Part shown: positions 1 to 64,000 of the stretch, in pieces
Layout: the number at the start of each line of letters is the position of its first letter
How positions within the stretch are numbered: position 1 is the first letter of the stretch
Source: Planctomycetota bacterium
Lineage (GTDB): Bacteria > Planctomycetota > PLA2 > JAEUHO01
Assembly (NCBI GenBank): GCA_965222115.1
Contig: CBDCTJ010000007.1
Span: forward strand, 768,001-832,000
Direction of reading: 5' to 3'
DNA: 64,000 bases
Position numbers and translations under genes: made by a program
Notes under the pieces: generated by a model
Database searches by the model: none
What the model saw: the letters and a program-made list of their open reading frames with translations, nothing else
What the model was told of the DNA's origin: nothing

Positions 1-710
1 GTAGTTGGGAACGCTTCCGGCGGTAGCGCGCGCAGCGCTTTCACCATGTCGTGCGTGGCCTGAGCAATGGCTTGACCGTGCCCCGCGATACGCAATCGTT
101 TCACCGATTCAATGCGCTTTAGAAAATCGAGGCTTGAAAGCGCACCTTCTTGCTCGTCACTTCCATGACGTTGAAGACTGAGCGCCTTCTTGAGGAGTTG
201 CTTGTGCGACCCACGGTCTCCTAGGAGTTCGTTGTCGCGAAAGGAGCGCTTGGCCCAGTGGACAGCTTCAAGCAGGTTCTGCCAGGCGACACCCAGTGCC
301 TTGGGCATGGCCTCGCGTGCTTTGGGGAATTCGACGTCGACGGCCGTCGAAAAATACGTTTTTCGAAGGAGCTGCACGGTGCTCAGCAACATGAGGTCGT
401 CGAGACTGCCGGTTCGTGCAGTTTCGTCCCACTGCTTGGCCGCTTTGCCAACTGACAAGGGCTTGGAAAGGGCACGCGCTACGACCGGCAATCGAAATCG
501 GTCGTCGATGGGTTGCTTCTCAAAGCACAAATCCTCACGCGTAGCATTGACCAACGCGAGGCCTTCATCGATTAGCGATTGTTCGTGTTCCGTCCAAAAC
601 GCCGAGGCGGTCTTGGGCGCGCCATCGTCTTTCGCGACAACCGAACTTGGTATGCCAATCGACGCTACTAGTGCAATGGTAAGCGCCCACGAATGCCGTA
701 ACGTTCTCAT
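1..710 (-). CDS. Secreted hypothetical protein, 3' end outside window
   Basis: Read manually: ATG at 710, MRTLRHSWALTIALVASIGIPSSVVAKDDG... (signal-peptide-like), open to position 1; same strand as the upstream efflux cluster. Confidence 0.7.
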   Translation of the reverse strand, partial: MRTLRHSWALTIALVASIGIPSSVVAKDDGAPKTASAFWTEHEQSLIDEGLALVNATREDLCFEKQPIDDRFRLPVVARALSKPLSVGKAAKQWDETARTGSLDDLMLLSTVQLLRKTYFSTAVDVEFPKAREAMPKALGVAWQNLLEAVHWAKRSFRDNELLGDRGSHKQLLKKALSLQRHGSDEQEGALSSLDFLKRIESVKRLRIAGHGQAIAQATHDMVKALRALPPEAFPT

Positions 711-770
711 GGACGCAGGGTACGCGAAGGACGTGAGGAGGGCACATCCTTCGCACGGTCCTTGCGCGCG

Positions 771-1277
771 TTAGTTGTTCTTCGGTAGCGGGAACGAGAC
801 GGTTTGTTTGGTGCCGTCTTCGCTCTCAATCTCAAGCCACACCTTACTGCCTTCGGGTAGCTTCTCAGCAACTTCAATGTGGCCGTGATAGTTGCCTTTC
901 TCCATCCCAAGTTTGGCCTTCATGGCACCCTTGGCCGACTTGTCGCCGACCCAGGTACGCACGGCATGTATGTCACCGCCTTTGATGGCGTACTCAAACA
1001 CCGCTTCTTTGCCTGCTTCGATGTGTCCGAGCACGGCGGCCACGATCGACAGTTTCCCTGTCATGGCCTCACCGAGCACGACCCTTTCGCCGTGTTCATG
1101 GTCTTCGCCGTCTTCGTGATCGTGGTCGTCGTGATCGTGCCCATCATGATCGTGATCGCCGTGTTCGTGTTTGTGATCGCCATCGCCGTGGTCGTGATCG
1201 TCATGCTTGTCATTGCCACAGGCCACGAAAGCGACCATGGCAAATGTCATCAAGAGAAACGAAAAGAAGTGTCTCAT
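771..1277 (-). CDS. His/Asp-rich putative metal-binding lipoprotein
   Basis: Lipobox FVAC followed by HDDHDHGDGDHKHEHGDHDHDGHDHDDHDHE; overlaps the RND permease stop by 4 bp. Confidence 0.8.
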   Translation of the reverse strand: MRHFFSFLLMTFAMVAFVACGNDKHDDHDHGDGDHKHEHGDHDHDGHDHDDHDHEDGEDHEHGERVVLGEAMTGKLSIVAAVLGHIEAGKEAVFEYAIKGGDIHAVRTWVGDKSAKGAMKAKLGMEKGNYHGHIEVAEKLPEGSKVWLEIESEDGTKQTVSFPLPKNN

Positions 1278-4200
1278 GCGTCAAAGTCCTCTGCTAGTTG
1301 CCCCGTCGGTGGATCGTTCGGCTCGTATTCGGAGACTCGGGGCAACCGAGAGCTTCCGCGAAACACCAGCGAGTACCCCGCTGGCACGACGATCAAGTTT
1401 AGAAACGTAGATGAAGTCAATCCGCCCAAGACCACGATGGCCAAGGGCGCCAAAAGTTCGCTGCCCGGTTCACCTGCCGCCATGGCGAGTGGCACAAGGC
1501 CAAGTGCCGCCGTAAGCGCGGTCATAAGAATCGGAACCAGCCTTTGCATGGAGCCCAGCAGAATCGCTTCGTCCAGCGACTTGCCCTCTTTATCCATCAA
1601 GTGGCGGTAGTGATTGACGAGCAAAATGCCGTTACGTACCGCGATCCCAAACAGCGTGACGAATCCCACCATGCTGGCAATCGATATGACAGGCGCCTGA
1701 TAGCGACCTGCGCCCGCCATGCCGAATAGCGCTTTGAGGTTCATGAGGGCCGAGTCGGACTCGCTGATGTAGATCGCTGCAATGCCACCGATCAACGCGA
1801 GAGGCAAGTTGATCATCACCAGGATCGCGGCGCGCCCTGACTTGAGCGCCATGCTCAAGAGCAACAACATGAGTACGGCCACGCCCGCGCCCATGACGTA
1901 AATGGTTCGCGACGCGGACTGTTGTGCTTCAAACTGGCCACCATACTCCACGGTGTAGCCGTGGCGCTCCACGATGGGGCTGACTTCCTTTTGAATCGCC
2001 TGTACTAAGTGGCCAAGGTTGTACCCTTCCGCAACATTTGTTGAGATCACCGCTTTGCGTTGCGCGTTTTGACGAGCAATGAGATTGGACGAGCGTTCCA
2101 AGCCAATGTCGGCCACCTCGTGGAGACGCACAAGCGCGCCGCCCGCGCCGCGCAGCAAGATGTTCTTCACGTGTGCCACGGACTCACGCTGCGATGGGTC
2201 GAGTCGAACCACAATATCGAAGATGCGCACGCCTTCGTTGACTACGGCGACTGATTCGCCGTAGACCGCCGCCTTGACCTGCTCGGCAGCATCAACCGGC
2301 GTAATGCCCCAACGCGCGAGGTCCTCTGGACGATAACGAACTGGAAGCGTGTTGATCATGACTTCACGCTGCGCATTGACGTCGCGCGTGCCGGGAATGG
2401 CCTTGAGCTTGCTCTCAATCTCTTTGGCGATGACGCGCAACGTCGCCAAGTCGTTTCCGAATACGTTGATGGCGACGGCCGCGGGCGTGCCCGACATGAC
2501 GTGTGACAAGCGATGCTCAATCGGCTGCCCCACCATGGTGGTAATACCGGGAATGGCGCTCAGCACCTTGTCGATCTCACGCCGCACGTCGTGGCGATCG
2601 TGCCCGGGTTCCACCGTGACCTCAATTTCGCTGCTGCTAACCGGTTCAGCATGTTCATCGCGTTCGGCACGCCCCGTGCGGCGTACTACCGCGCGCACCC
2701 CCGGAATCTCCTTGAGGCGCACATCCACGCCGCACGCCAGCCGATCACTCTCTTCCAGGGACGTCCCGGGCGGCGCCATCAAAAACACGGTGAACGTGCC
2801 TTCGTTGAACTCAGGCAAGAAACTCGTGCCAAAGGTTCCGGCGAATGCCAGGAACGCGCCGGCGATGCCGAGTGCAAGCACCAGCACCAACACGCGAACA
2901 CGCACCGCAACGCGGAGTATCGGTTCATAGATCGCTTTGAGGAAGCGCACCAAGAAACCGTCGCGGTGACCCCTGAGTGCGAGCTTGCCGCGAAAGAGCT
3001 GTTTGCAGAGCGCGGGCGTTACGGTGAGCGCAACGAGCAGCGACGCGAGGATCGACGTGATGTACATGGATCCCAGCGGCCGGAAGAATCGCCCCTCAAG
3101 CCCCTCCAAGAACAACAACGGGATAAAAACCATCACAATAATGATGGTCGCGAACACGACCGAGCTGCGAATCTCATTGCTGGACTCAAACACCACGTCA
3201 TCAAACGCCTCGCGTCTGGTGAGCGGCAATCGGAGGTTCTGTCTGAGTCTTCGGAAAAAGTTCTCCACGTCGATGATGCTGTCGTCCACGATTTCGCCAA
3301 TGGCAATCGCAAGTCCACCGAGCGTCATCACATTGATGGTGCCACCGCGGCCATGAAGTGCGAGTAACGCGACCGCAATGGAGAGGGGAATCGTAATCAG
3401 TGTGATGATCGTCGCTCGGATGTTGAGCAAGAACATGGCGAGGATGATGGCCACAATGATTGCGGCGTCACGACACACCTCAATCACCTTGTCGAGGCTG
3501 CGGTTGATGAAGTCGGACTGGCGCATCACATGCCGGTTGAGTCGCATGTGTTTAGGCAATCCGCTTTCGACTTGGTCGAGTTTGTTGTCGATTGCGCGCG
3601 TCACAGCGAGCGTGTTGGTGCCGGGTGCTTTCTGAATGCCGAGCACCACGGCGGGTTGACCGCCTTGGGCACCCGTGCCGCGTTTGGGGGCACCCGCGCG
3701 GCGCACATCGGCAACCTGTCCAATTGTGACTGGCGCGCCTTCGTGGTACTTGATGACCGTGTTTGCAATGTCGTGTTTGTTGCGCACGCGTCCGGTCTGC
3801 CGAAGCGGGACTTCAAGCCCTTCGACGTTTCGCAAATAGCCCGCGCCTGCCGTGCTGTGTGTTTTTCGGGCGGCTGTAACCACGTCTTCAATTGCAAGCT
3901 CAAAGAGTTGGAGCTTGGTTTGATCTACGTTGATTTGGTACTCGGGCAGATCGCCACCGATGGGCATGACCTGCGAGACGCCCGGTACCGACAGGAGGTG
4001 GTTGCGAAGGTCAAACTCGCCGTAGGCGCGTAAGTCCATGGGACTGATGTGGGGCGTGCCGCTCTCGTCCACGTCGGAACTGAGCGACATGAGCATGATC
4101 TCGCCCGTAATGCTGCCGACGGGCGTGATGATGGCGTGGACGCCTTCCGGCAAGTTCTCGCTGGCAACGGCCAGTCGCTCGGAGACGAGATAACGCGCCG

Positions 4201-4513
4201 TATAGATTTCGGAGTCCCAATCAAACTCCACCCATACCAGCGAAAGGCCGATGGCGCTGCTGCTCCGCACGCGACGAACACCCGGTAGTCCATTGACGCT
4301 GCTTTCAATCGGAAACGTTACAAACTGTTCGACTTCGTCGGCGGCATAGCCCGGGGCTTCCGTCAAGACAACGACCGTGGGGGCGTTGAGTTCGGGAAAC
4401 ACGTCCACCGGCATGGACTTCACTTGATAGATCGCCGCACCCAAAACGAGCGCCGCCACAACGAGCACCAAGCCCGCGTTGTCAATCGAAAAGCGTAGGA
4501 GTTTGGCTAGCAC
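1274..4513 (-). CDS. CzcA/CusA-family heavy-metal efflux RND permease
   Basis: 1079 aa; MPVDVFPEL N-terminus, TM4 GGLAIAIGEIVDDSIIDVEN, GRAERDEH, RLVPILMTALTAALGLVPL. Confidence 0.95.
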   Translation of the reverse strand: MLAKLLRFSIDNAGLVLVVAALVLGAAIYQVKSMPVDVFPELNAPTVVVLTEAPGYAADEVEQFVTFPIESSVNGLPGVRRVRSSSAIGLSLVWVEFDWDSEIYTARYLVSERLAVASENLPEGVHAIITPVGSITGEIMLMSLSSDVDESGTPHISPMDLRAYGEFDLRNHLLSVPGVSQVMPIGGDLPEYQINVDQTKLQLFELAIEDVVTAARKTHSTAGAGYLRNVEGLEVPLRQTGRVRNKHDIANTVIKYHEGAPVTIGQVADVRRAGAPKRGTGAQGGQPAVVLGIQKAPGTNTLAVTRAIDNKLDQVESGLPKHMRLNRHVMRQSDFINRSLDKVIEVCRDAAIIVAIILAMFLLNIRATIITLITIPLSIAVALLALHGRGGTINVMTLGGLAIAIGEIVDDSIIDVENFFRRLRQNLRLPLTRREAFDDVVFESSNEIRSSVVFATIIIVMVFIPLLFLEGLEGRFFRPLGSMYITSILASLLVALTVTPALCKQLFRGKLALRGHRDGFLVRFLKAIYEPILRVAVRVRVLVLVLALGIAGAFLAFAGTFGTSFLPEFNEGTFTVFLMAPPGTSLEESDRLACGVDVRLKEIPGVRAVVRRTGRAERDEHAEPVSSSEIEVTVEPGHDRHDVRREIDKVLSAIPGITTMVGQPIEHRLSHVMSGTPAAVAINVFGNDLATLRVIAKEIESKLKAIPGTRDVNAQREVMINTLPVRYRPEDLARWGITPVDAAEQVKAAVYGESVAVVNEGVRIFDIVVRLDPSQRESVAHVKNILLRGAGGALVRLHEVADIGLERSSNLIARQNAQRKAVISTNVAEGYNLGHLVQAIQKEVSPIVERHGYTVEYGGQFEAQQSASRTIYVMGAGVAVLMLLLLSMALKSGRAAILVMINLPLALIGGIAAIYISESDSALMNLKALFGMAGAGRYQAPVISIASMVGFVTLFGIAVRNGILLVNHYRHLMDKEGKSLDEAILLGSMQRLVPILMTALTAALGLVPLAMAAGEPGSELLAPLAIVVLGGLTSSTFLNLIVVPAGYSLVFRGSSRLPRVSEYEPNDPPTGQLAEDFDA

Positions 4514-4530
4514 AGGGAATTCCTACACAG

Positions 4531-6066
4531 TTACTCGTGATCGTCGGCATGCCACGTGCCGTCGGCGTGGAAATGGCCACCGGTTTGTTTTGCGCTTCCG
4601 CTGGCGAGCATGAGTTCGTAGACGCCGTGATGAACGATGTCATCGCCCTCCATGACGCCGCTCTCCACGGTCACCCACTTGCCGTCCGACTGACCGAGAT
4701 CGGCCACCACACGAATCACTTTGTCTTTGTCCTTGGGATCGCGACGGAAGAAGATGCGTTCCAATCCATCACGAATCACGCACGCCGTTGGTATTGCGAG
4801 CGATTCACTGGACGTTCCGCCCAGCACCAATTCCATTTCGGTAGAAACACCAGGCCGCGCCCACGTCGGAAGGTCTCCGGTTGGCACGAGCAGCAAATCG
4901 ATCTTGCGCGTGTGTGGATCGGCATCTAGCGAGATGGTGATGGTTCCCTTCAAGCTCGCTTTCGGCGCGATTGCATTGCCACCGGGCGGTAGGACGCGTG
5001 CCGCTAACCCGTCGGAAATGTCCGCAAGGTCGGCTTGCAAGCTACTGCCTCGAAATCGAAGCTTCGTGCGATTGACCGTCTCAATCACGATGTCGCCCAC
5101 ATCTACCCACGCGCCGTCGGTTGCGCCCAAAGACTCAATCACGCCCGAACGCGTGGCACGCACTTCCGCATCGGTGATCATGCGCCACGTTCGCTGGCCG
5201 TCTTGGGTGCGTGCTTGCAGCGTTGCCACATCAACGCCTAGGAGTGAGGCCGCGCGTTGTAACGCGAGATCGGGCGCCCCTTGTTTGGGCGCCGGCAATG
5301 TGACGTTTTCGTGCGTATGCCCGTCGTGGGATTTGATCGAGATCGCTTTCGCCAGTGCAATGCCGTCGGCATAGAGCAGTGGCGTTGTGGAGCGATAGCC
5401 CTCAAGTTCGGCTTGCAGCGCCAACCGTTCTGTGCTGACTTCGGCGCGTTCCTCATGCACTTTGGCCATCGCCGTGAGTACGGCCGCCAACTGGGCGCGC
5501 GCTTCCGTGCGCGCCGTACTCACGCCGCCTCCCGCCGTAGATAGCGACTTGAGTTGTTTGAGTCGATCCTTCCAGACCTTTTCCTCTTCGAGCAAGCGCG
5601 TGCCATGCTCTTCCACCGCATGCGCGCGTATATCCAGGGCGCGAAGTTTCACCGCGTCGGTTCGAATCCGCTGCACCGTATCGGACAGCGATCGTTGCAC
5701 CTCCCGCCATGTGGGTGAGCGAACCACGAAGAGCACGTCACCCGCCTTCACGGATTGGTACTGCTTCACGTGCAGATCAATGTGGCCCGCCAACCTCGTG
5801 TGATAGGCCCGCCGCGCTTCGGGACGCAACTCAAAACGCCCGGGCACGCGCCGCGTACGTTCAATGTGACGCGAGGTGACCTTGGCGAATGTAACGCCCA
5901 GATTGCGGCGTACCGCTGCGGGTACGTCCACGCGATTCGTAATGGGTTTCTCGGGCTCACTATTCGTGTCTTTGGACGTGCGCGGCGGTGGTGACACATC
6001 TGAACCACATGCGGCGAGCATGAGTACACCTAGAAACATGACACCCAATCGAATAACTGGTTTCAT
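4531..6066 (-). CDS. RND periplasmic adaptor (CzcB/CusB-like), lipoprotein
   Basis: Lipobox LAAC, coiled-coil hairpin, lipoyl-like segments, C-terminal GHFHADGTWH; lies between TolC and RND genes. Confidence 0.88.
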   Translation of the reverse strand: MKPVIRLGVMFLGVLMLAACGSDVSPPPRTSKDTNSEPEKPITNRVDVPAAVRRNLGVTFAKVTSRHIERTRRVPGRFELRPEARRAYHTRLAGHIDLHVKQYQSVKAGDVLFVVRSPTWREVQRSLSDTVQRIRTDAVKLRALDIRAHAVEEHGTRLLEEEKVWKDRLKQLKSLSTAGGGVSTARTEARAQLAAVLTAMAKVHEERAEVSTERLALQAELEGYRSTTPLLYADGIALAKAISIKSHDGHTHENVTLPAPKQGAPDLALQRAASLLGVDVATLQARTQDGQRTWRMITDAEVRATRSGVIESLGATDGAWVDVGDIVIETVNRTKLRFRGSSLQADLADISDGLAARVLPPGGNAIAPKASLKGTITISLDADPHTRKIDLLLVPTGDLPTWARPGVSTEMELVLGGTSSESLAIPTACVIRDGLERIFFRRDPKDKDKVIRVVADLGQSDGKWVTVESGVMEGDDIVHHGVYELMLASGSAKQTGGHFHADGTWHADDHE

Positions 6067-6070
6067 TGCA

Positions 6071-7495
6071 TTACCTCGATCTCAACGTGGCGTACGTGGG
6101 CCGTAGGGGTTCGGTCAATGCGCGACGTCTGAGATCGGCTGCTACGTGATCTGCACGTGCGTCCAAGAGTTGTAGTTTCGTATCGAGCACTTTGGCGAGC
6201 GCGTCCGTGAGAATGAGCACATCCATGTCGCCGATCTCTCCGAGCTTCTTCAGTTGCTTGAGCTGTTGATCGGCCAGAGGCGCCACTTCGTTCGAAATCC
6301 ACGTGGCACGTACCGCAGCGGTTTGTGCGTCGGCGTGGGCTTCCGCCAAATCGTGTACAGCTTGTTGATAGCGCGCTTGATAGATCGCGCGAGCGGCGGC
6401 GCGCGTTGCGCACGCCTCCGCAATCGCGCGCTTGTTCTTATTCCAGATTGGTAGGTCAATACCCATGCCGAGGCCCAAGCGGCCAATGCCCTCTTCCGAC
6501 CCCAGCATCGGGCCGAGTTCCAGATCGGGAAAGCGTTTGCTGACTTCGTGTCGAAGCGCGCGATCGGCTTCTACGAACTCGGCCTTGGCCAACAGCACAT
6601 CCACGCTCACGTGTTCGATTTGCGTGCGTTCGGTGGTGGCGTCGCACGTTGCGGGTCGAATCCCCAAATCGGGAACAGCCTGGATAGGCGCTTGGGGCGT
6701 GAGCCCCATCAATCGTTTGAGTCGTAGAAGCTGCCCGCCGGCCTTATGGCGCAGCGCCAAAATTTCGCCTTGACGCGTTTTGGCCTCGAGCTCCAACACG
6801 CGCACTTCGGGAGCGCCGATTTGTTCTGCATCGCGTTGAACCGTGGCGAACTTAACTATCTTGTTCACGCTTTCGCGGTGCGCTTCGATCAAGGCCACGC
6901 GTTCAATGGTCTTACTCCATGCCGCCCACGCCTCGCGCAGCTTCAGCAGCAATTTGCGTTCGGCGACATGAACTTCTCGGATTGCGGTGTTGGCCTTCGC
7001 GAGCGCCTCGAATCGTTCGCCTTCCAGGCGTCCGGCGAGCGGGTAGGTGTAGCTGAGGCCGCCCGCGAGAATCCATGGCGTGTTGATGCCTTCCAAAATC
7101 TGTAGAAGATCAAACTCAAAGCGCGGGTCATCAGGCAGCCCTGCATGACGCGCGCCTGCTTCGGGAATGCGCGCCTTCATACGCGCCGCGCGTAGATCGG
7201 CATTGAGGAACAGGGCAATCGCCTCGGCTTCATCAATGGAAACGCCGTCGGCTACAAGAAATGCAGGAACGCCGATGTGTCCCTGCCCATTCAGTGTGCG
7301 GGCATACTGCAGCGCGCTACCACCGTGAAGTGCCTGTTGGCTCGTTGACTGCCAGCCCGCATCATCGGGCGCTATGTTGGCATCCGGTGCACGATGGATC
7401 GCCGCCGTTTGCCGTGCTGCTTGGCACCCGGTACTTGGCACGATGAATAAAACGAGGCCGCTTATGACCAGAAATCGAACTTGCATGAATGTCAT
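6071..7495 (-). CDS. TolC/CzcC-family outer-membrane efflux protein
   Basis: Two helical OEP repeats, FPDLELG...LPIWNKN motif, operon position. Confidence 0.88.
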   Translation of the reverse strand: MTFMQVRFLVISGLVLFIVPSTGCQAARQTAAIHRAPDANIAPDDAGWQSTSQQALHGGSALQYARTLNGQGHIGVPAFLVADGVSIDEAEAIALFLNADLRAARMKARIPEAGARHAGLPDDPRFEFDLLQILEGINTPWILAGGLSYTYPLAGRLEGERFEALAKANTAIREVHVAERKLLLKLREAWAAWSKTIERVALIEAHRESVNKIVKFATVQRDAEQIGAPEVRVLELEAKTRQGEILALRHKAGGQLLRLKRLMGLTPQAPIQAVPDLGIRPATCDATTERTQIEHVSVDVLLAKAEFVEADRALRHEVSKRFPDLELGPMLGSEEGIGRLGLGMGIDLPIWNKNKRAIAEACATRAAARAIYQARYQQAVHDLAEAHADAQTAAVRATWISNEVAPLADQQLKQLKKLGEIGDMDVLILTDALAKVLDTKLQLLDARADHVAADLRRRALTEPLRPTYATLRSR

Positions 7496-7552
7496 CCGAC
7501 GCAGAAGAACCCAAGAACCAACCGTGTCCCCATCAAGGGGTTCTTGGATGCG

Positions 7553-7981
7553 TTAGACGATCAATAAATCAAAACGAGCGAGCGGACCCTCGCGCGCAGG
7601 CGGATCACCGCGGCACGACGGAAACGTCGTGCGGCTCTCCTCCCCCATCAGGTCCTTGGCGTTGGGGACCACGATGGATGCAATCGTGAGTGGAAGGATC
7701 AGAGCGGTAACCGTGCCGATCGTGGAAGACTCCACATCGATCAATGTGTGCTCACCCTCGCCGTGAGGATTTGAATGGTCGTGAGGGTTTGAGTGATCGT
7801 CTTCGTGATGGTGCGTGTGACTGTGCACGTCATGTGTGTACGAATGCGCACCTTCGCACTCATGCTCCGCAAACTGAAGCACGGAGAATCGTTCACTCCC
7901 GTGCGACGTGGTACAGGCCACTGCAGGCAATTGCATCATGGCCCACGAGAGGCACAGGAATAGGGTCGCGGCGCGGTTCAT
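7553..7981 (-). CDS. Small His-rich exported protein at head of the metal-efflux operon
   Basis: Signal-like N-terminus; HSYTHDVHSHTHHHEDDHSNPHDHSNPH; RGDPP-like C-terminus; start may lie at 8029. Confidence 0.6.
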   Translation of the reverse strand: MNRAATLFLCLSWAMMQLPAVACTTSHGSERFSVLQFAEHECEGAHSYTHDVHSHTHHHEDDHSNPHDHSNPHGEGEHTLIDVESSTIGTVTALILPLTIASIVVPNAKDLMGEESRTTFPSCRGDPPAREGPLARFDLLIV

Positions 7982-8048
7982 CGGAGCCGCGACTATGACA
8001 CAGAGCGTCGGGCAAGGCAAGAACGTCAATCGGGAAGCTGACGGCGGA

Positions 8049-9380
8049 CTACCGAACCTTCAGGTCTACAAAGGCTGAATACGCCGCGGCGTCGCCCCGC
8101 CGCCATGCGGTTTCCAAGGCACGCTCGGCGTCGGGTTTTAGCGACTTGAGCGTCTTCGTTTTGTCATTTAACGTGACCTTGAGGGGCTTGTCGAAGTCGA
8201 GCATGGCCGAGTTCAAGTGGAGCGAAAGCGATGTGCATCCGGTGGCCTCAACGGTGATGTGTTGGTTCTTGATGGATGCGTGGATGCGACAGGGCGCCCC
8301 CCAAGGATTGAACTCTTTAGCGCGAATGCCTTCGACGCCCACCCAGTGACACCAGGGACGCTCGCCGCTGACGAAGTGATGTTCAACCGTCTCGGGCGAA
8401 GGGTTGCGCCGTTGCTTCATGACTTCCGGCCAGATCTCTTTGAAACGAACAAAGACGCCCTTCATGTGCGTGCCGCCCTGGGTTGGACGAAAGTCCACCG
8501 GTGCGCCCATGTTCTCTAGGCTTTCCGCCGCCTGCTTGGCCTGCGCGAACGGACAGGTGGGATCGTTCGTCCCGTGCAGAATAAAGGTCGGCGTTTGCTT
8601 GAGATTGATCAACAACTTGCGCACGTGCCATGCCACCGCGCCCACGGGTGCGATCGCCGCAAAACGATCGGGCGCGTGCTGGCCCAACCACCACGTCCAA
8701 AATCCCGTTTGCGAAATGCCCTGCACATAAATGCGATTGGAATCGACGGGGTATCGCAGGCACGCGTCGCGTACGCAGTCGAGCAGCAGCGTGGACAGCG
8801 TGTCCATCGTGGGTCCTTGGCTAGCTTTTCCGGATTTTCTCGGCGGCGTCGTGTAAGCCTTGTAACGACCCTCATCTTCCAGGCGGTCCAGTACGCGCGT
8901 TCGAATGTAGATCACGTCTTTCGTAGCGCCCGCAATTCGAAGCCAGTTTTCCATGCCCGAGGCGATCTTCTTGTTGTCGTTCTTGCGCCATGACGAATGG
9001 CCCACATCGAGCACCAATGGAACAAGCCCTTTAGATGGCCGTTTCTTTGGCATCCACACGGAGTAGGTCCACGACTCGCCGCCCGAGGTATACGACACGT
9101 CGTGTGTGAAACCACCTTTCCATCGATCGCCCGGCAACGCACGTGCGATGGTGGTCTCCAACGCTTCAGCGCTCAGGCCTTCGGCCGCCTGTTTGTGTTT
9201 CTTGTAGATCGTGGCGCGTTTCTTCTCATTGGGTTCGCGCAAGTACGCTGCGAACGCCTTTACAAGTGCCGGGGACGCCTGACTTGTGCCTTCGCTGTCC
9301 TTCGCGTAGAGCCGCGTTTGGATCGCGCAGAGGGCGACGAGCGCCAGTGAAACAGTCAATCGGTGGTGTCGGGGCATCAT
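8049..9380 (-). CDS. Secreted alpha/beta-hydrolase (esterase/peptidase-like)
   Basis: Signal peptide; VDSNRIYVQGISQTG, PDRFAAIAP, HGTNDPTC, GGTH give a Ser-Asp-His triad layout. Confidence 0.8.
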   Translation of the reverse strand: MMPRHHRLTVSLALVALCAIQTRLYAKDSEGTSQASPALVKAFAAYLREPNEKKRATIYKKHKQAAEGLSAEALETTIARALPGDRWKGGFTHDVSYTSGGESWTYSVWMPKKRPSKGLVPLVLDVGHSSWRKNDNKKIASGMENWLRIAGATKDVIYIRTRVLDRLEDEGRYKAYTTPPRKSGKASQGPTMDTLSTLLLDCVRDACLRYPVDSNRIYVQGISQTGFWTWWLGQHAPDRFAAIAPVGAVAWHVRKLLINLKQTPTFILHGTNDPTCPFAQAKQAAESLENMGAPVDFRPTQGGTHMKGVFVRFKEIWPEVMKQRRNPSPETVEHHFVSGERPWCHWVGVEGIRAKEFNPWGAPCRIHASIKNQHITVEATGCTSLSLHLNSAMLDFDKPLKVTLNDKTKTLKSLKPDAERALETAWRRGDAAAYSAFVDLKVR

Positions 9381-9477
9381 TCCTCCAGTTTAGACCGAGG
9401 CTTCTTGGACCTCTCCGCGTGCGCAACCGATCCCCATGGATAGGTCTAACACCTCCGCGGAGACCGCGTCCAAACCC

Positions 9478-10707
9478 ATGGTTCGCCATCTACCATTGCT
9501 CGTGTTGCTAGCGCTTGTGCCCTCGGGCTGTGTCAACTACGTCGGTCGGCGTGCGACGGTGGAACAAGCCGTGGCCACGATGCCCGGTACGTCACGCGGC
9601 GCACTTACGTTTGAGCAGGCGGTCGCAAGGCTCGTGCGTGATCATCCGGAATTGCATGTTCTCAGAGCCGAGGCTGCGGCCATCCATCGCACGCCGGGTC
9701 CCGGTTCACTTGAAACGCAGGCCATGGTGGCAGATGGCAATCTGACGGAGACCCTTGTTCGCACCGACATCCTGGCGCTGCTTGGGTTGGGTCCCATTCG
9801 TGGCAAGCGGGCGTTGGCACGTGCCCTCGTTCACGAACGCGTGATGAAGCATCACGAGCGCGCACGTGCGCTTGTCGGTGATTTGGCCACGGCCTACTTG
9901 ACACACCAGTTGTTGCGGACGCTGCCAACGCTTTCGATTGACAGCGATGTGAGTGCCTACAAAGAAGCGGGTTTGCTTCCCGAGGCCACCGCGAAGGCTG
10001 CCCGTGCCATTGCAGAAGAAGCCGCGGCAGAATCCACCGTACTTGAAAGCGAGCTGCGCGAGTTGCGACGGCAGATTGCCGAACTCGTGGGTGCTACGCC
10101 CGACTCCGAGATTACGCCTTCACTCGCAGAAGGTACAAGCGGCGGTGCGTGGCCACCTCTGCCGCAGCCATCGGAAGAACGGCTGGTGTATGGACGCGGC
10201 GACTTGCAGCGTTTGGTTGCGGCCTACCGAGTTGCCGATCGGCGTTTTCGGCTTGCGGTGCAAGAGCAAACGCCCACCGTGCGCCTCGGTGCAGGCGCGA
10301 ATGTCGACCTGAGCTTCCCCATGCAGATGTTGTCGGCGTCGGTGCCACTTGATGGCGCTGAGAAAGCATGTGCGATGGGGCGAGCACGCTTTGCGGCGTG
10401 GCGTAAACTACAGGCCGGCGTGCATGCAGCACGTCATGATGTCAAACAGGCGCGCATTGCACTTGATGCTGCGCGTGCACGTGTCACGGCCGCGCGAAAG
10501 CGAATGGATGCGGCGAAAGCCCTTGCAGAAGCCGAAGCTGGCCGTTTGGAGACCGACCCCGCGGCACTAACACCGTTGGTCCTTGTTTGGGGCCGCGAGA
10601 TTGCCGCGTGGCGTGCCTTGCGTCAGGCTACAAAGGAGTGGGCCATGGCACGCGCACGTGCGGCTGTTGCCTCCGGTTGGCCCTCCGCGGTGGGGGGCAC
10701 TGAGTAA
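9478..10707 (+). CDS. TolC-family outer-membrane protein (lipoprotein)
   Basis: Lipobox PSGC, Ala-rich helical repeats, LTFEQAV motif, first gene of MFP/ABC operon. Confidence 0.75.
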   Translation: MVRHLPLLVLLALVPSGCVNYVGRRATVEQAVATMPGTSRGALTFEQAVARLVRDHPELHVLRAEAAAIHRTPGPGSLETQAMVADGNLTETLVRTDILALLGLGPIRGKRALARALVHERVMKHHERARALVGDLATAYLTHQLLRTLPTLSIDSDVSAYKEAGLLPEATAKAARAIAEEAAAESTVLESELRELRRQIAELVGATPDSEITPSLAEGTSGGAWPPLPQPSEERLVYGRGDLQRLVAAYRVADRRFRLAVQEQTPTVRLGAGANVDLSFPMQMLSASVPLDGAEKACAMGRARFAAWRKLQAGVHAARHDVKQARIALDAARARVTAARKRMDAAKALAEAEAGRLETDPAALTPLVLVWGREIAAWRALRQATKEWAMARARAAVASGWPSAVGGTE

Positions 10708-10726
10708 TCCCGGTCGGGAGTCTTCG

Positions 10727-12313
10727 ATGAACGCCAAGTCAACCGAGTCATCGCATGTCGATCTCGGGGCGTTGCAACGAAGTGCATCTACGCCACCGGC
10801 GAAACGACGTCGTGGGATGTCGGGGCTCATGGTGTGGCTGCTTGTGCTCGGACTCTTGGGCGCGGCGTATGTCGTGTTGCGTCCATTGCTCTTTCCACCC
10901 AAGGATGTCCGTGTCACGCGCGCTGAACGCCTGGACGGTAACGAGGCGTCGCAGGTTTCTCGCGCGACCTATGTCGATGCGCCCGGGTGGATGGAGGCCG
11001 ATCCCTATCCTGTTTCCGTACGCCCGTTTGTGTCGGGCGTGGTGGAAACACTGCATGTACTCGAAGGCACAGCGGTAGAAGTCGGCAATACTGTGCTCGC
11101 CACGCTTCGCAATCCCGACATCGAGAATGCGGTAGACACAGCGAAGGCCCGTGTAGCAACCGCGCGCGAACGCGTGCAATCCGCCGCCGTCGATCTCAAG
11201 GTTGCGACATCGATTCTCGAACAGCGTCTCCCCTTGCGCGAGCGCTTGGCGTCCTTGGAGGGTGATCTCAAGGCCGCCGAAGCGGAGCTTGAGGCCGCGA
11301 AAGCCAAACAGCGCGAGAAGGAACGTGCCATTGAAACGGCCAAAGTGGATGTGCGCGCACAACGCACGCTCACCGCGCGCGGCAAGGGTGCACCGGTTGC
11401 ATTGGCACGCGCAGAGGCGGCCCTTCGAGAAGTTGAAGAGCACGCGCTTGAGATGGAACATCAAACCGAGCGTGCGCAAGCTGCCGCCCATCGCATTCGC
11501 GACCTCATGAAGCTTGCTCAAGAGGGCATCAACGATCCACGCGCGTTGCAAGGCGAAGTAAACAGTCGTCGAGCCGTCTTGGGACTGCGCCGTGCCGAGT
11601 TGCATCAGGCCGAAGTGGATCTTTCCGTAGCACAGAAGAATGCGAGTTATCTAAGCGTAAAGGCGCCCATGACTGGCGTGGTCCTTCGTTTGGAGTGTGC
11701 ACCGGGCGCCACCGTAGGTCCTATGGGTGAGTTCAAGGGAGAAGCGGAAGCCGGATCGTCGGGCGGTCTCAATCGTATGACGGGGTCGATTTGTAGTGTG
11801 TACGACGCCAATTCCATGCAAGCGCGTGTAGATGTGCCGCTGGCTGAGGTCGGTGCAATCGATGTGGGCACGAAAGCCAAGATTACCGTGCGCGCGGTTG
11901 CAGGTCGCACCTTCGATGGCATTGTTACACGACGCGTTCACGAGGCAGACATCAACAAGAATACGTTGCAGGTCAAAGTGCGCGTTGAGAAGCCCGACGG
12001 CCTCTTGCGCCCCGAGATGTTGTGTAGTGCTCGTTTCCTGATTCCGCCGTCTGCGCGCAAGGGAACAACGAAGCCTACGAAGCACGTCACCACAGACGGT
12101 GCCGTGTTTCGCATTCCCAAAGAGGCTGTGCGTGACGGTGCGGTGTACGTGTATGATCCGCGTCACGGCGGTCGTGCGCGCAAGGTCGGCATTGAACTCG
12201 TGCATGAACATGATGGCATGGCCCATGTGCGCGGTGCGCTCACGCGCTCCAGTCAGATTATTCTCGATGCGGTGGCCGACGGTGACGCCGTACGAACTGC
12301 AGGTGCCAATTGA
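10727..12313 (+). CDS. Efflux periplasmic adaptor (HlyD/MacA-like)
   Basis: N-terminal TM, GWMEADP..V, long coiled coil, VKAPMTGVV, LRPEM motif. Confidence 0.88.
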   Translation: MNAKSTESSHVDLGALQRSASTPPAKRRRGMSGLMVWLLVLGLLGAAYVVLRPLLFPPKDVRVTRAERLDGNEASQVSRATYVDAPGWMEADPYPVSVRPFVSGVVETLHVLEGTAVEVGNTVLATLRNPDIENAVDTAKARVATARERVQSAAVDLKVATSILEQRLPLRERLASLEGDLKAAEAELEAAKAKQREKERAIETAKVDVRAQRTLTARGKGAPVALARAEAALREVEEHALEMEHQTERAQAAAHRIRDLMKLAQEGINDPRALQGEVNSRRAVLGLRRAELHQAEVDLSVAQKNASYLSVKAPMTGVVLRLECAPGATVGPMGEFKGEAEAGSSGGLNRMTGSICSVYDANSMQARVDVPLAEVGAIDVGTKAKITVRAVAGRTFDGIVTRRVHEADINKNTLQVKVRVEKPDGLLRPEMLCSARFLIPPSARKGTTKPTKHVTTDGAVFRIPKEAVRDGAVYVYDPRHGGRARKVGIELVHEHDGMAHVRGALTRSSQIILDAVADGDAVRTAGAN

Positions 12314-13047
12314 CGACCGACCGCAAAAGAGCTACAGCCGAACCTTTGATTCGCATGCGCGGGATTACCAAAATCTATCCCGGTCGCGGTGGCGACGTGG
12401 TGCCGCTGCGTGAACTCGATCTCGACATTGAGCGCGGTGCCTTTGTCGCGCTCATGGGTCCCAGTGGCAGTGGTAAGACAACGCTGTTGCATATTTTGGC
12501 GGGCATTGACCGCACAACCCACGGCACGATTCAGGTGGGCGGCGCCGACATTACCCGCATGGGAGCGCGTGCGCTCGCCAAATGGCGCAATCAACACGTG
12601 GGGTTCATTTTTCAGCAGTACAACTTGGTGCCCGTGCTAAACGCGTGGGAAAACGTCGAGTTGCCGCTCCTGCTCATGCCGCTGGGCAAGCGGGAACGCG
12701 CCACGAAAGTGAACGTCGCGCTGGAAGCCGTTGGGCTTGCCGATCGCGCCGATCACTTGCCGCGTGAATTGAGCGGTGGTCAACAGCAGCGCGTGGCGAT
12801 TGCGCGCGCTATTGTGGGTGGCCCCGAACTGATCTTGGCCGATGAGCCCACCGGTAACCTCGATGAGACTTCCGCCGATGCGGTGTTGGCGCTCTTGTCC
12901 GAACTTCATGAGCGCTTTGGTCAAACGTTAATGATGGTGACCCACGATCCGCGTGCCGCCGCGGCAGCCGAGCGCGTGATTCGCCTGCGCCGAGGACAGA
13001 TTGAACACTCGACGGCGCCCAAGGTCGTGCGGGAAGAGCGCGCATGA
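12310..13047 (+). CDS. ABC transporter ATP-binding protein (LolD/MacB type)
   Basis: Walker [22 protein letters not shown], Walker [16 protein letters not shown]. Confidence 0.96.
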
Positions 13048-14183
13048 AATCCTTTTGGCGACTGATGACCTATGTGCGGCGCACGATTGTTCGCGCGCGG
13101 CTGCGCTCGCTTCTGACCGTATTGGGCGCGGCGTTGGCGCTGGGGCTGTTTGCATTCGTATTCATGCTTGAGCGGGGCGTCAATCGCATGCACGAACAGG
13201 CCGATCAACCGGTCCTGGTCGTGTTCCAGTCGAGCCGATTTTGCCCGCTCACCTCACTTTTGCCCATGCGCTACCTCGATGAAATCAAATCCGTAGACGG
13301 CGTGGACCACGTCTTACCCACGTTGATGTACATCAATTCGTGCCGCGCCAATCTCGATCTCGTAACGCTGCACGGAGTCGATGGCGACGTCCTTCCTCAA
13401 GTCCATGATCTTGATGTGTTCGATGGCGATCTTTCCGCGTGGCAGGCGCTAGACGACGGCGCCTTGGTGGGTCAACGCTTGGCCGAACGTCGCGGCCTCA
13501 AGGTGGGGGATCGCGTTCGGCTGACCAATGTTGATGTGAAGGTGGCCGGCATCTACAAGTCGCCAGGCGCGGGGCTCGACAACATTGCGTTCGTGCAACT
13601 GGATCAGCTTCAGCTTGCTCGCAAGCAACAGGGCATTGCCACCGAGTTCTTTGTGCGCGTGAAAGAGGGCACGGACCCACAACGCGTGGCCGAGATCATC
13701 GACACGAAGTTCGCCAAGGCTGAACAGCCGACCGACACCAAGACCATGCAGGCGTTTGTGCAGGGCGCGGTGGGCGAAGTGGCTGAAGTTGTGGACTTTG
13801 CACGCTTGCTTGGCTACGTCGCCGTGGCGATAGTGATTTTGCTTGTTGGTAATACGGTGTACATCAGCGCGCAAACGCGTCGCCGCGAACTAGGTGTGAT
13901 GGAGACGATTGGGGTTACGAAGCCCATGCTTGGCGGCCTCGTGGCTATGGAGAGCGTGTTCCTAAGTCTTCTCGGTGGAGTCATCGGCGTGGGTGTGGTC
14001 GCGCTCGTTGCCACGCTGTCGCCGATCACGTTGGGGATTGAGGGCTGGGGCATCGACATCAAGCCAGACACGGCACTGTTTGTCGTGGGTGGCGCGTTGG
14101 CACTTGCGGTGGGCGTGATTGCGGCGATTGGCCCCGCGCTCCTTGCCTGTACCCAGTCACTTGGCGCGGCCGTGAAGGCGTAG
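13044..14183 (+). CDS. ABC transporter permease (FtsX/MacB family)
   Basis: RSLLTVLG TM1, periplasmic domain, RRRELGVMETIG, three C-terminal TMs. Confidence 0.9.
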   Translation: MKSFWRLMTYVRRTIVRARLRSLLTVLGAALALGLFAFVFMLERGVNRMHEQADQPVLVVFQSSRFCPLTSLLPMRYLDEIKSVDGVDHVLPTLMYINSCRANLDLVTLHGVDGDVLPQVHDLDVFDGDLSAWQALDDGALVGQRLAERRGLKVGDRVRLTNVDVKVAGIYKSPGAGLDNIAFVQLDQLQLARKQQGIATEFFVRVKEGTDPQRVAEIIDTKFAKAEQPTDTKTMQAFVQGAVGEVAEVVDFARLLGYVAVAIVILLVGNTVYISAQTRRRELGVMETIGVTKPMLGGLVAMESVFLSLLGGVIGVGVVALVATLSPITLGIEGWGIDIKPDTALFVVGGALALAVGVIAAIGPALLACTQSLGAAVKA

Positions 14184-14202
14184 AACTCAAGGGTCATTTT
14201 TC

Positions 14203-15345
14203 TTGTTACCGCTTGCGTACACATTCCGAAATCTCTGGCGACGCCGCACGCGAACGGTGTTGACGTTGATTGGTATTGCGTTGATCACCGTACAAGTGAT
14301 TTTGGTTGCTGGTTTTGCGCGTGCATTGGCCAAGAGTGCATCGGCGACAGCATCGCCGAACGTGGGCATCTTGGTGGGCACCACTGGCGAACATGATTTG
14401 GTGCGCTCCGTTATCTCGCGGGGCAATGCAGAAGCTGTCGCGGCCGGTCTCCCAGGCGTTGCAACCGTAGGCGACCAGCGCGCCGTGAGTGTTGAGCTTC
14501 ATTCGGCGAGTCGTCGCGGCAATGCCGTGGCGTTGATGCGCGGTGTTACGCCGTCTGCGTATCTCGTCCATGAACGTCTTACGGTAGTTGACGGCCGTGA
14601 ACCCGATGCGCCCTATGAACTTTTGGCGGGCCGCTTGGCGGCCTCGCGCATGGGCGTAGACGACGCCGACATGTCCATCGGCAAACAGGTAGAGCTCGAA
14701 GGTCGCAAGTGGACAGTGGTGGGTCACTTTGCTGCGCCCGGTACTGTGCTTGAAGCGGAACTGTGGGTGCGTCTCGATGACCTTGTGCAGAGCGTGGGGC
14801 GCCAAGATGTTTCCTGCGTTGCCGCACGTTGGCCCGATGCGCGATCCATGAAACGTGGGCGCGTATGGACCGCGCGAAACGCAGTGAGCTATGAGGTGTC
14901 GTTCGTTGAAGAAACAGCGCTGTACGAGACCTTACAACAGCAGTTGGATCCCATCGTTGCGCTCAGTTGGCTGATGGCATTGCTTGTGTTAATCGCCGGC
15001 ATCTTTGCATGCACCAACACCATGTTTGCCGCAGTGCTCGCGCGCACGCGAGAGATGGGTGCGCTGCGCGCGATCGGTTTCCGGCCGTCATCGATCGGTA
15101 TAAGCCTCGTATTGGAATCGTTAATCTTGGGCCTCGTTGGCGGCCTGATCGGATTCTGGGTGGCGGGGTTCTTCCAAGAGATCCCCATGAAATTCCCCAT
15201 GGGCGCGTTTTCCATTGACCTGTCCCCGGGAATGCGTCTGTTTGGATTGGGAACGGCCCTTGTCGCCGGCTTGATTGGTGGTTTGATACCTGCGTGGCGC
15301 ACGATGCGCATGCCGCTGGTTGATGCCCTCGGAGGTCGACTGTAA
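14203..15345 (+). CDS. ABC transporter permease (FtsX/MacB family)
   Basis: RNLWRRRTRTVLT, NTMFAAVLARTREMGALRAIGF. Confidence 0.92.
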   Translation: MLPLAYTFRNLWRRRTRTVLTLIGIALITVQVILVAGFARALAKSASATASPNVGILVGTTGEHDLVRSVISRGNAEAVAAGLPGVATVGDQRAVSVELHSASRRGNAVALMRGVTPSAYLVHERLTVVDGREPDAPYELLAGRLAASRMGVDDADMSIGKQVELEGRKWTVVGHFAAPGTVLEAELWVRLDDLVQSVGRQDVSCVAARWPDARSMKRGRVWTARNAVSYEVSFVEETALYETLQQQLDPIVALSWLMALLVLIAGIFACTNTMFAAVLARTREMGALRAIGFRPSSIGISLVLESLILGLVGGLIGFWVAGFFQEIPMKFPMGAFSIDLSPGMRLFGLGTALVAGLIGGLIPAWRTMRMPLVDALGGRL

Positions 15346-15905
15346 TGAGCTCTACTCGACGTGTGGTTTCGCTTGCGCTCAGTCTGGGTTGCTTGGTTCT
15401 TGTCGCATGTGGTGATTCGACCACAGCGAGCGAGGCAACGAAGCCTGGCGCCGCTACAACAACCGTTTCGTTCGAACGCGGTAGCGACATCAAGGATGCC
15501 GAATCCGTTATGGACATAACCGCCTTGAAAGAAGGCGACACGGTTGCGTTGCATGGCCGTGTAAAGCAAATCACCAAGGGATTCGCATCATTTGTCATGA
15601 TCGACGACGAGCTTGAATGGTGCGGGCGCGATCCCGGCGAAGACTGCGGATGTCCCACACCCTGGGACTACTGTTGCGCCGACCCCAAGGCCGTAAAGTT
15701 GGGTTCGATCGCCGTGGAGTACCACGACAACGCAGGCGAAATTGTGGAATCGAAGGATCTCGGCCTGCGCGTGCTCGATTGGGTGGCCGTCAAAGGCACG
15801 CTCGCCAAGAACGAAGCGGGCGGGCTCTACCTTGTCACGAAGGACGGTTGGCATCGACGTGAACGACCGACGATCGACGGCATCGATTGGACCAAGGCCA
15901 AGTAG
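15345..15905 (+). CDS. Cys-rich lipoprotein with OB-fold-like core
   Basis: Lipobox LVAC; WCGRDPGEDCGCPTPWDYCC; TAATG overlap with permease. Confidence 0.8.
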   Translation: MSSTRRVVSLALSLGCLVLVACGDSTTASEATKPGAATTTVSFERGSDIKDAESVMDITALKEGDTVALHGRVKQITKGFASFVMIDDELEWCGRDPGEDCGCPTPWDYCCADPKAVKLGSIAVEYHDNAGEIVESKDLGLRVLDWVAVKGTLAKNEAGGLYLVTKDGWHRRERPTIDGIDWTKAK

Positions 15906-16084
15906 GCCACGCGCTTGCGTCCTTCAAGCCAATAACCAATCATATTACGAACGCCCGCTCGGGCCTTTCGATGCTCCCCCATCGCTCATTCGTTAGGGTG
16001 GATTTGGCCGCGGCGTCGTTGCCGCGGCTCTTCGTCATCCGTACAAACCGCGCTTGAACGAATCGGGCGCACAGGAGTGTAGTA

Positions 16085-16702
16085 ATGAAACATCGCTACG
16101 TTTTGCTGGCGCTGGTTGGCGCGCTTTCCATTGGTGTGTTTGCGGGCACAGGTCTCTCCGAAGAGAGTGCGCCAAGTCCGGAAGACATGATGAAAGAGCA
16201 CTTCAAGGTCCATACACCAGGACCGTTTCAGAAGTTGATCGCGGGCTTCGCGGGCACATGGGATACAGAGACGAGTATGTGGTGGGGCCCGGGTGAGCCG
16301 TCCAAGTCCACAGGTAAGTCGGTGAACACGATGACCTGCGGAGGGCGATTTTTAAAACAGGCCTATTCCGGATCCATGATGAACATGCCCCTCAAAGGCG
16401 AAGCGCTACTTGGCCACGACAACTATGGCAAGCGCTTCCAAATGACATGGCATGACCAAATGACGACGTCCATTAGCGTGTATGAGGGTCCATCAACGGC
16501 TGACGCGAAGGCGATAGTGGTTCGTGGAGTCATGAACTCGCCACAAGGCAAGATGACGGATCAGTGGACCTACACCTTTGAAGGCGCGGACAAAGTGGTT
16601 GCCGTTCGTCACATGGGTGCCGAAGGAGCGACCGGCGACAAGCTGAAGAAAAACATGCAAATCGTTTACACCCGCGCCAAGAAAGAGGGCGCCACGAAAT
16701 AG
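16085..16702 (+). CDS. DUF1579-family secreted protein
   Basis: Signal peptide; PGP..LIAGFAGTW, GGRFL, G.D...KRFQMTW.D.MTT, IVYTR pattern. Confidence 0.85.
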   Translation: MKHRYVLLALVGALSIGVFAGTGLSEESAPSPEDMMKEHFKVHTPGPFQKLIAGFAGTWDTETSMWWGPGEPSKSTGKSVNTMTCGGRFLKQAYSGSMMNMPLKGEALLGHDNYGKRFQMTWHDQMTTSISVYEGPSTADAKAIVVRGVMNSPQGKMTDQWTYTFEGADKVVAVRHMGAEGATGDKLKKNMQIVYTRAKKEGATK

Positions 16703-16728
16703 CATTCGTACCGTTTCGCTTCGACTTG

Positions 16729-16760
16729 CGCCGCGGCTGTTCAAATGGCCGCGGCGTTTT
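16729..16760 (+). terminator. Intrinsic terminator
   Basis: CGCCGCGGC...GCCGCGGCG stem followed by TTTT after the DUF1579 gene. Confidence 0.65.
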
Positions 16761-16791
16761 CGTACCCTCTATTTGATGTCAGGTAGGTCGA

Positions 16792-17907
16792 ATGAAGTTC
16801 ACAGTAGGTGTTGTCGCCGTTGGTCTTGCGGCCATCACCACGTGCATGAGTGCCCCGCGTGCCGAATCGGGTCCAAAGGAAATAGCCACTATGGATCTAA
16901 CGGTCGAGCACGTAACCGCATTTGCGACGTTGGCGCTCAATGGCATTCATCGCGAGTATCCCAACAAGCCGTCCAACGTGATGATCGATGCTAAGTCCGT
17001 TCGATCGCCTCGCGAAATGCACCCCGCGTTCTACGGATGTTTTGACTGGCACTCCTCGGTGCACGGGCACTTTTTGCTTGTGCGTGTGTTGCGCATGTTT
17101 CCGAAGGCACCCATCGCCGAGACCATTGAGCGTGCGCTCGATACAAGCCTCACGAAGGCGAATCTAGAAGCCGAGGCAGCCTACTTTCGGGAGCCTCACA
17201 ATGCGTCCTTCGAACGCATGTACGGCTGGGCATGGGCGCTCAAGCTCGCACAAGAGCTACGCACGTGGAACGACGCGCGCGCGACGCGTTGGGCGGAGCA
17301 TCTGAAGCCGCTTGAGACGATCATCGTGTCGAGAACCATGGCGTTCTTGCCCAAGTTGCGCGGACCGATTCGATCGGGACTGCATATCGATTCGGCCTTT
17401 GGGTTGGCGTGGATCCTCGACTATGCCCGGGCCGTAGCCAACAAACCGCTGGAAGCACTCATCGTGAAGGCCGCCAAACGGCTCTACGAGAAGGACGTTC
17501 GCTATCCCGTGGCCTATGAACCCTCTGCCTTTGACTTTTTTTCGGCGGGGCTCAACGAGGCCGATCTCATGCGGCGCGTATTGGATGCGAAGGCATTCGC
17601 AACGTGGCTCGACGCGTTCCTGCCCGACATGCAGGGTAAAGGGCTGGGTCCCTTGGCAACACCCGCGGTGGTTGACCATCCCGAGGACGGCCACCTCGTA
17701 CACCAGGCGGGTCTCAACCTCGCGCGGGCGTGGACCATGAGGGGCATTGCGTCGGGACTCCCCAATGATGATGCCCGACGCGCGACGTTGCATACGTTGG
17801 CGACGAATCATATTCGCGAAGGACTCAAGTACGTAACCAGCGGGCATTACGAAGGCGAACACTGGCTCGCGACGTTCGCGTTGGTCGCCTTGACCAATGA
17901 GGGCTAG
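16792..17907 (+). CDS. DUF2891-family protein
   Basis: EYPNK, HPAFYGCFDWHSSVHGH, FERMYGWAW, YEGEHWLATFA motifs. Confidence 0.9.
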   Translation: MKFTVGVVAVGLAAITTCMSAPRAESGPKEIATMDLTVEHVTAFATLALNGIHREYPNKPSNVMIDAKSVRSPREMHPAFYGCFDWHSSVHGHFLLVRVLRMFPKAPIAETIERALDTSLTKANLEAEAAYFREPHNASFERMYGWAWALKLAQELRTWNDARATRWAEHLKPLETIIVSRTMAFLPKLRGPIRSGLHIDSAFGLAWILDYARAVANKPLEALIVKAAKRLYEKDVRYPVAYEPSAFDFFSAGLNEADLMRRVLDAKAFATWLDAFLPDMQGKGLGPLATPAVVDHPEDGHLVHQAGLNLARAWTMRGIASGLPNDDARRATLHTLATNHIREGLKYVTSGHYEGEHWLATFALVALTNEG

Positions 17908-17980
17908 CCCGGGTTATTCATGAAGGGGATTATATACTTGACTCAAGGCCCTGTCCACCCTAGAATCAGCCATCATGAGC

Positions 17981-18115
17981 CTACTTCTTCTTGCTCTTGG
18001 GTTTCTCGGCCTCGATAGCGTCACGGACTTTCTTAGGGAAGACGCGACGGAAGGCTTGTTTGTCCGTGAGCAGGATGGCGGGTTTCCTACGTTTGGCCTT
18101 TTTCTTCTTAGGCAT
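17981..18115 (-). CDS. Small Lys-rich protein (44 aa) divergent from the transposase
   Basis: Read manually: MPKKKKAKRRKPAILLTDKQAFRRVFPKKVRDAIEAEKPKSKKK. Confidence 0.5.
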   Translation of the reverse strand: MPKKKKAKRRKPAILLTDKQAFRRVFPKKVRDAIEAEKPKSKKK

Positions 18116-18126
18116 GGGGGTTCCTG

Positions 18127-19038
18127 ATGGTGTCGAATATGGATCTTGGGAAGTTGATCGAGCAGTTCAGGTGTGACGATGAGTGCAGGCAGTATCTAGA
18201 GGACCTTCGGTGGCCTGACGGCCCACAGTGCCCGGATTGCGGGTCTATGTCGGTGTCAAACGTGGAGAAGCGTCCGGTTTATGACTGCAACCATTGTCGC
18301 TACCAGTTCTCAGTCACAGTGCAAACCGTGATGGAGAATACGAAGCTGCCACTTTGGAAGTGGTTCCTCGCAGCATACCTCATGTGCGAGTCGAAGAAGG
18401 GAATCAGTGCCAACCAGTTGAAGCGGATGCTCAGGATCTCCTACAAGACCGCTTGGCACCTGTGCCACCGGATCAGGGCGGCCATGGGATCTATCGCTGA
18501 GAATCCATTGTCGGGCGTTGTAGAGGTGGATGAGACCTACATGGGTGGCAGCACCGATGGGCGCCGTGGCAAGAGGTCAAAGGGGAAGAAGAGGCGGGGG
18601 CGCGGTACGGACAAGACCATGGTGGTGGGTGCTGTTCAGCGTGAGGGGCAGATCCGGTTGAAGGTGACGCCCGGTAGGGCGACCAAGAAGACCCTCCACA
18701 AGTTCGTGGAGGACCACGCTGGAGAGGCTGAGAGGGTCATCACCGATGGGTACAGGGGCTACCGTGGCATCCCTGGACATGAGTGGATCGATAAGGACAA
18801 GGATGGCTATGTTTCGGCTGGTGGGGTGAACACACAGGCCATTGAGAGCGTTTGGAGCCTGTTCAAGCGGTCTGTGGTGGGGACGTACCACAACATGAGC
18901 ACGAAGCACCTACCTGCCTACCTGGACGAAATGGAGTGGCGGTTCAACAACCGTGGAAACGAGTACATGTTCCGTGACACGATGCTGGCGATGCTTGGGT
19001 GTGGGCCGGTGCCGTATCAGGAGTTGATTGGGAACTAA
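18127..19038 (+). CDS. IS1595-family transposase
   Basis: RWPDGPQCPDCG...CNHC Zn ribbon, KKGISA.QL HTH, VEVDETY, ITDG, NTQAIESVWSLFKR, YLDEMEWRFN. Confidence 0.96.
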   Translation: MVSNMDLGKLIEQFRCDDECRQYLEDLRWPDGPQCPDCGSMSVSNVEKRPVYDCNHCRYQFSVTVQTVMENTKLPLWKWFLAAYLMCESKKGISANQLKRMLRISYKTAWHLCHRIRAAMGSIAENPLSGVVEVDETYMGGSTDGRRGKRSKGKKRRGRGTDKTMVVGAVQREGQIRLKVTPGRATKKTLHKFVEDHAGEAERVITDGYRGYRGIPGHEWIDKDKDGYVSAGGVNTQAIESVWSLFKRSVVGTYHNMSTKHLPAYLDEMEWRFNNRGNEYMFRDTMLAMLGCGPVPYQELIGN

Positions 19039-19048
19039 CAGGTTTTCG

Positions 19049-19471
19049 CTAGCCAGCTTGCTCTGTATCCGATGATTCAATCAACTCCTGGGTCACTAGC
19101 ACACCTAGCACTTCTGGAGGGGTGTGAGGAGAACGGGCGAACCCATTCGCAATCCTACGCATTAGACCCGTTGAAATAGGAGACTGACGGAAGAGTTTGT
19201 TGTCGCTCTCAAGAGAATACAATGTACCGATCGGGACGACCTTGGCCATTGCGTAATATACTATCGTGCTGTGGGTAACCCACGGATGCTCATTTGATTC
19301 GATCTGACAAGTCGCATCTAGCCCCGCCCTGCTTGTCGTCAGATTGACAATGGCGACTCGATCAGGATCGCTTCCGGGGTGTGAGCACACAATCCACAAG
19401 TGTGAGTCAATATCCGGTCTACTCGGCAACAGAAAAGTGTCACCGTAGCGCAGTGAACTAGCTTGGCTCAT
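19049..19471 (-). CDS. Putative PemK/MazF-like toxin
   Basis: GDTFLL...HLWIVCS...VAIVNLTT...HPWV..STIVYY resembles the PemK SH3-like fold; 4-bp overlap with Panacea gene. Confidence 0.55.
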   Translation of the reverse strand: MSQASSLRYGDTFLLPSRPDIDSHLWIVCSHPGSDPDRVAIVNLTTSRAGLDATCQIESNEHPWVTHSTIVYYAMAKVVPIGTLYSLESDNKLFRQSPISTGLMRRIANGFARSPHTPPEVLGVLVTQELIESSDTEQAG

Positions 19472-20025
19472 CCAAGCAACTGGTCATAGTGGTCATGCGC
19501 TTCACGTTCGCGAGCAAGAGCCGCAATTTCATCATTATTCTTTCCTGCCACCCTCAGAATCCGAATAACTGGTATCGCGATGCTTGATTTGCCGGGGTCT
19601 TCCCACTCTGGCAAATCGTGGCTCTTGTTGCGAACATCCCAATCTGAGAGTTGGCAGTTCTCCTCATGGATCGAGTCCAGTATTCTCTTGTCCGCCCTTG
19701 TTAGCCGTCGTTCCGCAGGATGCTGTGAAATCTCGATGTTTCGTTCACCTGCGCCTTTCAGATGTGTGGACCAATAGCTTCCTGTTTCGATGAAGCAATC
19801 TTCCTTGATGCAGTTGTAGGCTTCGCTCAGAACGGGGCCGTGCTCCATCGAAACATACGTCCCGCCGCAAATTGGATGTCCATAAGTCAGAATTGAGGCA
19901 CGATCAGCGAAGTAGAGCAGCTTGAGTAGTCGCATTCGAGTAATCGAAGTGCCATGTTTTTGAATTAGGTACGCCGCCGCCTCAGTTGCGCGTTCTTCGT
20001 TGAATGGAAAGCTGCTCAGGTGCAT
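19468..20025 (-). CDS. Panacea (DUF4065/SocA-like) antitoxin
   Basis: LLKLLYFADR...YGHPICG..YVSMEHGPV...SHDLPEW signature. Confidence 0.9.
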   Translation of the reverse strand: MHLSSFPFNEERATEAAAYLIQKHGTSITRMRLLKLLYFADRASILTYGHPICGGTYVSMEHGPVLSEAYNCIKEDCFIETGSYWSTHLKGAGERNIEISQHPAERRLTRADKRILDSIHEENCQLSDWDVRNKSHDLPEWEDPGKSSIAIPVIRILRVAGKNNDEIAALAREREAHDHYDQLLG

Positions 20026-20175
20026 GGTCTCTCTACTGATCCTATTATCGGCTCTCCATCGGGTAACACCGCGCGCGACTCTGCTCCACACTTACTGAAT
20101 ACTAACACAATGGACGGGCCCGTCAATCGATCAATTGTGAACTCGCCCAAAGGCCTACTAGTGAATAAATAGGCA

Positions 20176-20370
20176 CTACTTTCCTCTCCTTAACGCCTCC
20201 AGAACCGCTCTCCGGGCCCAGGTCGCCGTGGGGATCCCCTCCATCTCGGCGGCCTCTTCGAGCCGAGCGTGCTCCTCTGGGCGTAGGCGGATAGGGACGA
20301 TCTCCGAGCGAACCTTGTCCTCCGGCAGCCGTGGGCGGCCCTGCTGACGCTGTTTCTTCTTGCCGCTCAT
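20176..20370 (-). CDS. Small ribbon-helix-helix DNA-binding protein
   Basis: GRPRLP...IVPIRLRPEEHARLEEAA...ATWARRAVLE. Confidence 0.7.
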   Translation of the reverse strand: MSGKKKQRQQGRPRLPEDKVRSEIVPIRLRPEEHARLEEAAEMEGIPTATWARRAVLEALRRGK

Positions 20371-20454
20371 ACTTGCCCCTAAGGCTATGAGCGATGTTTG
20401 TCGTTAGTTATTGTGCATTATGAATGCACGTAAAGTAGGCTGTGCGCCAGGAGG

Positions 20455-20928
20455 GTGCTCATGCCGAAAGTCAAGCCTATCGACCCGAAGACCATTGATT
20501 GGCGTAGAGAGCGACGGGAAGCGCGGAACCGGCCTGAGTCATGGTGGTCGAGGGTGAATCCAACCGCTGTTGTCATTGCGGCCCTTGCGTGCGTGACCAT
20601 CATTGCTCTGGCCTTGATCCTCACCAGGAGCAAGTATTCAGAGAGTGAGGCCCGATCTCTATTCAGGCTTGGCTTGGTCACGGCTTATGCCTCATACGAT
20701 TCGAACATCCAATCAGTAGCGAAGGACGGTAGCAAGGTAGGTCTCCTGGGGGCCATGATGCTGTCCAGGTCCATGGCCGCACAAATCACGAAGGATCTGG
20801 ATCCATCCGAAGGGGCCATCGCCCTATGCGTTGATGAGGTGAGAAACATGACGACGATCACGAAGGAGGCCTCGGCTAGGCTGAAGGAGAACCCCAGAGA
20901 GTTCATCCAAAGCGTGCTACGGGACTAG
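20455..20928 (+). CDS. Hypothetical single-TM protein (IS cargo)
   Basis: 157-aa ORF with hydrophobic segment AVVIAALACVTIIALALIL. Confidence 0.6.
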   Translation: MLMPKVKPIDPKTIDWRRERREARNRPESWWSRVNPTAVVIAALACVTIIALALILTRSKYSESEARSLFRLGLVTAYASYDSNIQSVAKDGSKVGLLGAMMLSRSMAAQITKDLDPSEGAIALCVDEVRNMTTITKEASARLKENPREFIQSVLRD

Positions 20929-21798
20929 ACCTCCTTTGACAGCGTTCCAGTCCTTGTGAACCTGCTCCTTGATCTCTGATAGTTGTCTCAGCCACTCAGT
21001 CATCTTGATCTTGAGATCCTGAAAGTCCTGGCACAGCAGTGCTTGGCATACATGTCCCTGAGCCGGGTGCGGATCCGACAGGATCTGAGAATAGTCCGGG
21101 CCGAGCACGTTGTGGACCTCCTGGAACCACAGTGACGCCTCCCTCGTAGCGTCAATGATGCCATATGCCGTGTTTGGGATTTTGCGAACAATGTCCCCAC
21201 CCCTCTCACTGAGCTTGTTGATCGAACCAAGAAGCGCCGCTAGATCCATCTCCTCTTGAGTCCTACGCTTTTCAAGGGCAGCCTTGAGTCGATCGATCTC
21301 CTCCTTCAGCTTTACGCTCTCACCATGAAGACGGCTGGACGTTGCCTCGGCATTTCGCAACTGGGCACGAAGGATCTCTTGGTCCTTCTTGCCCTGCTCA
21401 TGTTCTGACTCCAAAGACTTCACGCGACGATTTAGGTACTCAATGATCTTGTTCGCCTGCTCTCCCTTTTCACGAAGTGTTTCTACTTCTTTGTGCAAAC
21501 GTTCTTCACGCGCCCGATCTTCGTCCCGATAACGCTTCGCCAACACTAAAGGCGCTTCAACTAAGGCCCTGATATATATAAATGCCCACCAAGCAGCAGC
21601 GCCAACAACAGCCGCAACGAGATAAATAAAGTCCGGGGTCGCGTCCGATTTCGACGCCCAACAAATGAAAACCATCACCGCTGATCCAAAAATAGGTGCC
21701 AACCACGCCTTTCGAACTCGCTTCGCAGCATGGGCACGAGCCCACCTCCAACATTCCTTTCGCTCACCAGAAGTGAGGGCATACTTGTCCTGCGGCAT
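20917..21798 (-). CDS. Hypothetical two-TM coiled-coil protein (IS cargo)
   Basis: 293-aa ORF; two N-terminal hydrophobic helices then a long heptad-rich segment. Confidence 0.7.
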   Translation of the reverse strand: MPQDKYALTSGERKECWRWARAHAAKRVRKAWLAPIFGSAVMVFICWASKSDATPDFIYLVAAVVGAAAWWAFIYIRALVEAPLVLAKRYRDEDRAREERLHKEVETLREKGEQANKIIEYLNRRVKSLESEHEQGKKDQEILRAQLRNAEATSSRLHGESVKLKEEIDRLKAALEKRRTQEEMDLAALLGSINKLSERGGDIVRKIPNTAYGIIDATREASLWFQEVHNVLGPDYSQILSDPHPAQGHVCQALLCQDFQDLKIKMTEWLRQLSEIKEQVHKDWNAVKGGLVP

Positions 21799-21855
21799 CC
21801 CATTAGACTACCACCCTTGAAACAGGTATACAATACCCTTCATGAATAATCCGGG

Positions 21856-23094
21856 CTAACGCCGTCGATGGCGTTTGGATATGCTTGTGACGGCGTTTTG
21901 AATCGCCATCGAGACCCACTTGGGCAAGTCCGGTGTGGCCAGTGTATTTTGAAGCGGGCCCACGTGATGGATGGCGCCGTGACGGCTAATGGTCTTTACA
22001 GCCCATGACCACGTGCGTCGATCCTTGAGCGTCGGGAGCCGTTCCACGAGCCGGTCCGCGAGCCGTGACTCCAATGCGCCCCGAATGCCAAGCGTCAATG
22101 CGTCGCGCGCGGATGTGCAGTCGGGATCGTCCTTGGCGAGCGCAATGTCAATCAGCATGTCCACCATGGGCCACGTCTTTGGGTCTGCACGACCGAGTCC
22201 CAATTTGACCGCCGCCGCGCGAACGTCGGGGTGGTCGTTCGACATCGCCAGCTTCATGACGCGCGCTTCGATCTCATTGCTCAATTGGTGGATGCGCGCC
22301 ATGGCGTTTAGCGTCTCGAGATGGGCCTCGGCATCGTTTGTGTTGAGGTATGTGAGTAGGGGAATGCCCAACTCGCCGCGCAGATCGCCCTTCGCCTGCG
22401 CCACGAGATACTGCGGCACGCGATAGAGTGGCGACGCCGTGAGCCGACGGGCCAGGCGAAGTAGTGCCGACGCATCGGCATCGTCTAGCTGTTGTTCATC
22501 GGAAAGGGCAAGTAGTCCTTGAATGGCACTGGCGGCGAGTTCGAAGTCATCCGATCCCAAATTGCTGCGCAAGACCCGCCTAAATGCTCCGCGCTCCTCG
22601 TCGGTAAGCTGAGCGCGATACGTCTGTAGTAGCTTATTGCCATCAAGACTTGTGGTGCGATCCATCGAAGACACGTGTGCCATGAGGCTTTTGACGGCAT
22701 GCTCCCGAGCATTTGCATCCATGGGCGCGTTGATGCGCGCGCGTAGTTCGTCCAGCGACAATTGATCTGTTGCGAGCGGTTGAGCAACACCACCCGTGGC
22801 AGGAGTGTCACCGGGTTGCGCGTTCTTGGGGTCCGGAATGGCTGTATCGGGATCTGCGGATGCATCGTTTGTATGTGCATCGCTCGTCGTCTCAGAGCCA
22901 TTCTTATCCTCGGCCGCAACGGGTGTTGCCGTTGACCCGCCCCGCGTATGCTTCGGTGCCTGAGGCAGCGCTTCATGACGTTGATCAAACGCCTCGTCGA
23001 AACGTGCATCGTCGTCGTCCGTCATGGCATACATTGCCCACGCGATGACAGCCGTAAGCAACAAGCCAACGATGATCCAAAGTGCGCGCGACAT
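21856..23094 (-). CDS. Membrane-anchored HEAT-repeat protein
   Basis: N-terminal TM, disordered linker, DHPDVRAAAV-type helical repeats. Confidence 0.7.
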   Translation of the reverse strand: MSRALWIIVGLLLTAVIAWAMYAMTDDDDARFDEAFDQRHEALPQAPKHTRGGSTATPVAAEDKNGSETTSDAHTNDASADPDTAIPDPKNAQPGDTPATGGVAQPLATDQLSLDELRARINAPMDANAREHAVKSLMAHVSSMDRTTSLDGNKLLQTYRAQLTDEERGAFRRVLRSNLGSDDFELAASAIQGLLALSDEQQLDDADASALLRLARRLTASPLYRVPQYLVAQAKGDLRGELGIPLLTYLNTNDAEAHLETLNAMARIHQLSNEIEARVMKLAMSNDHPDVRAAAVKLGLGRADPKTWPMVDMLIDIALAKDDPDCTSARDALTLGIRGALESRLADRLVERLPTLKDRRTWSWAVKTISRHGAIHHVGPLQNTLATPDLPKWVSMAIQNAVTSISKRHRRR

Positions 23095-23180
23095 GGCGTT
23101 GTTTGGGAACTCCTACCTACGGCGCACCATCGTAGTGTGCGTCGGGCGTCGTCCGCTGATTTCTATGCGAACGCCGGACG

Positions 23181-24689
23181 CTACCAATGCGTACTGCGGG
23201 CATAGGTGGCGATGTAGTCCTCGGTGGGGATCTTTCGCCGCGTGCTCTTGCTGGTCATGTAACGCACCTTGCCAAAAATAGGCCGCTCCGGCCCCCACGC
23301 GCGATCATGACGACCCAAGACCCAGAAGATTCCCGAATACGAGTTGGGATCGCGACCGTCCAACGCGTACTTGTCGTTGAGATGAATCATGGTTTCGAGC
23401 GCGCGCTCGGGCGATGGCGACCACGCCACAATGTTCTTTCCCCAAAGCATGCGCAGGTAGCTCGGGATACGTCCCTCACGTACGAGCTGTCGTTGCATGG
23501 CATTCCACAATTCGTCGTGGGTTTCGCCGCGCTCAAGCGTATTGAGATCATAGACAGGATCGCGACGGTCACCCCGGTGATCGTTCAGCGTCTTGCGTGC
23601 CCAGTCCGGCAAGCTTGCGTAGAGCATGTAGTTGTCGCGGAAGAAACAGGTGTTGAACCCCAATTCCCGCCAGGTAACCAGTTGATCGAGAAACGCCTCG
23701 GAGCCGGACGGAAGTCCCCACCAGCCCTGGCGCGCACCGCGTCCACCGGGCGTAAGTGTGGTGACGTCCCAATCAAGCGCGGCTGCAATGGCTGCTAGTA
23801 CCTCATGAGGCGAGATCATGCCGAAGTGCAAGTAGGCACTCAACTGACTCGTAACGGGTTCGCTCGGATGACGCCCCTCTTCCACGTAGGCGTCCAGGCG
23901 ACTACCCACGAAAGCTTCAAGGCGCGCGCGGGCTTCGTCCATACCGCCAACCGCACTTCCATGTCCAATGACGTCCACGGGCGTTACGTCATGATCAATC
24001 GGTAGCGTTTCGAGTTGGTCGCTCCCGGTCGATGTAAGGAGATCCCCACTTGCCGGTTGCCAGGTGGATAGAAGCGATGCATCCACGTACTGTTCAAGTG
24101 CGTCATGCGCGTGCGTCCGCAAATCGTCAACCGGTGAAACGAGCGGTGTGTGGTCAAGATGCGCAGGGAGTTCTTGTTGCAAGAAGCGGCGAAATCCATG
24201 TGCCGTTGGAAAACAGCGCGGTGCGGCACGCATGGGTAAGAGTCCGCAACCATCCACGGCCTCTATCAAACAACGCGCCTGTTGACCCGCTGAGGCAATC
24301 ATGGTGGGGTAGTGAAAACACGGGTGGTCATCGATCACCATCCGGCACGCGTGCTTCGAAACGGATTGAAGAAAACCCTTGCCTGCGTCCTTCGCCGGTT
24401 CCACATAGGGCCAGTAGAGCACGCCCGAACCTCCCAGCGCGCGCGCATGATTGGCCATACCGTCAATCACAAAGCGATGAAACCGATCCGACGCCCACGG
24501 ATAGTCCACCCGCAGCGGTTCCACGATCAGGAGCGGTTTCTTATGCTCATTCGCCGCCTGAATCGCATGGTCAAGCGCCACATTGTGCCGAACGCGCCGC
24601 TGCGCCACCATCCAATACACCACAAAGTCACCGTCGGCTCGCACCGACAGGCCATTGAGGGTTCGCAGTCGTGACGCTGGAGCTTTCAC
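23181..24689 (-). CDS. phrB: Class II CPD deoxyribodipyrimidine photolyase
   Basis: VVYWM, SQLSAYLHFG, THDELWNA.Q, YLRMLWGK, DGRDPNSYSGIFW...HDRAWGPERPIFGKVRYM. Confidence 0.93.
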   Translation of the reverse strand: MKAPASRLRTLNGLSVRADGDFVVYWMVAQRRVRHNVALDHAIQAANEHKKPLLIVEPLRVDYPWASDRFHRFVIDGMANHARALGGSGVLYWPYVEPAKDAGKGFLQSVSKHACRMVIDDHPCFHYPTMIASAGQQARCLIEAVDGCGLLPMRAAPRCFPTAHGFRRFLQQELPAHLDHTPLVSPVDDLRTHAHDALEQYVDASLLSTWQPASGDLLTSTGSDQLETLPIDHDVTPVDVIGHGSAVGGMDEARARLEAFVGSRLDAYVEEGRHPSEPVTSQLSAYLHFGMISPHEVLAAIAAALDWDVTTLTPGGRGARQGWWGLPSGSEAFLDQLVTWRELGFNTCFFRDNYMLYASLPDWARKTLNDHRGDRRDPVYDLNTLERGETHDELWNAMQRQLVREGRIPSYLRMLWGKNIVAWSPSPERALETMIHLNDKYALDGRDPNSYSGIFWVLGRHDRAWGPERPIFGKVRYMTSKSTRRKIPTEDYIATYARSTHW

Positions 24690-24701
24690 CTACCCGTCAT
24701 A

Positions 24702-24777
24702 ACATACACACTGGTGCCAGGCACGCCGATGTACCCACTACATACGTCGCTGTGCCTGGCACGGAAGGGTATCTACA
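24702..24777. repeat. Inverted pair of REP-like GTGCC(A/T)GGCAC units
   Basis: GTGCCAGGCAC.CCGATGTA followed by an inverted copy; related units at 59386-59422 and 59632-59670. Confidence 0.65.
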
Positions 24778-25192
24778 GAAGGCCGAGTTGGAGTTTGGCT
24801 TCTTCGGTGAGTTTGTCGCGGGTCCACGGAGGTTCCCAGACGAGGTCGACGTCGGCGGTGTCGATTTCGTCGAGTTGTTCGACGCGGGAGCGGACTTCGC
24901 CGGGCAAGGTGCCGGCCACCGGGCACGCTGGGGTTGTGAGCGTCATGGTGATCTTGGCGTGTTTCGTGTCGGCGTCGACTTCAACGTTGTAGATCAAGCC
25001 GAGGTCGTAGATGTTCACGGGAATCTCGGGGTCGAACACACTGCGTAGCGCGTCGAGCACCTTTTCGTCCAATGTGCGCGTGTCGGCACTGGCCTTCATG
25101 GTAGGCAGTCCGGTTCCGGGCGGCAACGGTGGCTTCTTCTCGTCGTTTGATGAGGTCGCCGGCGTATCGGGTGTTGAAGGGGAGTTTGTCAT
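24773..25192 (-). CDS. sufT: SUF system Fe-S assembly protein (DUF59/SufT-like)
   Basis: VFDPEIPVNIYDLGLIY, MTLTTPACP, VWEPPW. Confidence 0.88.
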   Translation of the reverse strand: MTNSPSTPDTPATSSNDEKKPPLPPGTGLPTMKASADTRTLDEKVLDALRSVFDPEIPVNIYDLGLIYNVEVDADTKHAKITMTLTTPACPVAGTLPGEVRSRVEQLDEIDTADVDLVWEPPWTRDKLTEEAKLQLGLL

Positions 25193-25196
25193 CGTG

Positions 25197-25646
25197 TTAT
25201 TCCGTCGTCACCGTCTCGCCCGAGTGCTTCAGTGCGGCTTGCACCGTATGCCACGCAAGCGTGGCGCACTTGACGCGAATGGGAAACTCAGAGACGCCTT
25301 CGAACACGGCCAACTTGCCGAGGGCGTCTAGATCCGTGTCCTCCGTTTCGCCCGTCACCATGGCGTGAAAGCGTTCGAAGAGCGCTTCAGCTTCGGCAAT
25401 CGTTTTGCCGGCCAACGTTTCCGTGAGGATCGATGCCGATGCAACGGATATGGCGCAACCGGAACCATCAAAGTGAACGTGCGTAATCCGGTCGCCGTCC
25501 AGGGAAACGAAGAGCGTGAATTTGTCGCCGCACAGTGGGTTGTGCCCCAACGCTTCACAGTCGGATGTGTCGGGCGCGCCGAAGTTTCGAGGATTCTTCC
25601 CATGGTCGAGAATCATCTCTTGATAGAGTTCGCGTAGATCGGCCAT
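25197..25646 (-). CDS. sufU: SUF system NifU-family protein
   Basis: LYQEMILDH, NPLCGD, GCAIS.ASAS, RVKCATLAWH. Confidence 0.93.
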   Translation of the reverse strand: MADLRELYQEMILDHGKNPRNFGAPDTSDCEALGHNPLCGDKFTLFVSLDGDRITHVHFDGSGCAISVASASILTETLAGKTIAEAEALFERFHAMVTGETEDTDLDALGKLAVFEGVSEFPIRVKCATLAWHTVQAALKHSGETVTTE

Positions 25647-26893
25647 TACCCCAGCACCTCGTGAACGCGCTTCAATCCGTGCGCTAGCGCGTCGATGTCC
25701 TGTTCATTGTTGTAGAGCCCAAGCGACGCGCGCGCCGTGGCCGTAATGCCCAAGCGATCCATCACCGGTTGAGCACAGTGATGACCCGCGCGAATGGCGA
25801 CGTTCTCGGCATCGAGAATGGTGCCGATGTCATGGGGGTGGGCATAGTCGAGGGTGAACGACAATACGCTGGCCTTGTTCTTCGCGCGTCCTACGAGCGT
25901 GAGCCCTGGAATCGCATCGAGCTTCTCGGTGCCGTAACGCAAGAGTCGCGCTTCGTGCGCGGCGATTGCACCGAGCCCGAGACGATCTACATACTCAAGC
26001 GCGCAACCGAGTCCAATGGCGCCCGCAATGTTGGGCGTCCCCGCTTCGAACTTATTCGGTAACTCGTTGTACGTGGTGCCCCGGAATGACACGGAGCGAA
26101 TCATGTCGCCACCGCCTTGATAGGGCGGCAGGTCATTCAGAAGCGCTTCCTTGCCATATAGCACACCAATGCCGGTAGGCCCATAAACCTTGTGGCCACT
26201 CATGGCATAGAAGTCGGCGTCAAGTGCCTTCACATCAACGGCCATGTGCGGCAGGGCCTGCGCCCCATCAACCAATACAACGGCGCCCACATGATGCGCG
26301 CGCTTTATGAGCATTTCGACGGGGTTGATCGTGCCCAGAGCATTGGATATGTGCACCACGGCAACGATCTTTGTGCGATTTGAGATTATTGTGTCTAAGT
26401 CGTCGAGCACCAGCTCGCCTTCGTCGGACATGGGAATCACGCGCAACGTGGCACCGGTCTGTTCGCACACCATTTGCCAAGGGACGATATTGGAATGGTG
26501 TTCCATGGTGCTTACGAGCACTTCGTCGCCTGCCTTGAGACGCGTACGTCCAAAAGTCTGTGCTACAAGATTGATGGCCTCGGTCGTGCCTCGAGTAAAG
26601 ATGACTTCGCGCGTGCTGGCAGCGCCGAGATGCGCTGCAACCGTCTTGCGCGCCCCCTCGTACATCGCGGTGGCCTCTTGGCTCAACCGATGGACGCCAC
26701 GGTGCACATTGCTGTTGAATTGTTCGTAGTAGTTGGTCAGTGATTCGATCACACACGCGGGCTTGTGCGTGGTGGCTGCGCTATCGAGGTACACGATGGG
26801 TTTACCGTTGGCTTCGCGGCGCAAGTTGGGAAACTCGGCGCGCACGGCGTCGATGTCAAAGGCCGTTACGTTAGAAGGTGCGGAGGACGTCAT
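25646..26893 (-). CDS. sufS: Cysteine desulfurase
   Basis: YLDSAAT, EHHSNIVPW, SGHK (PLP Lys), RAGHHCAQP. Confidence 0.96.
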   Translation of the reverse strand: MTSSAPSNVTAFDIDAVRAEFPNLRREANGKPIVYLDSAATTHKPACVIESLTNYYEQFNSNVHRGVHRLSQEATAMYEGARKTVAAHLGAASTREVIFTRGTTEAINLVAQTFGRTRLKAGDEVLVSTMEHHSNIVPWQMVCEQTGATLRVIPMSDEGELVLDDLDTIISNRTKIVAVVHISNALGTINPVEMLIKRAHHVGAVVLVDGAQALPHMAVDVKALDADFYAMSGHKVYGPTGIGVLYGKEALLNDLPPYQGGGDMIRSVSFRGTTYNELPNKFEAGTPNIAGAIGLGCALEYVDRLGLGAIAAHEARLLRYGTEKLDAIPGLTLVGRAKNKASVLSFTLDYAHPHDIGTILDAENVAIRAGHHCAQPVMDRLGITATARASLGLYNNEQDIDALAHGLKRVHEVLG

Positions 26894-28179
26894 GCGCGGT
26901 GCTCCTCCTGATCGGCGGCGGCAACACGTGCAATGTGCGCGCGAATGCGTAAACCCATGGCCTCACGCAATCGTTCGTCTTCAACGCCCGCAAGCGCATC
27001 GCGCCCGAAGGCCTCCATCAGAAGAGAGCGCGCATGGACTTTATCGATCCCACGTGCGCGCAGGTAAAAGAGCGCGTCTTCGTCCAGTCGGCCGATGGTG
27101 GCGCCGTGTGTGCAACGCACATCGTCGGCGTAAATCTCAAGTTGGGGGCGTGTGTTGGCCACGGCGTCGTCGGTCAATAAGAGGTTGTGATTGGCCTGTT
27201 CGGCGGCGGTGCGTTGCGCGTCTTGTTTCACCACCACGCGCCCGGTAAACCCACTCGCGCTGGCGTCGCCTAAGATGCCGCGAAACTGCTGCTCGCTTTG
27301 GCACTTTGGTGCGTCGTGATGAATCACAATATGTGTGTCGGCTCGGCGCGATTCATCCAGCAAGGTGAGTCCGCCCAGCGAGGCGGAAGCGTCTTCGCCG
27401 GTGAGTCGAACGGTGATGGTGTCGCGCGAAACCGGGCCACCACTGCGCAGGCTGGCCGATGCAAACTCGCTGGCCGCGTCTTGGTGCACCGTGCGCGTAT
27501 GGACGAGGTAGCTCGATGCCATATCGATGGCTTCCACCGTGCCTGTGAGTCGCGCGTTCTTTGCGAGGGCAACAGATTCGACGGGGCATGCGAGATGCGC
27601 GGTGTCCGCTTCGCCCAAATGCACCGTGTGCATGGTGAGTGAGCTTCCCTTGCCTACGGAAATCTTGATGCGCGGAGCGCTAACGGTGGCGTGCCCCTTG
27701 TTGGTCGTCACGTAGGCAACATAGAGCGGCGCATCGATCGACGCGCCGTCGGCAACCGCCATAGACAACGTTGTAGGTTGCACGGCGTAGTTGAGCAATA
27801 CAAAGGGATCTGTGGCGCCGTCGGACGCCGTTGTGTTCTCGTGACTCGCGATCGAAAGTGGCTTGGGCCAGCCGTTGCAGTTGGAAAGCGTGTCGTCAAT
27901 GCTGCCGTTGACGAGCACAAGCCGCAACGCGTTGGTGTCGTGCACAAGTTCGTCAAGCGACGCACGGATGGCATTGCGAATCGAGTCGCTCGGCGCGTCG
28001 GGTTGAACAAACCGTTCGCGGCGAAGCGCGCGTAGGTCCGAATAGAGCCAGTCCTCATCGCGCGATACGGGAAGGCCGCATGCCAGGAAACGTGACCAAT
28101 GGGATGACGACGTGTCAGTCGCGAGTGCGGCAAACGGCTTGGCGTCGTTGTGGGTCGTGGGGGTGGGAGCAACCGGCAT
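26890..28179 (-). CDS. sufD: Fe-S cluster assembly protein SufD
   Basis: PQLEIYADDVRCTHGATIG, LFYLRARGI. Confidence 0.93.
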   Translation of the reverse strand: MPVAPTPTTHNDAKPFAALATDTSSSHWSRFLACGLPVSRDEDWLYSDLRALRRERFVQPDAPSDSIRNAIRASLDELVHDTNALRLVLVNGSIDDTLSNCNGWPKPLSIASHENTTASDGATDPFVLLNYAVQPTTLSMAVADGASIDAPLYVAYVTTNKGHATVSAPRIKISVGKGSSLTMHTVHLGEADTAHLACPVESVALAKNARLTGTVEAIDMASSYLVHTRTVHQDAASEFASASLRSGGPVSRDTITVRLTGEDASASLGGLTLLDESRRADTHIVIHHDAPKCQSEQQFRGILGDASASGFTGRVVVKQDAQRTAAEQANHNLLLTDDAVANTRPQLEIYADDVRCTHGATIGRLDEDALFYLRARGIDKVHARSLLMEAFGRDALAGVEDERLREAMGLRIRAHIARVAAADQEEHRA

Positions 28180-28233
28180 AGTGCGTTCCGTTGGAGGTTT
28201 CTCTGCTGTTCTTATCTGATGTGCCGTTTGTGT

Positions 28234-29007
28234 TTATGCGCCTGCGGGCGAAGGAGCGTCTTCCAGCCACGAATAGCCCTTGGCTTCTAGCTCAAGCGCC
28301 AAACTGCGATCGCCCGAACGGGCAATGCGTCCGTCGGCGAGCACATGGACCACGTCAGGAACAATGTGATCGAGCAGGCGCTGGTAGTGGGTGATGACCA
28401 GGAAGGCGCGCTTGTCGTTACGCAGCGCATTGACACCTTCGGAAACGATGCGCAACGCGTCAATGTCGAGACCCGAATCGGTTTCATCGAGGATCACGAG
28501 TTCGGGTTCAAGCACGAGCATCTGCAGCACTTCATTGCGCTTCTTCTCGCCACCGCTAAAGCCCTCGTTCACCGCGCGGCGCAGCATGGCGTGGTCCATC
28601 TGGAGCATGTCGGCCTTGCTGCGCGCAATCTTCAGGAAATCGATTGCGTCAAGTTCGGATTCGCCGCGGTGCGTGCGCACGGCGTTGAGTCCTTCACGCA
28701 GCAACTGTGAATTGCTCACGCCCGGAATCTCTACGGGATATTGAAACGCAAGAAACACGCCTTCGCGAGCGCGCTCCTCGGGCTCCATGTCGAGCAAGTC
28801 GTTGCCCTTGTAGGACACGCTGCCCTTCGTGACCTCGACGTCGTCACGTCCGGCCAGCACGCGCGCAAGCGTGCTCTTCCCGGAGCCGTTGGGGCCCATA
28901 ATGGCGTGTACCTTGCCCGGTTGGAGGGTGAGGTCGATGCCACGCAGTATCTGTATATCGCCCGCGGAGGCGTGAAGATCTGAAATCGTGAGTACAGGTG
29001 CATTCAT
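28234..29007 (-). CDS. sufC: Fe-S cluster assembly ATPase SufC
   Basis: GPNGSGKS, FQYPVEIPGV, NEGFSGGEKKRNE, DETDSGLD. Confidence 0.97.
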   Translation of the reverse strand: MNAPVLTISDLHASAGDIQILRGIDLTLQPGKVHAIMGPNGSGKSTLARVLAGRDDVEVTKGSVSYKGNDLLDMEPEERAREGVFLAFQYPVEIPGVSNSQLLREGLNAVRTHRGESELDAIDFLKIARSKADMLQMDHAMLRRAVNEGFSGGEKKRNEVLQMLVLEPELVILDETDSGLDIDALRIVSEGVNALRNDKRAFLVITHYQRLLDHIVPDVVHVLADGRIARSGDRSLALELEAKGYSWLEDAPSPAGA

Positions 29008-29012
29008 GGTGA

Positions 29013-38775: not shown

Positions 38776-40143
38776 ATGAACACCAGCGCCGCGATGACAG
38801 GCGAAGTGACCAAACACGCACGCGTATTTTCCGATGACGTGTACGCCGAGCGTCGTAAGCGCTTGATGGGCATGATCGGTGAGCAAGGCGCGGCGTTGTT
38901 TGTGTCGGGGCCCGAAGTTACACGCAGCAACGATACGCACTACCGCTATCGCGCGAACAGCGATGTCATGTATTTGACGGGTTGCGATGAACCTAAGACG
39001 GCGGTGCTGCTTTTGCCGGGTCACAAGACCCATCCGTTCGTGGTGTTTGTGCGGCCGCGCCGTCCGAAGCTTGAAACGTGGGACGGCCCGCGCATTGGCG
39101 TCGAAGAAGCCCCCAAGAAACTTGGCGCGGATCAGGCCGTGTCGTTTAACAAGTTATGGAGCGAGTTGCCCAAGCTCTTGGTGGGCCGTCGCATGCTGGT
39201 CACCGCACTTGGCAACGACGAGGCCCTGGACCGCAATGTCATTGGTGCGTACCGCGGTGCTCAGCGCTTGGCACGCTCCAAGAAGGCCTCGCCCGAGAGC
39301 ATTGTGGATCCGCGCAACCTCCTGCACGAGATGCGTCTAAAGAAGTCGGACGACGAACTTGAGTGTTTGCGTCGCGCGTGTGCCGTGAGTGCCGAGGCAC
39401 ACGTCCATGCCATGCAGAAGACGCGCCCTGGACTCTATGAATACCAGATTCAGGCCGAGCTCGAATACTGGTTCTACAAGCACGGTGCAAGTGCACCGGG
39501 GTATCCCTCTATCGTAGGAAGCGGCGCCAACGCTTGCATCCTGCACTACATGACCAATCGCCGTAAGATGGAGGATGGCGATTTGGTGCTGGTGGATGCC
39601 GGTGCGGAGATCGACGGCTACACCGCCGACATCACGCGCACGTGGCCCGTGAATGGCCGCTTCAATGGGCGCCAACGCGAGATTTACGACCTCGTGCTGC
39701 AGGCGCAGATGCAGGTGATTCGCGACATTCGTCCGGGCGTCCATTGGCACACGTTGCATGAGACCACGTGTCGCGTATTGGCGCAGGGGCTGCTCGATAT
39801 GGGCATTCTGTCGGGCACGCTCGACGAGGTGCTAAGTGAAAAGACCTACAGCCCGTTCTTCATGCACGGGACCGGCCATTGGCTGGGCATGGACGTCCAC
39901 GATGTGGGTGTTTACGCGCGCGGCAACGAAGAGAGCCGCGAGTTGGAAGCGGGCATGGTCTTTACCGTGGAGCCCGGGCTCTACTTTCCGCCGAATGACG
40001 CCGCCACACCGAGCGAGTACAGCGGCATCGGTGTGCGCATTGAAGACAACGTGCTCGTTACGGAGAACGGCTGCGACGTCCTCACCTCAGGCGTTCCGAA
40101 GGAACCCCACGAGATTGAAGAGATCGTGGGCACGGGCGCGTAG
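38776..40143 (+). CDS. pepP: Xaa-Pro aminopeptidase
   Basis: DAGAE..GYTADITRT, HGTGHWLGMDVHD, TVEPGLY, GVRIED. Confidence 0.95.
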   Translation: MNTSAAMTGEVTKHARVFSDDVYAERRKRLMGMIGEQGAALFVSGPEVTRSNDTHYRYRANSDVMYLTGCDEPKTAVLLLPGHKTHPFVVFVRPRRPKLETWDGPRIGVEEAPKKLGADQAVSFNKLWSELPKLLVGRRMLVTALGNDEALDRNVIGAYRGAQRLARSKKASPESIVDPRNLLHEMRLKKSDDELECLRRACAVSAEAHVHAMQKTRPGLYEYQIQAELEYWFYKHGASAPGYPSIVGSGANACILHYMTNRRKMEDGDLVLVDAGAEIDGYTADITRTWPVNGRFNGRQREIYDLVLQAQMQVIRDIRPGVHWHTLHETTCRVLAQGLLDMGILSGTLDEVLSEKTYSPFFMHGTGHWLGMDVHDVGVYARGNEESRELEAGMVFTVEPGLYFPPNDAATPSEYSGIGVRIEDNVLVTENGCDVLTSGVPKEPHEIEEIVGTGA

Positions 40144-40188
40144 GCCCGTCTCGGCCATGTCGTCTTGTTGTCACACGACGACCTGTCG

Positions 40189-40692
40189 TTACGCGACGAC
40201 TTCAACCGTGCGTCCGCGATCGTCGAGCTGCAGCTGCATGGGTCGAATCAAGTCGATCTGACGCTTGATGATGCCCGAATGAAACTCGCCTTCGCTGGCA
40301 AGCACTTCCAAGAAGATGCGTGCTTCGCGGTTGGGAATGTTGTGGGCCTGACGCTCGTAGAAGTAGGCGCAATATTCTTCGTACTTGATGGTGGCGTAGA
40401 GCGTTTGAATGAGCGAATCTTTGTCGCGGATCTGGGTGACGTCTACGTCGCCAAAGATCTTGCGCGCGTCGTCTTCGGTCACCGTCATTTCTGTGTTGCC
40501 AAAGAGGCTGCGACGATGAGCGCGTAGCGTCTTGCGATGATCCTTCTCGTCTTTCTTGAGTTGGGTCAGCCGCGCCTGAAGTGTGGGTACGTCCACTCGT
40601 TTGGAGAGACGGTCATACATCTTGTAGGCGAGCGTTTCGCTTCGGATACCGGCATCGAGAATTTCCACAGCAGTAAGATTGTTCGGCAGCAT
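40189..40692 (-). CDS. Ferritin-like / rubrerythrin-family protein
   Basis: Two E...Y...E..H half-repeats (SETLAYKMY...DEKDH; YEEYCAYFY...EGEFH). Confidence 0.8.
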   Translation of the reverse strand: MLPNNLTAVEILDAGIRSETLAYKMYDRLSKRVDVPTLQARLTQLKKDEKDHRKTLRAHRRSLFGNTEMTVTEDDARKIFGDVDVTQIRDKDSLIQTLYATIKYEEYCAYFYERQAHNIPNREARIFLEVLASEGEFHSGIIKRQIDLIRPMQLQLDDRGRTVEVVA

Positions 40693-41241
40693 CCCTGCAA
40701 TCCTTCCTCATCGTTGAACTCGGAACCGCCGTTCCGCGTTGGATGTTTCCTTCGCTTCGAAACGACGGGGCACGGCCATCCCCTCACGCGCCTACACGAA
40801 ATCACTTTCGTGCTGCCGCACAGTGGCTTCGTGCTGTCGCACCGTGGCCATGCCGTCTCGGCGTCTGGCTCCTATAAAGACCTCGGCCCTGGCAAGAACC
40901 GACGACGCCACTCGAACTTGTTGATCCCTGACCCCGAATTCGTGGAGTCGCCCGCTGGATCGTCCACGGCCGTGGCCGCGACGCCCCATTGAAGCCAAAC
41001 TTTAGGGTCCTGCAGCGACATCTGCACCATATATAGGAGAGTAAACATGATTTTTACACTAGATAGAGGCCATACGGCCTGAATCCACCACGTCGTCTCT
41101 CGCTCAATTTGGCGCCTCGGGGCACCCGATTCCGCTGCGTTTTGTCCCTTGTTCGTTTTCGGGTGTGACCAGAAGGCCGCTCGTGCGAAGGCTCTGATGG
41201 GGCCCGCGTGTTGTCCGAGGGCTCCACCAGGAGCTCATTTC

Positions 41242-42954
41242 ATGCACTTCGGCATATCGCACCCAGGCTTGATGCGTCGCAATCGGATCTCGCCGACGAT
41301 GGTTCTCTATCTCTCTCTATCGGTTGGCATCCTGTTCGTCTTCGGCGTCAACCGCCATGCCGTTGCTTCGGGGGCTAGCCGAGTCGCCGCCGTTCGGAAA
41401 CTTCTGCGCGACGACGAACCGTCAAAGCGCGCCGCGGCCGTGAGGCGCCTAGCCGGCGATCCGTCACCCGCCGCGTTGGCGTTGGTCTGGCGAGCACTCG
41501 GCGACAACCATCCCTATGTTCGCGGTGCTGCCTATGGCGTGTTGGGACTTGTGCCGGATGGCAAAGGGCGCAAGTGGATCCGCAGAGCGTGGCGGAAAGA
41601 AAAGCGCGACCCGACGCGGCTCGCCGCGCTCACGGGGATGCTGCTTTGGGGCGTTGAACCCGCGATGCCTACGGTGATGGAGGCGCTCGGCCATCGTTCC
41701 CCCGCCATGCGCCGCGGCGCGATTGAGGCCTACGTGGATGTTGCACTTCCGGCGGGAATGAACGCGTCCGGTGATGAGGACACCGACGAAGGGGCCGAGA
41801 TTCCCCAGGACCTTCGTCGCGTGCTTCTGAAGGCGCTACATGACAAAGACGGCGGCGTGCGGGCGTGGTCGCTACGTGCACTGCTCTTGGATCCTGCGGA
41901 TCGTTACGGTCGAGACGACGCGTTGACCGGATCCATGCTTGCGCGTTTGCTTCAAGACGATGACGACCCGCGCGTTCGTTTGAGCGCTCTTGAGGGTTCC
42001 GTCGCGTTGGGCTCGGAGAAGGCGGTGTTCGCTGTTCTTCGCGGGCTGACTGATGCGGTCTGGTCGGTCCGACTCAGGGCGGCGGAACTCGCGGGAGCGA
42101 CGCGAGATCGACGGGTACTGGAAGCGCTGCCACCTCATTTGGAAGACGCGCGCCGGCGTGTTGTGCGTGCTGTTCATCACGCATTGGTGGAACTCACGGG
42201 CATACCGTTTGAGCCGCACAAGTCGCAGTGGGTGGCGTGGCTTCATGGTGATGGCAAGCGGTTCGATCCCGCCCAGGCCAGCGCCGCAAGAAACATGAGC
42301 CGCAAGAAAAATCTACGGAAGGGAACGGTCACCGGCGAGCGCACCACGTTTCTTGATCTCACGCTGATTTCGCGGCATGTGACGTTCGTTCTCGATCGAT
42401 CCGGTTCCATGAATGAACCGTGGATGGCGGGGGCTCGAGCCACCTCGTCTGCTTCAAAAGAGCAGTCGGATTCGACGAAGAAAGGCAAGCAGGCCTCAGC
42501 CACGCGTTGGCGTGAAGTTGTAGCGCGCCTTGACACGCTACTTCGCACATTGGGGCGCGAGCGACCTGCGGCGGTCGTCAATGTGGTTGTCTTCGGCAAC
42601 CGGGCCGAGGCCATATTTCCCCGTGCGGTGCCCCTTACACCCGGTCGCATTCAGGGCATACGCCGTTGGTTGGAAAAGACGGAACCCGCTGGCCGCACGG
42701 CGCTCTACGACGGGATTGAACTCGCGCTTACCGATCCGGTGATCGATAACCTTGTGGTGCTCTCCGACGGCGCGCCAAGTGCGGGCGCCTACTTTACCAA
42801 GACAGCCCTGCTACGAAACGTGCGCGCCGCCAATCACTGGCGACGCGCACGGATTGATGTGATTGCCATCGGTGCAAAGCGAGTGGCGAAGCGTTGGCGT
42901 GATCTCTTGGTTCGGCTTGCCAAAGCGAGCGGCGGTGTGTGCCTCAATCGTTAA
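41242..42954 (+). CDS. HEAT-repeat plus von Willebrand A domain protein
   Basis: Multiple HEAT repeats; MIDAS DRSGS, GRTALYDG, LSDGAP. Confidence 0.85.
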   Translation: MHFGISHPGLMRRNRISPTMVLYLSLSVGILFVFGVNRHAVASGASRVAAVRKLLRDDEPSKRAAAVRRLAGDPSPAALALVWRALGDNHPYVRGAAYGVLGLVPDGKGRKWIRRAWRKEKRDPTRLAALTGMLLWGVEPAMPTVMEALGHRSPAMRRGAIEAYVDVALPAGMNASGDEDTDEGAEIPQDLRRVLLKALHDKDGGVRAWSLRALLLDPADRYGRDDALTGSMLARLLQDDDDPRVRLSALEGSVALGSEKAVFAVLRGLTDAVWSVRLRAAELAGATRDRRVLEALPPHLEDARRRVVRAVHHALVELTGIPFEPHKSQWVAWLHGDGKRFDPAQASAARNMSRKKNLRKGTVTGERTTFLDLTLISRHVTFVLDRSGSMNEPWMAGARATSSASKEQSDSTKKGKQASATRWREVVARLDTLLRTLGRERPAAVVNVVVFGNRAEAIFPRAVPLTPGRIQGIRRWLEKTEPAGRTALYDGIELALTDPVIDNLVVLSDGAPSAGAYFTKTALLRNVRAANHWRRARIDVIAIGAKRVAKRWRDLLVRLAKASGGVCLNR

Positions 42955-42959
42955 GGCAC

Positions 42960-43289
42960 TTATCCAATCACGCTATCGATACGCTTCTGCAGGGCGGGCT
43001 TCTTTTGCAGGCCGTTGATCTTGTCCACCACTTCGCCCCCCTTGAAGAAGAGGATGGTGGGCACGGACATGATCTTGAACTCTTTCGCTACGCCGGGTGC
43101 CTTGTCGATATCGACGGCGCCAACCTTCAAGCGACCTTCGTATTCCTCGGCCAAAGATTCAACGATGGGCGCGAGTGCACGGCAGGGGCCGCACCATGTG
43201 GCGCCAAAGTCCACGAGTACGGGTGTGTCGCTCTCTTTAACCTCGGCAACGAAGTTGTCGTCGGTGAAGGCGGGAAGCTTGTCGGACAT
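42960..43289 (-). CDS. trxA: Thioredoxin
   Basis: WCGPC active site, SVPT cis-Pro motif, 109 aa. Confidence 0.95.
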   Translation of the reverse strand: MSDKLPAFTDDNFVAEVKESDTPVLVDFGATWCGPCRALAPIVESLAEEYEGRLKVGAVDIDKAPGVAKEFKIMSVPTILFFKGGEVVDKINGLQKKPALQKRIDSVIG

Positions 43290-43523
43290 GAGGGGCTCCA
43301 TAGGAGAAGGACGAATCGAGAGGGGCGTAACGAGCAGGCGACACGACGGACGTAACGCGAACGCGCAAACGCGTCGCCGCGCCAAACGGTGGGCGAGTGT
43401 AACGGCCCTGCGTGGGGGAGCCACCAACCCCTTTCGCGCGAGGGGTCGGATCGGCCAGGGAGGTCGAACAATTGCGTCGCGTCCGGGTAGACTCCGCGGG
43501 GCTCCAACGTTTCAAGGAACGCC

Positions 43524-44111
43524 ATGCGCGCACTCATTCTCCTGCTTTCGGCACTCGTGGTCGGATTGGCAGCTTCCATCATCGTGTACATGGACCGGCG
43601 TCCAGGGCGCGTTCATGTGGGTGAAAAATTCGAAATCCGCCGCCTGCTAATCGACTCGCAAAAGGGCGAGCAAGCCGTCTACCGGGATAGCGCCACAGGC
43701 CGCCTCATGACGTGGCGTGTGAACGACATTCGCGCATTGGGCAGCCAAGTGGAGCCCACCCGACGACTCTATCGCAAACTCGCCGACCCCATGGGTCAAG
43801 CGTTGTCGGGTCCGGGTGCAACGGCCGTGTATTGGCACAAGGTATCCGAGCACGGTTGGTTTCCGCTAACAGCACCCCATATGCCGCAGGAACTTGATCG
43901 CGTGTGGATTGTGCGCGGGATTTCGCGCGAGACGATTCGTTGGCATCAGAAGGAACTCAAATGCTGGCGGGTTGACTTTATTGATCCCGCACTGCCCGAG
44001 CATCAAGACACGGTCGTGGGCTGGTTTCATCGCGATGCCCCCGTGTTTGGCCTGATTCAGTGGAAGCGCCTCGATGCCACATGGGTGCTTCAAGAATCGA
44101 GCACGTCATGA
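43524..44111 (+). CDS. Membrane-anchored hypothetical protein (paralog 1)
   Basis: N-terminal TM; shares motifs with the next gene. Confidence 0.7.
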   Translation: MRALILLLSALVVGLAASIIVYMDRRPGRVHVGEKFEIRRLLIDSQKGEQAVYRDSATGRLMTWRVNDIRALGSQVEPTRRLYRKLADPMGQALSGPGATAVYWHKVSEHGWFPLTAPHMPQELDRVWIVRGISRETIRWHQKELKCWRVDFIDPALPEHQDTVVGWFHRDAPVFGLIQWKRLDATWVLQESSTS

Positions 44112-44785
44112 GCGCGGCCCGCGCCAAACCCACCGAGCCCTCGCGCACCACGTGGCTCGAGTGGTTGGTTGTAAGCGTGCTGGCGGCCATGGCCATCTCG
44201 CTCGCCTACATTCGTTTTCAACTCCTTCCGTCTCAGGAACGCCGTGCGCCGATTGAGTTTCGCTTTGAAAATCCATTGTTGGATGCCAAGCCCGGGGATG
44301 CGACGCTTTCCTACGAAGAACTCGATCCCACGCGAGAACACTGCATATCGGTGCGTCGTGAGGGCGTGGTGCTGCGACCACGACGGGGCAAATCGCACAT
44401 CGGCCGCGAGCGCAATTTACAAGTTGGTCGACCCTATTTGGCATGCTCGCTGCGACGTGTGGAACCTGGCGATCCCCCCTGTGGGAGTGATGCCAAGAAG
44501 GGTCAAGTGTTGATTTATCCACTAAATGACATGGGTATGCCCGTGGGCACAGGTGTCGTGCCCATGCAGATTCAACCGCGTCTCATGATGTGGCAAGACC
44601 GTCAGTTGATTGCGTATCAAGTGGACTTTCAACGGTTTGGCCCGTTGTCGGGCATTTGGACAACGTTTCTAAGTCCCGAGGCACCTGCGACCGGCCTTAT
44701 TCATATGCGAAGTTTGACGGCGGGTAGGACCGGTGCGCGCGAGATGAATCACGCCTACCGTGACGTCATGCGTGCGATTCGATGA
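44108..44785 (+). CDS. Membrane-anchored hypothetical protein (paralog 2)
   Basis: N-terminal TM; ATGA overlaps at both ends. Confidence 0.7.
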   Translation: MSAARAKPTEPSRTTWLEWLVVSVLAAMAISLAYIRFQLLPSQERRAPIEFRFENPLLDAKPGDATLSYEELDPTREHCISVRREGVVLRPRRGKSHIGRERNLQVGRPYLACSLRRVEPGDPPCGSDAKKGQVLIYPLNDMGMPVGTGVVPMQIQPRLMMWQDRQLIAYQVDFQRFGPLSGIWTTFLSPEAPATGLIHMRSLTAGRTGAREMNHAYRDVMRAIR

Positions 44786-46662
44786 GGCCGACGCCCATGC
44801 CGTCTACACCTCGAACGTTGCCTGCCCACTTTGCCGCCACGCTGGCACGCGTGGGCGATCGGGATGTCTTGGAAGACAACGCAGGCACGGTTTCCCTTAA
44901 GACCTTGTTGCACGGCGCGGCCTCACTCGCCACTGCACTGGAAGCCCGCGGCGTCAGGAAAGGCGAACGGATAGGCCTTTACGCTGACAACGGCCGTCAC
45001 TGGTTGCTGGTTGATTTGGCCGCTCAACTTGTGGGTGCGGTAACGGTGCCGCGCGGGACCGATACGCCGCCCGATGAAATGGCGGGGTTCTTGAACCATG
45101 CCGGTGCCACGCGTGCATTCGTACACAACGATGCCCATGGCGAACGACTTCAAGAAGCTGTGCAGGCCACGGGTGCGGCCCCGCTTCGCGACGTAATGTC
45201 CATCGCCCATGGCGACAGCGGCGCGTCGTCGGTCGAAACGTTGGTGCGGGCTACAACCGCCGAGAGCGATTTTCAAACGCGCGCGCGCCACGTAGCCGAA
45301 GACGATCTCGTCACCATCATCTACACATCGGGAACGACCGGTCGCCCGAAGGGCGTCTCGTTGCGTCAAAGTAACTTCGGCCATCAAGTTGCTGTCTTAC
45401 CGGGCTTGCTCGACATTGGTCCCAAGGAGCGATTCCTGTCGATTCTCCCCATCTGGCACATCTTTGAGCGCACCGTGGAGTACGTCGCCCTTGTAAGTGG
45501 GTGCCGATTGAAGTTTACAACCAGGCGTCGTCTCAAAGAGGACATGCAGTCGTTCCAACCTACGTTTTTTCCCTCGGTACCCCGCATCTGGGAGTCGGTA
45601 TATGACGGTGTACAGAAGGCACTTCAAAGCGGCTCACCCGCAAAGCGCAGGGTCTTTCGTTTCGCCTACAGCGTTGCAGCCGCGCGTGCGAGGTCGTGGG
45701 ACCGAGCGCGCGGTCATGTACTCCAAACAACCGCGCGCCGAGGTGGTGCCGCACTCGCCGAACCGTTGGTTCGCGGTTGGCATGGCTTGATCGCGGCGAC
45801 CCTGCTTCCGGTGGATCGTCTCGGCCACGCCGTGGTGTTTAAGAAACTACGGGCCGTAACCGGCGGCAAGATGCGCGCCGCAATCAGCGGAGGTGGATTG
45901 ATGCCGGCCCACGTGGAACGGTTTTTCCGAACCATCGGCATTCCCATGTTGGTGGGCTACGGCCTCACCGAAACGAGTCCCGTGTTGACGCTTCGTCGCG
46001 AGGAACGAAATGTCCTTGGCACCATTGGCACCGTCGTCCCCGAAGTGGATCTTGAACTTCGCCACCCGGATACCGGTACTCCGGTGGCGCAGGGCGATGT
46101 GGGTGTGGTGTGGACCCGCGGTCCGCAAGTCATGAACGGATACTACAAGGACGACGAACTCACGTCGAACGTGATGGACGACGCGGGGTGGTTCAATACC
46201 GGCGACTTGGGTCTACTTACGCCGGCGGGTGATCTTTGCTTTCGTGGACGGCAGAAGGAAACCATTGTCCTTCGTGGCGGTGAGAACGTGGATCCGGGCG
46301 CCGTGGAAGAGGCCATTCTCGCGTCGCCGTTGGTCGCACAAGCCATCGTGGTGGGGCAAGATCAGAAACAGCTCGCGGCCTTGGTGGTACCCGACATCGA
46401 TGTTGTCGCGCGCGAGCTCAATACCATCGTTGAAGGTGGTGTCGAGGGTCTCGTGGATCTTCCCGAAGTGCTTGAGCGGATGCGCCGTGAAGTCCGTGTA
46501 CACACCGAACACCTGAAGCCCTTTGAACGCGTGCACCGTGTGGCCATGCTTCCCGAACTCTTAACACCCGAAGCCGGTACGCTCACGCAAACGCTCAAAC
46601 CGCGTCGTCACGTCATTGTGGAGCGATTTGGCGACGCGATTCGCGCTGCCTACGCATCGTAA
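44782..46662 (+). CDS. Long-chain fatty-acid--CoA ligase (AMP-binding)
   Basis: IYTSGTTGRPKGV, GYGLTETSP, WFNTGDLG, GRQKE, TLKPRR. Confidence 0.92.
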   Translation: MRPTPMPSTPRTLPAHFAATLARVGDRDVLEDNAGTVSLKTLLHGAASLATALEARGVRKGERIGLYADNGRHWLLVDLAAQLVGAVTVPRGTDTPPDEMAGFLNHAGATRAFVHNDAHGERLQEAVQATGAAPLRDVMSIAHGDSGASSVETLVRATTAESDFQTRARHVAEDDLVTIIYTSGTTGRPKGVSLRQSNFGHQVAVLPGLLDIGPKERFLSILPIWHIFERTVEYVALVSGCRLKFTTRRRLKEDMQSFQPTFFPSVPRIWESVYDGVQKALQSGSPAKRRVFRFAYSVAAARARSWDRARGHVLQTTARRGGAALAEPLVRGWHGLIAATLLPVDRLGHAVVFKKLRAVTGGKMRAAISGGGLMPAHVERFFRTIGIPMLVGYGLTETSPVLTLRREERNVLGTIGTVVPEVDLELRHPDTGTPVAQGDVGVVWTRGPQVMNGYYKDDELTSNVMDDAGWFNTGDLGLLTPAGDLCFRGRQKETIVLRGGENVDPGAVEEAILASPLVAQAIVVGQDQKQLAALVVPDIDVVARELNTIVEGGVEGLVDLPEVLERMRREVRVHTEHLKPFERVHRVAMLPELLTPEAGTLTQTLKPRRHVIVERFGDAIRAAYAS

Positions 46663-46742
46663 ATCGTGATGATCGTTCACCGAATCGAGCTCCGTTTGAC
46701 GCCACACGTGCGTTGCCCGAAGGGTCCGGTAGGATCTGCGCC

Positions 46743-47318
46743 ATGTTGGATCGCCAGACCCTTGTCCTGAATCGCTCGTGGACACCCGTCATGACGACGA
46801 CGGTGCGCCGTGCGATTGGGCTTATGGCGCGTGGCGCGGCATCGGCGGTGCATCCCAGCACGTACGAGACGGCGGATTGGGACGGATGGATCGAACGCGG
46901 TCCCGCCGGCACGGCGCGACTTCAAGGGGTCGATTTTCAGTTTCCCGTGCCAGAAGTTATTGTGCTGCGCACGTACAACGGGTTTCCGCGTGTCGCCGTT
47001 CGCTTCTCGCGTCGCAATGTGTATCGACGTGATGGATACGCCTGCGCCTACTGCGGGCATGCACCCCACGTTCGTGAACTCACGATTGATCACGTCGTAC
47101 CGCGCAGCCATGGCGGCTCAACGTCTTGGGAAAACTGTGTGACCGCGTGTGGCCGGTGCAATGCACGCAAGGCCGACCGGTCGCCCGAGAAGGCGGGGAT
47201 GTCGCTGCGCAGTCCACCGCGATCGCCGTCGTGGCCCGGTGGGCTTGACCCGTCGCTGCTTGCGTCCCGCCCCAACTGGCGGCGCTTCGTACCCACATCA
47301 CGTGCCATGCAGGCGTGA
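46743..47318 (+). CDS. HNH endonuclease
   Basis: LVLN, RDGYACAYCG, TIDHVVPRSHGG..SWENCVTACGRCNARK. Confidence 0.92.
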   Translation: MLDRQTLVLNRSWTPVMTTTVRRAIGLMARGAASAVHPSTYETADWDGWIERGPAGTARLQGVDFQFPVPEVIVLRTYNGFPRVAVRFSRRNVYRRDGYACAYCGHAPHVRELTIDHVVPRSHGGSTSWENCVTACGRCNARKADRSPEKAGMSLRSPPRSPSWPGGLDPSLLASRPNWRRFVPTSRAMQA

Positions 47319-47387
47319 ATCGCACGGTTTGGATATTGCGCGTTGGACTTCGCGCACTAAACGTTCGTCTGGAACGAGGAGGTCACT

Positions 47388-47558
47388 ATCACGTGGCATG
47401 AGGACGACACAATTCTTAGCGATGACGAATACGACAAGTTCGTGGCCAAGAACTTTGGACGTGACGGTCAGCCCAAAGGCGGGCCGCCTGTAGGACTCAT
47501 CTTGTTCTTTGCCGTGCTGGCGGCACTGATTGTTGCAGGACTCGTGCTATCCAAGTAG
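47388..47558 (+). CDS. Possible small single-TM protein, start uncertain
   Basis: Open frame ...DDEYDKFVAKNFG...LILFFAVLAALIVAGLVLSK*; strong RBS GAGGAGG at 47376 precedes ATC 47388; first canonical start is GTG 47442. Confidence 0.4.
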   Translation: MTWHEDDTILSDDEYDKFVAKNFGRDGQPKGGPPVGLILFFAVLAALIVAGLVLSK

Positions 47559-47699
47559 CCGCGTTGGACATTTGAAGAACCGATGGTGCGCGCCCTATGA
47601 ATAGTCTGGGACTCGCCCGGATGTCGGTATGCTCGGCCCACTACGTTTGGGCAGCTGTCCCATTTCGAGTGCGGTTCTAGAAGCAACGACCGTGGGAGC

Positions 47700-49334
47700 A
47701 TGCACGTGCAAAGTCGGGGCGATGAGCAACTTCGACTTGCGTTGTTGCATAGCGTGCGTCAGCGACCGCTGGACGTCGTGGACATCCTTCGAGAGTTGCG
47801 CAAGCGCGTGCCCGGCCTGATTCGCGGGCGGGAGGGTGTACTTCATCCTTTGCTCTTCCGCGCTCTGCAACAGGGTGACGTTTCGTTTGTGGGAACGTCG
47901 TCGCGCGGGCTGTCCCTCTATGGGCCCGAAGCCAAGCACGCAACGAAAAGGGACGAACCGGCGCACGGACTATCGCCGCAAGACGAACGACCGTTGCCGG
48001 CGCCGATTGCACCCGCGAGGCAGCGGGCCGTGTTGCACATGGCACGCGTGGTCAAGGACCCGTATCACCGCGGACGCGTCGTACGCGACATGCATGCCCA
48101 CATGGCCGATCTCGACGCCCTGCCGTCCGGCAACAGCCATCGATTTGGGAGCAAGAAAGCGATCCAGGCGGCGCTTCAACGGGTTTCGCGCGGCAAGCGC
48201 ACCGTGTTGGCGCCCGTATCCGCAGGTGACACCATCAAACGGTTTCTATTCAATGAAGGTCCGTGGATTGTGAGCACGCTGGCGCTGTTCTTTATCGCCA
48301 AGCTTTTCGTTGTGGACGTGTATCAGATTCCTTCAGGCAGCATGATGCCCACCCTTGTCACGGGCGATCGCATCGTGGTGCGTAAGTTCGCCACCGCTCG
48401 TGCTGAGGAGCGTTGGCGCATATGGACGTTTCAACGTGAGCCCAAGACCTACGTCAAACGCATGGTGGGCTTACCGGGCGAGCGAATTGCGATCCACGGG
48501 GGTGACATCTACATCAATGGCGTCATTGCCGAAAAACCCGTTGCGCTCAATCAAACGCTCCGTCGTCCGCTAGGCCATTGGGACTTTCGGCGCGCGGAGG
48601 ATGTTCGCGCTACATGGCGTCGTACGTCGTCGGGCGGCACCCATCGTTGGGTTTGGGATGGCGGTCGGCTCTCGCCCGATTGGCGCCCCGATCATCAAAC
48701 GTCATCCTATGCTATTCCCTTGCTCGATGCCTATGCAACGCTTCATGCCGAGCGGCCCAAGGATGGGCGACTTGCCATCACACTTGCACGCATGGCCAAG
48801 ACATCGGGCGAAACAGCGTGGACTTTTGAACTTGCGCCGGAGGGTGCGCGGGTGATTGAACGCGTGACCGCCGTTTCGGTTCCAGGGCACGCGCCGGTGC
48901 CCACACAAGAACGCGTGCTTTGGAAAGACAAACGCGGCGGAGACGCCCACGGAACGCTTGCGATGACGTTGGCGTTGATTGACGGCAATCTGTCGGCCGC
49001 CGTGGAGGATCTTTCGTGGAAGGGTCGGGTGAACGCGCCGCGCCATGGGCTGCGATTCGAAGTCGCCGCCACCGAGGCGTCGCTACATTCGTTTGCCCTC
49101 GACGCCGACCAACATTGGAGCAGCGTGGGGGTACATGCCGTCACGGATATTGACGACGATCCCACCACCGCCGGGCACACCCTCGGCGAACACAGCTTCT
49201 TTTTCCTGGGCGACAACACCACCAACAGCGGTGATAGTCGTATTCGAAGCCTGGGCGACGTCCATCGCAGCGAACTCATTGCGCCCGTGATCTTCAAAGT
49301 GTGGCCGCCTTCGGACCTCGGCGTGCCAAAGTAG
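47700..49334 (+). CDS. lepB: Signal peptidase I (S26) with N-terminal PadR-like and HAAS-like extension
   Basis: IPSGSMMPTL (Ser), YVKRMVGLPGE (Lys), LGDNTTNSGDSR; about 180-aa cytoplasmic N-terminal extension. Confidence 0.85.
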   Translation: MHVQSRGDEQLRLALLHSVRQRPLDVVDILRELRKRVPGLIRGREGVLHPLLFRALQQGDVSFVGTSSRGLSLYGPEAKHATKRDEPAHGLSPQDERPLPAPIAPARQRAVLHMARVVKDPYHRGRVVRDMHAHMADLDALPSGNSHRFGSKKAIQAALQRVSRGKRTVLAPVSAGDTIKRFLFNEGPWIVSTLALFFIAKLFVVDVYQIPSGSMMPTLVTGDRIVVRKFATARAEERWRIWTFQREPKTYVKRMVGLPGERIAIHGGDIYINGVIAEKPVALNQTLRRPLGHWDFRRAEDVRATWRRTSSGGTHRWVWDGGRLSPDWRPDHQTSSYAIPLLDAYATLHAERPKDGRLAITLARMAKTSGETAWTFELAPEGARVIERVTAVSVPGHAPVPTQERVLWKDKRGGDAHGTLAMTLALIDGNLSAAVEDLSWKGRVNAPRHGLRFEVAATEASLHSFALDADQHWSSVGVHAVTDIDDDPTTAGHTLGEHSFFFLGDNTTNSGDSRIRSLGDVHRSELIAPVIFKVWPPSDLGVPK

Positions 49335-49445
49335 CCCAAGCAGAAGGCACAACTCCCCAATCCGCGACGGGTATCAGCAGCCACGATCCTTGCCGGCGCG
49401 GGATCGCCCGCGCGCGTACAATCGAATGGCCTTCGATTCGATCGA

Positions 49446-50210
49446 ATGTGCGACCCAAACATCAAGGAGTGTCGTCTGTCTCGTTCTGCCGACCGCATTC
49501 CAACGGACGCCGTGGCGGAGGCGCGCGAACCCGCCGCGAAGTCTGGCCCACGGCGCGCTTCGCCGGGCAGCCTTTGCGTCGAAGATCAAGCGCTCATGCG
49601 TGCGATTCAGGGGGGCGATCACGACGCGTTTGAACAGCTCGTTCGCAAGTATGAAGGGTTGGTGTTTTCGCTGGCTCGTCGCTACCTCGGATCCCGCTAC
49701 GACGGACTCGAGGACGTTGCGCAGCAAGTGTTCTTGCGCGTGTACCGCTCCGCCCATACCTACACGCCCCGAGCCAAGGTCAAGACGTGGCTGTTTAGCG
49801 TAACTGTGAACGCGTGCCTGAATGAGATTCGGCGTTTGCGCGCGCAGAAAAACGCGCGATCAAACTCGTTCACGGCTGTGTTTGGCGAAAGCGAAGATGG
49901 GCCTCGCATTGAGGACCGCCGCGAGATGAGTACCGCAGCGGCGCTCGATGTGCAGGCGCTAGAGCGCCGTGTCGAACAGGCGGTCGATGGTCTTCCGGAA
50001 CAACAGCGGCTGGCGCTGATCTTGGTTCGCTTCCACGATTGCAGTTACGAAGAGATCGCCGAAACGATGGAGACTACGGTGCCGGCCGTGAAGTCGTTGC
50101 TGACCCGCGCCCGCACCAATTTGCGCAAAGCGCTTGCCGAGCCGGTTGCGGCCTCGCCCCTTGGGGCAAGGTCTGAATCGGCCGCATCCGGAAGGGAGAT
50201 GCCCGAGTGA
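49446..50210 (+). CDS. ECF (group 4) sigma factor
   Basis: GD.DAFEQLV, EDVAQQVF, KTWLF, LPEQQR...SYEEIA...VKSLL.RAR. Confidence 0.93.
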   Translation: MCDPNIKECRLSRSADRIPTDAVAEAREPAAKSGPRRASPGSLCVEDQALMRAIQGGDHDAFEQLVRKYEGLVFSLARRYLGSRYDGLEDVAQQVFLRVYRSAHTYTPRAKVKTWLFSVTVNACLNEIRRLRAQKNARSNSFTAVFGESEDGPRIEDRREMSTAAALDVQALERRVEQAVDGLPEQQRLALILVRFHDCSYEEIAETMETTVPAVKSLLTRARTNLRKALAEPVAASPLGARSESAASGREMPE

Positions 50211-50438
50211 TGTTCGTCCAATTTCACGATCGCCGGCGGTTGAACCCCGCGACTTTCTCCGCTTTTTCGTGTTTCAGAAACTGCTGCCGCGCGTGTTCCC
50301 GTGCGCTGCAGCCCAGCAAAGGTCCCCTGTCATGAACACGCACAGTTCGTCCCCGCATGATTCTTCCAATCGCGATCCATCTCCCATGACCCCCTTCAGG
50401 GTGATGGTTTCGCGGGAGATGGGTCGTTAGACGGCGAG

Positions 50439-50981
50439 GTGATGACCGAGTTAGACAGGAAGATCGATCGGGCGCTCTCGCTATATCGCGACGAGCCGGT
50501 GCCCACGGGCTTTTCGTCGCGCGTGCGCGCAAGGCTCGCTGATTCCTCGAAGTTGCCATCCACGAAGGCGTATGAGCCCGCGCCCAAGTTGCGTGCAGTA
50601 GGTGGTAGGCCGCGTAGGCCGTCGTGGCTGCTTGCCGCGGCCGCGCTTGTGCTTGGTGCGGGAGTGATGTGGGGTGTGCTTCGTGCAACCGATCAAGGGG
50701 CGCGTGATCAGGCGGACGCCACTCATCAATCAGCAACCAACCAATCAGCAATCAACCGTGATGCAGCGCTTGAGCCGTTGTTGGCCGAAGTGCCTGCCGA
50801 TCTGTTGCCGCATGTTGAGTTCTTGGCCACGCTCGATGACGATTCGTTTGAAGTCGTGATGGACGGCGCCTGGAGTCCCGATGGTCTGCTTGCCGATGGC
50901 AGTGCTATTGAAGGCAGTGCTATTGAAGGCAGTGCTATTGAAGGCAGTGCTATTGATGGCGGCGGTGCGGACGAGGGGTAG
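50439..50981 (+). CDS. Putative single-TM anti-sigma factor
   Basis: EPVPTGFSSRV, LLAAAALVLG TM, acidic C-terminus; true start may be ATG 50332 if a C is missing near 50385. Confidence 0.7.
   Translation: MMTELDRKIDRALSLYRDEPVPTGFSSRVRARLADSSKLPSTKAYEPAPKLRAVGGRPRRPSWLLAAAALVLGAGVMWGVLRATDQGARDQADATHQSATNQSAINRDAALEPLLAEVPADLLPHVEFLATLDDDSFEVVMDGAWSPDGLLADGSAIEGSAIEGSAIEGSAIDGGGADEG
50898..50957 (+). repeat. 4 x 15-bp tandem repeat (GGCAGTGCTATTGAA) encoding GSAIE/D
   Basis: Direct inspection. Confidence 0.95.
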
Positions 50982-50988
50982 TTCATTC

Positions 50989-52320
50989 ATGCACGTTCGT
51001 CTAACTACCTATGGGATGCGGCTCGTCGTATTGCTGCTCGTCGGGTGTCTTGGCGTGTGTCTCGATGCGGCGTTGCCGGCGTGGGCGGACGATGGTGATA
51101 CACCGGAACGTGAAGTAGAGAGAGGCCGTGACGATCAAGAAGGCAAGGCAAGCGCCGTTTCGCGTTTGTCCGCCACCGAACTTGCTTTGGTGAAAAAGCG
51201 CGTGCCCACATGGGACTCGCTCGACACGTCGGCGCGTGAACGCATTGCGCGCAGCGTCTTGCATCTTCGACGCATGACGAAAGACGAGCGCAATGTCTTT
51301 CATCAACGACTGAAGCGATTCAAAGAAATGCGGCGGCGCCACCCCAAGGGGCGCCGAAGTATGCGTGACGTACGCGGTTCGTTTGAGGTCGCCAATGCGT
51401 TTGGCCGCCTACTTCTAAACGATATGCCGGGCGAGGTTCAGCGCGTGTGGAAGCAACAGGGCCTTTCATCTCGGATGGCGAGCCTTGTTGCGTGGCGTGA
51501 GTTTCAGTCACAGGTTCGCAATCGATTGGTCGCGCGCGTGGAGCGCGAGTGGACGTCTGGCGATGCGGCGCCCGCATGGGTGCCTGCACCCGCGAGAGCG
51601 CCACTGATTAAAGCGATGACACGCTTCCATAAAATCCGTGCGGCGGGGAATGCGAACGAGTCCAAGTCTGGCATTCGGCGAGCGCGCCATGCGATCGGTC
51701 GCCTGTTGTTGAGCGCGGAACACAAACGCATCGTCGCAAAGCACCACGTGTTGGATGCGAACAAGGTGGCGCGTGCATGGATGCATCGTTTTCCCGAAGA
51801 CGTTGCGGCTACGCGCGAGCGACTTGTGCGCGAGGGTGCCTCAATGGTGCGCGCGGCCATGGAGCGGCACGGGCGAGGCAAGGGCGCATCCGGTTTTGGC
51901 GGCCCGCGTGGCGCCTTGTCGTTTCTGCGTGGCGGCCCGCTCGAGCTAGCGACACGCGCGCAGGGGCTGTCGATTCTGGAGCGCATGGCACGTCACGACA
52001 CATTTGAAACGCCCGAGAAGCGTGCAGCAATTGTTGCGTTGCTACGAGAGCAGTTGCATACCCACTTTGGCGTTCCCGTGGATACATTCGACGCGCTTCC
52101 CGGCGTGGAGTCGCCCCAGGAGCGCCGACGCGCGTTTGGGAAGCTGATTCGAACGTATGTGATGCCCAAGCTGAAGCAGCAAGGCAACCAGCGTGGCCGT
52201 CGGCGTGGGCGCGATGGGCGTCGAGGGGAACACCGTGGCGAGCGTCGAGGGAATGACCGAGATGGTGGCGGTCCGCCGCGCCGCGATCTACCTCCGGGTG
52301 GCGAGGAATCGCCGCGGTAA
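50989..52320 (+). CDS. Secreted basic helical protein (DUF3106-like N-terminal part)
   Basis: Signal peptide ending AWA; W.SL....RERI...LRRMT.DER pattern; follows sigma/anti-sigma. Confidence 0.6.
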   Translation: MHVRLTTYGMRLVVLLLVGCLGVCLDAALPAWADDGDTPEREVERGRDDQEGKASAVSRLSATELALVKKRVPTWDSLDTSARERIARSVLHLRRMTKDERNVFHQRLKRFKEMRRRHPKGRRSMRDVRGSFEVANAFGRLLLNDMPGEVQRVWKQQGLSSRMASLVAWREFQSQVRNRLVARVEREWTSGDAAPAWVPAPARAPLIKAMTRFHKIRAAGNANESKSGIRRARHAIGRLLLSAEHKRIVAKHHVLDANKVARAWMHRFPEDVAATRERLVREGASMVRAAMERHGRGKGASGFGGPRGALSFLRGGPLELATRAQGLSILERMARHDTFETPEKRAAIVALLREQLHTHFGVPVDTFDALPGVESPQERRRAFGKLIRTYVMPKLKQQGNQRGRRRGRDGRRGEHRGERRGNDRDGGGPPRRDLPPGGEESPR

Positions 52321-52330
52321 ACTCTGACCC

Positions 52331-53197
52331 GTGAGCGATTCCACATCTGATCCGTCACGTTCGACGTCGCGAGGTTCTGGCACGGAAGAGCGTTCCACCG
52401 CTACGGTGGCCTTCGTCCAGTTCGAGCCCACCTTTGGCGCCGTGGAAACCAATCTCGACGCCTGCGAACGACTCTTGCCAGCTGACGATGTCGATCTCGT
52501 GGTGTTTCCCGAACTCGTTTCCACCGGTTACAGCTTTGTCGATCGTGCTGAAGCGCGCGCTGTGGCTGAGACGTTTCCCGACGGTCCTACCTGCGAACGG
52601 CTGGCTGCGTGGAGTCACACGCTCGACGCTGTTGTGGTTGGGGGCTACGTCGAACAGGATGGCGATCACATCTACAACGCCGCGGCAGTGTTCGCATCGG
52701 GTAAGCCTCTAACAAGTTATCGAAAGGTGCACCTTTTCGGATTTGAACGCGAGTGTTTCGATCCCGGAGGCGATGGATTCCCCGTGGTGGAGCATCGCGG
52801 CCTGCGCGTTGGCGTGATGATTTGCTTCGACTGGATTTTTCCAGAGGCGGCTCGGACGCTTTCGCTGAAGGGTGCCGATGTGATTGCGCACCCCTGCAAT
52901 TTGGTGCTACCGCGCTGGTGCCAGCAAGCCATGGTGGTGCGCGCGATTGAGAATCGCATCTATGCCGTGAGTGCCAACCGCACTGGATCCGAACATCGCA
53001 AACCGCGCCCAGAGCTCAAGTTTACGGGCTGTAGCCAAATTGTGGGCCCGTCGGGTGAAGTCATTGTCGCGGCCGATGCGCACGCGATTCAGACGTCGTC
53101 GGGGGTGGTCGATCTTTTGGCCGCACGACATAAGCAGATTCCATCGGGGAACGATGTCCACGCAGATCGACGTCCTAACCAGTACTCCCTAGATTGA
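52331..53197 (+). CDS. Carbon-nitrogen hydrolase (nitrilase superfamily)
   Basis: Glu-Lys-Cys triad: FPEL, YRKVHL, ICFD; RAIEN. Confidence 0.93.
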   Translation: MSDSTSDPSRSTSRGSGTEERSTATVAFVQFEPTFGAVETNLDACERLLPADDVDLVVFPELVSTGYSFVDRAEARAVAETFPDGPTCERLAAWSHTLDAVVVGGYVEQDGDHIYNAAAVFASGKPLTSYRKVHLFGFERECFDPGGDGFPVVEHRGLRVGVMICFDWIFPEAARTLSLKGADVIAHPCNLVLPRWCQQAMVVRAIENRIYAVSANRTGSEHRKPRPELKFTGCSQIVGPSGEVIVAADAHAIQTSSGVVDLLAARHKQIPSGNDVHADRRPNQYSLD

Positions 53198-53377
53198 CGT
53201 AAGTCTATCGAACTGCGTACATTGCGGAACATGAGCGATATTTAATACAACATCGATTTGCCGGTCGATTTCATTGGGCTAGGTTTCCTAAGCCGACGGA
53301 CAAACACGCCGACGGCGCGGTGCAGGTCGATGACCGGCGCCATTTGATCTTTCGATACAGATTTCCTCTGAGTCCTG

Positions 53378-53460
53378 GATGAAAGGGCAAACCTGGTGTG
53401 AGCCAGGGGCGCAAAGCTACAGGGCCTATCGGTTCGTCCGGTAGGTAGCCAGCTACCAAG
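53378..53460 (+). ncRNA. c-di-GMP-I (GEMM) riboswitch
   Basis: GGCAAA-CCTGGT-GTGA-GCCAGG-GGCGCAAAGC.ACAGGGCCTA...TAGGTAGCCAG.TACC: P2 stem with GNRA loop plus P3 stem. Confidence 0.85.
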
Positions 53461-53618
53461 CCATGGGACGTGATGGAGAGTCAACCGGATCTTCCGGTTC
53501 CGCTCGCCACCACCCGCATCCAGTTCGGCGCGACACCTCGATAGGTATCGCGAGCGGGAAACGGTGGTGGAAGTGGCTGCAAGGGACCGCAGCGCTTCAA
53601 GAACGAGACGGAGCAGTT

Positions 53619-54395
53619 ATGAAGAAGATTCGCGATGCGGACTATCGGCACCTTTGGATCAGCTACGGGGAAACCAAGGACCCCGCAGTCAAAAGCAAGA
53701 TCATCGAGGCCTACTTTCCCTTGGTGAAATACCTCGCCGAGCGCATGGCCTCAACGCTGCCCGCCAGTGTGGAAGTGGATGATCTCGTGAGCATGGGAAC
53801 CTTTGGCTTGATTGAAGCCATCGACCGCTTTGATCTGTCTCGCGGTATTCAGTTCAAGACCTATTGCAGCGCCCGTATTCGCGGTTCGATTCTCGATAAC
53901 TTGCGCGCCAACGACTGGGTGCCGCGCTTGGTTCGCCTGCGCACCAACATGGTTGACAAGACGCTTCGCAAGCTCTATGCGGAACTGGGCCGTGAGCCCA
54001 CCGACCCGGAAATGGCCGAAGCCCTTGAAATGACCATGCCCGAATACGAAAAGATTCGCAAGGAAGCCAGCCCCACCTCGGTGCTCTCCTTAACCGACGA
54101 TAGCAACAACGACGATGGCGATGGTGGCGGTCGTATGCTCGACCTCTTGGGTGGCACGGGCGGCGACCGCGCGCGCAACCGCCAGCAACTTGACGATGTT
54201 CGCGACCTGCTCTTCAACAACCTCAACGAGAAAGAGCAGATCGTGGTGCGCTACTACTACTACGAAGGCCTCTCCATGCGAGAGATCGCCCACATGTTGC
54301 GCCTCACCGAGAGCCGCGTGTGTCAGATCCACAGCAAAGTGATTCGCCGCCTTCGCGAACTGCACGCGAGCAAGCGCGTGGACCTGTTCGTCTAG
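53619..54395 (+). CDS. fliA: FliA/WhiG-family (sigma-28) sigma factor
   Basis: DDLVS.G.FGL.EAIDRFD, RIRGSILDNLR..DWVPR, LTESRVCQIH. Confidence 0.9.
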   Translation: MKKIRDADYRHLWISYGETKDPAVKSKIIEAYFPLVKYLAERMASTLPASVEVDDLVSMGTFGLIEAIDRFDLSRGIQFKTYCSARIRGSILDNLRANDWVPRLVRLRTNMVDKTLRKLYAELGREPTDPEMAEALEMTMPEYEKIRKEASPTSVLSLTDDSNNDDGDGGGRMLDLLGGTGGDRARNRQQLDDVRDLLFNNLNEKEQIVVRYYYYEGLSMREIAHMLRLTESRVCQIHSKVIRRLRELHASKRVDLFV

Positions 54396-54475
54396 TCCCC
54401 TAAACGAGCACCTGCAAGACCTGTGGCTGTCGCGATTGCGGCAGCCACGATCTTTTTTGCTGCGAACGATGTCTC

Positions 54476-55914
54476 TTACGGCGTCTCGTCTTCCTCGGGT
54501 TCATCTGGGGCAGGATCCGAGGGCGCATCGCTTGTCGCGGGGTTCTCGTCGATATCGCTTGCCTCGGTCGGCATCGCTGCGCTGTCAGGTTCGGCGGATG
54601 GCGTCGCCGTCGCCTCGTCCTTGGCCTGCTGTTCGGCGGCGGCACCATCGATCACGGGACCCGTGTTGGCCAGCGCCTCGTAGCGCTCCTCTTCAAACGG
54701 CAGGAAGATGTCATCTTGCGTGGTGCCATCCACGTCGGCACGCAGGTCGGCATAGACACAACTGGTAGCACCCAGCAGCCAAAAGACGGCATAGCCGAAG
54801 AACCCAAGCCAAATTAGATTTAGCAAGACCCACCAGATAAACGCGGTGAGCTTGTGGTACCACGGCGCTTTCAAGACTGCGGAGAAGTGCATGGCATTGG
54901 GCTTGCTTGAAGTGGTTGTGCTCTGGCGGGCGCCCGCCATGTGAAGTCCGGGATGCCGGATCGGTTGTTCGTAGCCGTTCTCATCCTTGAGTTCGCGCTG
55001 AAGCGTTTTGGCCTCAGCATCAAATTCGGCGAAGTCCTCGCCTTCGTTGTCCTTCTGCGCGGGGGCGTCGATCAAAACGGAGTAACGATCTTGCCAAATG
55101 CCGTTGTCCACGGTTTTCACAGCCGTATATGTAAACCAGTGGCCCACCAACAGCACCACGCCTAAGAACATGAAGATCAAGAAGTAGTTCCAGAAATATT
55201 GCAAGGGACGAGCGAATACGTAGCTAAACGCGCGACTGATGGCGTCGAGCGTCCCATTGCATTCCCATGCCGCGGCTGCACCGATCAGGGGCATGCCCAT
55301 GACGCCGCCCAGGGCGACCAACAAAAAGAGCAGCGCACCCACAATCACCAACGGCAGTAGGACGATGCCAAGGATGCCACCCCACAAATGGAATGCTGGT
55401 CAACACGCCGGCGAGCAGGTTGCACAACCAGAACACGAAGAGCACGCCGAGGATGGTGGCGGGCACCAACAACATGGTGGCCCAGTTCTTCCAGGAAAAG
55501 CTCAACGCCTCGCGCAGGGACAGCCCTTCGTCGCGCGAAATGCGCAGACTCACAATGCGATGAATGCCCTGCCCGAAGAAGGACCACACAGCAAAGAACC
55601 ACAGGCCGCCAACAAGGCCTTCCCAGAATGTGTAGCCGCCGCTTGCGGCATCGGCGAAGTCCACGCGGAAGACCATGCGCATGACGTTGTGAATCTCGGA
55701 ACCGATGTACGGAATGCCCTCAAAGAGGTTGGCAAGTGCTGCAAGGAAGGCGCCGCTCAAGTCGGCCTTACCGAATATCTGACCGAGCAGGAGGCCGCCC
55801 GCCCACCACACCAAGTAGCCAAAGGATAGCCAGCGCAAGTGCGCGAAAGTCAAACGGCACCCATGGCGCGCGAAAGTATGTCCTCGGCATGAGTTCGGGG
55901 CTGTAGTCGCTCAT
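54476..55914 (-). pseudogene. Multi-pass membrane protein split by two frameshifts (possibly sequencing errors)
   Basis: Continuous hydrophobic protein across three frames from ATG 55914; single-base insertions near 55823 and 55383 explain the breaks. Confidence 0.7.
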
Positions 55915-56228
55915 GGGCTGGATTCCTCGTCCCTCGTGGGATTTCTGCGGGCGCTCCCAACGAGGCTCCGTCTGCAGATACCGATTTGCCCGATCGTCAT
56001 GGGCCGTCCTGGCGAGGCCGGATTGTAGCCACGCGACTCCGTGGGCCGTAACCGGGACCGTGGCGGTTGGCGGATCATGGCCAATTCCAGATCCTCCTTT
56101 GACCTGCTCAGCGCAGTGGTACAGCACGCGGGCGCTTCGAGGTCGACTCGGACTTGGATTCGCTCTGGGGGTTGTGAACACCCGATCTAACGAAATACGT
56201 GCAGTGCGCACCACGACGGAGGACGACC

Positions 56229-57683
56229 ATGCAGCACCGACCGCATTCCTCGGCTGTCCACCATGCAAGCCAGGCAACTGTTGAAGCACGGGCTTCTCGC
56301 TGGATGCTGCTCGTCGCGGTGCTTTCACTCGTCGTCGTGGCGCCTGCGTTGGCCAAGGATCCGAGCACTAAGAAGCCACCTACTTCGAAGGCGCCTGCCA
56401 AGCCACCCGCGAAGCCTGTCGCAACGCACGCCGAAGGCGCGCCCACCGTGCCTGGCAATGCCAAGGCACCCGCCACGTCCAACAGTGAGGGCGAGGCCGG
56501 TGACGAAGAAGCAACGCCGCCCCTTTCCTTTCCCAATGAGTCGGTGATCGAGCGCGACGACGGCACCGTCATGTACTTCTACCGGACCAACTTCGCGACC
56601 CCCAAAGACCTCATCAAGGCGCTCACCGATTCGGGCTTTGGCAAGTTGTTGGCCACAAAAAAGGGCGCGCCACCACCGATGCGTGCGGTGGCCAAGCAAA
56701 ACGTCGTGATCTTTGAAGGCGATGTGGACGCCGTCATGATGGTCCTCGACGCGGTGGCCTACTTTGATGTGGCACAGCCTCAGGTCTTTGTCGAAGCCAA
56801 AGTGCTCGAAGTCACGTATGAGTCCAACTTCGAATTCGGTTTGGATTACTTGCTGGATCGAAATAGTGCGGGACCGGGCACCATCTTTCGCGGTACGGGC
56901 GGCACGCTCAATCCGCCGACCTACCTTCGCAGCACGTTTGCGCCGCAGTTCCCCTTTCAGGGGACGAGTGGCGTGTTTGGTCTGGTGGGAAGCAACGCCG
57001 ACAAGTGGGGGGCGCTGGAAGTCACGCTTCAGGCGTTGCAACTCAACGGCAAAGCGGAGGTGCTGTCCAAACCTTCGATCATTGCCACGCAAGGCGTTGA
57101 AGCCATCGTGACGACCACGGAATCTACGCCTGTGATTGCACTCAACTCGGCTACGCGGACCGGCGAAAACTTTGGTCTTGCGCCTGTCAAGACCGGTGTG
57201 GAGCTCAAAGTTACGCCGCAGCACATCGGTGAGAGCTTCGTTACGCTCAAGATAAGCCCCAAAGTTGACGGCGTGGCGGGACTTGCAAGTGCGCGCACCG
57301 GTGGCACGTTTGCGCCCATTACGACGACACGACGCGCGTCCACGACGCTCACGTTGGGCGACGGAGAAACATTGGTGATTGGTGGCCTCTACACCAACTT
57401 CAGTACGACGGAGAAAGCCAAGACACCCTTTCTTAGCGAACTTCCGTTGTTGGGGGAGCTGTTTACGCGTACGAAAGAAACCAAGCGCAAGACCGAACTC
57501 ATTTTTATCCTCACGCCCCATATTGTGCGCAAGACCAAGGATCTGAAGATCATCACGCCGCCCGCCGAGCTCGACCGTTTGGAGAAAGCCGAGAAGAACG
57601 AAGGCAAGAAGAACTGCAAAGGCCCCACGTTTCCCAAGTTGCCGCGCCCGCCGGGTTGGGGTGCCCACTTTGAAGATGAATAG
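56229..57683 (+). CDS. Secretin (GspD/PilQ-family outer-membrane pore)
   Basis: DVAQPQVFVEAKVLEV, AEVLSKPSI, GETLVIGGL, PFLSELPLLGELF, ELIFILTPHIV. Confidence 0.92.
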   Translation: MQHRPHSSAVHHASQATVEARASRWMLLVAVLSLVVVAPALAKDPSTKKPPTSKAPAKPPAKPVATHAEGAPTVPGNAKAPATSNSEGEAGDEEATPPLSFPNESVIERDDGTVMYFYRTNFATPKDLIKALTDSGFGKLLATKKGAPPPMRAVAKQNVVIFEGDVDAVMMVLDAVAYFDVAQPQVFVEAKVLEVTYESNFEFGLDYLLDRNSAGPGTIFRGTGGTLNPPTYLRSTFAPQFPFQGTSGVFGLVGSNADKWGALEVTLQALQLNGKAEVLSKPSIIATQGVEAIVTTTESTPVIALNSATRTGENFGLAPVKTGVELKVTPQHIGESFVTLKISPKVDGVAGLASARTGGTFAPITTTRRASTTLTLGDGETLVIGGLYTNFSTTEKAKTPFLSELPLLGELFTRTKETKRKTELIFILTPHIVRKTKDLKIITPPAELDRLEKAEKNEGKKNCKGPTFPKLPRPPGWGAHFEDE

Positions 57684-58482
57684 CACCGCCTATTTTCATC
57701 TAGCGCACGTTAGCGCAGGCATCGCCGTGCTTGCGCTCCTTGCGGGGTGTCACTCCCGCATTTCCGAAGAACTCACCGTTGTGCGTGCCCGCGACGTGAG
57801 GATCAAAGCCGAGCGCGCACCTCAAGACGAAAACGACAACGTACTCTCCGTGTCGGATCTGTGGTCATTCGTTCCTGCGGACATGGATGAGGGGACCGCG
57901 CCAGACGACGTTGAAGCGCGGGCAAGTCGATCGGCACTTGCGCGCGTGGCACGCAGGCGATCAACGCCAACGCGCGAAACGCACAAGGCACGGTCAACTG
58001 AGTCGAGGCTCGCGCGTAGCCGTTCGTCTCGGCAAGCTGCGCCGCGCACCGTGCGCCGGTCATCGTTGCCGCCACCCAAGCGACGTGCCGCAACCCCGCG
58101 TCGTGCATCCGGCAAACCCGCAACGAAGTCTGCCGCTCGACTGGCACGTGAGCACTTTCTCGATTACCCAACCACGATCAAGGCCACGCGCATCACGCTT
58201 TATTGCCCCCCGGCGTATGCCCATGAAGCCACGCTTCGTGGTGACGAGCGACCGCGAATCGCGGGCAAGCGCATTGTTACCGGTGACGCAGAACTTCGCT
58301 GCCGCGAGCTCACGTTGAAGGCGCGACGCATTGCATTGATCGTTCGTGAAGACGAACCCGACTTACAAATCGCGGCGCGCGGCGACGTCCACTTTGTGAG
58401 TCAAGTCGGTGGTCAGATGGTGCGTGAGAACGGAATCCGTAGCCTGCTGATTACCAACGACAAGATGACGCCACTCCGTTAG
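57676..58482 (+). CDS. Lipoprotein with a C-terminal beta-rich (LptA/OstA-like) domain
   Basis: Lipobox LAGC; Arg/Ser-rich linker; IKATRI, VTGDAEL, LTLKARRI, ARGDVHF strands. Confidence 0.6.
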   Translation: MNSTAYFHLAHVSAGIAVLALLAGCHSRISEELTVVRARDVRIKAERAPQDENDNVLSVSDLWSFVPADMDEGTAPDDVEARASRSALARVARRRSTPTRETHKARSTESRLARSRSSRQAAPRTVRRSSLPPPKRRAATPRRASGKPATKSAARLAREHFLDYPTTIKATRITLYCPPAYAHEATLRGDERPRIAGKRIVTGDAELRCRELTLKARRIALIVREDEPDLQIAARGDVHFVSQVGGQMVRENGIRSLLITNDKMTPLR

Positions 58483-58518
58483 CGTTGTGCGGTAACCCAG
58501 CAAGCGTTTCCGGAAAGT

Positions 58519-59331
58519 CTATTGCCGTCGGCGCCTGGCCTTGGCGGCAAGAAAGCGTTCCACACGAGGTTCGAGGGCCTCAAAGGCATTCAGCATGGCC
58601 GAGGCGTCGGCGAAGCGCTTCTTGTAGTCCTGCGAAAGCCCCCGGCGCAGGAAATCGACGAACTCGCGTGGCACATTGCGCCGAAGCCGTTGGATGCCCT
58701 CCGGCGGCCAACGATACGGCCATTCTGGGAGTGTTCCTGCCAACATGCGGTAGAAGATCAGTGCCACGGAAAACACATCCGAGCGAAACGACGGTTTGCC
58801 CATGGCCTGTTCGGGCGCCATAAAGCCAAGGGTGCCCGACCCTGACGCACGCACGGTACGCGCTGCTTGCCGGGCAATACCAAAGTCGGCCAAGCACGCC
58901 ACGTTGTCGGGAAACATGATGATGTTCTCGGGCTTGATATCGAGGTGCAGGATGCTGCGCACGTGTGCGAAATCAAGCGCGTCGAGAATCTGCCTTCCGA
59001 TGGCCATCGCTGTACTGACCGCCATGCGACGCGCGACGCGCTCGGCGAGGCTTTCGATGCCTAGTGGATAGGCAATCACGAGTGTGTTGTCGATGTAGTC
59101 CGCGCACTTTACTTGCAAGATGTTGGGATGCTTGAGCTTGGCATTGAGGCGCACTTCACGCAGCAACATGTCCGAGAAGTTGTCGCTGCGCGTGTCGTCC
59201 AACGCCACCTTGAGCGCGACTTGCACCTGCTCAATCGTGTCAAACGCCTCGTAGATCTGCGCACATCCGCCCGTCTGCAGATGCCGAATCACGCGGTACT
59301 TTCCAAGCCGTGTGCGCGCACGCAGTTTCAT
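58519..59331 (-). CDS. Hanks-type Ser/Thr protein kinase
   Basis: VALK, HLDIKPEN, DFG, GTLGFMAPEQ, SDVFS. Confidence 0.93.
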   Translation of the reverse strand: MKLRARTRLGKYRVIRHLQTGGCAQIYEAFDTIEQVQVALKVALDDTRSDNFSDMLLREVRLNAKLKHPNILQVKCADYIDNTLVIAYPLGIESLAERVARRMAVSTAMAIGRQILDALDFAHVRSILHLDIKPENIIMFPDNVACLADFGIARQAARTVRASGSGTLGFMAPEQAMGKPSFRSDVFSVALIFYRMLAGTLPEWPYRWPPEGIQRLRRNVPREFVDFLRRGLSQDYKKRFADASAMLNAFEALEPRVERFLAAKARRRRQ

Positions 59332-59385
59332 CAATGGGTCCTCGCCAACCCCCATTCTATCCGATCACGCGTAGCGCTCTCCTTC

Positions 59386-59422
59386 GTACATACCCTCCGG
59401 TGTCAGGTACGCAGATGTACCC
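59386..59422 (+). repeat. Degenerate REP-like unit
   Basis: GTACATACCCTCCGGTGTCAGGTACGCAGATGTACCC resembles 59632-59670. Confidence 0.5.
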
Positions 59423-59631
59423 CTAAGCCGCGTCACGGCGCAGCGTCTCCGAATTCACGTGGGCGCGCCCAAGATCAAGAAGTGGGCCGCTCCTCCGTAG
59501 TGGGAAGTCCCACTGCGGGCTCATACGTCCCAGTTGTGTCCTATAAAAGGGCCAACAAAATGAAGGAGCGAACCCGAGGCAAGGCTCGCCGAAACAGTCC
59601 GAAAGTCAATCCTGGAGCCAACATCCCCCTT

Positions 59632-59670
59632 TGTACATACCCCTCCGTGCCAGGCACACCGATGTACGTA
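59632..59670 (+). repeat. REP-like unit
   Basis: TGTACATACCCCTCCGTGCCAGGCACA matches the reverse complement of 24751-24777 at 25/27. Confidence 0.65.
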
Positions 59671-59706
59671 CGCACGCGTGCCTAGCACGCAACTGCACTA
59701 CTTGAC

Positions 59707-59826
59707 ATGCCAGTAGCTCAGTTGTCGCGACACATGAAGGCATGCATCAGCTTCCCAAGCTCACCCTCGTGCGCCGCCAGGCGCTAGAGCAGATAGACAC
59801 GAGTCGGTTCGAATCCGATCAGGCAC
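59707..59826 (+). other. Expanded/interrupted copy of tRNA-Gly(CCC)
   Basis: Three collinear blocks (16/18, 18/18, 24/24 identity) separated by 19- and 41-nt inserts. Confidence 0.75.
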
Positions 59827-59902
59827 GCGCGAAATGGTTCACGATCATCTCACCGACCCCGACTTGACACGCTGCCGAGATCGATCTCAATGGACCGAGC
59901 CC

Positions 59903-59978
59903 GTGCCTGTAGCTCAGTTGGTAGAGCATCAGCTTCCCAAGCTGAATGTCGTCGGTTCGAATCCGATCAGGCACTCCA
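59903..59978 (+). tRNA. tRNA-Gly(CCC)
   Basis: GTGCCTG/CAGGCAC acceptor stem, TCAGC-TTCCCAA-GCTGA anticodon arm, GGTTCGAATCC, U73, CCA. Confidence 0.93.
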
Positions 59979-59979
59979 T

Positions 59980-60027
59980 CTAGTATGAATGCAGGCTAGT
60001 ATGAATGCAGGCTAGTATGAATGCAGG
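59980..60027 (+). repeat. 3 x 16-bp perfect tandem repeat CTAGTATGAATGCAGG
   Basis: Direct inspection; begins 2 nt after the tRNA CCA. Confidence 0.95.
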
Positions 60028-60080
60028 TTCGCTCGTGCTTGACTGATAGGAGGCAACCTACACGGCTGGAGCCTGATTGC

Positions 60081-60830
60081 TCAGGCTGGAATGTGGCCTC
60101 TCAAAGCTGTACTCGTTTCTTCGGCGTGGATTGCGCTGCGCGCCCCCTTAAGCGTCTCAAACCAGTTAGCGTTTGAACACTCGTCGCGTAGCTTCCCGTT
60201 GAACGATTCGATGAAGCAGTTGTCCACGGGCTTGCCGGATCGAATGTAGTCAATCTTGATTTCGTGGCGATATGCCCATACATCGAACACGTTCGATGTG
60301 AACTCGGTATCTGTTGTCCACCTGCACGACTCGCGGAACACCGCGCTTCGCGATGATAGCATCCAGCGTGGCCGTCACGATTCGTGCAGGGATCGTCCGT
60401 GACACCTGCAAGGCCAGGCATTCCCGTGAGAAAGTGTCTAGAACGGTAAGTATCCGGGAACATCCGTCTACAAGTTGGTCCGACACGAAGTTCCTGATCC
60501 TGCGCTCGGTCATCCGGCTGGGTGCTATGGGTTTGATGCGACTGCGGCTTACAAGATTTTTTCACCGTTTGACGCGCACTTTTAGATTCTCTCCGCAATA
60601 AATTTGATACACACACTTGTGGTTTACGCACCATCCTTCTCGACGTAGCGATATGAATAAACGTCGGTATCCGTATCCTGGTCTGGATGCAACCAGCTCT
60701 TTCAAGCGCTGCCGCAAGGCACGCTGAGGGCCACGCCTGCTTCGATACCGAATCGGGTTTCTCGAAAACCCTGTGCCTCGATAAGCACGTCGTTCGCTTA
60801 CGCGAATTTGGCTCTACGGCTCTTTGTGTG
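60081..60830 (-). pseudogene. Decayed IS3-family (IS407-like) transposase OrfB
   Basis: Fragments in several frames: VSERRA, GYGYRRL...REGW.VNHK, RILTVLDTFSRECLA, VDN, EFTS, GKPVDNCFIESFNGKLRDEC; boundaries approximate. Confidence 0.88.
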
Positions 60831-61104
60831 GGTCGTACATTTGCGATTTCTTGTCCTGCCGCCCCTAAAAGGGCGCGGACGGCAGGAAAAGAAATGAAGT
60901 TTGTTAGAACAGGCTGTCACAAGCTAGCGGGGTCGTGTGATCCCAGTTACCGAGCCGTTCAAGGGCGCCATTCTTCGTATTAGTGGCGTGTAGTTGCCGC
61001 ATCGGATTCAATCCGGTACTTCCGTGACCCACATGAAGAGCAGGAGACCCGTAATTTCTGATGTTTTTCGAATGTGCGAAGAGCGTACTTGGATTTAGCA
61101 CTGC

Positions 61105-62895
61105 CTATTCAAGAGTCAATCTCAACTCCTCCGCACTCCGCGGAACTTTCATTCTCGAAGCCTGAGTCATCTTCCCGCGAAACGCCCAAACGTATAAAGT
61201 TTTGGTTGAACTGCGTACCACCCACGTAGCGAACTTCCCATACTGATCAGTCCTTGCCCTCATGAGTACATCTCCCGCTTCCGATGTGAACACAATGTTC
61301 GCATGTGCGACAGGTCCAGATGAACCGACGACGGATCCGCGCAACCTTCTCATGGCGTCACACTTGACCGTACACAGCGTCTCGTTAGGACCTACTATCC
61401 TCGTCACCTTGCGCGCGCGAATAGGTGAGCGAGTGCGAACGCTGTAGATCCAATCTGCTGGCCGCCATACTTTTATCGGTAGGTCTTGAATGAGCATAGT
61501 GCGACTCAAGAGTCGGCTATTCGCGAAGCGGGCCGGGCGGTGAGGCCTGAACGCTACTTCTACTGCACCTCTGGGCTCATCAGGAGCTGAATCGGGGCGA
61601 AATGTGAGCGGAACAGCTCTACCGGAATCTGCAGATAACTCGCCAAGAGTCAGCGAACCGGGGCATTCAGCGACAGCGAAAATCCGGAATGCGACGAGCC
61701 CCGAATCATCTTCGAAGCGAAGTACGAGTGTGGAACCCTTGTCGAGCCCATGAACTCGCATGTGCCCTCCCGGGGAAATGACTGATTCCCCGAGGATCAC
61801 AGACTGACTACCGGGATTCCCCAGCACTTCCCAGGCGACTCGCTTGCGCCCGGTATCACTAGACACCAAGATCTCCATCGATCTCTCACGTCTTAGCTCG
61901 ATCGTTAACTCGTCTTTCCCCTCTCGTTCTTCGGCACGCTTGGATCCGAAGCCCGGTGCGCTAGCACTCACATATGTCGAACCGATTCGATCCTCAATCT
62001 GGATTTCTGCGATGCCGTGCGCATCGGCAACTGCATCCGACCATTCACGGCTCATGGTGTGGCGAATTCGCAAGCGTGCGCCTCCAATCGCTTGACCGCC
62101 TTCTTCGACCACGCGGATTCTCAAAGACCGAGCAGCGTAGAGACGCACGGTTATATCTCTCTGGACTAAGGGGTTAACTAGCCTAAACGCTGACTTGTAG
62201 TCGGGCGCATCCACATGGATCCTCACGTATGCTGGTGGTAGATTCCTCAGCCATACGGTTCCGTCTCCGTTGGCCGCCGCGCGCACCGCATTCCTCGACT
62301 CTCCCGTATGCCCACCGGGCGCCCAGGACACTGTAGCCCCTGCGATGGACTGATCGTCCTCGTCAGCAACGCGGATCTTCATACCTAGTGTGCAGGGTGC
62401 GAGGGATATCTCCAAGTTGCCAGCATGTGAGTTCAATGTACGTTGAGCGCGCCACACATCATCGCCAACCCTGTGCACCGCAGTGAGCGTGTAGAGTCCA
62501 CCACGATCAAGCCTCATGCTGAATCGGCCATCGGAATCGCACAGAGTCGTAATTTCGGATCGATCTGCTCTCAATGAGTCAAATGCGGCTACGGCACAAC
62601 CGACGGCCGGTGCATCATCGGCGCCATACACTATTAGGCCGGACAGAAGATTCACTGGAGCAGGCGGATTAGTCGGTTGCGCATCGGGCACCCGATCATC
62701 AACGGCGATCTCCTCAGATGAGGCCAGTCCTTCTAACTTCGGAAAGTCGCCTTCTGTGTCTGCAGGTTCGGTCGCCTTTGGCTCGATCCGATCGTTGAGC
62801 CGGACCTTGCCGATTCGCTCACTAAGATACGAGCCAAGTACAATGACCAGTATCAGGCACACTACTCCAACCAAAACCTGTCGAGGCCGTTCCAA
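61105..62895 (-). CDS. Membrane-anchored protein with repeated carboxypeptidase-regulatory-like (transthyretin-fold) domains
   Basis: N-terminal TM; repeats such as IRVADEDDQSIAGATV, DSDGRF, TDQYGKF, ASAPGF. Confidence 0.75.
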   Translation of the reverse strand: MERPRQVLVGVVCLILVIVLGSYLSERIGKVRLNDRIEPKATEPADTEGDFPKLEGLASSEEIAVDDRVPDAQPTNPPAPVNLLSGLIVYGADDAPAVGCAVAAFDSLRADRSEITTLCDSDGRFSMRLDRGGLYTLTAVHRVGDDVWRAQRTLNSHAGNLEISLAPCTLGMKIRVADEDDQSIAGATVSWAPGGHTGESRNAVRAAANGDGTVWLRNLPPAYVRIHVDAPDYKSAFRLVNPLVQRDITVRLYAARSLRIRVVEEGGQAIGGARLRIRHTMSREWSDAVADAHGIAEIQIEDRIGSTYVSASAPGFGSKRAEEREGKDELTIELRRERSMEILVSSDTGRKRVAWEVLGNPGSQSVILGESVISPGGHMRVHGLDKGSTLVLRFEDDSGLVAFRIFAVAECPGSLTLGELSADSGRAVPLTFRPDSAPDEPRGAVEVAFRPHRPARFANSRLLSRTMLIQDLPIKVWRPADWIYSVRTRSPIRARKVTRIVGPNETLCTVKCDAMRRLRGSVVGSSGPVAHANIVFTSEAGDVLMRARTDQYGKFATWVVRSSTKTLYVWAFRGKMTQASRMKVPRSAEELRLTLE

Positions 62896-63057
62896 GAAGG
62901 ACTCCCTTTACGGTATACGGACTGAGATTCCAAGGTCAGCCCAAGTTGAACGCACAGCGTCAGCGGTGGCAGAGCGCACATCTCAATCGTACTGAGGATT
63001 GCGGGGGAGGAAGGATTACTTCGCGAATTCAATCTACGAGAGCGTCTCGTAGGCATC

Positions 63058-63999
63058 TCATTCTCCGAGCTGCATCAAACGTAAAGTGGGAAGTCCTGAA
63101 ACCGCGATCAGAAGTGGTCGCACAACAGTTCGGAGAGATTTGACTTCAGAACTACCCGCACGAAAGGTGCGATCCCCATTTCGAACCAGCAACTCCTGCG
63201 TATATCCCGACTCAAGAACTACTGCTGGCCAGACACTATTTTCAGATTTGCGGTCCACAACGATCGTCACGTACGCCTCCAGACCCCTGCCGTCGAGTTC
63301 AGCTGAAATCCTAATTCGATGCAGTCGTCGCCCGGCAGGAGCGTCCGGAGCAGAAATCCTGACTTGGTATCTACTCTCCTTGATTTTGCTGTCCGCGTCG
63401 CCATTGTCTATTGGCTTGATGACAGTGAACGGGTCTCCGTGAATCCCCTTGATAGAGATTGAGCGTTCTGCAAAGATCGAGAATTCGACTGTGCTGACTT
63501 CGCCATCCTCATGTTCAATTACGCGTAGATGATCCGGGCGGACCATGAGTGGCATGCGTACTCTTCCTCGTAGCCGGACGATTGCCTCAACTCGACCCGC
63601 GCCTAGATTTACCCCTCGGATGACGTATGCAATGCGCCGACTTGTCCTGGAAACGTCAACCGTCACACTCAGGTTCATAAGTTCACCTGGCGTGAACTTT
63701 CCCACGGGCTGCGAAGTCTCTACGCAACCACAGCTTGCCACCCAACGATCAATTCTGAGGGTGCGGCCGGTGTCGTTTGTGACGCTGAAGGCCTTCTTGA
63801 GCACTGTCGGGACTGTATCGACAGTGCCGAAGTCGACATCTCGTATCGCCGGACGTATCTCCCCATTGCCGCCTGAACTTTCTAGCTCCGGGCCCTCGCC
63901 GCATGCAGCGAGTGAAGCCAGGCACATCCCACTCGCGAATGCGACGCGTCTCAGTGATCTTGAGGCCAAGCAGCACAATATGATAAGCATGCACAACAC
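63058..63999 (-). CDS. DUF1573-domain putative lipoprotein (5' end may lie outside window)
   Basis: DFGTV...FSVTNDTGRTLRI...ASCGC signature; LAAC lipobox-like motif. Confidence 0.8.
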   Translation of the reverse strand: MLCMLIILCCLASRSLRRVAFASGMCLASLAACGEGPELESSGGNGEIRPAIRDVDFGTVDTVPTVLKKAFSVTNDTGRTLRIDRWVASCGCVETSQPVGKFTPGELMNLSVTVDVSRTSRRIAYVIRGVNLGAGRVEAIVRLRGRVRMPLMVRPDHLRVIEHEDGEVSTVEFSIFAERSISIKGIHGDPFTVIKPIDNGDADSKIKESRYQVRISAPDAPAGRRLHRIRISAELDGRGLEAYVTIVVDRKSENSVWPAVVLESGYTQELLVRNGDRTFRAGSSEVKSLRTVVRPLLIAVSGLPTLRLMQLGE

Positions 64000-64000
64000 G

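Follow-up and report, generated by a model that had tools for sequence, protein, structure and literature searches.

A gene in the 64,000-nt stretch of planctomycete DNA analysed here (the window) encodes, in a single polypeptide, a PadR-like winged helix, a HAAS-like domain, a putative transmembrane (TM) anchor and a type I signal peptidase of the S26 family (Table 1). The fusion is conserved, and it is likely that this one protein couples secretion to the control of genes. We read it as a single-chain PadR-HAAS signalling pair that is built onto a predicted active signal peptidase and signals to transcription, and we give this reading an even chance of being correct.

Table 1. Features of the fusion gene and of its neighbours in the window.
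Feature	Position	Strand	Remarks
Whole fusion gene: PadR-like winged helix, HAAS-like domain, TM anchor, S26 signal peptidase I	47700..49334	+	544 aa
Winged helix, PadR-like, residues 1-80	47700..47939	+	AF2, Foldseek, hhalign
Pro-rich linker, residues 81-104	47940..48011	+	low AF2 confidence
Helical juxtamembrane domain, residues 105-186	48012..48257	+	AF2, hhalign, structure comparison
Hydrophobic anchor, residues ~189-208	48264..48323	+	read from sequence; directly before Ser box
S26 peptidase domain, residues 209-544	48324..49334	+	Pfam, TIGRFAM, box alignment
Small conserved ORF, upstream	47388..47561	+	acidic N-terminal part and C-terminal TM helix; matches no known family
ECF sigma factor, directly downstream	49446..50210	+	Pfam Sigma70_r2, r4_2, ECF
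180-aa protein with one TM segment and C-terminal AIEGS repeat	50439..50981	+	anti-sigma position
Secreted DUF3106 protein	50989..52320	+	Pfam; signal-peptide-like segment

The ORF listing gave the gene as one uninterrupted reading frame, in which all sequence strings quoted in the initial annotation were present. A start at GTG 47706, which would give 542 aa, appears likelier than a start at 47700, since the relatives and a 542-aa database copy begin two codons downstream. Contigs from three runs (two samples, one study) covered positions 47300-49500 with 0 differing letters and 0 indels, at a low read depth of 3-5 and possibly deriving from the window's own source. A single contig covered this entire region, and a second one covered 47889-48453, which includes the junctions between the winged helix, the HAAS-like domain, the TM segment and the S26 domain. 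Apart from the low read depth, we found nothing in favour of an assembly error or indel having merged separate regulator and peptidase genes. The contigs are free of indels, and the frame is continuous in dozens of independent genomes and in metagenome proteins from four families, which makes the chance of such an artefact negligible. Since the frame is kept in many genomes, neither relatives nor reads split it into separate genes. We concluded that the ORF is real and that the fusion is no artefact.

The AF2 model of residues 1-190, built from 43 sequences, reached a pLDDT of 89.7 and a pTM of 0.85 and consisted of a winged helix followed by a helical domain. Across residues 1-80 the pLDDT was 94-98, with three helices (6-21, 26-36 and 45-58) and a two-strand wing (62-66 and 72-75). 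In the family, D8, E45 and H49 are invariant and P23, G46, G70 and Y74 nearly so. The best Foldseek rows from the PDB for the winged helix were PadR, LmrR, PadR-like and Fur DNA-binding domains, and the PadR, LmrR and BC4206 rows had an rmsd of 2.2-3.5 across 67-75 columns. Several results for this domain count against the leading reading. No Foldseek match to the PDB at E ≤ 0.001 was obtained with the models of the winged helix and the helical domain, and the Z of 6-7 for the winged helix (VIA) is generic, as cullin, Fur and histone H1 domains reached the same level. The single window sequence scored 11.7-13.4 bits with Pfam PadR (E 0.27 at 11.7 bits), below the cut-off of 27; only 4/43 family members matched PadR at E ≤ 1, with a best value of 8.9e-4. 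Where PadR proteins have a conserved Tyr in the recognition helix, the fusion family has His. The single-sequence match alone is no better than chance, and significance comes only with profiles.

When the family profile of residues 1-80 was compared by hhalign with 30 genuine PadR domains, the probability was 78.6% (score 30.3). It rose to 89.2% (score 39.3) for the sister-family profile and to 93.1% (score 43.5) for the combined profile. The controls scored 15.6-20.7 (BlaI), 11.9-13.9 (MarR) and 10.7-13.6 (reversed PadR) at probabilities of 0.3-4%, and PadR was the sole sequence affinity in this comparison. In other genomes, the two-family profile also picked up PadR genes that stand alone, with per-genome E values of 1e-7 to 1e-3; G053:C410 and G039:C69, both Pfam PadR matches, are examples. 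An hmmsearch of PDB sequences with the family profiles gave no significant N-terminal match, with LmrR chains at E 1.6-1.9 only, and the ESM Atlas returned no usable match to residues 1-190. Upstream of the gene, no common k-mer motif, inverted repeat or operator was found in 16-19 loci, which also speaks against the leading reading; the k-mers enriched there are coding sequence of the small ORF. From the profiles and the predicted fold we concluded that the N-terminal domain is a divergent PadR-type winged helix, in line with the PadR resemblance noted initially; in the leading reading it would bind DNA.

The linker that follows has 11-24 residues across the family, 28% of them Pro. The helical domain behind it (residues 105-186) carries a net charge of about +7. 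Its HAAS-like three-helix core comprises residues ~105-165 (helices 105-115, 121-140 and 146-149/152-163) and is followed by a further helix, 175-186. The third helix is broken at the invariant G150 of an FG motif. HAAS is described in PMC11237479 as three helices, the third of which is kinked at a GxP motif, and the DUF1048 domain is placed in the HAAS superfamily in the same paper. Among 48,161 chains compared with the model, the DUF1048 structures 2o4t (Z 5.5) and 2o3l (Z 4.7) ranked 2 and 8, at Z values that lie within the chance range for helical models. Alignment to HAAS by hhalign gave 33-63% with scores of 25.7-31.0, compared to 8-15 for the controls. Against the leading reading, only 11/41 family members have Pro at the +2 position of GxP, the window protein having Lys. 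Likewise, the Pfam HAAS model (PF22564, cut-off 27 bits) did not match the window protein and matched 1/43 members at E 0.081. The domain is positioned directly after the PadR-like domain and directly before the TM anchor in one chain. By its hhalign match, its kink at G150 and the HAAS motifs of distant fused relatives (see below), the segment 105-165 appears to resemble HAAS weakly but specifically, in agreement with the HAAS-like domain that had been placed behind the winged helix.

The S26 profiles of Pfam and TIGRFAM begin to align at residue 189, and both were clearly above their cut-offs (PF10502, 97.3 bits versus 22.9; TIGR02227, 99.3 bits versus 47). The boxes IPSGSMMPTL, YVKRMVGLPGE and GDNTTNSGDSR, the last of them near residue 505, have counterparts in the structures of E. 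coli signal peptidase I to which they were aligned. Ser214 (48339-48341) is invariant among 38 relatives and the column of Lys253 (48456-48458) is at least 90% conserved; we take these two residues to be the catalytic dyad by the catalytic residues of E. coli signal peptidase I. The Lys box and the GDN box are set apart by an insert of about 230 residues. The S26 peptidase with intact Ser/Lys that was noted initially was recovered, behind a putative TM segment. By analogy with other type I signal peptidases, the topology would be N-in/C-out. The same genome has a separate lepA-adjacent lepB, whose product shares 24% identity with the fusion peptidase over 396 residues, the insert included. Judged by its sequence, the fusion peptidase is predicted to be an active enzyme and a second, non-housekeeping signal peptidase, paralogous to this lepB.

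A search of 1.84 billion representatives with residues 1-190 gave 47 matches. Proteins of 483-570 aa with this N-terminal domain made up 36 of them, and the remaining 11 were short or N-truncated proteins plus one low-complexity match. In the same family, 21/24 genomes have the fusion, in open frames of about 540-600 aa. With a wider profile, the fusion was also found in the sister family and in two further families of Planctomycetota, the phylum from which the searched genomes came. All six distant fused relatives that were fetched from two other families share the domain order with S26. PadR was above the Pfam cut-off in two of the six (38.1 and 37.7 bits) and was detected at E 7e-5 to 3e-3 in three more. 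LGDP/FGD HAAS motifs are present in these proteins, and the HAAS profile matched one of the six at E 0.0088. One distant fused relative in NCBI has the precomputed combination PF03551 and PF10502. The canonical PadR domain and the LGDP HAAS motif in the distant relatives support that the initial domain reading holds. We concluded that the fusion is the standard form of the gene in its family.

The yield of these searches depended on the method. A word-indexed protein search with the whole protein found two full-length relatives only, and exhaustive and genome searches were needed for the rest. Word-indexed searches with the genome's own PadR-HAAS protein and with a canonical fused relative returned almost nothing beyond the queries. 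A single-protein search of genome contigs found no relative; loci were collected via the conserved HNH neighbour instead, and ORFs of high-GC loci were chosen by GC3. An extra N-terminal domain seen in three relatives (frames of 919-969 aa) was rejected, as these high-GC frames merely run open across an MFS transporter gene that is encoded separately in a different frame. The fusion protein changes at about twice the rate of its neighbours, with 30-39% identity compared to 53-66% for the HNH and sigma genes.

For the small ORF upstream of the fusion gene, the first canonical start is GTG 47442 (38 aa); a start at ATC 47388, which sits six bases past GAGGAGG, would give 56 aa, as in relatives. 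The downstream DUF3106 protein likely starts at the Met before a signal-peptide-like segment ending in AWA. No neighbour gene that is constant across the four families was found, which fits a self-contained unit. Dyads of separate genes are common in the phylum, with PadR matches directly adjoining HAAS matches in several genomes. The earlier remark that PadR and HAAS are often paired as separate genes was thus borne out.

Parts of this architecture are known from other systems. BlaR1/BlaI and MecR1/MecI consist of a membrane protein with an extracytoplasmic sensor or enzyme domain and a winged-helix regulator. The BlaR1 protease is a cytoplasmic zinc protease and cleaves a separate repressor. 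BlaI has no sequence relation to the winged helix of the fusion, with hhalign scores at the control level. In ToxR and CadC, OmpR-type DNA-binding domains are tethered by one TM helix, and there is no enzyme. The fusion shares the S26 fold signature, the Ser/Lys boxes and the position of the catalytic Ser directly past the putative TM anchor with E. coli LepB (1B12, 1T7D and others), and the large insertion with the housekeeping LepB of its own genome. Unlike LepB, it has a 187-residue, predicted cytoplasmic extension of two domains, and it is a paralogue that exists beside a lepA-linked lepB.

In the PadR-HAAS dyads treated in PMC11237479 (mSystems 2024), which are encoded by two genes, HAAS always goes with a standalone PadR, as far as this source covers them. 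The fusion resembles these dyads in its PadR-like winged helix, in a HAAS-like domain that precedes a membrane segment and a sensor part located in the membrane or outside the cytoplasm, and, in the AF2 model, in a third helix broken at a conserved Gly. It differs from them in being one polypeptide, in having an S26 peptidase as the attached part and in a window copy that is too diverged for both Pfam models. The words peptidase, S26, LepB, protease and Planctomycet have 0 occurrences in the main text of that paper. The initial annotation had considered a PadR-HAAS-SPase I fusion to be undescribed, and we found no description of one in print. A Listeria FtsW/RodA homologue that carries HAAS and is controlled by a PadR repressor (PMC6624303; also in PMC11237479) is similar in having HAAS/DUF1700 on an envelope enzyme paired with a PadR-type regulator. 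The enzyme is a multi-TM SEDS protein, not a peptidase, and the regulator is a separate gene. RsiV and RsiP, two anti-sigma factors, are cut at site 1 by signal peptidase (PMC4183432, PMC8844934). These systems likewise tie an S26 peptidase to an ECF sigma factor, which in the case of the fusion is by gene adjacency only; in those systems the housekeeping peptidases act, and neither a dedicated paralogue nor regulator domains are known to be involved.

In the leading reading, a cytoplasmic PadR-type winged helix would be joined by the flexible Pro-rich linker to a HAAS-type domain beneath the membrane, and one TM helix would link the latter to a periplasmic S26 domain with a complete Ser/Lys site. 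The input would be the condition of the peptidase domain, or that of the membrane at the anchor, such as substrate load or secretion or envelope stress. The signal would travel via the TM helix to the HAAS domain, which would hold or free the tethered winged helix, and the membrane-bound regulator would then alter transcription. Its target would most likely be its own operon and possibly the adjoining ECF sigma module. We infer, as the initial annotation did, a membrane-tethered regulator that couples periplasmic proteolysis to transcription, and consider this reasonable. The covalent tether counts against the leading reading in one respect, as it would not let PadR be simply released as the published dyad model proposes. 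A more specific version, which we consider only tentatively and as possible rather than probable, has the S26 domain as sensor: occupancy of its active site by unprocessed precursors, a measure of secretion load, would be passed via the TM helix and HAAS to the tethered PadR-type domain, which would adjust transcription directly at the membrane and would need neither a kinase nor a sigma factor nor its own release.

Alternatively, the protein may be a second signal peptidase whose N-terminal domains have lost DNA binding and now act in the cytoplasm by binding proteins or by regulating the enzyme, for example through ligand-controlled inside-to-outside control or through docking to the translocon, with no transcriptional output. 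The strong divergence of the winged helix (below the Pfam cut-off, with His for Tyr in the recognition helix), its rapid evolution and the failure to find a conserved operator upstream in 16 loci would agree with this. Moreover, the net charge of the winged helix averages +1.6 across the family (range -4 to +11), winged helices often bind proteins, and the top VIA rows were cullin WHB domains. However, E45, G46 and H49 of the recognition helix are kept in more than 40 sequences, canonical PadR occurs in the same architecture in other families, and the window's own winged helix is net positive (+5, counted from the sequence). Furthermore, HAAS is known in PMC11237479, as far as that source goes, only as partner of PadR-type transcription factors. 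We regard the loss of DNA binding as rather unlikely.

A further alternative is that the fusion protein is a dedicated site-1 protease of the adjoining ECF system, which would cut the anti-sigma-like TM protein or the DUF3106 protein on the periplasmic side, with the cytoplasmic domains tuning or localising it. The precedent of signal peptidase (PMC4183432, PMC6066255, PMC8844934) is in favour of this, as is the gene order. The peptidase gene is followed directly by an ECF sigma gene in 17/17 same-family loci that extend beyond it, once with a gap of 3 nt. In 8/8 sister-family loci an S26 gene of the fusion type precedes the orthologous sigma gene by 1.2-1.5 kb, and one genome of family f35 has an ECF/zf-HC2 pair ~5 kb off. 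However, an opposite-strand NUDIX gene lies between the S26 and sigma genes in the sister family, and family f55 (4 loci) is without a nearby ECF sigma gene, its neighbours being an Rce1-like CPBP protease and an Abhydrolase_11 protein. Since all flanking genes are syntenic within the order, the adjacency may be simply inherited. In addition, the 180-aa TM protein matched no family, including the anti-sigma families, and a site-1 role leaves the attached PadR-HAAS pair unexplained. We consider this alternative improbable, and prefer the single-chain signalling pair.

Comparative genomics alone underlies the proposal that PadR-HAAS pairs offer an alternative to two-component signalling, and the transfer of the signal from HAAS to PadR is hypothetical. 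A conserved natural fusion fixes the stoichiometry and proximity of the two domains and thus offers a compact object for structure work and mutagenesis. The enzyme outside the cytoplasm is well understood, and its inhibitors and substrates are known, which makes the input side accessible to manipulation. Should the winged helix prove unable to bind DNA, what is left is a signal peptidase with a lineage-specific decoration. If the sensor reading is true, it would be the first case of a signal peptidase acting as a sensor and would provide a natural cis-linked PadR-HAAS pair for study in one chain. The fusion would also give signal peptidase paralogues, commonly regarded as redundant housekeeping enzymes, a part in regulation, and would bear on how the envelope and secretion are controlled in Planctomycetota, a phylum in which little is known of regulation.

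The protein is encoded, as the initial annotation had described, by a single open frame of 544 aa containing the strings quoted there. The database copy has 542 aa and all relatives begin at the third-codon position of this frame, so that GTG 47706 is the likelier start codon by this comparison. An S26 signal peptidase occupies the C-terminal two thirds of the protein (Pfam PF10502, 97.3 bits, cut-off 22.9; TIGR02227, 99.3 bits, cut-off 47). The boxes IPSGSMMPTL, YVKRMVGLPGE and GDNTTNSGDSR matched chains of E. coli signal peptidase I residue for residue, and in an alignment of 38 relatives Ser214 was invariant and the Lys column was conserved to at least 90%. The Ser/Lys peptidase is thus intact, with all catalytic boxes present. 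The protein has one hydrophobic anchor; since the Ser box follows it, as in known signal peptidases, the topology would be N-in/C-out.

Table. Coordinates of the features (window positions, residues of the fused protein, or positions in fetched loci, L###).
Feature	Position	Strand	Remarks
HNH gene	window 46713-47318	+	201 aa, standalone
Inverted repeat TGCGCG-N8-CGCGCA	window 47337-47356		perfect; in the short spacer between HNH gene and small ORF
Small ORF, open frame	window 47361-47561	+	first canonical start GTG 47442 (38 aa)
Fused peptidase gene	window 47700..49334	+	
Gene of 180-aa TM protein	window 50439-50981		after ECF sigma gene
Long DUF3106 ORF	window 50881-52320		
Three helices of winged helix	residues 6-21, 26-36, 45-58		AlphaFold2
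Two-strand wing	residues 62-66, 72-75		AlphaFold2
Pro-rich linker	residues 76-104		AlphaFold2, low confidence
Second-domain helices	residues 105-115, 121-140, 146-149/152-163, 175-186		AlphaFold2
Small ORF with extra zinc-ribbon	L024 4649-4969		one relative
ATG22-like MFS genes	L171 4057-6219, L219 4883-6382, L239 724-2355, L260 8963-10258	L239: -	adjoin fused gene
CPBP intramembrane protease genes, f55	L261 8733-9329, L262 8543-9190	as fused gene	upstream of fused gene
PadR-HAAS frame, own genome	L035 1282-2538 (together with the overlapping frame, G000:C7 ~2833.6-2835.2 kb)		
Overlapping TM-rich frame	L035 2172-2843		

We searched 1.84 billion representative proteins exhaustively by phmmer with residues 1-190 (E<=0.001). 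Of the 47 matches, 36 were proteins 483-570 aa long that carry the domain at the extreme N-terminus; the others were short or N-truncated fragments and one low-complexity sequence. The genome searches covered Planctomycetota. With a single sequence as query, the fused gene was detected in 0 of 16 genomes outside the family of the window; it was found in 21 of 24 genomes within this family, nearly all as open frames of about 540-600 aa. Relatives carried the fusion, and it is this conservation, rather than the contigs described next, that ruled out an artefact. Contigs of three runs over 47300-49500 showed neither a differing letter nor an indel. These runs (depth 3-5) stem from two samples of a single study, which may be the source of the window itself. 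One of these contigs spanned 47889-48453 and thereby every domain junction.

For structure prediction, residues 1-190 were aligned with 42 relatives, leaving out the self match P0001, the partial sequences P0070-P0073 and P0077, and the low-complexity sequence P0078. The resulting AlphaFold2 model (pLDDT 89.7, pTM 0.85) has three helices and a two-strand wing in residues 1-80, and shows the winged-helix fold suspected there. The top PDB rows of Foldseek for this part were B. subtilis PadR, LmrR, other PadR-like proteins and Fur DNA-binding domains (E 0.04-0.5, rmsd 2.2-3.5 Å over 67-75 columns), and a Foldseek-independent structure search gave Z 6-7 with many winged helices tied. Because of these E values and ties, the fold searches do not fix the family.

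Profiles were compared by hhalign with domains from genomes of the same phylum: 30 PadR domains (those with loci among the 37 matches listed), 29 HAAS, 30 BlaI and 28 MarR domains, the MarR set leaving out one locus with a stop codon and one other locus. Residues 1-80 matched PadR with 78.6% (score 30.3), as compared to scores of 15.6 for BlaI, 11.9 for MarR, 14.7 for HAAS and 10.7 for reversed PadR. Since genuine winged-helix families scored 34-58 against each other, the family of the window is a distant PadR relative. The PadR-like N-terminus of the initial annotation was thus supported by profiles, but the single sequence reached only E 0.27 and 11.7 bits in Pfam (cut-off 27), which taken alone is not better than chance.

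According to PMC11237479, in which HAAS was defined, the domain consists of three helices with a kink in the third, located at a conserved GxP motif. It lies N-terminal to membrane or sensor parts, is unified with DUF1048 (PDB 2O3L), and is obligatorily paired with a standalone PadR-like winged helix. In the fused protein, by contrast, both are on one chain. Residues 100-190 matched HAAS with 49.7% (score 25.7), while PadR, BlaI, MarR and reversed HAAS scored 8.2-13.5. Helix 3 was broken exactly at the invariant G150, both in the two-domain model and in a model of residues 100-190 alone (pLDDT 85.4). The proline of the motif, at +2 from G150, was present in only 11 of the 41 family members; the window protein has Lys at this position. 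Among 48,161 representative chains, DUF1048 structures ranked 2 (2o4t; Z 5.5, rmsd 3.1, 65 aligned) and 8 (2o3l; Z 4.7), with both Z values within the chance range for helical matches; the ranks are suggestive, agreeing with the prior expectation for HAAS, and no proof. Foldseek with the second-domain model returned nothing at E<=0.001.

Wider relatives were more informative. In the sister family of the same order, an S26 gene lies upstream of the orthologous ECF sigma gene in 8/8 loci, and its product of about 500-530 aa has the N-terminal part, which the single-sequence search had missed. A profile of seven of these proteins, excluding one locus whose open frame is ambiguous, matched the window's family over 147 columns and both domains (hhalign 96.3%), PadR (89.2%, score 39.3) and HAAS (62.9%, score 31.0); BlaI, MarR and reversed controls scored 11-21. 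The merged profile of both families gave 93.1% and 43.5 for PadR, and 32.6% and 26.5 for HAAS. An HMM of both families matched 40 of 301 genomes of the phylum, among them 9/10 of the same and 5/5 of the sister family. It also matched about 20 short frames (93-250 aa) in the winged-helix part only, several of which are Pfam-detected PadR genes (e.g., G053:C410 and G039:C69, genome and contig), as well as long ORFs in two additional families, f35 and f55. All six long frames fetched from the latter (586-737 aa) encode a PadR-like domain, a helical domain, a TM segment and S26. Pfam detected S26 in 6/6, PadR above cut-off in two (38.1 and 37.7 bits), at E 7e-5 to 3e-3 in three more and not in one, and HAAS in one (E 0.0088). 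Their sequences contain PadR strings of textbook type (LYPVL...G...W...RRQY) as well as LGDP/FGD motifs of the HAAS type; for one of them, which is in NCBI, PF03551+PF10502 is precomputed. At the level of sequence comparison, these relatives support the domain reading as PadR-like, HAAS-like, TM and S26.

Three genes in the genome (4.55 Mb, 90% complete) encode S26 proteins: one of 525 aa directly after lepA, the classical position of the housekeeping signal peptidase; the fused one; and one of 353 aa. The fused S26 is thus kept alongside housekeeping lepB; its alignment with the lepA-linked protein extends across 396 residues at 24% identity (E 4e-17) and takes in the long insert. A quick ML tree was built from 25 S26 domains of six genomes plus extra fused members. 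The 11 fused domains clustered in it, away from the lepA-type clade; next to the window's pair stood a 196-aa protein on a long branch. The fused label needed two changes, of which strongly supported branches allow one, and 0/500 shuffles were as low. The tree is compatible with a single old origin of the fusion.

The order of two hypothetical genes, AMP-ligase, HNH, fused peptidase, ECF sigma, DUF3106 and nitrilase was kept in the 20 same-family loci fetched. Among these genomes the peptidase shared 30-39% identity, whereas the HNH and sigma genes shared 53-66%. Beyond the clade, other genes flank the HNH gene. Its product is 45-67% identical across Planctomycetota and some Eisenbacteria MAGs, with at least 566 confirmed relatives and a core sub-threshold against IscB and Cas9d models. 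No counterpart of the inverted repeat was seen in 15 other loci scanned.

Of 18 relatives examined, 15 share with the window a small ORF between HNH gene and peptidase. Its product is acidic in the N-terminal part (…DDLP-THLDD-EY…), contains a G-PPV motif, has a TM helix at the C-terminus and matched no Pfam family. The end of the ORF lies between 157 nt ahead of the peptidase start and 13 nt beyond; in many relatives the ORF overlaps or abuts the start, the overlap being 4 nt in four loci. In the window, ATC 47388, six bases past GAGGAGG, would give the 56-60 aa usual in relatives. In one relative the small ORF has an extra zinc-ribbon at its N-terminus, CPVC...CKAC. In three same-family genera the ATG22-like MFS gene replaces the small ORF; it also adjoins the fused gene in the sister family and f35.

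Four tandem AIEGS units form the end of the 180-aa TM protein, which matched no anti-sigma family. Its frame overlaps the DUF3106 ORF, whose protein probably starts at a Met near 50989 that precedes a signal peptide with AWA at its end. Elsewhere in the genome, one open frame combines canonical PadR (E 1.6e-19) and HAAS (E 1.3e-4) with a C-terminal part that looks non-membrane; the overlapping frames could be due to a frameshift, assembly error or programmed shift. G015, another genome, has a similar 523-aa PadR frame.

By analogy with the hypothetical two-gene PadR-HAAS model (PMC11237479), a signal from the peptidase or membrane side might pass through HAAS to the tethered winged helix, which would bind DNA at the membrane. 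We consider the chances of this signalling reading to be about even. Against it count that the domains of the window protein are themselves divergent and that no conserved operator was found upstream of the fused gene. Moreover, the published model proposes PadR release, whereas a tethered PadR cannot be released in that way. A decorated peptidase, whose N-terminal domains do not bind DNA, is a less probable explanation, at about half that weight.

The protein may also be a dedicated protease of an ECF system, which would not exclude signalling. The sigma gene came next in 17/17 same-family loci extending past the peptidase. Peptidase and sigma gene are separated in the sister family by a NUDIX gene on the opposite strand, and an ATG22-type MFS gene lies upstream. 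Family f35 again has the MFS gene upstream and an ECF/zf-HC2 pair about 5 kb off. In f55 no sigma factor was seen among the neighbours, which are an Rce1-like CPBP protease and, downstream, an Abhydrolase_11 protein; in two f55 loci a molybdopterin oxidoreductase-pentapeptide fusion follows. No constant partner gene was seen across the families examined, and we regard the ECF-dedicated role as improbable, the least favored of the three.

The initial annotation knew of no fusion of both domains to signal peptidase I, and full-text literature searches likewise found no description of a PadR-HAAS-S26 architecture. Peptidase, S26, LepB, protease and Planctomycet do not occur in the main text of PMC11237479, the supplements of which could list such an architecture. 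The fused proteins are present, unannotated, in public databases. The parts and the PadR-HAAS principle were already known; what appears to be new, from the literature searched, is that the two are fused in cis and that a peptidase is the module attached to them.
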